A stretch of DNA of 55,503 nucleotides, the filler included, from Platydemus manokwari (lineage: Eukaryota): assembly GCA_037951405.1 (NCBI GenBank). It is 5 parts of 5 records of this genome, joined end to end, with 100 filler letters (N's around TTAATTAATTAA, not from the genome) between each part and the next. Parts side by side here need not be neighbours in the genome. Positions count along the whole stretch, not along the records: positions 38,238 to 55,503 come from JBBMOY011109219.1; 4 more parts are not named here. One strand, given 5' to 3'. Positions 1 through 55,503 of the stretch are shown here, piece after piece. Every line of letters begins with the position of its first letter. The stretch's first letter is position 1. The position numbers and the translations under genes are program-made. The notes beneath the pieces were generated by a model that was not told the origin of the DNA, did no database searches, and saw only the letters and a program-made list of their open reading frames with translations.

Positions 1-24
1 TGATGATTGTATTTACATATGTAG

Positions 25-3000
25 AGAGGAAAACAGACAATCAAAGAATATCCAAGATTCGAAAAAGATATCAATAGCCGTCTAGACAATCTCAATGGTA
101 CTTGGCTGGAGTTGACGAAAACTTTGGAGGATAAACTACAAAATCTAGCCAACTCAAACAGAGGTTGATTTTTGATATTTTAAATTTTTCAAGTTTTTCA
201 GAGAAATAATTTAAAAATCTTTTGATAGAATATTAGAATGTAAATGAAAAATATATATTAGAATAATTTTATCATTGAAGGGAAATACCAAAAATGGCTG
301 TTATAGAAATATGCAATATCTATGAATGACTGTTTCTGTGAAGGCTATTTATGCTTATATAATATTTATCAACACGGAATATATATATCATATGGAATAA
401 TTGAAAATACAGATCGTAATGTCGATTTATAAATAGCAACGGCTATTTATAATAATTAAAAATAAATTATCTTGATTAATAACTCTCGTTTTCACTCTAT
501 GTGGTTCAATACTTCACTTGGTCTTATTCCAAGATTGTATTGACAATAAAGGAATCGCGTAGCATGCTATTGTGAATAATAGATAAGCTAAATACATCTG
601 TCACGTGATGTTTTGTGGAGTACAGACAAAATCGATGCATTACAATATCTCAAAAAAATCACTGAACATTATGACAGATCTAAAAAGTTGCTTGTTTGGA
701 ATCGGTGGTAATAAATTTTATATTAGAAATTTAAAATGATAGTCAAGTTATCACTAAAAAACTGAGTAGCGGACAAAAACTAAATAATTTTCAATTCTTT
801 GTGACCTATCATTAATATCAGCTTAAAAACTAAAAAAAAATTTATTATTCCATTAAAAAATTCTAATGAAAGTTTAAATTAATTTCATTCCATCTAAATG
901 AATGGTAAAATTAGGTTTTTGCTCTTATGTCTTTTAAATTAAATTGTCTGTCTTTCGCCATTTAAAACTCAAAATGAATACAAATGAAGGTTTATGAAAT
1001 CGTACTAACCATTTATTTCTTGATGTTTATATGGGAAAATAAAATTGTTTGATATCGTTACTACACTGCATTGTTTAATGTCGAAATAGACAACAAAAAT
1101 TCAAAAACAAATTCGGTGGATTTTATTGTGTTAATTATTCGAATCGATATATTATCGTATTACTTACATCTCCGGTTATTGTATTGATTAATTGAGTCGG
1201 CATCAATTATTTAGATCTCTGATGAAACCATGGTGATACTTTCGATATTTTCATTTTTGTTTTTGCAATTTTTTATTTTGAATGAAATAGTATTGAATAT
1301 CTTCTACACCAAATCAATCGATAAACCAGAGCAAATTATTAAATAAATGCATGTTTAAAGATAAGATAGCAAAGTATTCATTGGTTGAATGACATAAGTT
1401 ATTCATCAGGTAATTGGCAAAAACAATCGATATTATTTTATCCTTTTGAATACAAGGAAACATATTTCAGTTATGTATTCTTTGAAAAATAAATTTAAAC
1501 CATTTAAGAGAATGATTTAAGTTAGTTAAATGACTGGAATAGCGAATTTATGTATTTGTATTGAAAATATACTTTATTGTTTTTCCAGTTTGACAGGTGT
1601 CATCATTTGTGTCTTGTCAAATATATTATATAAACAATCAATTATCCTATTTCATTTGTTTGGTGCAACCCTATAATAAATAATAATTTATTTATAATTT
1701 TTTTTCCAAATAGCTTCCTGACTCACCCCTAATCGAAAGTATTATTCTACCCAAAAATAAAACCATAATAATTAAAATCTAAAAATGGGATAAAAAACAA
1801 AAAATAGAATATAAATAAACTAGTTGCTGAATATAGCAACCATGATAATAAATTAATAAAAATAATATTAATAAATTCTAATAATAAAAAAAATAAAAGA
1901 AAGAATTTGAGAATAGTATATAGGGAAAAAGATCGAAATAAAGTAGCCCATTACGAAATATTATCTACAAATTATCGAACGTTTTTTATTACCTTTTCGA
2001 TAGACCGTTTCTTCACTGCATCTTACGAAGAATAATTTCAATAAATTTTATTTACGTAATCAATTTTGAAAAATTGTTTGGGCGCATTATCTTGTGAAAA
2101 ATAATTTCAATAAAAAGACCATTGTGCATTATTGTTCTTAATACAAATTGGACGTTATTTTAAATCCATCTACTAAGAAATTTTAATTCTTTTAAAATCA
2201 TATTTTACATTTATTTCAATGTAAAAGTTCTAGTAATAATAGCCTTTGTAATATCATTTCACATTATCATTTCAAATTTGATTATTTTGTATTCCTATTT
2301 GAATTTCACCAATATTATCGATTTGTATTCATTGTAATATCAATTATATTTTATTTCGATCAAGCTATTTATTTCATTATTAATTTATAATTTATTATCA
2401 TATTTGTTCATCCATACATACATCTTTTGGAGTGAGATATACTAATTAATTGTAATTTATAAAACAACACCGCTCAATTAATTTAAAGGATTTTAATACT
2501 TATTTAATTCTTACATAAATCTAAATTAGTTTTGATCCAAGTTACATCAAACCTATAAACCATAGTAAACCCAACATATTATTTTATTTATTCAAACGCA
2601 AATAATAATGTTATCATTGGACATTATAAACATTAAATCACTAATTTTAATAATAATTTCAAATTTTTGAATAATTATAATTATTAAATATTTTATTAGC
2701 ATTGTAAATTTATATTAAGTGCCAATCATTGTTTTGTAGAGGCTGTTTTTGAAGAATCGACCCAATCGATGATGAAATGGTTGGAAAATATTGAAAATCA
2801 AATTATAACTGATGAAGATCCAGATGATGTTCGATCAGGAGTCACATCTGTCAGCAATCAATTGAAAAAACTCGATTCACACAACAAAGAACTGGAGAAT
2901 CAAAAGAAACTTCTTGACAATTTGAAAAACCATTCCGAACTTTTAAAGCAACAAAATCCAGAAAAAGCTTTACAATATGAACAATTGGAAAAGCAAGTCA

Positions 3001-6000
3001 AGGTACAAATTGAAAATCTGTCTGCTCCTTTGGAAAACAAACTTGCTGTAGCGAATCAAATCAAACTGGGAGAACAATTTCTTCAGGACTGTGATGATGA
3101 AATTGATTGGATGAATGAAAAAATTGATTTGATTCGTTTGAGATCAAAACAAATGAATTCAATCAATAATTTACAACAATGTAATCAACTCCAGTTGCGA
3201 CATAAATCTATAAAATCTGAAGTCGGAAATAGAAAAGCTAAAATCGAATCTCTATTAAATGTTAGTGAGCGTCATTTTGATTTATAAATTGATTTACGAT
3301 TATTTATAGGAAGGTCAGAGAATGATCGATGAAGGCCATTCGAAAAAGAATCTCATCGCTGAGTCTGCCGGTAAATTGCACACAACTTGGGTATCTTTAA
3401 ATAAAGAAATCAATGATTTTCAAAATGAGCTAACAAATAAATTAAAAATCCATGAATTTTTGATGGATGCCTCAGAAATTAATGGTTGGATAAGTGAAAA
3501 AGAGTTGAGCTTGATGGATATGATTATCACTACTAAGGTATGTAGGAATTTATTGTGTCACAGAACTGTGTGTGTATATATAATGAGTTGATCACAGATA
3601 ACTTAGAATATCGCTAATGTAATTAGTTGACACTATTTTCGGCATATTATCAAGGTTGTTAGATCAAGTAGCAAAACTCTACCGCCATCCATTGTAGTTG
3701 TTAGCCGCTACTATTTTAAAATCCACACATTAAAAAGAAACTGAAAAGTCAAGACACAATCAAATCTATTTTAAATCCAAATATTTAAACAAATATTTCT
3801 AATTTTACAATTAATTTAATCTTTTTATAAAATTAAAATTAAATATGAATAAAATGTGAATAAAATTGTTTTGAATTAAATTGAGATTTAATTCATATAA
3901 AATATAAAATGCTTACAGTAGCAATAAGATTTTCGATATTAAACATGAAGCTGCTTATTGGAAAATTGTAGCGCTATTCAAGAAATTCTAGTTATTTGAT
4001 ATATTAGAGAAATTTAACCTATAATTACATATTCTAATATTCTTCATTTAGGATGTATTTCTTTTGAAATAGTTTTAAGTAGTTTTTGAAAGCTGTTATT
4101 GGAAATGTATTGGCTATAATTTTATTTTACATTACGTCTTCTTTTATTCGATGATAATAGGTATTAACCCATCGTCAATATATTCTGCGTAGATAATGCT
4201 GATAAGATTTATTCCGCTGCGTTAATAGATATATCTATATTTAGGTATAGATATTTATATATTTTTTGTTGCAGGATGATCAACACATTCGTAGAATTGT
4301 TCGACGAGAGAAAACGTTGGAACAAGAAATAAAAAATTACTATCCAAATATCGAACAATTAAAAAACACATGCAAAACTTTGCCAGTGGAATATCAAAAC
4401 GTTCTAAAAGAAGTGGAAAACAATTATACATCTCTAAAAATCATTTGTTCTGAGAAGAAGACGGAAATATCACTTTATGTAATATATTATCATACTTTAG
4501 AAATCTTTCAAAATATTGAGGTTTGAACTGGTTTTTCTTTGTGGTTTTTTTTAATATCACTGATTACAGTTGTGGATCATTGAGAAAACTAAAGTTGCTA
4601 GAATTGATGATTCGGGTAAAGATATTGATCAATGTACATTGCTTCGAGATAGGTTTGCAATATTTGCTTCGGAAACCAATAAAGTTGGAACAAGAAAAGT
4701 CAAAGAAGCTGTTAAACGTTTTGATGAACTTATTCGTGGTAAGCACCCTTTCGCTCATGCAGCATCAAATTGGAAAGATAGAATTAATGAAATTTGGGCT
4801 GATTTGTTGGAATTGATTGATACAAGAATACAGCTTTTAAAATCAGCATGGGATCTGCATAAATGGTACTGCGATTGTCAGGTATGTGATTTATCTGATC
4901 TTTTGTAATATTATTTATTCCAACAATATATGCATAATGATTACTATGATCAATATAATGATATGACGCCAAAATCCAATTACATCAGATCCCCACGATC
5001 AAGATTTAAATGATGGGTATTATGAGTTTAATGGTTGAGTCGATGAGCAGAAGTTCATGTTAATATTAATAACAGTAATGCACGCCTTCTGATAAACCAT
5101 TTTCAATCGGTATTCAATGAAAGACCGGTTTTTGTTCCTTTCTTTTCACCAGCATGGTATGGAACTTCCAAATCACCCTTTTATAATTTGCTCACTCTCC
5201 AATTTGAGTCACTTGACCGTCAGGATATGATGTGCTTATATTATTGTTTACTATTAGATTAATTTTATCAATTTTCAGAATATTGAATACTTTATTAAGC
5301 CAGTTTTTATATCATTTTATCAAACAGAATAAATATGCAAATTATTTATCACGATTGAAGTTAATCGACTAGTTTCCAATAAAATTCTCTCCTTGGTAAC
5401 CTGGACAGGTAGTAACCGTAGTCAGCAATTTATTTTCACTTAAATTTGAATGACAATTGAGTGATCTCGATATAAATTTAATTGTACAGTTGAGTTATTT
5501 CCTTAACGATGATAAGCGGGGATACCACCCATTTATATTTAGAAATTATTCGAATTTTCTATAAGAACTTTAGTTGATAAATAATTTGGCTTAATTCCTT
5601 CAATTTATACCATTCAGCTGCTTTGAGGTGATTACTTAGATTAAAACAATGTCCTTAAATTGAATTCATTTTTAATTTTGATAACTGATGAATCTTGAAG
5701 TAAATATTTGTTTCATATATTACCATGGCTTTTCGATTAGTTACTTTAAAAATCAATATAATATTAAAATTTCTTTAGTTACTGATAAATTGTAAGTAAC
5801 TATTTCATTACGTTAATTTTAGTTTCTCATTGAATGTATTGAAGAAAAGAAAGTTTCCATTCAAACTATTAATGAATTAGGAAAAGATTCAAAGTCTGTT
5901 TCAATTCTGCAAAGGAAGTTGAAAAACTTTGAAAAAGATTTAGCAAGATTGGATTCAGATGTAAGCACAATTGTTTTAATCAACATAAATTCACATTAAT

Positions 6001-8072
6001 TTACTAGATCACAAACGCTATCAATGTTTCTGATACCTTGTTGCCTCTTTATTCTCAGGAGAAAGAAGAAAAGTTAACGAAGAAACGCAATGAGCTAATT
6101 GAAGCTTTTAAATCATTGAGAAAATTGCTGGAAGATCGTAAATTGAACAATGTTGAATTGGCAGATTTTAATAATTTCATGGCAATGGTCAGAGAACTGA
6201 TTCATTGGATCGATGACATGAATATTCAAATGGAAATGAGACACAAACCTCGAGACGTCAGTGGAATTGAACTGCTGTTGGCCAATCATAGATCACTGAA
6301 AATCGAGATGGATTCCAAGGAGGAGAATTTTTCTATTTGTTTAAATCTCGGTCGAACTCTGTTGCGAACTAAACATATTCGATCTTCCGAAATCAGATTT
6401 AAATGCAAAGAGGTTTGTTATTATTCTCATAATATTATTTAAGAATATAAATGTCGAATCGACTTTAATCGAGAATAAATGGTCTTAAATAAATGTAAAT
6501 ACTTGAGATATCCTTTTGACCCACTCTGTATAATGGTCAATTCTTTTGATAAACCCTACCGTGTTTTTCCTATTATAAGAGGTCGTTTATATTATTTTCC
6601 GACGAAAAAAGTGGAGCACCGCTTATATTTTGTTAACTATTGCTTAAAAAATCATAATATATTTTTATTATAATATTTCCAATGTTTTAAAAAGATAGGC
6701 ATTTTAATCAAACACAGTTAAATCGTCCTCTTCTGCGACATCTTAAAAAAACTTTTTTATATTTACTACCTCTTATATTCGGGATACCGCTTATAATAGG
6801 AAAAACGCGATAGTATTAAATATTCGTATTATTAGGTTACGGAAAAACGTGATCTACTATTCAAAAAATGGTTCAATGTTTTGGATCATTTATCTTTGAT
6901 GGTAGAAGTATATCAATGGGCTCGTGATGCAGCTTCAGCTGAGGCTTGGGTTATTTCACAGGAATCATATTTGAGTAATGACAATTTGGGAGTGACACTT
7001 GACGAGACACTGGCGTTACTGAAGAAAATTATCATCTTCCAAAAAACGAATATGAGCCAAGAAGAGAAGTTCGAGCAATTGAAAAGACTAACAACAGTAA
7101 ATCACCACAAGTCATTTGATAAAATATTTAAATTTTCTGTAGCTTGAAATTCGGTCGCAAAAGTTGAACACCGAACGCAGATCCATTCACGAAGCCTCAA
7201 TAAATATCGAGCAGACGGCTGAACACAGAGTTCAAGAAATTGTAGTCCCGAAAACTGACAAAGCACGAACATCACAACAGATGTCCAACACAATGAAAGC
7301 GTCTCAACCGCAACAGAATATTCGCAGATTCAACAGCATTGATAGTTCGCTGGATCAAGAATCAACTATTAAAGAATCACAGTATTTTCCTCAAAACACT
7401 TCTCGTCCTGGCACCAGTCGACCGATCACACATCATGCTACTATGTCACCTGTTCCACAGAATAAGCCTAAAAAGCGCCCTCAACCGTCGCATTTAATCA
7501 AACCAATACAAAATCTTTCTGCTTCGTCTGATACTTTGTCTGCTGGATCAAAAGGTCCTCGTACTATTCAACCAGAAGATATTACAATGCAAGGTCCTCT
7601 TTATAGGAAGCATCAGTGGGAAAGTCGAAATCAAAAAGCCTCGAATCGTACTTGGCATTCACTCTATGTTCTTGTATCTCAATCACGTATGACATTTTTT
7701 AAAGATGAGCGTCACTATCGAGAAAAACCTGGTCAATATTACAAGCATGAAATGCCTCTAGTTCTTTGTGAAGTTCTGGCCGCACCTGCACAAGATTACT
7801 TTAAACGTCCTTGTGTATTTCGAGTTAGATTTCGCAATGGATCTGAATATCTATTTCAGGGAAACTCAGTTGTAGATATGACTCGTTGGGTTGAGGCCAT
7901 CAATGCTGCCTCTCGTCCATTACGTCCGTCAAACACAAATCCAAACACAAACACAAATAACACCATATCTACTACTCAGTCGCATCCAAACCTCAGTTCA
8001 TCTCTACAACCACATGAGCCACAGAAAAGCAGTTTGAAACGGTTCTTTTCTTCAATTCGCTTGAAAAGGTGA
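25..8072 (+). CDS. SPTB: Beta-spectrin, 3' part (spectrin repeats, tetramerisation partial repeat, PH domain); 5' end lies outside the window
   Basis: Exons joined in consistent phase with GT-AG introns: 25-163, 2740-3260, 3310-3537, 4275-4520, 4570-4881, 5823-5960, 6008-6412, 6836-7096, 7143-8072. Beta-spectrin motifs: WKDRINEIWADLLELIDTR, KPRDVSGIELL, WARDAASAEAW, RLTT|LE across the 7097-7142 intron. PH domain GPLYRKHQWES...NRTW...EYLFQ...MTRWVEAIN. AATAAA at 8243. The symbol is family-level, not a specific ortholog. Confidence 0.95.
6559..6810. mobile_element. ~250-bp MITE (Tc1/mariner-pogo type) in a spectrin intron
   Basis: Left end CCGTGTTTTTCCTATTATAAGAGG pairs with right end CCGCTTATAATAGGAAAAACGCGA (about 24-bp imperfect TIR). 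TA on both sides (6557-6558, 6811-6812). No coding capacity. Confidence 0.75.
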
Positions 8073-8562
8073 CAGGATGAATATCAACATATCATTCATA
8101 GATATCACTATTATCGATTGCCTTATATTATAGTACTGAATATCGTATTATCTCTCGCCATATCATACAGTTGGAATATTAAAAATTTTTATTGTGTAAC
8201 ATTCTCTTTATTTTGACATTTTCGCAATACATTTTTTCGACGAATAAATCTGGTACTGGTTTTTATAGATTGTCGAATTTACGCGGTGTAGATTTATTCA
8301 ATATATATTTTAATAAGGTAGTAGTTTCATTTTTTTAAATATGGATCATTTCCAAAATATTGTTTTAAAAAACATTCATGAATGAGTTATAAACTTATAA
8401 ACCCCTTTATTTTTTAATAATATTAAATTGTTCAAAATTGGAATTTCCAAATCATCAGCGTTTTGCCATCTATTTTGAAATTGGACATCAGTAGCAAAAA
8501 AATAATCTAAATCTATGGATAATTTTATAAGTGATTTTGAATAAAATTGAATATTGATTTAA

Positions 8563-8934
8563 CCACTTAAGCATCTCGAACAAGACCCTCTCGCGTATCA
8601 AATGTGTTCCGATTTGCGCTATCCCGAGCACCTCTCGCCAATTATAAATATTATGTTTGTATTTTTATCCTGAGCGTTACCTTCTCGCCCGTTTGTATTT
8701 CATAGAGCTTTGTGTATATTTATTGTATGCTCATTCGAATTAAGTGCGTTTTCAGATTTGTTTTAAGATTTATCATACAAAGTTGAATTTTTAATTTCTT
8801 ATAAAATTAACGTTTTCAATTTTTTGTTTTTTTAAGTTTATATTATGATTTCTACTTTATCAATTTTACAAATAAAAACAAAAAACCCTGCTTTTTTGGA
8901 CTACATTTCACATAAAAATCCTCGCATTAAGTGG
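8563..8934. mobile_element. 372-bp TTAA-flanked MITE (piggyBac-like)
   Basis: TTAA|CCACTTAA ... TTAAGTGG|TTAA: 8-bp perfect TIR, TTAA at 8559-8562 and 8935-8938, interior more GC-rich than the flanks. Confidence 0.6.
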
Positions 8935-9071
8935 TTAAACAAAAGATTCCAAAACATTTCTGGTTTACATAAAAAATGAAAAGATTATTAAACATGAGAT
9001 TAATAAACATTTTAGCAGTAATTAGTTTGTATGTTGATTATGCTATGTCCTTATGTCGGAATTAATTAATA

Positions 9072-9141
9072 TTAGGTTGTCCCATATGAAATGTCCGATT
9101 TTTATATATTGAACTTTAAATCAAAATTTTTTAAAAACTAC
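9072..9141 (+). mobile_element. Mariner-like terminal inverted repeat cut by the contig end
   Basis: TA|TTAGGTTGTCCCATATGAAATGTCCG resembles TTAGGTTG-type mariner termini. It sits right at a contig break, as expected for a high-copy repeat. Confidence 0.45.
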
Positions 9142-9241
9142 NNNNNNNNNNNNNNNNNNNNNNNNNNNNNNNNNNNNNNNNNNNNTTAATTAATTAANNN
9201 NNNNNNNNNNNNNNNNNNNNNNNNNNNNNNNNNNNNNNNNN
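9142..9241. other. Artificial contig linker (44 N + TTAATTAATTAA + 44 N)
   Basis: Exactly 100 bp. The 12-mer puts stop codons in all six frames. Identical in four places. Confidence 0.95.
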
Positions 9242-9455
9242 TTTATACAGCCAAAGATCAGAGCGATGTCAGCAAATTTTAGATAAATTTTATTATTAAA
9301 TTTATATCATTTAATCAATAATAATAATAATGATTATTATTATTAAGAAATTTATATTAATAATAATGGAAATGGTGATCAATATATTATTAATAACAGT
9401 AATATGAGGATGAAAATTATCTATTTTTCTCTCATTATTAATAATCGATACAAAT

Positions 9456-9463
9456 TATATAAA
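9456..9463 (+). promoter_or_regulatory. Candidate TATA box of secreted-protein copy A
   Basis: TATATAAA 40 bp upstream of ATG 9496, conserved in the paralog's upstream region (13565-13572, minus strand). Confidence 0.45.
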
Positions 9464-9495
9464 TACAACATTTTTTCAGACGAAATCAATCAACA

Positions 9496-10302
9496 ATGTA
9501 TTTTTGGAGTGCTTTAATTCTTGTTTCACTGATATCTCATGGACTATCAGCAGATCCAAATAACGGTAGTATTGATTGAGTTTTCCATNNNNNNNNNNNN
9601 NNNNNNNNNNNNNNNNNNNNNNNNNNNNNNNNNNNNNNNNNNNNNNNNNNNNNNNNNNNNNNNNNNNNNNNNNNNNNNNNNNNNNNNNNNNNNNNNNNNN
9701 NNNNNNNNNNNNNNNNNNNNNNNNNNNNNNNNNNNNNNNNNNNNNNNNNNNNNNNNNNNNNNNNNNNNTGTTCACAATCAATGGATCTAATTGTGGACAC
9801 CTTTTTAACGAGAATGACTTCAAAGATTAGAAATGTATCGATACCCGATGTCAAGGTATCATCAGCAGAATTATCTAATACAAAAGTAGATGGACTGAAC
9901 AGAATGAAACGTAATTGCGACATCAAATTATCTTTCAATCCAGGATCCGCTGATTTGACTGTTAAAATATGCATCGCAATCGATGAAATCCATCTAATAA
10001 CTAATATGAAGATCAATTTATGGATTAAAAAATTCAACAATGTTGTTAGATTGACGCTTAAAAATACGAACATTGAAGCCCAAGTTTTTATCCCATTTCA
10101 AACCGGTGGACAGATGATCGCTAAACAGATCGATATTGTTGGAATCGAAAGTGTGGAAGTGGGAGCCGACGGAATCTTAAGTGGTTTTGAAGATATTATA
10201 AATCGTTTGATGAAAACTGAAATAAAGAACTCTCTTATAAAGACATTAAGCAGTCATCTTCCAAATGTCGTCAACAAAGAATTAGCGAAACATCTGATCT
10301 AA
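9496..10302 (+). CDS. Secreted ~203-aa protein, copy A (possible TULIP/BPI-LBP/group-7-allergen-like lipid-binding fold)
   Basis: Exon 1 (9496-9565) encodes the signal-peptide-like MYFWSALILVSLISHGLSADPNN followed by a GT donor. The intron and exon 2 acceptor fall in the N gap (9589-9768). Exon 2 resumes at CSQS-MDLIVDT and ends at TAA 10302. Colinear with copy B. The fold assignment is inference. Confidence 0.8.
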
Positions 10303-10639
10303 CAATGTTATTGTAATATTGAATATAAAATGCACTGCCTCTTTCCTGCATATGGTGTAAAGCCGGAAATGTTGATATTTTGTGAATATTATTTCAAAAT
10401 CAACAAGTGTGAAACAATTTTTTTAAGCTACAGGTTGCCATGGTAAATAATGTTTGGTGTCATTTATGATTGTCGATAAGTTACTGTTGTTCATTGATCT
10501 GATAAAAGAGGAGTCATATATTTCTATCTATGAATTTTAAGATAAACGTTTCAAATAAAATTGTTGTTTTCGCATAAAATCTGGTTAGCTTGGTTCATTT
10601 AATCATCAGACAAGTATTTTTTCGTCGTACTTTCTGATA

Positions 10640-11530
10640 CATCTATGAGTGCATCCTCTTCCTTTTACCGTCTTTTTTCTTTTCTTTTACTTATCTCTAG
10701 TTGATATGTATCATATTGACTCTATCACAATGACGAGATATGCACAGGAGGTTGATGCGAATTTTATACTCCTCCATGGATAATGAGCTCACACGATTAC
10801 CTGCTTCGGCTTGCACATCGATTTCTTCATCTTCGTTATAGATGCACAGTATTTTTCTTGAATTATCGTAACAAGGATTTCTGCCTAAATGGCATTATTT
10901 TAATCATATCGAATATTTATTTAACAGTGGACATTCAAACTTTTGGTGTCCAAGTTCATCAAAGCAAAAGCAAGCTCCTAGTTTTAAATAATCACAATCG
11001 TTGTAAAATTCATCCGCAATACTCTTCTTTGATCTTGTTGGCCTCGCATTGTTGGAAAATTCCCTGTGAATAACTAGTGTATGATGATATTGGAATACAT
11101 AAAACTATCTTTACAGCGCTATTGGACTTGGCTTTTTATAATAAGTCCCCTTATGAAAGGCTTTTCTCTTTTTCGAGAGTGAAAGACTCTTTCAATTTCT
11201 TTATAATTACGCCGTGTAAAATAAATAGTCCTCAAATTTCTTCAAGAGTGATTTTCTTGACAAACACCTCTGTCACTAGTTTCTTTATACAAAGCTCACC
11301 ATTGTGATACTTTTTACCTAGCCTTGCCGCATTGATGAACAGTGCAGTACAGTGTTTTTAGTAATTATTTTTAATTAACTTCATTTTCAAAATACTTTAT
11401 AACATTATCAGCTTTGACTTGGCTTTGTTGATCACTGTGACGTTTATTTTTTACTCACACTATTTCCCTAATTAGTTAAGTTTATAAATTCACTGTTATC
11501 AAACTTTTCCAGTTGTCTTGTAACTCATTT
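10640..11530 (-). mobile_element. Heavily degraded retroelement-like sequence (possibly Gypsy RNase H/integrase)
   Basis: Purine-rich minus strand with stop-riddled coding-like texture next to a Gypsy RT relic. No clean motif could be recovered. Confidence 0.25.
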
Positions 11531-11539
11531 GTAACTCAT

Positions 11540-12600
11540 CTCTCATTATTTAGTATTAGATGAGAGAATTATAGTGAAGAGGAATTTGATAATAACCGAT
11601 TCGTTGATTAAGATGAGGTTTAAGCAAGCTGAGAATAGTTTCAAGTGGATTTATATTGAAAAGAATTAAAGTTGGATAGAAAAGATAAATGAAATAAACG
11701 ATGACATTTGGAATTTAGCTGGATTGTATAATTTATGTTCGAAAAAGCGAGAAAATATAATAGATGAGATTCTAAAAAACATTGAGCGGAACTTAGATGA
11801 TTAACTAAATTCTGAGGATGAGTATAATCTTATGGATGTTCTATCGAAATAAATAAATAGTTTTAGTACAATTACAGAAGACTTAATAAAATGTGAGAAT
11901 TTCATTAGGGTTAGAAGTTAAACATCTAATAGATGAAATATTGGAATAAAACTATATCAGTCCAAATAATTCAGCGTGGAATTTCCCTATAGTGCTAGTT
12001 AGGAAACAGGATGAGGCGATTAGAATGTGAGTATATTGAAAACAGGTAATTTTGGACCAATTTTTCCTATACCCAATTCTGAAGAAATATTTGATGCTGT
12101 ACAAGAAGCCGGGCATCTTTCAACAATAGATTTGGAGAACGGTTATCATCAAGTTGAGTTAGAGGAATAAACAAAATACAAAACAGCATCGAGCACTAAA
12201 TACGGGCAGTTTCAGTTTAATCGAATGTCTTTTAGGTTATGTTCAGAACCTGCCACTTTTCAGAAACTTAAGGATGTGGTATTGAAGAATGAAATATGGG
12301 CAAATTCATCTAGATGATATTCTGATATTTGAAAGAACAGTCAATGAACACAATTAAAGGTGATAAAGGAATATTAACGTACGCATCAAGAATACTGACA
12401 AAAGAGTAGCGAGAATATTTTATAAAAATTCAAGTATTAAGAAATTTATTGTCAGAAATAACTCTGAGAATGGCTACTGAATGGGGATTCCTTAAATACA
12501 TCACAATATTATGTATGGAAAGCAGAGATGAAGATATTTGAAATGGAAATAGAATATAAGAAAGTGAAAGAAAGCAATAAATCTCAGGAGCAAAATTAAA
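11540..12600 (+). mobile_element. Ty3/Gypsy pol (reverse transcriptase) relic
   Basis: Stop- and frameshift-interrupted motifs at ~11960-12360: NSAWNFPIVLVRK, FPIPNSEEIFD, STIDLENGYHQVEL, KTA.STKYGQFQFNRMSF.LC..PATFQ, LDDILIF. Confidence 0.85.
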
Positions 12601-12802
12601 TTTTAGATATCAGTGTTCAATCGATAATTTTGTAGAGATCACTGGTTTATTCAATTCTTAAATCAATCAAAATGCATGGATACACAACATCAAACCCATA
12701 TTTTATAAGATCAATGAGCAACAATAATTCGATAGATTTTTAATAAATATTTACAAAATATAGAAATATATACATATTATATTGATTATTACAGTGTCAC
12801 TG

Positions 12803-13367
12803 TTAGATCGGATATTTGGCTAATTCGGTATTGATGACATTCGGTAGTTGATTGCTTAATATATTCATCAGAGCTTCTTTAATTTTAGTTTTCATCAAGA
12901 AATTTATAATATCTTCGAAACCACTTATAAGTCCGTTGACTTCCATTTTCACACTTTCAATGTCTACGATATTGATCTCCTTAACAATGATCTGTCCACC
13001 AGATTGAATAGGAATATATAACTTGGCTTCAATCTTCGTATTTCGGAATGTCAATTCAACAAGATTATCGAATGTTTTCACCACCATATCGACCTTGAGA
13101 ATAGTTAATAGACGGACCTCATCGATTGAGATGCATATCTTAACATTCAGATCAGCAGATCCGGGATTGAAAGATAATTTGATGTCACAATTACGTTTAA
13201 TTCTGTCCAGTCCGTCTATTATTGTACTAGACAATTCTATTGGAAACTTCTTGATATCAGGTATCGATATATCTCTAATCTTTGAAGTCATTCTAGTTAA
13301 TAGGGTGTCCACAATTAGATTCATTGATTGTGAACATTGAAGATCTGATCATAATAATAATAATAAC

Positions 13368-13421
<54 letters not shown>

Positions 13422-13532
13422 TGGATGTCTGTAATGAATACTGAATACACAATGAATACTACCGTTATTGGGGTCTGCTGATAGTCCATGAGATATCAGT
13501 GAAATAAGAATTAAAGCACTCCAAAAATACAT
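12803..13532 (-). CDS. Secreted 203-aa protein, copy B (paralog of 9496-10302)
   Basis: Exon 1 13532-13463 (MYFWSALILISLISHGLSADPNN, phase 1), GT-AG intron 13462-13345, exon 2 13344-12803 (DLQCSQSMNLIVDT...ELAKYPI). About 64% aa identity to copy A over 173 aa by hand count, no indels. Confidence 0.85.
13351..13421. repeat. (AAT)n microsatellite inside the intron of copy B
   Basis: About 23 AAT units with one AAC interruption. It explains the poly-Ile ORF 13293-13532. Confidence 0.95.
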
Positions 13533-14836
13533 TGTTGATTGATTTCGTCTGAAATAATGTTGTATTTATATAATTTGTATCGATTATCAATGATGAGGGA
13601 ATATTTGATAATTTTCATTCTCAGATTTCAGTAATAAAATCAATAAATCAATATTACATAATTATTATTATTATTAATAATATAATTTTAGCATTAATGA
13701 TTTATTAATAATAATAAAAATAATAATAACAATGATAATAATTATTATTATAGTGGTTATTGATATTATTAATTTTTATTATTAATTTCCCATTATTATT
13801 ATGTTGGGTTCTCAATGTTGAATTCTAGCAATTATTGATAATAACGATTTTTATGTGTATATTGTAGTGTTCTGAATCAATTAAGTGTATTTTGCAGTAA
13901 TTTATTAATTTTCAAAGTTAGTTGAAACGTATCATTGAGCCAGTTTCAATGTAACAATTGTTGATATTAATTTTTATTCGAAATATGTAAAAATTGTTAG
14001 CAATGTCCAATTTCATCCATTGCAGAGATAAATTGAAATATTTGCTTATCTTTCGCATGAAATATGGCGATGAAGCGATAATTTTTTTGTAATTCTGGAA
14101 TAAATAATTTATTAGTATTGGGGTAATATAGTTATAAAACATGTGTTGTCCAAAAGCAGAGATGAAATTCTACAATGTGCGTAAAACTGGTTTAAATAGT
14201 GGGAATCTTCGCTACGTATTTGACGCTGAAGAATCCAAAAGAAAAGTCATATTGTATACACGAGGAAAGACCTAAGGAACTAGGTAAAATCTCTCGATAT
14301 CCATTTATCAAATGCCATTGAAATAGACGAGATCGAAAGATTATAAAAGAACTGGAGACGTATATAGATGGGACATGGGAATAGCGCTTTGATGACAGAC
14401 CAAATCAACGAAATAGTAAGAGATGGTAATTTGAATCCCAGTGCGCCAGTATTCGTGCAGAAGAGCCGACATTGGATATGACATAGATTACCCCAATTAT
14501 GACAGTAATTTCTACCGGAAGCGTAAATCGGATACAACAGTCCTCAATCATTGCATAGTGTTGGACTTCCGAGAAAACTATATTTTTATTAACAATTCTT
14601 GCATTATTTGATTCCGTGTATATTAATAGCAAACGTTTAAGGTGCATAAAAGTATTGTATTGTATTGTAATTTTTTATCGGTATTTTCCTATATATAAAA
14701 AATTACTCTAGTTAATAGTAGTTTTTTTTGTGGATTGATAGATTATATACGATATATAGTAGTCATATAGTATTGATTGCGAAGTGAAAATAGATAGGAT
14801 AAGGTTTTATAGTTTGTACCTTGGACTTGATTAATG

Positions 14837-15820
14837 CAGCTGTTTCCAAAATATGATTTTCGAATACAAACTAAAAAAGTCGAATAGGTGTCAAAAAATT
14901 GAATCAGCAGTATACGTAATATATTGATTTAATTGTATTGCATTTTAAATTAATATAAAGTCATTGATTTAAAATAATACCCCTTTTAAATGGATAAAAA
15001 TACGTAATTGGCTTGAAAAGAAAATTAAATGAGGCAGAAGCAGAGGGCAAAAGAAAAGATGACGAAAATATTGGAAATACATCTTCGCAAAATAGTAAAC
15101 CTAAATATAGAAAATATGATCCAATGTACTTATCATTAGGATTTGCATATAATGTTGTTAATGGCCAAGAACGACCATTGTGTTTGCTGTGTATGAATAC
15201 TTTGGCCTCAGACAGCATGAAACCAAATAAATTAAAACGACATCTTGAAAAAGTACATGCAGATCACGTTGGCAAGACAAGAGAATTTTTCCAAAGAAAA
15301 TTAGAGAATTTAAATAAACAACAAGAAATGTTTTCAAGGACCATGTCTGTAACACAAAAAGCATTGCTTGCGTCATATAAAGTTTCTTATAGAATTGCTA
15401 AATGCAAAAAACCCCATTCAATAGGAGAAACTTTGGTGCTACCTGCAGCTATTGACATGATAGAAACGATGCTCGGTGAATCATATGCTGATCAACTTAA
15501 AATCATTCCACTTGCAGATAATACGGTGGGAAGACGAATATCCGATATATCTGAAGATCTTTGCGATCAATTAATAGAAAAAGTAAAACTATCTTCTTTC
15601 GCGTTGCAAGTAGATGAGGCTACCGATGTTCTTAAGGATGCACACTTGATAACATATGTAAGATATGTTGTGGAAACTGATGTTAGAGAAGACATGTTAT
15701 TCTGTAAACCTATTGAATGCAATACTACAGCAATGGAAGTTTTTAAAATCATTGATAATTTTTTCAATGAAAATGGCATTCTGTGGGAGAACTGTGTTGG
15801 ACTATGCACAGATGGCAGGA
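14837..15820 (+). mobile_element. hAT (Buster/SPIN-like; ZBED8/SCAND3/FAM200-related) transposase, 3'-truncated
   Basis: ORF 15013-15885 has YDPMYLSLGF, a BED finger CLLC...KLKRHLEKVH, KPHSIGETLVLPA, FALQVDEATDV and CTDG, then loses similarity. ATG at 14990 is out of frame by a small indel. Possible TIR remnant CAGCTGTTTCCAAA at 14837. Confidence 0.9.
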
Positions 15821-17522
15821 AAAAATGCTGGTCTAATAATTTTCAGTTATCAGTGTTAGTTAATAATCCAACACAATATATTTAAATAAGTTTAACTTTT
15901 GATGGTTCATTGAATTTTTGTCAAAATTTGTAAAGAGTTGTTGCAGAAAAATTTTAAATTTACTTAGGTTTCAAGGACATCATGGTACTGTTACGATATT
16001 TACTGATACTAAATATCAAAATTATAATTGAATACCATAATATTTTACAGGAAAACAAATTATCAAATAATCAAGGTCCGAAATCATATAAGGCTTGGTA
16101 CACACAGATCCGATAAACGGACGTGCAAAAAGTCAATCAAATTCCTTTAAATATTTATCCATATTTAGAAGTTAATAATCGACTGGAGCATACCAACAAA
16201 TTCAACAGACAGATAACTGCCAATGTCGCAAGAAATGTAAGGAAAATCACTATCATATCTATGTACGAACAAATTCAACAAATGAAAAACAAAGCTTAGG
16301 ATATCAAACGGATATACACAATAGTACTATAGTTACCGACCAAAATAGACTGGCAGATACTCAAGAGATCCAACTCCTTTTATAGACTTGTCTCAAGGCT
16401 TTGCTTTTATTCACACGTTAGTTTATTAGTAATTTTTTTGGTATCCTTTGTGACATTGGCATATCTCAATGTTTGTTGCTTGTTTTTTGTATGCGCTAAT
16501 CTGTGTATATCAATCTTTTGAAGGTTATTTAAATGATATCTGTGAATATTTTGAATTTTTATTACATACCTAGCAATTCCATACATGAAAACAAGCATTG
16601 CGCTTATTTGTGGATTCATGATGGTGATATGTGAAGTAGTACTATATTCATATCATGAAAAATCAAGTTTTAGTAGTCATTCTTGCTGCTGCTGCTTTTT
16701 AAAATTTATATTGAAGAAAACGATTTATACAATAATATGGATAACAGTGAATTTAATACTATGCACACTTCTGATTACAATGTTGATGGTAATTGATCTT
16801 GATAAATGCTCTTCATATTCGAAATTGTGTGCAAAATAGATAACCTTTCAATGAATTGATTTGTAAATATACTTTTTTATGTTTTCGTGGTAAGTATTAA
16901 AATATAAAGAAGTCGACTTGTAAAAAGACCAAGCATGGTTTCAGTAGCAACTCCTGGTTAAAGCAACACAGATTAATTGAATTCATTCACATCACAATGA
17001 CGTATTTAGCGACTATATCCTTCTTATCAAGAAGCATCAACAGCCATGACACCATGCTCACAATATTCTCTGGACTCTAACTTCTAAGGAGATTTATAAA
17101 ATGTTAAAAATAATTTGTTTGGCATTTATATGTTATTGTTTTTAGGTTTTTATTTAAGGAATTTCATTTTCAAAATTCTCATTGACACAACAGAAAAATA
17201 TTTTATTCTTGTTATTTTTTATAAGTACCTATTTCTAAACCGAATACGTTTAGAATATAAAATCCTGAAAATTGAAGATTTTTGTACCAAGAAGTTCTCA
17301 TAATAAGTCTATGGACTCCGTCCAGATTTCATTGATAAAACGTAAATCGCTCATGTTTCTATGAAGTATCAAATCATGATAAGTGTGTGGATTTCATCAT
17401 GAATGAAAATTATAAAGATTTTTATTCATATTTTACATTTAAAATATTAATATTTTTATACAATTTGGTTAAATATGCTTTTCAATTCGTTTTCAGTGCA
17501 TATTTTATGAAATAGTAACAGC

Positions 17523-17986
17523 TGTTGGTACTCTATTCTGGATAACCCAATAATCGCTGACAGCAAAAGGCTGCAAGCTTTATTTCTATTACACATACTA
17601 ATCAGTACGACTCTAAAACCCAATACAATATTTCAAAAACGCAACCAAAACTTGGTTTCCAACTGGCAGTTGGTCATCTTTAGATCCGTGTTTATACTGG
17701 AGATCTGTATGTAATTTTTGAGTCATGCTTGTGTCACATTTTGATTTTATCTTTTTAATTTCTCATGTTTCTATTGTGTTTATTGGTTTTTGTATGTGTG
17801 AGTGTGGTTTTATTTGTGTGTATTGCTATCCCTTTTTCCAATTATCGTTTTCTATCCAAGTTAACTATGATTGGTTGATTACCATGCCTATATGGTTGTG
17901 TAGGCATGCAAATGCTTAAAGTGCTGAAACAATGGTTCTAAAGTGCATAGCTGTTTTTCTTTCGCGAGATTTCGTCTCACTCAACA
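17523..17986 (-). mobile_element. Solo LTR, 464 bp
   Basis: Ends TGTTG...CAACA with a perfect 4-bp TSD CAGC (17519-17522, 17987-17990). Homologous to 34911-35328. CCAAT and AATAAA read on the minus strand. Confidence 0.8.
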
Positions 17987-19376
17987 CAGCTAACAATATC
18001 GAATGACAGTTTCAATAGAATAATCATATCCAACAGCAAAAAATATTACGTTCAAATCGGAAATACAAAATACTATATAAACTTTTGAATAATAATCATG
18101 TGCAAGTCTTTAAAACAACAAAATTGATTTGCCTTTTATCCAATCGTTATACTATCAATGTAAATCCTGATTAGTATTTTATTCCACCCACGCAATTGAT
18201 GATTAAATTTATTTTTATCTTTGAAATCTAATGTTAATTTTTTCATTTCAATATCATTCTTTAGCTATTGTTTACTGAATCTTTGATTGTATTTGTGAAT
18301 AAAACAAATAAAAATCTAAATGTTTTCTTCTAAAAATTGAGTAATTATAGTGTCTATTGTTCAATATTTCTAGTTGAATTATTTTTAGGAAATGACTTGG
18401 ATGTACTTTAACATAGTAAACAGATTCGAAAGAAATTAAAAATGATATGCGCCATTAGAAATATAAACTGATTTCTAAAATTTAAATATAAATAACAAAA
18501 AATACAAATAATTAATTAGTATTAATCTGTACATATTCAAATAATAAAATTAGGACCTCAATGGCTTCATTTATGTAAAATTTTATTGATAAAATTTAAA
18601 AACAAATGATGCGCAGCAATTTTTAGTGATAATAAATTTGTTTCTAGCTAACTGGTTCGTACGTGCTATAGTTTTTAGTAGAGTATAGATATTAATACTC
18701 GGAATAATTTTATTAAACCACTAATCGGATCATTAAGACTGAAATTAACTGCAGTTAATTTATGTATTCAAATAAAATTCGAACATTTATTGACCCAATT
18801 AATACTTCAAATATTAATTTTATATTAATCGCTTTTATTTTGATACTTGATATGAGCAACAAGAAATAACTATTAATACTAAAATACCAGGCTAATACGA
18901 TGGCTTAGCTATTAATACTATACATTCATTCACAAAAACTATGATGAGTAAATCGATTACAATCACTTAAAATGCGACTCAATTAGTAACTGACTGACAG
19001 TAAAATCTTAGTGAAGCATAGCAGATTGTCCACCACAATCGGGAATCATCATAATTCATTACAAGCTTGGATATTGAAGAAAAATTGAAACCCAAACCAA
19101 ATTTATGCATGCATTCATCAAGTTTTTTATTCCATTGTTAGGCCAAATAGGATTATTATCGATAATTCTGTATTGGTCTCATTAAATAAATAGGATCAAA
19201 TTTCTCCATATGTCTCAGTGCTGTGTGTGTTCTTTGTTGTTTATAATAAAAATTTTAAAAAGATAAGTTAAATAAAAAATTTGGTATATACTGCGTTAGA
19301 TGATAATGAACAATAATAAATTTCTACATTATTGTGTTTGAACTCTATTTTTCACTGCTTAAAATCTTATTAAATT

Positions 19377-19476
19377 NNNNNNNNNNNNNNNNNNNNNNNN
19401 NNNNNNNNNNNNNNNNNNNNTTAATTAATTAANNNNNNNNNNNNNNNNNNNNNNNNNNNNNNNNNNNNNNNNNNNN
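19377..19476. other. Artificial contig linker
   Basis: 44 N + TTAATTAATTAA (19421-19432) + 44 N. Confidence 0.95.
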
Positions 19477-22400
19477 ACTATGCAAAATGTACTTTAAATA
19501 AATAAATATTTTTCAAAAAAAACCGAAATTTTAAGGTTATACACCTAATAGTTTGATAAAACAATGTTCAGAGTAGTCTATACCTTAGCCCTTTAATAAA
19601 CTAACTCGATTTATAATTATAAAAATGTAAATTTAAAAACTCAAATAATCAGATAGAAATGTTGTGATTAGAATGGGAACTTGGTTTTAAAATTATGTTT
19701 TGTCATTATTACACATCTTAAAAATAATATTATAACGAAAGTAGGTCAAAGGACCCTTTTCTTCACTTAAGCCCTTATTTTACTTTTATGGGATTATATA
19801 TAAGGTCATTCACTGCTTTAAAATCATATTTTAGTAAGAAAAACAAAATTCCTCAGAAATCACAATATTTTCCAATTATTTTTCAAAAGAATAAAATAGC
19901 TATGATTCGAGGATAACCAATTTGTCAAAACTTCTTTTTAATCAATATTGTAAAATATAAATTCACTTTTCGCTTTGTACATACTGAACGTCTTTGTCGT
20001 TATCGATGTGATATTAAATGTTTTACAAGTCTATTTAAAAGTCTTTGGATCAACTTTTGCCATTTTACACTCAATCGCTTCTTTTCCTCCGACAACTTAC
20101 CAGTGCTGAATCTGGGCGTAATATGAACTTCATTTATAACCCGGGTTAGATCCTAAATGGCCGGGAAATCGTTCGTTTAATTATTAGCATATTTTGCTCA
20201 AAATAATCTCCCTTGTTTGACACACATTTCATGTCAAGACAATTTTTTTCGACCGATTATTTCGATTTATTAATTTATCCTCTTATTTGTACTTATCGAC
20301 TATTAGTGGCGAGTTATATTTATCGAATTTTCATTGTTATACATAATCTTGATGTATTTCTAAAACCATGTTTTGAAATTTAGACTGTGCCGAAACTAAC
20401 GTCATTACACGTTAAATAAATCAATAAATAAGTTCATACACATCATCATTATAGATTCACGGATAAATATCATAAATGTTTACATAACTGTCAACGAAAT
20501 TATTAGAAATATCAATGTAATGAAATCGAGTCTTCACTTATCAAAGAAAATCAGGATCACAACGGTATCTTTATTAATACAATCTTGAAAGATTGTCTCA
20601 ACCATTGAATCTGGCACAAACCAAAATTGTGTCCCCAATCGAACCTGGTCAGTGAGAATATTAGAGTGATATGTTTTTCTACTTGTTGTGTATGTGTAGA
20701 GCATAGCTAATTTATGTTTATATTTTTATGGGATTTAATGGCTTTTATTGTCTGTGTCACAAGATTTATAAAAATACAAATTTCGTTGTCTCTTAAACAT
20801 ATTTCTAAGCATTGGTTTATCTAATCATTAAGGTTTTTCTGTGACTTAATCGTCTGCTGATGCATCGATAAGGACATTCCATTCGCGATAAAAATTTTTT
20901 AATTTCTTCCTGAAATTCTATTTTATCTTTTATTTCCTTTAGTTGCAGAAATTTAGCTCCAATCGATCTAAGTTGAATACATTTTTTTCTGAATTATTAA
21001 AAGAATACTTTTAAACATAAATATGCTCAAAGTTATTGACGCTCATGTATCCAAAATTGTTATGGTTTGAACAACTTGATAGATTATTTTTTCTTCGAAA
21101 TTATTTCACCCCTGATTCCAAATAATTTCTTAATTAGATTTTTATGTTTAAATTACCATAACGAACGTTCCGTTCATGTAGTAAGCTTTGGTTATTCCAC
21201 AAAAAAATTTCTGCACGGGCATGGCATCTCTATATTGTATATGTTAGTTTAAAATCGAACTGATTATTAAAGATTCTTGTTGATGCCAATGCATTCGGAG
21301 GAACAATTAAAAGAAAATTCCTTTAAAACAGAATCCTACGTTGAATATATACGGTCTAAGAATAGAATTCGTGAACAGAATGAAGACTCAATATGTGATC
21401 TCAGATATCAAGTTTAGTAAAAGGCATGCATGAACACAATATTGTATACATAAGAGATGGAATCACAATTTCACACACATAATCATTATATTACACCCAT
21501 ATATCAATACAAATCCAAGTTGTCATCTTTTATTATTGTTATACCATTGTTAAAGTACAAGGCCTCAATATAAAATGACATACTACTTCAAATGGACAAA
21601 GAAAAATTCCAAAAATGTGGGAAAACCCATTTGAACAAAGACTCACTTACTACATTTGGCACTGTAAAGAAGTACCCATTAATCCTTGAAATGCTTACTA
21701 ATGGTCACTTCAAAGTGAAACAATTTCGATTATATTTTATCTCTTCAGGTTATGGATAAAGATTCTTGGAGTGGCTTCGTTAAATTCGTACCAATAATGT
21801 TTAAGAAATACATTAAGGTGACTTACTGAACCAAGCAAGAGTTTGCTATTTCCTTTATGTATTATGTGTCCATTACAATATAGTGAATTGATCATGGAAT
21901 CATCAGCTTAAAAATTATTACTGTGGATGACGCTGTCAATTCTAAGCAAATTGATAAGTACCAGTTATAATAATTCTTCTTTTTGGTTTTATTTGGAAAA
22001 TTGTGTGTCCTATTTTATCGAAAAAGTATATTGATTTTATTTTGTGTGAATCAACTTCAACGAATAGTGGTTCGACTAAACAATCAATTAAAAATTGCTG
22101 AAAATAAGAAGTATTCAAAATTGAATAAAATTGAATATCGTCTTAGCAACTAATGAATCAGCTAAAACAATAATCGTACCAATTAGAACTTTATCATAAT
22201 TCCAAGTTCAGAGAAAAATTAAAGAACATTAAAAATATGTCCAAAAATTATTCCGAAAATTTCCCTGTAATTTGCATCTCCACGAATAATTCACTGCTAA
22301 TCACCATTTAGTATATAAGGACTGGTAGAGAGCGACAATGGCCAATTTATTTGTGAAACCACTAGCCGCTGTTACAGAAGTTGTTGATTGTCATTCTGCG

Positions 22401-24809
22401 AGAGAATATATTTAGTTGCCAAGGTAACCTGAAGATGAATCAAACGAAACCCAGTACAACTTTAATTAAGGTATGCAATATTATTAACTTAATGTCCGTG
22501 TATTTTCGTTGTATTTGATCTTTATGTTGGGGTTCTGGCCCAACAATTTACTTAAAACAATCAATTAACATTGGAAAAAATATGTGTATACATTTGCATG
22601 GCAGTACGTACAAAATGTGTATTAATTTGTATTGCATGTATTTTTATGTTTTTACAATTCTTGGATTTTGTGAGCAAAAACCTGTTCGTAATATTGATAT
22701 TTATAATAATTATTATTTATATATACGTAAAATAATAATACCAATAAAATTACCAATAGAAAATCCATCGAAATTCCCTAAAATAGTAAATTAATTTATA
22801 AAATATTGACACGCAATAAGATATCGCGCATTAAAAGCGACAAATAAATTATAATCTGTTTTCGCGCATGAAAAATATCAAATTTAATCGAGCGATATTT
22901 TCTCTGCCTAATAAATTTATTCGGAGAGAATTTCTTTCATCACTGAATAAATTCACTGGCATTAAATTTAATCGCAGATAATATCTGCGAGTGATTCACA
23001 CTGCCTATGTAAGCAGTGATTACAATCAACAATGCCATTATTCTCGTTAACAAATTACTGCTGTTATTGTCGCTGTCTGACAATATACCAATTGGAGAGG
23101 ACCCATCATCCAAATTTCAATTCAACGCATTGAGGAAGATCATCATTTGCAGAAGATCAATTTCCCTGTACATGCCCGGCATTTGCTGGAAGACAGAAAG
23201 TAAGACTGTACCTGTAAGATACTGATCTATATTATATACCATATTGTATATCGTCATATTATAGAGTTTTATCTCATAAAAACCTCTTACAGGTATTGGT
23301 TCGGCTTCTCAAGTTGAAGTTTGCAACTCTTCTTATTTTCCAGAATTGTAGGTGTTGTCTGGGTGTATTTTATCGTTGCAAATTGTATTTCAAAACAAAA
23401 CAATTTGTGTATTATTTTATATTTAGTAATCAATAAACATTACTGTATCAATTGATTGTTGAGTTGTTGATTAGATAGAATATAGGTATAGGTCTTTTAA
23501 ATTTGAGACTCATTGTGATTGATTTGAGACGGAGAGTTATAAAATATAGTGTTCGGATCAGTGCTGCCTTTCATATTATATTGAGAGCGACGTGAAGGCA
23601 GAAGATTATAAAATAAGGTTTCATAGAGTGTATCTTAAGGGGTTGATCAGAGCTCACAGAGACTGGTCAAGACAGCATTGATCCATAGTATTAAATTGTC
23701 AAATTATTTAATATAGAGACTGATTAGTAAATTAAACAAGCAGCCCCAAAACACATTATTTACACCATCTTGATATCTGATTCCTCTCCAATACAAGATT
23801 GTTCTCTATATATTTAAATGATTAGCTTTATCAGTGTGCCCAAATAGCCTACATGTGTTCTTATTGTTATTTTTTGTATAAATACAAAATATTTTATTCT
23901 CAAAATACCTTGGTTTTTAATTACTTTAATTGCTGGGATGTGGATGTAAGAATATGATATTATACAACTCAAAAGTGTGAGTCTTGTTATGCATGCAAAA
24001 ATTTGTTTTGGTTAAAAATTCATAGAAATTTATATATTCAGAAATTAACATAGTTATTTATTTTACAAGACTTATTTTTCCATCACAATATTCGTACAAA
24101 TTAATTTACATCAATCAGTTTTACAAAACAAATTGGAAAGATGACCCTGTCGTGAACTGAAAAACGCTAAGTTTTTCCTTATGGTTTTGAGATATATTTG
24201 TTATTATTTATTTGCTGCATGAACCAAAATGTCCGATCTTCTTGACGTAATAACTATGCTTATTTATCAAAAATTACCGAAAGATATTATTTTTTTTCTA
24301 AAGATTAAAAATCGATACTGAAAATTTCGAACTAATTAATTAAACTAAATTTTCAACTCGATATTTGAGAGTAAACTGATCATTTTTAATATCGGCTTAT
24401 ATAGTCTTCGACGTTGAATATATTGTGCACACGAGCATTCACTAAATTTTATCATTTTCGGATTCTTTGAACCGAGATTATTAAGGAATATTTAAGATTC
24501 CAAAAATGTTTTGTGATTAATAATTTGATATTTAAAGATTTTACTAATATTGATTTTTGATATTAAAATTTATTAAACTTTCATTCTATTATTTCTGACT
24601 TATTTTAATTAAATTATTAATATTAATTAATATGAATAAATTGTATATATGAATATCAGCTGACTTCAAGGTGGTGTGGACTTTAAGCATCCAAGTCAAC
24701 ACTTCAGTTCCTCTTACTCCAGGTCTTTCACTTTTCTTCCCAGCCTTTTTACAGATTGGGCTAATAAAGCCAGGTGTTATTGGCTTGATTTTTGTGAGCA
24801 AACTTTTTT

Positions 24810-24849
24810 GATTTTGTTTTCTTTTTGCAGAATTTCATCTCACTCAACA
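24810..24849 (-). mobile_element. Terminal fragment of the same LTR family
   Basis: GAATTTCATCTCACTCAACA matches the end of the 35328 copy and closely matches the 17986 copy. Confidence 0.55.
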
Positions 24850-27774
24850 GGCTTGTCAGTCTATTCATGTTGTTATTCGGACACATTTATTTGGCAGGAA
24901 AGGCATTCAAAATCCATAAATAGTGTTTGGTATTATTTTTGTTGTTTGATTTTCAGAAGGGTGTTTTGGTTCGTAATATTTTACTTAACTTATGTCTGAC
25001 TCCAGGAGAGTATTAAAGAAATTATAAAAATAATTTAAATATAAATAAATGAACACATTAGATGGGAATATATAATTAATCTATCAATATCTAAATACAA
25101 TTATATGATAACAAATGTGATTTGAAAATAACAAATGTCAATATTAATCAATTAACAAAAGCAAGTGACCATGTGAATTATTTGGATTAATTAGTTATTC
25201 GCCATTGTTTTTTTCTTTAAGTTTATTAGATCCTTGTATTTAAGATAATTGGGATCTAATACTCCGGCAACTACACAGATAAGTTACTAAGATTTAGATT
25301 AAGATAGGTTTTGGACACTGTTCATTGCAACGGTGACAATAATTATCGTTAAAATAAACACGGTCAATCATAAAAATTTGTAAAACAAGAATAAATACAA
25401 TTATTGTTGAAATTATCAATAATATTTTTTCCTTTTTAGTTTGTATATCGTTCACGAAGGAATTACTGTTTATAGATTTCTCGATTCAGTTAATAATTGA
25501 ATTTCTCTTAGGTGAAGTGGTGTGTTTTCTTTCAGAAACCAATAGCTTGAAATTTCTCAATAATTGTTGTGAGTGTTTCACTCAATAATGGTAGACTTTT
25601 TAACAAGTAATTTATGGGTGTAGTTATGAGTCATGTCTTTCTTTTTAAACTTTTATTTTCACCTTCTCTGATTTATCATCTTCCGGATTATTATTGCATT
25701 TTCTTTATACTATTTTTGGACTCCTACGCTTTTTAAAATCTATATTTAGAATTATTTAATTACATTTATGTTTTCTATGTTTCTATTCCTGGATTTTTGA
25801 AAATACAAAGTAAGAGTTCAAGAAAATGGAGAATAAAATAGACTTGAAATGAAAGTTTTTCGTAACTCAAAACTCAATGATAATGTTAACTATCTACAAG
25901 CTCAAGGAAACAGAGAAGTTGTGACAAAAACGATCTTTCCAACAACTAAACTAGTTATCAATATACACTACCATGCATTAAGAGTTAAGATTAGCTCTGA
26001 TAACTTTACCATCATCAATATCAGCAGTGATAATTTAAACTTGGAAGCCCTAATATTTTAAACTTCAAAATTGGATCGTCAGATCTATAGACCTAAGAGT
26101 CTCCACAAACCTCCTGGCGAACCATTATAAAGCCTCAACAGATGAAGCAGTCAAATCGGAACTAAAAACTGCGAAGAGCAAATTCAAATTAATTAGTAAG
26201 GTGTTCAAATTATTCCCAAACACTGATAATGCTACAAAGTAAAAATTGATAATGGATTATGATAAATTAACTGAAAATTTAGGGAGTCCCTCAAATGAAG
26301 GTTCAAATACAATAGTCAAAAATGATAGACTTCTGAAACGCCTTCATAGCAAGTATTTGTCCAAATAAGCCAATTTTTCATTTCACTATGTTAAAGTGAA
26401 GCGAAACTCTATAACAATCCAAAGAAAGCCAATCAAGTACAGAGAAGGTTCTGTGAAACAATCTCCAACAATTAAACCGGCAACTGTCGACTCAGTAGCC
26501 AACAAGAAAGTATTCTAAAAGACATTGAACAGAAAGATGAAAGCTGCACTCGTTATTTCAAACAGTTGGATGACTTCGAATACCCCACTGACAACGATGA
26601 TGATCTCAATTCGCACGAACTTCAGGTATGAACTACCTTCATGACTCACACAAATAGACAGAACCTTCTACATGGTTGAAGCATCTATGATAAATTATCT
26701 GTTCATTAGAAAGAATAAGTTATAAACTATCTGCCCTGGTTATCTCATAAACCAATATTTAATAGACAAATATTAATATATTTACATGTATTGTTAAATT
26801 CAAATACAGTATTAACCGATTCAATTTTTTTGACAAGTAGTTAAACTACAAAAAACTAAGTCGCATATTAGCAGAATATAAAAGCCTAAATTAGATTTTA
26901 AATCAAATAATTCAAGACTTAATGAAATTAATAAAAAATTAAACGCTTCAGATTATACATTGTATACAATGAAATTTAATTTATCAGAAAACAACACAGT
27001 TGATTCTTATTTAGCATATTACAAACTTATGTAAAGAATTTAATATTAAAAGACAAAAATTGATTTTAAATATTTTGTTTTCATGTTAGTAATGAAGATA
27101 TTGTGAACTTTTTAAATTGTGATTTCGGTAATTGGGTACGACAATATAATTAAGATTGTGAATCTGAACGATTATTTTATCATATAATTTGTTTATTCAA
27201 AACAACTGAATCATTGATGCATTAACATGTTACATCCTATTTGCTGGTACTTGACGATATGGACTAACTGTAACAAAGGCGGACTCAATCTTTTTCTACT
27301 TTTTACCAGAAAGCTTGATGCCATATGGGTTAACTTGGAAATATAACGTCGATTTATTAAATTATTTCTATTATGAAATATTATTTCGGAGTTTTTATTG
27401 TTATATAGAAAACAATTGCTGTTATAACGAATAGTGATGTCGAATGTGCTTATTGATCAGTAAATAATGGCCAGTTCACAGGCATGTCCACTCAACAATT
27501 CAATTATTGACAAATGTTTCAAACGTTATTTATAATTTAATTAGATCAAATGTGTTTTCAGATCTTGGCAAAGGCTGAAAAGGAACAATTTTGTTTTCAA
27601 GTTGTGAATTAACAATTTAATACTTAAATAGAAGATATTTTATTGATTATTCTCATGAAAACTCCAGTAACAATCCCATTACAACATAATAAATTAGAAA
27701 CAAGACCGTGCAAAATTGAAGCAAATAATTTGTACAGAAAATATAATCAAATATAAAATTAATTCCCCTTGATG

Positions 27775-28653
27775 CTAGCGAGTCACACAAGAAGGTGGCA
27801 TGTAACTCGCATCACTATAGCAATCCAACACAACTCGCCCATCGGCGAACAACGACAATTTTGTGATGCTTGCGTGATCTAGGCTAAATCGAAGCCACCC
27901 TTCCGTTGGAAATTGTAGAGCCCGACACACAAAATAACGAATCACGTTTGCATGACACACGACGAGGGTATATTTGTCAGTTTTATGATTATTTTCACAC
28001 TCTGATTGCGTTGATTCTGACTGAGGAATGGGTCGGTGGATAAATTTCCTGAATGCTGTCTCGATTCTGGCCGAATGGACAAACAAAGATCGGGAGTAAA
28101 CCTTGTAACCTGAATGAAATATTGAAAGTCATTAATGATAAATGACAATTCTAAAATCAAATATTCGAAGTAAAAACCAACTTTTGGTTATTGGTTCTGG
28201 TTGACATGGTGGACCTTCTTCCAACAATTGATCAGTTTGAATGGTATATTCACCAAGTTCAGACAATATTAAATCAGTCGTTTCTAATGCTCGCACCATA
28301 GTAGACGTGATGACATTATCAAATCTGATAATCATTTTTATACAATTATTTAATTATTAAATTAAGAACTTTATGTTTAGCTGTTTTAATTTTTGCCCAG
28401 TTAATATGGCCTGCTGTTTGCCTAGATCCGTCAGAGACCTTTGAGAAATTTCTTTTGAATGAATATATTGACCATGACGAATTAATAAAATATGATGGCA
28501 GTGATCATCATATGTATTAACATTTGATCCATTATTATTATTAACATTATTCATATAATCCCAATTAAAATCCCATGGTATGACTTCACTAGTGAGAGCA
28601 GTAGTTGTAAGCAGAGCAGAACATCCTAACAAACCTTTAAGCCAGAACTTCAT
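27775..28653 (-). CDS. PGAM5: Mitochondrial Ser/Thr protein phosphatase PGAM5 (253 aa)
   Basis: Exons 28653-28370, 28324-28182, 28109-27775 (762 nt, in frame; introns 45 and 72 bp). N-terminal hydrophobic anchor, WDFNWD (WDxNWD) motif, LIRHGQY catalytic His, STMVRALET, ARIETAF, VCHANVIRYFVCRALQFP.EGWLR. Confidence 0.95.
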
Positions 28654-28941
28654 CTTATCATATTTAACATCAATTTTAAGAATACAAAATAAATCGCAAA
28701 TTTGTATTTGATGCAATAAATATTAGTATTAAAACAATTGTTTAAATCATTTTAATTTTACATACGAAATTATCATCCCTCTTATTTATACTTTATTATT
28801 TAGCATTGTTTCTTATTTATTTATTAATAGGAGTATTAACAGTTAATTTTATTATGGAATTTTACCATTTATTATAAATTAAAGATTGAGTTGCTATGAT
28901 CTCCGATTATTTATTTTCATCCTCTTATTTTTGTTTATCCC

Positions 28942-29041
28942 NNNNNNNNNNNNNNNNNNNNNNNNNNNNNNNNNNNNNNNNNNNNTTAATTAATTAANNN
29001 NNNNNNNNNNNNNNNNNNNNNNNNNNNNNNNNNNNNNNNNN
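28942..29041. other. Artificial contig linker
   Basis: 44 N + TTAATTAATTAA (28986-28997) + 44 N. Confidence 0.95.
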
Positions 29042-29430
29042 TTAAAATCCTCACAATTAGATGAGTATGTCAGAAGCAAGTTATTAAATGTATGAATTTG
29101 AATTATTAAAATTAATATTTTTGGAGTTCAAAAATGTTTATTTATTTTGTTTAAATTAATGTGAAGTTATTTGATAAATGTTTCTAACATATTAGTTAAG
29201 TAAATTAACAAAATTTAACGGAAATTGACAAAGAATATTTTAATTAAATAATTTTTTTCAATATAAAAGTTTATCTATTAAATTTATGAACAAGCATTTG
29301 ATTGAAGTGATTTACTAATGAATAAATCACAGTCAGATTATCAGAATTTTCAAGTAAAAACCATAGCTGCAACTTCATCGTGGCTCAAAACCTATTAGAA
29401 ATTGATATCAGAAAAAGTATATACAATTAA

Positions 29431-29501
29431 CACGTTGACGGACACTTGGGTCTATAACCGTCAATTTCGAACTTCATTTGTTCTTACTGCCCGTCAATGT
29501 G
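29431..29501. mobile_element. 71-bp piggyBac-type mini element
   Basis: TTAA|CACGTTGACGG ... CCGTCAATGTG|TTAA: 11-bp TIR with one mismatch and TTAA on both sides. Confidence 0.7.
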
Positions 29502-31399
29502 TTAATTGAATTTGTAACCAATGGTAATTGATTATAAAAGTTTCATTCATACTCTCTAGATTTAAAATTGGAACAAAATATTGAATATATTGATAACTTA
29601 CAAAACAATGTCAGAATTCAATCCATTGAGAAGGCTCATTCAAAGCTAACTCGCAATCATCTCAATTCGATTTTTCAATTAGTTAACCACTTTTCATTGG
29701 AAATATTAAATTCGAAATTTCTTCAAACCTACATTCAGCTCAATCGCTATTCTAATCAATTTTCGACAATATTGTAATTATTTTTCCATATTAGTCAAGA
29801 TTCGCAGGTCACTCAGACGAATGACTTCATTCATCCGTAACCAAGATCAAGGGCACAATATTTACTAAATATTTGTTAATGTAGGGCTAATAACGGTATC
29901 TAATTTGTTTAGCAATATATCACGGTGTCTTATTTATTTTGTTTAATTTATTTATTCTTTACTAATTTTTATTTGATGTTTTATATTCATAAACTTATAT
30001 TCATTATATCTTTTATAATTGTAAAAATGTTTACTGAGTTTAGGAAAAAAGATTTAATCAGCGAATAAGTTTAAAAAAACCTATTAGTTAGATTTGAGAA
30101 AAAATCCATAATTACGGATTAAAGAAATCCGCTAAAAATTGTAAAATCTAGATAATTAAGCAGCAAAGAGCCCGAAAGAAGCTATTTAACCAAAAACTTG
30201 CGAAACAAATATTACCATACTTCTTACTTAGAATTAGAAAACAAAAAATCCTACAGCCATTTATAAGTTAATAAGTAGCCTGTCACAAAATTTCTTTTAC
30301 AATTGACTTCTATCGTTGGTACTGTAATTTTAATATCCGTCTAACAAACTTGGATTTCATAATCAAGCTTGCTTTGGAATTATATTCATGCATATATTAA
30401 TCTTCGAATTAATCAATTGAAATAGTGAGTTGTTGAATTTTTCTGATCAATTTCAATATTTATAAGATGAACAATAATTAATCAACAATTATTTATAATG
30501 TTAGTATTCTGAAAATTAAAGTATCATAAATTATCCTGCATTTTCCCGTATTCTTTGTGTATAGAACAGTTACAAAATCCCGCCATTGATATTAATATTT
30601 TTCTCTCTGTATTTCCACTTCGTGTTTTTTGAAATAAAATTTTTATTTATCATCAAGTGCGTTTTTTATTTGATTTGGTGGTACACATTTGCCAAAGTCC
30701 GAATCAATCTCAACTGGTTTATTTTGTTACATCAATTCAATTATATCATTGAAGTCAACTAATATTCACATAACACTGCGGCACACATCTGTTTTCTTCA
30801 GTTTAATATAATTAACTAAACAAATTAATTATTGAAGCCCAATTATTTTGACAATTCTTTTAAATTACCACAGTGTACCTTTTATGTCTTATTATCATTC
30901 TTGGTCACAATTATTATTTGAAGCCATACATTTTAAGAACTTTTTATTTTTTTCAAAACTGCTCCAAAGATAATTTTTTTTAACAAATATTGCTTGCTAT
31001 ACAATAATGGCATTAAAACATTTCGTTATTATTTTTCTCTTCTTGATAAGTCAAAAAAAATTATCTTAATTTTCAATAATATTCTCGAAAAACTTTGAAA
31101 CAAGATCTTGAAACGAAAAAGTAATTAAATTAATACAAATCGTAATAACTAATAAAAAAAATATAAATCAACTTCACATTAGAATAATTACATTTTTAAA
31201 AAGTTGATGTTCTCAAGATCAATCAATTTGTTTTCGTTTGTTTTAAAGATTGGCAAGCAGTCATATAGTGTCATGTTATAGTAAGTTTATCTACGACAAA
31301 AATAATTTCTCTTTAATTTCGGTAACTTAAATTATCGCTGAACTCTAGAGATCAATTGAATGTATTCAGTAGAATACTATTTAATGATGTGTTTCATTG

Positions 31400-31830
31400 G
31401 ATAACATGATTTCTCTATTATTGAATTTAATTAACGAAGCACTAAATTGAAAAGCATATTGTAAGGAGTCTAATAAAAAATAGGAAATGTAAAAATAAAT
31501 AAGAATGGAATTCGGGAAAAAACGAAGAAAAAACGTCCTAAATTTAACGAGGTTTTTATTTATAAATACCATTGAATCGCTGAAAACATGATCAAGAAGA
31601 CAATGATGCAAGTAGAATACTGGTTAAATGATTTAAGTCGAATTAAGACTTGTAATTCAGGATGAAGTCTTGATCGAGATAATTAAAATGAAATATAAGA
31701 TTTCTGCCATGGCGAGTATGTGAAAGAACTTGATCATATTTGGCAATGTCAAGTCAAACGAACCCGGAAAATCAAAAATAACCAAAAATTAATGAAAGCA
31801 AAAGAACCAGCAATAGATATCACCATTTAG
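31400..31830 (-). pseudogene. Possible degraded multi-pass membrane (GPCR-like) pseudogene
   Basis: Successive hydrophobic blocks broken by stops and frameshifts: MVISIAGSFAFINFWLFLIFR, FFHILAMAEILYFILIISI, TCIIVFLIMFSAIQWYL, IPFLFIFTFPIF. AT-rich DNA can mimic this. Confidence 0.25.
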
Positions 31831-31999
31831 AAGAATAATACAAAACTGTGGTGTTGTTATTTTCGCTATAACTAGTCGAAAAAACAATATACTCAACAAA
31901 AGTATGTGTTATTGTTTCAGCTTTTTGACTCTTTGTTGAAATGCTTCCAGTCATTTTGTTAAATAGTCGCAAAATATTAAAATATATTTGCTATCATTT

Positions 32000-34450
32000 A
32001 TGGTTTCTGGGAAAAGTCAGAAAATGTCCACTGCTATGATTACCATCGGTGTAAGGAGATCCGGCATTGAAACTAAGGGCATTTTTTAACGATATCCTAT
32101 ATTTCATCTAGTGATACATATTTAGCATGACTTGCATCTTTGTATCTTGTTAAATCGTTCTTCAATAATATTTGATATTCAAGCTTGATAACGTCTTTCT
32201 TGATGGAAGATGTCCACAAGAACTACATCGCAATATTGCACAAGACAAGTAAATTTAAGTGTCTTGGGTGTTAACAAAGGTACTTTTATTTTGTCATAAT
32301 ATTTTTACCGTATTGTGTTGAATGAAAAGTCCTCATTGTTTCAATTACTTTGGATTTATTTTGCATTCTTTCCTGCTTAATTGTGTCTTAATCCAATTCA
32401 TCTAATCGTTATTGTCATAGTCTTCATTCAGCTCAGTTTTAACTGAAAGATTTTTTATGAGTCTGTAAATTTCATTAAAAAAATCTAGACTTCAGGAATT
32501 TCTTCTGTAATGTCAGCATTTGCATTTGATTTACATAAAGTGCATATAATATTCACATCCTATTGCTGTAATGGCATTATCCGTTTTATAAATCTACTTG
32601 CTCTGTTTCCAACTAGAATGCTAGTAAAATGCTCAATGTATGAATATATTTTTAAACTTTCTGTCATAGTTCACTAATCCTAGAAATAATTGGATAGAAC
32701 TGGAAAATTTTGAATTTTTATCCACTTTACAGGGTTAGACTGGGGCCCTTTTTGGAAATCGCGGATCACCCTCTCACATTTTGAGACTTGTCGACTTCAA
32801 TAATTTGCATATTGTTCGATATCATTAATATGATTATTGTAATTCGTAGAAAAGACAATAGTATCATCAACATATATCATTGCGTGAACCACGTCCATTA
32901 ATATGAAATCTATACCTCTTTGTGATTGTGTAAATTCAAAATGCAAAAAGTAAATTAAATTCTTACAAATACTGGTCACCCACACACTTTCCATTTAGCC
33001 AATTCCTTGATACCTTTTATTCAAATCATCTGTAGAGAATATTTCCGAAATTTCAATTTTGTAAAAAATTGCGGCTGGAAGAGGTAGAATATGTATGGTA
33101 AGATACATGTATTTCCTTGTTATATTTAAGAACATTTGTTACATTTCCTAATTTTCCTAGAACGTCCATTTGGATTAGACAATCAAACTGATCCCCATTT
33201 ATATTCTGCTCATTTATATGGTTTCTATCTACAGTAGCTACCAATTGTAGCCGCAATTTTTATTCTCTTAGTTCGTCTTCCTACAAAATCCGAATAATCA
33301 ATCAATTTACTATGTCTATCACGACTGATAATTCCTACTCCAATTTTCTTTATCTTCTGGTAATGTTGTATTTATTCTATTTTCAAAATCCTGAAAATTA
33401 ACTTTTTATTAATTATGATCTTAAAAAATCTCTAGAATTACCAAAAGAATATTGCTTTACTTCATCTAACGTCTCTAACAGAGGAGATTTTGAAATACCT
33501 TTTGATATCCAATTTTGTGCAATGTTGAAGATGTTTGTGTGTTTCTAGTTAGCGACGAAACTGAATGAGGATTCTCATTTATGTTCATTTTAAAGTTTTC
33601 TGTTTCTTTCCGAAAATTTGTGAGCTGTCTGTTCGTTGAAGTACAGCACATTTCGACTTTCATCACTGTTTTAGTGAGTTCGTCATAATTTGTGAAACAA
33701 TACACATTTTAAAATTGGTCTTCGACGACATTTCTTGCAATATGCATCAAAACCAAAATCTTTTTCGTAAATTTTCCGACAGTTTTGCTCGAATTTTGCG
33801 TTCCTGAGAAATAATTTGTCGTATAATTCTACCTTTGATTTTACTGATAAATTTTTCAGAAAGGGAATCTTGAATTGTCATCCATTCTACGGTATTTCGA
33901 CCATCAATCTGTTTATATACATCTATAACTGCTTCTTATTAGTAGAAGGGTAATCATTGCCTAATTATTTGTTCTTCAAATCCGTAAGCAGAAACATGAA
34001 GTAATTAGTCATGAAATCAACAAATTCGATAGGATCAGCGCCGTTTAACTGGCAATTTCTGATAACTTGTGAAATCGCCGGGAGCTCCTTTTCCAACCAC
34101 TTGAATAGGGACCTGTTGTACTGGAAAAGAGTTTGTTCTTATTCAAATTTCCCTGTTTTTCGTTCATCATGGAATCTGTTTCCTTTATGTTCTAAAGTCG
34201 AGTTCCAGGATTATTCTAGGTTATAAACACAGATCGCAATTGTACATTTTAAAACAAGTTTTCAATGTTTTGCACTAAAAATCACTCGAAAATCGCTGTG
34301 AAACAAGGTCAAGGCGAGATTAGTATCCTGTTGTAACAAAAACAATGACAGAAGTAGCCGGCAGTTGCAATCTAGATGCAACTCCTTCCATGAACCTGTC
34401 TAGTGTTCACCTACTGTAATGCAGCTTTGCTTTTTATTAGTTAGGATAGT
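32000..34450 (-). mobile_element. Ty3/Gypsy relic (gag-RT-RNase H), degraded
   Basis: RT motif AMIYVDDTIVFS...H (ORF 32797-32994), RNase H-end motifs IMPLQQ*DVNII and KSNANAD (~32510-32580), gag-like segment at ~33700-34200, possible LTR end (AATAAA...ATTACA) near 34415. Confidence 0.75.
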
Positions 34451-34910
34451 TTAGAACAAGACTACCATATTTAAAGATTGTTTTCTATTCTCAATGCAAG
34501 TGGCTTGCCAATTAACGATCAAAATTTATTCATGAGTTAATGTCAGTCCTCTGAGGATTATCTTTGTAGTATCCATAGACATTTTGATCAATATTTTCAC
34601 ATACTTCACAGTTGATTAATCATGCACTGAGATGAAACTAAGTCTATATGGCTAAATTTTGTATTCCTTTTCTTCAAAAATGAGAAGTAGTCTAAATTCT
34701 AAATTTTGTGGACTATGACTCCTATCAAATTGTGAAATTTTAATCCAAAAATGTTTAACCATTTTTGTAACGTCTTTAAAAATATTTTCTTTCATAGTGG
34801 TATTTTTCAGACTGTCGGACATTACGAACACCTTGGTAAGGTCAAATATGTTGCTGATATCGCGAAAATATACATACTCCATCAATATTTTCTTCTGCTG
34901 CACCCGATAC

Positions 34911-35328
34911 TGTTGGGTATTTATTAATAATAAACAACTGACTCCAATACAAGGTGTATTAATCAATACACTAACTACAATGTCTTAACCCAAACTTAGC
35001 TTTCGACTGGGAGTTATCCATCTTTACATCGATTTTTATACTCACGATCTGTGTGTATTTTTTGTGTCATGTTGTATCACATTTTGATTTGATGTTTGTT
35101 TTTCTGTGTTCTTAATGGGTTATTAAGTTTTTACATGGTTGGGATCAGAAAATCCCTATGTGTGTGCTTTTTATAGTTATGGCTCTTTTTTTAAATTGTA
35201 ACTCACCATCTAACTTCACTGTGATTGGCTGATTGGCTGTGTCGGCATGCAAATGTTCAAAGTGCCGAAACAAGGGTTCCAAGGTGCAATTTTGTTTTTC
35301 ATTAAGCGGAATTTCATCTCACTCAACA
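34911..35328 (-). mobile_element. Solo LTR, 418 bp (same family as 17523-17986)
   Basis: TGTTG...CAACA termini, flanks ATAC/ATAT (3 of 4 match), shared internal blocks such as GGCATGCAAATG.T.AAAGTGC.GAAACAA.GGTTC and TCACATTTTGATTTT. Confidence 0.75.
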
Positions 35329-36139
35329 ATATTCACAACAGTAGTTAAGCATTCTTAGACGAATTCCTTGTCCTGAAACAGTTTTGAAACTAGGGTAAAA
35401 ATTTCACTTACATTGATATCCTTTATAATTCATTACTTTTTTCAAGTTAATTATTATTAACCCTTAAAAACAAAATCGCGAATCATTTACTACTAATAAT
35501 TTGATAGCCAGTATAAAATCATTAATAATTTTCATAAATTCATAATAACTCGGGCATTAACGGTACAATTCATTGTTTCTACTAAAAATTTCTGAATCGC
35601 AAAATAAATCGACTTTCCATAAATTATTAATAATGAAAAAACAGAATTCATTTTAAAATTCTGTTGAAAGTCGCACAAATATAAAATCCAAATCTCATCA
35701 ATCTGATTCTAACAATACCAAATCAAAACAAGCGCAAAATATTCAACATAATCCCAATCTTGCAATCAATCAATCCTAATTAATCCGAATTAATCCCATT
35801 TCAAATTCGACCAATCCAAAGCTGATTCAATTGATGACCAAGCCGTTTGAACCTTAAACTAAGTTTTTACATTTAATTGATCTTCGTACTTTTAAATTCA
35901 TTTCTTTGAAATTTGAAAAACTTTGTTTTGCTTCAGCTTGATGAGATTATTCGTAACAATAATATGGAGTAATAATATTTTATAATTCTCTTTGCTTGAT
36001 AATGATTTTAAATAATTATCTCTTCGTATGATTATCGTTTTAAAAATCTTTAAAATTGTAAGTCGGAAAAACAAAGGAGAAGCGACAAATTTTAAATAAA
36101 TGATTAAAATGATATACAATATTTACAACCAAAGAGATC

Positions 36140-36295
36140 AAATAATAACAATATTAATAATAATAATGGTAATAATAATAAAATAGAATTCTAAAATCAA
36201 AGTATTAAAACAAACAATTATAGAAAACTGAATAATAATATAATAATAATATAATAATATTAATAATAATAATAATATTATTATTATTATAATAT
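36140..36295. repeat. Degenerate (AAT)n low-complexity tract
   Basis: Runs of AATAATAAT and TTATTATTA. Confidence 0.7.
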
Positions 36296-38137
36296 AGCGA
36301 TAAGTGAAGCTAAAATAATAAAATGATTATCAGAATTAAAAAGCGAACTAAAATAAAAGCGAGACATGAAAAATAGCAAATTAGAAAATTCTTACATGGT
36401 TTATGAACAAATAAAAATACTAACTAGACACTAAAATGGATAATACGACAAATTATTAAAGAATAAATAAAAGTTTAAAATGAGTAGAGACAAAACAAGC
36501 GATAGGCATCAGTAGAAAACAGTATATAACGAAAGAGCATTCCATAACATTCACTCAATAAAAAATTCTTAAGTTCGGATTTGAAGCAGAAGAGCTAGCT
36601 GAAGCCAGAAAAGATTTTTACAAACACTATTTGACGAAAGGAGGTTTTCTTGATAGCGATTAAATTTTATATTATAATTAATAGTATTATCGTTATGGCA
36701 ATTATTATTTAGCTATTAATTAACAGTCACTTCCATGTGGTTTTCCAATATCCATCGTGTGAGTATTTATTAACAATCTACTTATGTAGTGCGTTGAGCA
36801 TTTGACCAATTTTTCTGTTCTTTGACTCTTGTTTAACTTTTATTTTCCTAAATGATTTGTACCATTATTAATCGATCTATTATCATATTCAATATATATC
36901 TAAGCGCATAAACTGTTGTGAACATTTAGTACCAGTCAAACTTGTTGCAGCGGGACAAATAATCCTTTTGCAACAGTCAATAATTTATAAAGCTTCAACC
37001 TTTAGATATTTCAGTAATTTTCCAGTAACTGGTTTTGGAACCCGCTAGGATCAGTTATATCTAATAAAATTACATCAAAACCCAATCAATTAATAAAAAT
37101 ATTGAAACTGTGAAGAACCCGAAATTATTTTTTAATTACAAAATTGTGATTGAAATGTCAAATATATTGATTGAAATACTAATGACTGTTTTGATCATTG
37201 TTGAGAACCTTAACATTTTTTATAAACATCTGGGATTTTAAAAACCCGGTGTAACTTTTACTGGTAAAGTTTAAACACAGATTATACAAAAATTATCGAA
37301 AACATTGATAAAAATAAAATAATATTTTTATTGACTGCCTTAAGAGCAAATGATGCTCGTGAGCTTGAGTCATTGTTCGGGGTAGAAAAATAAGACCGTC
37401 ATCCACAAATGGTCATCCAAAGTTGGTCTCTCCTTCTATGCTATATAGAGTTTATTTTAGAAAACCGATATATTTATAAGCATACACCACAATTGGAAAA
37501 TGTGAAGTATTCGAAGCACATCTTATTAATTTGAAACTTTAAAAACCTGTATATAATAAATAAAATATATAATAAATAATTTTTGCAATTTTATTAATTA
37601 TTTTTATTTATTTTTCATTTACAAAACTCTCTAATGTGATAGGAAAATTAAAGTTACGCAACTCAAGTCACTAACAATGCTAACAATAAGAAAAGTGAAA
37701 CATTTTAATGACAAATTAATTGCTCTCAATATTTTCATGTCACTTTTATTTAAATGACAACTTATAGTTTTCAAAATTATAACTGGTAATCTGATATCCG
37801 TTTGATTTGATCATTATTCAAGGTTTGTGTTGAATTATCGTGATATTTCGAACATATAATTCATTAGAATCAGTTTAAAGTTTCCTTTTCTTTTGGACTT
37901 TAAAAATCAGAGATATTGAAATTAATTTTCGAAAATCTATATAAAACGTCGAAATAATAAAACTTTTAGCAATTGGATATTTTACTTAATATTATGAACA
38001 TTTTAAGTTTATTAAATATATAAGGCTAATTCTAAACATGAAATAAAAAATATTATTTTAAATAAAATATCAAATCAGAATACAAAAATAGAAATTCAAT
38101 AATTAGTATTAGGATTTAAAAATTTAAATTTAAAAGA

Positions 38138-38237
38138 NNNNNNNNNNNNNNNNNNNNNNNNNNNNNNNNNNNNNNNNNNNNTTAATTAATTAANNNNNNN
38201 NNNNNNNNNNNNNNNNNNNNNNNNNNNNNNNNNNNNN
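38138..38237. other. Artificial contig linker
   Basis: 44 N + TTAATTAATTAA (38182-38193) + 44 N. Confidence 0.95.
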
Positions 38238-38489
38238 AAACCCAATTATACTGTGACTATTCATACGATCGTAGTTGGGTCTTTGGGCTCGGTTCCGACG
38301 AAGACACTTTCGGTCCTTAAGCTCATTGGAATCAAAGATATGAAAGCCAAAACCTTGGCAAAATTACTCTCAACATCGAATATCCGACACTCTGCTCGGA
38401 TCTGGCACCACCACACTAATGGGGTGCTTATTAACGTAAATGATGAGTCAGGCCTACAATTTAGAGGGGATTCTCAACTTTGCAAATAA
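38238..38489 (+). mobile_element. C-terminus of an R2/NeSL-type (RLE) non-LTR retrotransposon ORF
   Basis: TIHTIVVGSLGSVP...LKLIGI...KTLAKLLSTSNIRHSARIWHHH matches the post-endonuclease tail (IVGSLG...S..IW) of RLE-clade elements. The upstream part is lost at the contig edge. Confidence 0.75.
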
Positions 38490-39975
38490 TTCCTTCGTAA
38501 AATTCCCTTCGAATAAAATAATGAAGAATAATCAATCAGCCAATGAAAATAATACCCTTAAAACCCCAACCAATAGGAAAATCATCAATAAATTAACATC
38601 CAATCAAAATCAAGTATATAAGAACTATAAAAGCGCTCCTAGAGCCCCTAAAAATCATAATTTTAAAGCGCAAACTGTACAATTAACAAGTAATAGAGTA
38701 AAGTACCCCTTTAATGATTCAATTTTAACCCTTTTTGATTTAGCAATGATGAAACCAACCACTTCTATTATTCGATATTTCCTAAGAATGTTTTATTCGT
38801 TTTTTAATGTTAATAACTTTATATTCCCAAGAAATGGAACCGTCAACAACAATTATTCAGTTCTTTCCCGCCGATTTTATACAGGAATCAAGTCAGAAAA
38901 GAGAAGAACGAATCTTCGAAAGAACAAATGAATTGCCTAACAAATTAAAAACAGCTTCTCAACAATTAAGAACAACAGTAGTCGTGCATTGCTTGGAGCA
39001 AACCAGTTTTCAACTGGGAGATATTACCCCAAATCTAAATTTCATTCCAAACATGATCAATATTCATTGCGCCCAGTCCGATATTATGATTAAATACGTG
39101 AACAAGCTGATTGAGTTGGAGACGTTCTCATCAGCATCTATCTACCTTAACCCGTTAAGAAACTCACATGCCTAATTTCGAATTCAATTATGGTGGAATA
39201 CATAAAACCAGAACCGGAAGAATTTGTGGAATTCAGAATATCGAAACCGTTCGTCACCAATAGTCCAATTCAATTACCATTAAGCGAGCCGAAAAATAGA
39301 ATGTCATTTTTAAGAAAACCGGATGACATTAATAGATATGAATAAAGGTTTTTTTAAAATTTTTAGGTGTAAAATATGCCATCGATTATAATGGAAAAGA
39401 GTATCCGATCTGGATCAGTATAAGGGATTATAGGAGGCGAATAATCCTAGAACAAACTTGCTGCCCGAGGAAGGAAATAAAGCATTATTGTGTCAACAAA
39501 AATGGATTCGGAGAATATATGATCAGAGGAGCAGGAAAGTGATCGAAATTCTGAGAGGGAAGATCATTGTCGGTTATGATCTCAAAAAGAAAATGAGGAC
39601 ACTATCGATATCCACCGAGGAGAGAATGGGAGCAAGAGACATAAAAGGAGCAAAAATAATCAAGAAAATTATGAAAGAAAGAAATGTTTTCCAGAGCGAT
39701 AAGCTAAAGGACATATATGCGTTAATCACTAACAAAAAATGCCACAATTTGGAGAAATGGATGACGAAATTCAAGCAACGATCAGCATATATAATGAAGT
39801 TATTGACCAATGGACAGATGACATCGAAGACAAAAGACATCAGGAAAAAGTGACAGCATAAGGCGAAAAAATGCAAAGAGATGCTGTCAATATATTTGAG
39901 TGGGCACAAGAGAACTACCCCACAAAAGGAACAATTATCAGAACAAAAGAGAAAATTGCGAGTAACGTGATAAAA

Positions 39976-40720
39976 TAAATAAACACGTGGTGTTTGATTA
40001 AATAATTGATTGGTGCTTTATTGTAGTTTTTCAAAGTAATTCACATCGATTTTCACTTGTCTCAACATTTTCTACGGTTTAATTTATGATTAATAAACTA
40101 TTTAATGTAATAGTCAGTAATCAAATAACAATGCTACTAAAGGTTAATCAATTCGTGTGCAACAAAGATTATAAATAAAGTAGAATATATGTATAAGATT
40201 TTAAAAATATATTCACCTTTGAAACGTTATATAATCATATCGAAATCGTATATATTATTTAAAACCTCTGTGAGGAAAATTTAAGTTAACTTATAATAAT
40301 TTTAGAAAAAAAATTAATAAAAATATTCCCGTTACAATATTAATAATTTTATAATGAGTTTCAAAATGAAAAATAAAATTATTAAAATTAATTTAAATTA
40401 ATTATTAAGTAATTTAAATATTTTTATCTAAATTTGATTAAGATTGATATTAAAAAGGTCTCTAGATAAAGAATTTAAATATGTTTATAATTATTTGTAT
40501 AAAATAAAATTTAAAAAATCGTAATGACTTCTTTTGTTGAAAACTCAAATTTAAGCGAAGTAGCTACTACTGACAACGTCAACTCATTTCTGAATTTAAG
40601 ACAGGCATACATATTTACATTAAATACGGCATTATTAACTTGAATTATAAAACACAACATTAAATAAACACGTGGTGTTTGATTAAATAATTGATTGGTG
40701 CTTTATTGTAGTTTTTCAAA
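39976..40720. repeat. 60-bp perfect direct repeat pair (39976-40035 and 40661-40720)
   Basis: TAAATAAACACGTGGTGTTTGATTAAATAATTGATTGGTGCTTTATTGTAGTTTTTCAAA occurs twice, separated by 625 bp. Confidence 0.9.
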
Positions 40721-41721
40721 TATATATTATGACGGAATGTTCTTATGACATAACTATAATTTCACAGTAAGTCGTCATTTTATCACTACTACTTGCAGAT
40801 ATTATAAAATAACTTTTGTAAATATATAGGAATATTGTTCATGGAATAATAATAATTTTTCATATGTACGCCAAAGATGCGAATTTATACATTTATGACA
40901 CAATTATTAATTAATTTGTTTAACTTGGTTTTTTTTCATATTATAATGTTTAATTTTCAGAAATGGCTAACATTAGGAATCAATCAAATCAATCGCATAT
41001 AAATAATAATAATAATAAAAATGTGATGCTAATTCGTATGATGTCACCGTTAAACAATACTTAATCTAAAATCGGACTAGGTTCCGAAAAGCCAAAACGA
41101 TCCAAAGATTATATTGGAAATTCAACTTGTTTAAAAATTCTGAACAACGCCCTATTTTCAAATTATAATAAATTTTTATGATGGAATTAAAACACGTTTT
41201 TACTGCCGACCACTCCGAAATAAATGTTTTAACGAGAGTCAAAAGAGGAGAAAGGCAAATCAAGAGTTATTGATTCCGAAGCCGTCGTTTTTCGATGCTG
41301 CAAACTAGTTCCTATTAACCAAGGATCTTGCAGCATTTACCAAGATGGAATTATCATTCGCATTTGATATGCTGTTGAGAGAAAATTTCAAACAACTGTT
41401 GCAAGAAAAAAGAAGCTTTAAAGAAACTTTTAAAAGAAGAATTATTATCATCGAGCCTATTACAAAACGGATAGCAGAAATTATCATTACCAATTGCGTG
41501 TTTCCACACTTGAAAGAATTCAGACAAAGAATATAATTTAAAATTATTAATTTCTAATAGACAAATTTAAATCGAAAAGAATTATGATAACATATACGAT
41601 CCGATCAAAATTGAAGATCATCTTGTTACTGTTAAAGTTGATAATAGGACTTCAAAAATGGCTGATAATTGATACGAACCTAAAAACATTTCATGAGAAT
41701 TCAGTTATATAGGTCAATGAG

Positions 41722-41968
41722 AAACTGCTGCTTCCCCACCCGCCGTATTCACCAGATTCCTACGCAGAAGTCGAAAATTGGTTGTCTGATTGGTTTGCTA
41801 CGAAAGACGAACATTTCTATTGGCTTGGCATCCACAAATTGCCAGAAAGGTGGTCAAAATGTATAAAAAGCAATGGTCAATACTTTGAATAAATGTTTTT
41901 TACTTTTCCATTCAAAATTAGTGATTCATTTTAACAAAAAAACGCTCATTTCATACCGGTACACCTGG
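41722..41968 (+). mobile_element. Mos1-like (mauritiana-type) mariner 3' end with internal deletion
   Basis: LLPHPPYSPD-SYAEVENWLSDWFATKDEHFYWLGIHKLPERWSKCIKSNGQYFE* (stop 41890-41892), then TIR AACGCTCATTTCATACCGGTACACCTGG followed by TA (41969-41970). Confidence 0.92.
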
Positions 41969-42329
41969 TAAATGTCCATTTGAATAGGTAGCTTTTATAA
42001 AGGTTTAAAAAATCGAAACCAATCTAATGCGGATATTTTTATTGAAATAATTTTGAAAATCTTCTTTTCAGTTTTTCTCTTTAGAAACATTGAAAAGCAA
42101 AAAAATGACAAAAATGTAGAGGATTGAAAAAGCCTAAGTTGAAAAGCAGAAATCTAAGATTTATTTCAGAAAAACATATTTTTCTTGGCGATGCCGTGCC
42201 ACATGTCTTCATATCATAGTTGCAATATTTAAGTAATTTATTCTTCTTCGAGATTCTTTGCTCAGTTTTCTCATATTTTCATTCGATAGATATCTGTCAA
42301 TTCGTGGTCGTTGTGCTTAGTTGGTTAAA

Positions 42330-44452
42330 GGCCCTTGTGCATCATGGTGGCTTAAGTTTCCGTTGACTAGTGTGCGCTTTGTATATTCCAAAGGCATCTT
42401 TTAATAGTGTTGCAATCAGGAAACTTGTACTTTGTCTATGTCGATGTTGTTGAGAACCTTGTTTTTGGGATGCCATGAGCCAAGTTCTACGATGCAAAGT
42501 ACATCCAGTAATGTTTCATATCTGGACTTTGTTTTGATTTCTGATGCAATTGATCTGTATTTCTCGAATTTTAAAATCTGGTTTTTTTCGAAGTTTGCAC
42601 TGATATCGAAGGGGATCTTCATGTCAATGATGTGAACATGTTTTTTTTCTTTGTTCCTGATGATTAGATCTGGTCGTAGTCTCGTAGTGGTTTACAGTAA
42701 GCTTGTGAATATGTCGGTATCCAGTCCAAAAGATTGTAGATAGCTGCCGAGGTGATCTAAGATAATTGAATGTTTCTTCGATGCCAGACTAGGGACTGCT
42801 GGAATATGTATAAAGATATGTAAGTCAGTCTCTGGTTGCGTTTGCCATAGTATAGATTTTTCTTGTTACATGAAATATGGGTTGTATTTGAGCAGGAATG
42901 AAAAAATCCAAACTTCCGGTGAGAGGTGGTAATTTTGAGCAGTTTCTTCGAAAGATGGCTGGCCGATAAACAGTGACCTATTCTTTCATGTTTCTTCATT
43001 TTTGTTCATTCGTGGTAAAAGAGAATGGCAATGGAATCATGTATTAAGTCTGACAGCTTTCTACAAAATTGAAATGGTATGTCTTGTCGTTTTCCCCGGT
43101 TAATTTGAGCAAGACATCAGCTTGGTGGTTGAAAAATTCCAAGCCGATTTTAATTTTTCTGAGTTTTCTTGCAGCGAACTGAGTTTCGGTCCACCACCTT
43201 GCTGCAGATGATGTTTTCTCAGAGGGATATTTTTCCGAAATCAATAGTAGCGCAGTTGGTAAATCTTCTGAGTCTGTCACGCGGTGTTCGACGACGTTAA
43301 TGATTTTACGTGCGATGAATGTTCTGAAGCCGTGATCCAGGCCTTTGAGGTATCTGAAAGCTCCGATTATTCTCTGCTCCCAGTATTCCATTAAGGACGT
43401 CGCGAGTCCGATTCCACTGAGTATATAGGAAGTTGTTGTTGCTAAATTTAGAGCTGTTCATATTAATTTTTTTCTGTATATTTGGCTAATTTTCTTGTCA
43501 AAGGATTGCACTGATTATCTGTGTTAGTCTGTTATAAATGGTCTTGAATCTAATTTTGTGATTTTGACCTGGTGAATTCTGAAATGGAATAGCCATCTCG
43601 AGAGTAGGAAGATGTTGTAGACCTGAAAACTCTGCAAAGAATGAAGGCTGGATTTTGCAATCGCTAGGAGCTCGGTGACGATTGATTCCAGTATGTGGTC
43701 CAATGCGTTTCGTTTTTGAAATCCGTAAGGCACCTCTAAATATTCGCATAGGTTGTCCGAATTCACGATTGATATTGGCTGATCGAAGATTGTTAGGTCA
43801 ATAAGATTTCTAATGTTTTTTGCAAAGTATCCGCATTTTGAAGTATTGATCGTGAGTTGGATATCATTTGATTGGTGTGCAAGGTAGTTGATCCTATTTT
43901 CCATGTTTTCTTCAAAGTTTGCAATGATTACGATGTCGTTGGCATAGATCAATGCTGAGAATTGATTATCGTAGACTTTCAGTGGTTCTGGGAGGCTGGC
44001 AGATGATCGCAATAGAAAATCTATTGATAAACAGAAGAATCATTGACAAGGGTGATCTTGTTTGACCCCTAGTAAATTGAAATTGGCGGTGTTTTCAGTA
44101 TTCCACAGGTCTAAGTTGATTTGCAGTCTTCATATATGGCTTAAATAATCTTGATGTATTGACTTTTACATCCCATCTTGTTGAGGTAAATTATATTACG
44201 TCGTGAGGCAGGCTTGGAAAAGCTTCTTTGAAATCAATCCAGCATATATACATGTTCTTGTTGTGCCGGACCATGTATTCCTGTAGCGAAAACAGGTAGG
44301 CGTTATGTTTATCACATACCTTCCTATGCGATCGTGGCTTTTTGATTAGTAGATAATAGGTTGCCGGCATCGGTACATTTGAATATGCAAAGGTTGAGTA
44401 TGGTGGTGAAAATCCGGTAAGAGTCCGTTAGAGAGATTGGCCTTCATGATGT
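42330..44452 (-). mobile_element. 5'-truncated, frameshifted R2/NeSL-type non-LTR retrotransposon (RT + restriction-like endonuclease)
   Basis: RT motifs *RPISLT, WIDFKEAFPSLPH, GVKQ, LIYANDIV (decayed YADD) and EYLEVPYG. RLE motifs RPDLII...IIDMKIPFD...KFEKY...IVELGSW. Confidence 0.9.
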
Positions 44453-46189
44453 CATATAATAGTAAAAAAAGAAACGTATGTAGTGTTTGTAGTTAATAAA
44501 TTTTGACATCATTTATGAGGTCTATTTTAGGACTAGTCACAAAATAACAAGTGAAAGATTAAAATATAAAAGAACTTTTAAAATGCTTATAAAACGTCTT
44601 GTAATAAACATAGAAGGTTATTTTCATTGTAGAATTATCAGCAAACTACATCAGTAGCAGACCTGTTACAAATTTCAAGGATTCTGAAAGTAGTAGTAAA
44701 TAAAAGCCAAGATTTGAATCTTGTATGATTCTATAGAAACAATCATGGACATAAACTATTGGAGAAAAATAAACATAATTATTGTATTAGATAGACCCAC
44801 AGTCTAGAGGAGGAAGTAGTGGAGAATTGAAAAATTTATGAGCAAGCCAAAATAAAGATGGAGTATTCTCGTTATTAAATTTAATAGAGGATAAAGAGTC
44901 TCTAGAAATAAAATGTCTTCCTCTCAATTCAAGTATCAATTTCATGAGAGTAATGGAAAATCATAATTTCATCCTACCCAATAAACATTATTGTGGAATC
45001 CAGTGCAGTTGTCAAAAAGAAAATTATCCAACTAGTAAAAGAATCGATGAATATGGTGACTTATCATCTTGATGAACCCTATGAATTGTCATTGAATTTA
45101 CTCATTATTTAAAATAATTTGTTAGGGTTAAGCCGCACTAATATATATGCTTTCACAAGTATTAAAATTTTATCCAATTCTATCGCAATAATAAATTTTA
45201 ATATTTTTATTTTATTAATTTTTAATTTCATACAAATTAAAACAAAATACTCCATTTAAAAATAATAAACTCATTTTAACAAATTTCTTGTCTCTGTTAT
45301 TAAAAAATTGGATACATATTTAATAAATGAAATTATTATTTTCAGTTTTCTATTATTAATTTGCTACCCGGTTTTTAAATTTTAGACATCAGATTAAGAG
45401 AAATTTGTTACTCATAATTTCAAAATAATATATTTTTTTAGAAGTTTTAATGAAATTTGTGATAAATAAATGTTAGTCGAGTGTTTAATTGACATGTAAT
45501 AAAACTCTTATTTTACATTTTTTTTAGTACAACAATCATAAAACTTAATTAATTAATTTTATTTAATTAAACTAGAAGAGTTTAGATTTAAAAGTTGTTA
45601 GCAATGTTGAGTTGTACATATATAATTAATTGGTACAGTTTTTCAAGAAGGAACTATTATAAATTGTTAACAAAAACGATGAGCAACTTTGTTCTGCAAT
45701 TTTGATAATATATAAAGATTTTTAAAACAATGAATTAAACAATTTATTATTTTATATATTACTTACAAATGAAAGTAGAATATAAACGATAAATATTTCA
45801 AAACCATTTATTATTAGTTTGTTTCTATAAAATTTGTAGATATATCTTGTATTGTAATTTACAGCTTATTATTTGTCGGAAATGACAAAATAAAATAGAT
45901 ACAAATCATGAAACAAAATTTCATGAATTAACATTATCGACTTGCCAAGATTGGAAGAGTTAAAGCATCGAAATACCTACTAATATGAATCCAAGTCTCG
46001 GTTTATGAATATAATAAAAACAAAAATCAATGTTTCACATGATTTTGACAAAAAACGTCGTGATATGTTAACCAAATGATATTTGCAAAACTGGAGAAGT
46101 GCTTATTTTTGTAAGGTTGCCTGGATGAAAGTAAAGGGATCACAATATAATACGCAAATTGAACCATCAACTGAAAAAAATGACAATTT

Positions 46190-46930
46190 ATTGAATTTAG
46201 CTGATTAAGATTGAGATTTGATGAACCCAAATCAAATAATGGTTATTTATAATTATAAAGAAAATTAAGCAAAATTAATCGTGAAGCAATAATGATTAAA
46301 ATGCATCTCATTAATTTATATGGAAATAAAACAAAAGTTATTTTATTTTATGTTTTACTCTTTATTTCTGTGCAATTATATTACTGTTAAATTCAATCTC
46401 AATAAATATTTCAACAAATTAACCTTGAATAGAAATTTTCAAATGATGTTGGACTGCAAAAATTTGAATTTCTATAACGATTCTCACAAAACAAATTTAT
46501 CCAAACACATTTTCTTATCTTTTGTGATTCAAACAATACAGTCTGTTGACAATGAATTGAAAAGATAAAAATTTAACTGAATTTAGCTGTATTTCACTGA
46601 ATGCAATGCAAATGAAATATGCTCTACAGGAATGAGGAAAACACATTAAACTTAAAGTAAAATTAAATTTATTCTGTCAAATAAACAATGTTCTATTATT
46701 CAAGTTTTTTATTAATGTAACAATGTTAGATTTATCAGTAATTTGTTTTCACATTTGTCATGATTCAATTGGTTAACAGATTCAGATATATTTTCTATAC
46801 CTGCACATCTTTGCATTAATTTATTAGTTTTTGTGTAATTATTCGAATGCAGTTTTTATTATATTCTCCTTTATATCTCATATTTCGACGCAAAACAGTT
46901 AATTAGCCATTATCATAATATCTATATTTT
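46190..46930 (+). pseudogene. Inverted partial duplicate of the F-type lectin gene's upstream region, exon 1 and intron 1
   Basis: Reverse-complement match to ~48725-49495. The exon 1 copy starting at ATG 46847 has 5 T instead of 6 T (frameshift). Similarity stops before exon 2. Confidence 0.85.
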
Positions 46931-47823
46931 TACTGGTATTTAATTTTTACTAATCTTGAGTTGAAAACTGTTGACCTCATTTTCGAATATTTACATGGAA
47001 AATTCAAAATATTTTCAATGAATATATTTAATTAAATCATTGGATTTTCAATATAAATTAGAGTTTTTAAAATAATTTTAAATTCGTTTTTGCAGTTAAA
47101 TAAAAGCTTTCGTCATTAGGATTGAAATTAATTATATAATTATATAATCAATGGAATAAATAGGAAATATACAAATATAAATAATAACATACATGCCATT
47201 ATATTTTAATTTTAATAAATAAGCGATGTCGAGTTAAATCCAACAACCTATAATGTTGAATAAATTTAATAATAAAGAAGAGTGAGGTGTAAAAATAGAA
47301 TAAGTGGAGTTGAGCATTATCAAACATATTTAATAGGTTAATACCTTATTAAAATTCATTTTGTTAAGATACGTCTTGCTTTTAATCATAAGGATGATTA
47401 AGAAAAATTGACAAAAAGAGCCATTATTTCTGGTAATGCCATTGAATAAGGAAAATGTGCTGCGGTAAGACTTGAAAATGTTCACAGATATTCCCGATAA
47501 TAAACAAAGTCTTTAAGAATTAATGAGTAAACTTGAAATTATTTTAACTCTGTTTCATTTTTTTATTGTTTTCATTTTTTTCTTTTTTTGTGCAATCGGT
47601 CATAAACATTTCTGTTCATTTATTTTATGACATCTGAACACTATGGAAAAATCCAGAAATTCACTTACATTTCCAGTTTGGAACTTCAATTTTCGAAAAT
47701 AAAATGTATAAGTAGAAACTAAAAACAATAGAGCAGAGCAAGACAAACTAATGATAGAAATAAATACAATTATCACACGAAATAAAACAATCAAAACTGA
47801 TCTAATAATTGTTACTAAATAAT

Positions 47824-48808
47824 TCAATTGGATTCATTTAGCCAATAAAATTCTCCTCCGGCGTGATTGTATAAATAACATTTATTAATCTTGTCATAAG
47901 TGAATGAGATGCACTCAATGTTCACTTGACATGCTATAGCACAATCCAGTTCACATTTCCCGATCAATTCCTTAAAATATTTCAAGTCCCCGTATATAAC
48001 AAGAGGCTCGTGATAGATATCTAACAGCAAACATTATTATTAAAATTGATATAAAATAAAATATTTCACAAATCATCGAATTATTCTTCGCGAAATGAAA
48101 TCCATAAATTTCCGCTTCGCAGATATTAATTGGTTCTTCCTTGTACGGTTTTGAAATAACAATTGTTCTGGCTACCTGAAATAATTATTCAAAGGTTCTT
48201 AATATTTATTGGAAATATTACAAGGCTTGTAAAATTGAATTCAGTAATTCTTTCGTTTCGTGGTGGTGGTCCTTGATAATAATTGACAAGATGGAAATCA
48301 AACGAATCATTCGAATAAGTGGTTTGGTTATGATAACTGATATAGAATGATAGCTTCTTAGTTCGACTTGCTTAAAATAGATATTTAAATGTTAATATTC
48401 TGGTATTAAATTATAAAACTAAACTGCAACAATCTGTTCTACTATAAATACGAATCCTTGTGATAACCGATATGGCATCAAGAACAATCATCCACCATTT
48501 CTCATTATTTTTTTCTAAACTGTGATAACATGATCCTAAATATAAGCATAAAGAACTAAATTGTATAACCAATATTAATTAATTCATTTACTTACCATGG
48601 TACATTGTACCATCATTATTTCCATCCACTGCTTTATCTGGGGTATATAATTCACCTTGATAATTATAAACATTATTTGAAAATGTTGATCGTTTACGTG
48701 AAATAACTATTTAAATACGAATTGAAATATAGATATTATGACAATATATAATTTACTATTATGCGTCGAAATATGAGATATAAAGGAGAATATAATAAAA
48801 AACTGCAT
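47824..48808 (-). CDS. Secreted F-type lectin (fucolectin/FTP domain) with C-terminal PAN/apple-like domain, 241 aa
   Basis: Six exons in phase with GT-AG introns of ~46-60 bp: 48808-48757, 48706-48596, 48535-48425, 48370-48222, 48175-48070, 48020-47824. Signal-like MQFFIIFSFISHIST. FTP motifs KAVDGN, SCYHS...KWWMIVL, IRIYSRTDCCTSR and INICEAEIYG. PAN-like CAIAC...CISFTY...CYLY. Confidence 0.88.
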
Positions 48809-50399
48809 TCGAATAATTACACATAAAATAATAAATTAATGCAAAGATGTGCAGGTATAGAAAATATATCTGAATCTGCTAACCAATTAAATCATGACAA
48901 GTGTGAAAACAAATTACTGATAAATCTAACACTGTTACATTAATAAAAAACTTGAATAATAGAACATTGTTTATTTTTCAGATTAAATTTAATTTTACTT
49001 TAAATTAAATGTGTTTTCCTCATTCCTGTAGAGCAAATTTCATTTGCATTGCATTCAGTAAAATACAGCATAAAAATGTTGTTTTGAAATTTTCTTTCTT
49101 GTATTATCTTAAATTATTTCGTTCAGTTAAATTTTCATTTTTTCAATTCATTGTCAACAGATTGTATTGTTTGAATCACAAAAGATAAGAAAATGTGTTT
49201 GAATAAATTTGTTTTGTTATAATCGTTATGGAAATTCAAATGTTTGCAGTCCAACATCATTTGAAAATTTCTATTCAAGGTTAATTTGTTGAAATATTTA
49301 TTGAGACTGAATAGAATGAATAGAAAAAATGATTAAAATTTAGGTGAAGACAAAATAATTGTTTAAATTTCAAATAATTAATGAGAAGTATTTAATTATT
49401 TCGGCTTAAAAATGAATTTTGTTTTTTAATTTATAATTTAAAATAACCATTAGTTTATTTAAGTTTATCAAATCTTAATAACCTAAATTCAGCATTTTTC
49501 TATTTTTTTAAGTAATGGTATAATTTATTTATTACACAATACTCTCTCTATTTAATTCAAAACATGTTTCTACAAAAACCTTCGTGGAGATTAACTTTAA
49601 ATTGCTGCCTTTTTCGCAATAGTCAAAGCTTTAGACGGAGCAGCAGGAAGTACTGGAGTTGTTGGAACTGCTGAATATCAGCAAGAAAATCTAAAAAATA
49701 AATTATTTTTAAACTAATATAAACACTAAGCTTTGTATGATTTGAAAAGAAATACTAAAAATGAAAAATTACCATTTTAAAAAATTAAAAATTAATTTAT
49801 TTATCTCCATATATAAAAGAATAAAAATTAAAAAAAAATTTGATTGACGTAACCAATGTTATATCCAATAAAAATTAAAGAGGAGTAAAATAAAATAATA
49901 AAAAATAAAAAAGTTCAACAAGGAAAAAGAAAATAATAAACAAAAATGATGATCCATAATTTGTCATAGAAAATACTCTATAAGGAATGGAATAATCATA
50001 GAATTCGTTCACACAAAAAGATTTGCGACTGAAAGCATAAGCTTGAAAATTAAAATTCTGTAACATGTTCTATTTTGGAATGTTGAAAGATGAAAAGAAT
50101 CCATTAATAATAAATACGAATTTTCATAAGAGTAACAAAATCAAGGTGTTGTCTGTATTTTAAAATACATACATATATATATGGACGTAAAGGAGGTTCG
50201 CTATCAGATTCTTCCCTTAGTCAACCTCGTTTTTAAACTTAAAGTATTACATGATTGAAAAATTGAGTGTGATTATGAATGGGATTTGTAATATTTTGTA
50301 TTGAAAAAGAAAGTTGGCATATTTATTTTTGTAAATTTTTTAATAAAGGTAAATAAGTTATATTATCACATCCTTGTTATTGGTTTATTTTGTTTATAA

Positions 50400-51520
50400 C
50401 ATTTAGGAGCATACATATAATGAATTGATACTGCGCTTCAACTGGCAGTAATGAATCCACAATAGATTTAGAAATAATAACATCAACAAGCATATAAGTA
50501 CGCTGTAGTTGTCAATCAATCTAGAAAGAAAAGGGTAAAACATTGTACCTACTGATAATTTGACTTCTGAGATTTATGATGAATTTTTTTTCAAAAAACG
50601 AAACTATTTTATATAGACTACAATGATTGTGACGAAGTGGTTTGTCAAAAATATTATATGATAAAATGTAACTTCTACCAATAACAAGAGATAAAATCAG
50701 GTTTCCGAAATTGTGTCAGAATTTGATCCTTTATAACTATTCAGAAATTACAAATAATAAAGCTTGTGTAAGATATAACTTTCACTACATATACACATAT
50801 TTTAGAGAGATTGGTTATTGTTCACAATATAGTCTAAAGACATGTCACGATACTTCGCACAAAACCATATCCAAACGAAATAATTTGATAGGAAAAATAA
50901 ATGAAATAAATAACATAAGCCTTAAATTTATTCGTCAGATATATTCGAATTTTTATGGTAATATTTCAAAAAATTCAGAGTGACAACATCCAAACAAATA
51001 ATGAGAGATTATCATAAGCAGATCAACATCAACAGAGGTAATACAGCTACATGTAAACAAGACGAAAAGACAATCTTCCAAGTCATCTTAAACTGGAGGA
51101 TTTATCGTTTTAGAAAGGCAAAAAGTATTATTTCTAACAACAAGAAACAATTTTGAGACCAATTTCTGAGATGGACGTACTCAATATTGGATATCAAACA
51201 AGAATTCAGCTCACCATATCAGCATCAACCAAACTGGATAGAGAAAAAAGTCATCAGGACAGTACGAAATATGATAATATGATAAATGGTAAGAGCCCCG
51301 AGAAAAGTTGGACCACATTGCTGCCAATGATAGAGTTCTAAGTCTACGCAACTAATCAATCAACAACGAGGTCCTTACCAAATTACTGGATTCAAGTCAG
51401 ACAGACAAATGGATATTCAATTCCTTCATGCAATAAAATTCAAACCATTAGAGCTGATGAAACGAAGAAATATAGCTAATCTGACGATGAGAAAAACAAG
51501 TTCATTGACGCAATCATAAT
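50400..51520 (+). mobile_element. Ty3/Gypsy integrase relic
   Basis: Decayed motifs SNNKKQF (SDNG.QF-like), PYQHQPN, and WTTLLPMIEF*..ATNQSTTR, with multiple stops and frameshifts. Confidence 0.6.
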
Positions 51521-53100
51521 TATGAAACATTTTTATCGCGATTATAATTATTGTATCGATTTCACTTTAACAGCTCAGTGGCCATATTATTTTCATTTGA
51601 ATTCATCTATTTATGAGAGACAACTTTTGTTTTACATTGAAACATACAAACATAATTTTCATATTTGGACATTTTTGAATTTAAACTTAGATGGATCAGA
51701 AAAAAATTTCTTTAGATACAGATTTGGATTGCTTTTTATTCATTACTTGAACCAAATTTATTATCTCTCAATGCGTGATTTACTTTATTAATTTTATCAA
51801 CGTTTAAGTGGAATTGAGTTTATCAACGCTCACGTTAGATCATATTATTAAATTAAAAAATACACAATGCCAAATTCACGATTAAATCAAGATCGACTAT
51901 CTATTAACGCTCATTTTAGATTTTTAATTCGCCTAAATCTACCAATACATAAAGTGGGAGGAGGAAGTTTATCGAAAGTATAAATGCTTGAAATCAAGAA
52001 TTGACTCGAACTGAGATCAAGTGTGTCTAATCGTGCTTGTGTGCGTGATTGTAAATGAATTTGTTCGATGTTTATTTAACATCACATCAACATAATAAGC
52101 AGCAATATGTCACCTCTAATAATCACGACTAAATTTGTCATCAATAATTTTTATTTTATGATTTGCTTCAATTATTGATCTACCTGATAATTGCTCTACA
52201 GCAGCACTATTGCTATAACTATTGGTGTTCATTTTGTTATACAGTTTTTCCCAATAAAAATATGACAAATTCAATAAATCTTTTATAGAATTACACATTT
52301 GAACAATTTTCAACAATCACTAGTGGTAAATTATAGATGAGAGAAGAATACGGTGTACTTGTGCTCTTGTCTATAATATCGTTAACTGCTTTCTTTAAAT
52401 TGCTTTAGATACAGGTTTGGATTGCTTTTTATTCATTATGCAGTGAAAGAAATGGGAAAAATACAAAATATCAAAACACTCAGCAGGATTAGGTCTAGAA
52501 AATTTGTGAACGTTTGTTGAGATGCTAAATTTATCAAATTTCACTGCTAAGACAGTATCCTTATAAACCAATTTAAACAATAGGGTTCAACCAATTTCAA
52601 CATTAACATATTCACGGGATTTATTTCCATTTCAATCCATCAATTATCGGCCTTATCTATTTTTGAATTCAAGTTTTTTCATAGATTTATATAAACCTGT
52701 GTCTCTAATGAAGTAGCTAATCGGTTATTGCAGAAACCTATCAAAACGCGATACTATAAATTTATCTTCCATTTCATTTACCAATTTATCAAAATCTCCT
52801 TGGTCTATCGATTTATTATAATAATAATAATTTATTATTTAATAAATTAATTAGATTAGAAGTAAATAAAACAATCAACCGGAAAGGCAAAATTAAAATA
52901 CTAACTGTCAAATAATGGTTGTCACCATTTAAATCCATTAAAATGAAGATTGGTTTATTTATTGAACATTTGCGTTCACAACACTTGGTCAATCAAACTG
53001 ATAATTGTAGAGAAATAAGCCAGAAATTATAAGAGTAAATGTTTTTCATTAAAAGGATGACAAAAATAATATTAAATTCCTTGATTTTCAATTTATTTAA

Positions 53101-54550
53101 TTAAATAACTTCGGTTTTTGATGAATTTTTCTTGTTACAACATCGAAATTTTTTCTTCAAATAAAAATAAAACAATTGCGTCATTTCAAATAATCCTCAT
53201 TCCCAACCACAATCCCATCAAACCTCCAACATCCGACAGTAATTGTGAGAAATTGTAAGCATGTTAGTCTTTATAAAAATCCGAATATTTTCTTGGACCT
53301 GTCAAAATGATCTCCATCACATTATTATTTAATATATTCAAGAAATCTTTGTTTTCTCGATCATCTGGATAATATTTTGAATGGAATGTCTTAATTTTCT
53401 GTTAACCAAAATCGTTTATTATACGAGAATTTTCAAATAACTCTGTTTCAACAAACTAAATTTATAACTAATAAAATTACATTTCGTTGGTTTATACTTC
53501 CTGCCAGCATATTTAATTTAAAAAAATATTTAATTCATTAGTTAGTTCGTTATATATGCATTTGTCATTTATTTTGATACCCACCTGTGACAGTGATGTA
53601 TGATTGAAACCCAACCTCGGATATTTATAGTTAGATTTTACAAAAGGAAACCTAGACGAGTAATAACAGCACTTTTTCAATGCCAACTTTTGTAACTCGA
53701 CTTGAAAACAATCTAGAGAGTTTCCTTCATAAAAACCTGTCTTCTGAAAGAATATTTAATACAATTCTGTTACAAATATGTTATATCGACACCGTCTTAT
53801 CTCACTGGAATAATGAAATATATATAATGAAATGAGATATATCCAATGAATATTTGTGTCCTGGAAATAGAATTATTGGTTTTCCATGGGATATCACATT
53901 CTCTTTGCTGATGTATAAATAAATTGATTTGGGATTATAACTTTCATGATCCAACTTGAGAATCATTTCAATAAATCTGATATAATTATTTTGATTCAAC
54001 ATATTCTTCTTTAGTTTTAAAACAGACACGGGATGTTGAAACCAATCTAAACAAATTTATTTGGTAGTTCACCTGATGATGATTGGAATGACTGTAATAT
54101 TTTAACTTTCTCATAATCATTTATATTAGATTTTGATTTGCCCACATGAATTTGAAAATGTTTGATATAATATCTAAAATCGAAATTCATTTTTCTGCAT
54201 ATCAACACTGGTCATCATTACCTTGTTCAGAAGATATTCTTTAACAGCTTTATATTTGTCTTTAATCTCCTTCCAGATCTGATGTTGAGTAGAATTAAAT
54301 TTTATGTACAATGGAGCTGATGGAAATTCAAATTGTTGGTTCAGACCAAACAAATGATTTATGTTTCAAGTTATAAGTCATTGTATTTGGAATGTCTAAA
54401 AATTTCATTGTCACGCTTGTAGTATTATATAAAAACACCACAAATACCACAAAAGAGTAAAACCATCCAAATGGTTTTATGAACTCTATTTCTTGTTGAA
54501 TAGATATTGGTGACACCATGAATGGTGCCGTTTTTTAAAAGAGTGTTCAT
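53101..54550 (-). pseudogene. DEG/ENaC (amiloride-sensitive channel family) gene, intronless and disrupted
   Basis: N-terminal TIHG motif and TM1 (NGTIHGVTNI...IWMVLLFCGICGVF), post-TM1 EPTI* (TGA at the position of the conserved Cys), Cys-rich thumb-like DCFQVELQKLALKKCC, and TM2 AYNFSQLLSDVGGLMGLWLG. Several stops and frameshifts over ~1.45 kb. Confidence 0.88.
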
Positions 54551-55503
54551 AAGGAATTACTACAATAATAAGTTCGATAAATATAATCTATAAATATCAA
54601 TAAATAATCTGTAATCCAATAAGAATTCATCCAATCAAAAAGTAATGAAGAAAATATAAAATTATGTTTCACAAATCAGATACTTGAAGATTAATAAATA
54701 AATTTCAGGAAAATGAATTTAAACTGACAGTAGATTTTGTAAAATAGAGAAAACACTATATATCAATAGATAAAGGAATATTTACAAGCAATTTGAAATG
54801 AACGAAAACCCACACTGACAATTATCGGATTTTCATATCCATTTATTATTGGTTATCAAAAGTCACTTTTATCAATAGATATATGTGATGTAATTAAATA
54901 AGCCGATATCATTCGTTTATTCTCTTAATTTATTATTCAATCACTTGGATCATAATCGAAATTCTCATTTGAAATTTCAAAATTTTCATTTATTCTTCTT
55001 GTTTTGTTTCCATGATTCGGATTCTTAGGGAAACTATGTCCATTGATGTGCTAAATACATCTTTTATATTGCAATGTATTCTTGTCTTGCATTTCCGCCT
55101 AAAATACTAATATATGCAAGGTTAGTTACATCAATAATTTTGCTAAGAATTTCGCAAGTTCATTTGTAACAAAAGAGTGAATTAAAAACAGATTAATTGT
55201 TATAAATCGATGTTAAACTTTAAAGGTTTCACAATATTTATATTTTCACATTAACAAAATTTTGAAAAGAAAAAAAGCTTTTATAATAAGAAAATAATAA
55301 TATTTACAGGAATATTTCCTTTAAAACAAGTATTTGGATTTTTAGAAAGTTATAACAGATTGTTAGATCTAATGAAATATTGATAACAAGAAAATGTTTT
55401 AGGGATAATGACAACTTATAGATTGTTGAAAATCTACTTGATCGTCATCAGTCATTATTATATTACTTGATCCATTTTCATTTAAACGTTTCACATAAAA
55501 TCT

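Follow-up and report, generated by a model that had tools for sequence, protein, structure and literature searches.

The window analysed is a composite stretch of 55,503 nt of Platydemus manokwari DNA, and the locus described here lies in its last piece of about 17 kb (positions 38,238 to 55,503, from JBBMOY011109219.1). The setting is AT-rich, short-introned and animal-like, and Rfam and tRNA scans of the 17-kb piece were empty. On the minus strand, we modelled a gene of six exons and 241 codons whose predicted product has an F-type lectin domain N-terminal to a PAN domain. Its five GT..AG introns are 46-60 nt long, and the joined exons give 726 nt in frame. The coordinates of the gene and of the inverted repeat around it are collected in Table 1.

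Table 1. Features of the lectin locus and its inverted repeat (positions in the window).
Feature	Position	Strand	Description
Exon 1	48757..48808	-	52 nt; ATG and hydrophobic N-terminus; predicted; phase fits exon 2 across a GT..AG intron
Intron 1	48707..48756	-	50 nt, GTAAAT...ATAG
Exon 2	48596..48706	-	F-type lectin domain start (AVDGNNDG); matches P0020 residues 9-43, E 4e-7
Exon 3	48425..48535	-	F-type lectin core (His, WW, R-x-D-C-C)
Exon 4	48222..48370	-	F-type lectin domain middle; first residue is the Arg86 equivalent; matches P0020 residues 114-158, E 1e-9
Exon 5	48070..48175	-	F-type lectin domain C-terminal strand; matches P0003 residues 2-29, E 2e-6
Exon 6	47824..48020	-	PAN/Apple domain; ends in stop codon TGA
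Unique spacer	46944..47823		Lectin gene 3' flank
Left (downstream) arm, outer part	46122..46390	+	Diverged inverted copy of the lectin gene's far upstream region; against the right arm 69.5% over 266 nt, E 1e-31; 74% without gaps over 46150-46390
Left arm core	46391..46846	+	Proximal 5' flank (presumptive promoter with 5' UTR) copied in inverted orientation; 95% identity
Exon 1 copy	46847..46897	+	51 nt; one T gone from the T6 run, frame shifted
Intron 1 copy	46898..46943	+	80% identity; donor GTTAAT, against GTAAAT in the gene
Right (upstream) arm beyond exon 1	48809..49559	-	Lectin 5' flank; core reaches 49312 (95%), outer part to ~49534-49559 (~70-74%); 48 extra nt at 49074-49121
Inverted segment	46586-46857/48798-49069		272 nt, 95%
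Inverted segment	46391-46581/49122-49312		191 nt, 95%
Inverted segment	46853-46943/48711-48801		91 nt, 88%
Inverted segment	46210-46264/49425-49479		55 nt, 82%

Exon 3 matched FBP32 (PDB ID 3cqo, E 5e-5), eel agglutinin (PDB ID 1k12, E 4e-3) and the Pfam family F5_F8_type_C_2 (E 1.7e-4). Taken alone, it stayed below the PF22633 cutoff (22.6 versus 27.8 bits); none of the remaining lectin exons matched a family in the exon-by-exon scan. Exon 6 passed the gathering score of Pfam PAN_1 (24.6 bits, cutoff 21.4, E 2.2e-5). The fucose-binding motif of the FTLD consists of a His followed ~24-26 residues later by R-x-D-x4-(R/K), and the basic triad of AAA is His52/Arg79/Arg86 (PMC5712786). This motif was found in the predicted protein: with exon 3 aligned to residues 48-83 of 1k12 and residues 40-75 of 3cqo, the His, R-T-D and C-C fall in register, with one extra loop residue in exon 3 that makes the His-to-Arg loop longer than that of AAA. 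The D-C-C at the end of exon 3 aligns with the adjacent cysteines of both structures (Cys82-Cys83 of AAA), and the final Arg of the motif, the Arg86 equivalent, was read by eye from the codons spanning the exon 3/4 junction. The protein resembles the F-type lectins AAA (eel agglutinin, 1k12) and striped bass FBP32 (3cqo; PMC5712786) across the segment His52 ... Arg79-x-Asp81-Cys82-Cys83 in exon 3. In contrast to both, a single lectin domain is here fused to a C-terminal PAN/Apple domain.

The identity of the lectin to known proteins is low, and its closest relatives are unnamed ORFs on environmental contigs. The HMMER search returned distant PAN proteins, which make up the matches in the 1.84-billion library, together with four environmental relatives (P0020, P0003, P0004 and P0006) on ENA contigs of 0.7-1.2 kb, too short for flanks. 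A word search with exon 6 gave no match, and one metagenome match (L001) was discarded as a GC-rich chance match. The lengths of introns 2 and 3 are multiples of three, and their in-frame stops are all TAA. A ciliate-type genetic code was considered and rejected, since each of the five introns is GT..AG and their removal restores the exact F-type lectin motif spacing of 1k12 and 3cqo.

Gapped alignment and blastn unite the segments from the repeat search into a single inverted repeat with arms at 46122/46150-46943 and 48711-49534/49559. The arms are about 800 nt long, and the enclosed loop of 1767 nt contains exons 2-6 of the lectin gene. Four collinear inverted segments were found between the arms by the repeat search, and arm-versus-arm blastn gave E-values of 5e-151 and 4e-87. 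One 48-nt indel distinguishes the arms, its extra letters being present in the right arm and absent from the left. The right arm has its inner end inside intron 1, at 48711, and takes in that intron minus 4 of its 50 nt. Within the 17-kb piece, this arm pair is the sole repeat of at least 100 nt detected by blastn. The first-pass annotation had described ~740-bp inverted arms (46190-46930 and 48725-49495) around a ~1.8-kb loop with exons 2-6 of the F-type lectin. The inverted arrangement and the loop contents agree with our mapping, while the arm length given there was slightly low.

The frameshifted exon 1 copy in the left arm runs into a stop after 19 codons, its splice donor is weakened, and the homology stops 4 nt short of the intron 1 acceptor AG. 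With the deletion in the T6 run, this matches the earlier description of a downstream arm that copies the 5' flank, a frameshifted exon 1 and most of intron 1 and then ends. Judged from its sequence, the left-arm copy cannot code, because of the frameshift, the weakened donor and the lack of exons after it. No remnants of exons 2-6 were detected on the plus strand of 46944-47823 by sensitive blastn and tblastn, and no other lectin copy was found in the 17-kb piece. A second plus-strand gene using the left-arm exon 1 was rejected, since 46944-47823 contains neither open exons nor lectin remnants.

The identity between the arms is a mosaic: 74% in the outer part, 95% over the central 507 nt and 80% in intron 1. 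The steps are significant (outer versus core, Fisher p = 1e-14; intron 1 versus core, p = 0.001). The 26 mismatches in the core comprise 13 transitions and 13 transversions and are randomly spaced (longest clean run, P = 0.60; dispersion, P = 0.30), a pattern to be expected if neutral drift followed homogenisation, and not if motifs were conserved. The mosaic implies that the duplication is old and that its centre was made alike again more recently. A high-identity tract beside lower-identity homologous arm sequence, with neutral-looking differences inside, is the pattern of a palindrome under conversion. Closely spaced inverted repeats usually undergo arm-to-arm gene conversion, and for this reason we consider it the most likely cause of the central homogenisation. 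The 95% core is the very stretch on which any function would depend, namely proximal promoter, 5' UTR and exon 1, and selection on both copies could also yield such likeness. Nevertheless, the pattern of identities and mismatches fits an old duplication with later central homogenisation by gene conversion better than selection on promoter motifs.

With moderate confidence, we interpret the structure as a real, single-copy, local inverted partial duplication, old in origin and later homogenised in its centre by gene conversion, which survives as a relic. A replication template switch or a repair event would be the likely cause. Such an event would have copied ~800 bp of the F-type lectin and PAN gene, made up of the intergenic or promoter region together with exon 1 (52 nt) and intron 1 (50 nt), in reverse orientation to a site ~880 bp past the lectin stop codon. 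Arm-to-arm gene conversion would later have re-homogenised the middle of both arms. Recombination between the arms could, as a possible side effect, flip the 1.8-kb loop. Loop inversion as an on/off switch was rejected by reasoning: the gene flips with its own exon 1, and both orientations give the same gene. The duplication is probably neutral, and the inert aborted duplication that the first-pass annotation had named as its own alternative is more likely than the co-regulated antisense promoter or the read-through fold-back that it had proposed.

In the first of these two proposals, the left arm fires, is co-regulated with the gene and produces plus-strand RNA across exons 6-2, which would dampen the lectin by transcriptional interference or through dsRNA and siRNA. 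Only 4 differences separate the arms in the 92 nt before the ATG, which include the TATA-like ATATATTTT; the most similar part of the arms is exactly the promoter, 5' UTR and exon 1, and the copy faces the gene from 880 nt. However, nine plus-strand AATAAA hexamers separate the copy from the lectin stop codon, the core mismatches are random and do not spare motifs, and both the copied exon 1 and its donor are decayed. We therefore regard an active antisense promoter as unlikely. If the copied promoter were active, convergent transcription towards the lectin gene would be a further side effect of the duplication, and the locus would represent a natural case of antisense regulation by a gene's own promoter sequence. 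Negative feedback would thereby have a simple way to evolve, and a hairpin/siRNA locus a possible starting point. Still less likely is a built-in, self-matched brake, in which conversion or selection maintains the likeness of the downstream promoter duplicate and the duplicate fires each time the gene is active. Convergent transcription or dsRNA would then scale with the gene's own induction, amounting to negative autoregulation of an immune-type lectin by promoter duplication alone, without a protein regulator.

The whole lectin gene and its upstream region might instead once have been duplicated tail-to-tail, with the second copy later losing exons 2-6 by deletion. Inverted duplication commonly gives rise to tail-to-tail gene pairs, and the 74% outer layer indicates an event old enough for later deletions. 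We nevertheless hold this origin to be improbable, given the absence of any exon 2-6 remnant from the spacer in the same sensitive searches and the end of the homology no more than 4 nt from the intron 1 acceptor, a point that a deletion at random would reach by luck only.

An assembly artefact (fold-back or haplotype mis-join) or a mobile element (transposon TIRs or a dispersed repeat) is very improbable. Assembly and amplification are known to generate inverted chimeras in error, and the public run (X1) has many contigs at 90-95% likeness, which indicates that divergent haplotypes or paralogues exist. However, the arms differ by 5% plus the 48-nt indel, and by 26% in their outer parts, and both arm versions are present in an independent assembly, the short-read DNA contigs of this one run, which probably derives from the sample behind the assembly. 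These contigs cleanly cross three of the four arm borders: the outer and inner borders of the left arm (contigs at 45758-46426 and 46870-47545) and the outer border of the right arm (49277-49730). Among the contigs listed, one extends past the right inner border, by only 15 nt. Another contig, 46511-46681, spans the left-arm-specific indel junction with 0 differences. Fold-back and mis-join were rejected on the 5-26% divergence and the indel, and on the presence of unique DNA to either side of the left arm inside single short-read contigs. The contig depth is 12-42 throughout, and each arm is therefore single copy. Depth spikes at 47003-47169 and 49842-50008 correspond to AT-rich low-complexity DNA, not to a shared element. 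The single-copy depth and the lack of further copies in the piece led us to reject a dispersed repeat or transposon, and the possibility, raised by the first-pass annotation against its own reading, that the arms belong to a high-copy dispersed repeat was not borne out. For a DNA transposon or foldback element, we found no clear target-site duplication and no transposase; the loop holds the lectin gene, and in the gapped alignment the homology fades gradually at the outer arm ends.

The gene has its own AATAAA signals on the minus strand at 47624 and 47567. It is very unlikely that read-through lectin transcripts reach the left arm and fold onto their own 5' end into a dsRNA stem diced into siRNAs. 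The predicted pairing energy between the 139-nt pre-mRNA 5' end and its read-through copy is -160 kcal/mol (shuffles, -29 +/- 5), but sense transcription probably takes in only ~140 nt of the arm, comprising 5' UTR, exon 1 and intron 1, and a transcript would meet the two AATAAA signals ~600 nt ahead of the arm. On its own, the 139-nt 5' end showed no special structure when folded (z = 0.03).

The partial inverted duplication with conversion between its arms remains our preferred interpretation, and it can be set beside known inverted repeats. As a relic only, the locus would provide a clean, small example of a local inverted duplication arising at a gene end and of later re-homogenisation of the central arm tract. 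In sex-chromosome palindromes and plastid inverted repeats, the arms are kept alike by arm-to-arm gene conversion. The lectin locus shares with them inverted arms around a unique spacer and an identity above what the age of the structure allows, and flip-flop inversion of the spacer is the expected by-product; here, the 1.8-kb gene body may flip orientation. Unlike those palindromes, the lectin arms are tiny (0.8 kb), only the central 0.5 kb is homogenised, and conversion is deduced from the identity mosaic.

[quoted passage not shown] The likeness lies in a partial inverted duplication limited to the 5' end of the target, that is, the promoter-bearing end and the first exons. However, Mu killer acts in trans on a transposon, with transcripts shown experimentally, whereas the lectin copy lies in cis behind a host gene and includes only 52 nt of coding sequence, and any transcript from it is hypothetical. 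Drosophila hpRNA loci, which exert endogenous siRNA control of young genes (PMC10317233), are likewise inverted duplicates that could give dsRNA or siRNAs against a gene. As in hpRNA and Mu killer-type loci, an inverted duplicate of target-gene sequence is present at the lectin locus, although only ~140 nt of the arm is likely transcribed target. The arms of an hpRNA locus consist of transcribed target sequence and belong to the same transcript (PMC10317233), whereas the lectin arm is mostly upstream DNA outside the transcribed part, and it would take read-through to bring its two arms into one RNA.

A repeat search over positions 38238-55503 returned four inverted segments in collinear order, of 272 and 191 nt (both 95% identical), 91 nt (88%) and 55 nt (82%); gapped alignment and blastn merged these into one inverted repeat around a loop of 1767 nt. 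Arm-against-arm BLAST gave E-values of 5e-151 and 4e-87, and no other repeat of at least 100 nt was found in this 17-kb piece. The first-pass annotation had reported an inverted copy of the gene's upstream region and exon 1 downstream of the gene; this observation was confirmed, and its arm coordinates were right to about 50 nt. The arms differ in length by a single 48-nt indel, the right arm having the additional stretch at 49074-49121. The left arm at this site (46570-46602) consists of three 10-nt units similar to AATTTAACTG, a pattern that suggests loss of the 48 nt from the left arm by slippage or microhomology-mediated deletion. Two direct-repeat pairs of nearly equal spacing were also seen in the piece (39976-40035/40661-40720, 60 nt, 100% identity, 685 apart; 51704-51745/52397-52438, 42 nt, 95%, 693 apart), which may mark where small insertions end or have arisen by local tandem duplication.

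Coordinates of the inverted repeat and of the lectin gene
Feature	Position	Strand	Basis or arm identity
Left arm	46122/46150 to 46943		alignment and blastn
Right arm	48711 to 49534/49559		alignment and blastn
Outer part (left-arm coordinates)	46150-46390		74%
Core: proximal flank, 5' UTR, exon 1 (507 nt)	46391-46897		95%
Intron 1 copy			80%
Exon 1	48808-48757	minus	
Exon 2	48706-48596	minus	
Exon 3	48535-48425	minus	
Exon 4	48370-48222	minus	
Exon 5	48175-48070	minus	
Exon 6	48020-47824	minus	

Reading the minus strand in three frames, followed by a boundary check, gave a six-exon lectin gene with a coding sequence of 726 nt from ATG to TGA. Its five introns, of 50, 60 (48536-48595), 54 (48371-48424), 46 and 49 nt, all have GT..AG ends. 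Exon 1 is only predicted, on the grounds that it has an ATG and a hydrophobic beginning, is in the right phase and is followed by a GT..AG intron. The exons were searched singly and unjoined, and the junction phases were checked by arithmetic and split codons. For exon 3, alignments to the F-type lectin structures FBP32 (3cqo, E 5e-5) and eel agglutinin (1k12, E 4e-3) cover the segment containing His52, Arg79, Asp81 and the adjacent Cys82-Cys83, F-type lectin residues named in PMC5712786, and the Arg86 equivalent is given by codons across the exon 3/4 junction. Its match to Pfam F5_F8_type_C_2 (E 1.7e-4) falls short of the curated cutoff, which is unsurprising in a fragment of 37 residues. Exon 6 scored 24.6 bits against PAN_1, above the cutoff of 21.4. 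Two environmental ORFs, from contigs of 0.7-1.2 kb, match the gene: P0020 does so at exons 2, 3, 4 and 6, in order, and P0003 at exons 5 and 6. These matches support the gene model and indicate that the lectin-plus-PAN architecture occurs elsewhere. The lengths of introns 2 and 3 are divisible by three and every in-frame stop in them is TAA, and the P0020 ORF call reads straight through the matching positions. On account of these introns the possibility of a variant genetic code was weighed, and rejected.

A 75-aa open frame (47600-47824, minus), strongly hydrophobic and membrane-span-like, directly follows the lectin stop in another frame; it matched no Pfam family, and exon 6 has no GT donor leading there. 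The piece has a GC content of 20-30% and introns of about 50 nt, except for a GC-richer block (42250-44460, minus; 33-40%) where a decayed non-LTR-type retrotransposon has left broken ORFs, among them one of 162 aa that matches RVT_1 below the cutoff (E 5e-4).

The right arm takes in the gene's 5' flank and exon 1, together with intron 1 up to 4 nt from its end; this block recurs, reversed, as the left arm, 880 nt past the lectin stop codon. Alignment and the boundary check thus bore out the earlier description of the downstream arm as a copy of the upstream region, a frameshifted exon 1 and intron 1. The left copy has T5 where the gene has T6 after ATGCAG, which shifts the frame and brings a stop after 19 codons; the final exon bases differ at two places, and the intron 1 donor has changed from GTAAAT to GTTAAT. 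A small GC-richer island (49558-49697; open frames of 38 aa on the plus and 43 aa on the minus strand) borders the right arm on its outside. It may be an exon of a neighbouring gene, in which case the right arm covers the entire intergenic region.

DNA of the locus was found in only one public run, X1, as Logan contigs, with no record as RNA; the run is probably the sample behind the assembly. The junction without the 48 nt, specific to the left arm, lies inside a 171-nt contig that matches at 46511-46681 with 0 differences. Other contigs run across the left outer (45758-46426), left inner (46870-47545) and right outer (49277-49730) borders, and one (48559-48726) reaches only 15 nt past the right inner border. 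Because the arms are 5-26% apart and differ by an indel, unlike any fold-back product of assembly or amplification, an artefact is unlikely. The first-pass annotation had asked whether the arms are a high-copy dispersed repeat; contig depths of 12-42 both inside and outside them make a dispersed repeat or transposon unlikely, and two bins of summed depth 393-677 are AT-rich low-complexity DNA with no shared element. Over 45500-50500, 102 of the 220 contigs are just 90-95% alike, and several arm variants (e.g. at 48842 and 48893) fit neither arm, so the sample contains further diverged haplotypes or paralogues of the locus.

The identity steps along the arms are significant by Fisher test (outer versus core, p = 1e-14; intron 1 versus core, p = 0.001), with Jukes-Cantor distances of 0.32 (outer), 0.05 (core) and 0.23 (intron 1). 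A single neutral duplication predicts one level of divergence; therefore, either an old structure was later re-homogenised at its centre, or the centre is constrained. The 26 core mismatches (13 transitions, 13 transversions) show random spacing (longest clean run, P = 0.60; dispersion, P = 0.30), as expected of neutral drift after conversion rather than of conserved binding sites amid free positions. Arm-to-arm gene conversion is usual in close inverted repeats. For these two reasons we favour the inference that such conversion would have re-homogenised the arm centre and thereby account for the 95% core. Recombination between the arms would also flip the loop. With a crossover upstream of exon 1, exon 1 would lie within the flipped segment, giving the same gene in both orientations; loop inversion is thus a possible polymorphism, not a switch.

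An active antisense promoter in the left arm appears unlikely, even though little of the copied proximal promoter has changed (4 differences in the 92 nt before the ATG), its TATA-like ATATATTTT is identical between the arms and it points towards the gene, since nine AATAAA hexamers precede the coding region on the plus strand. Judged from sequence, an antisense function seems less likely than the neutral reading. It is somewhat more doubtful still that the locus is a former whole-gene tail-to-tail duplicate whose gene body has since been lost: no remnant is left, with no trace of exons 2-6 after the left-arm copy on the plus strand and no other lectin copy in the 17-kb piece. Folding of lectin RNA back on the left-arm copy is very improbable, for it would require read-through past the likely poly(A) signals (47624 and 47567, about 600 nt before the left arm) and just ~140 nt of arm is expected in the sense RNA, although that stretch and its read-through copy are predicted to pair at -160 kcal/mol (shuffles, -29).

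By design, the nearest analogue to this locus is maize Mu killer, a partial inverted duplication at the 5' end of MuDR/mudrA that silences the element (PMC3440606), and the animal counterpart is the hpRNA loci of Drosophila (PMC10317233). The locus, known here from DNA alone, has the DNA arrangement of such systems. Structurally, its place is among small palindromes whose arms gene conversion has made alike.
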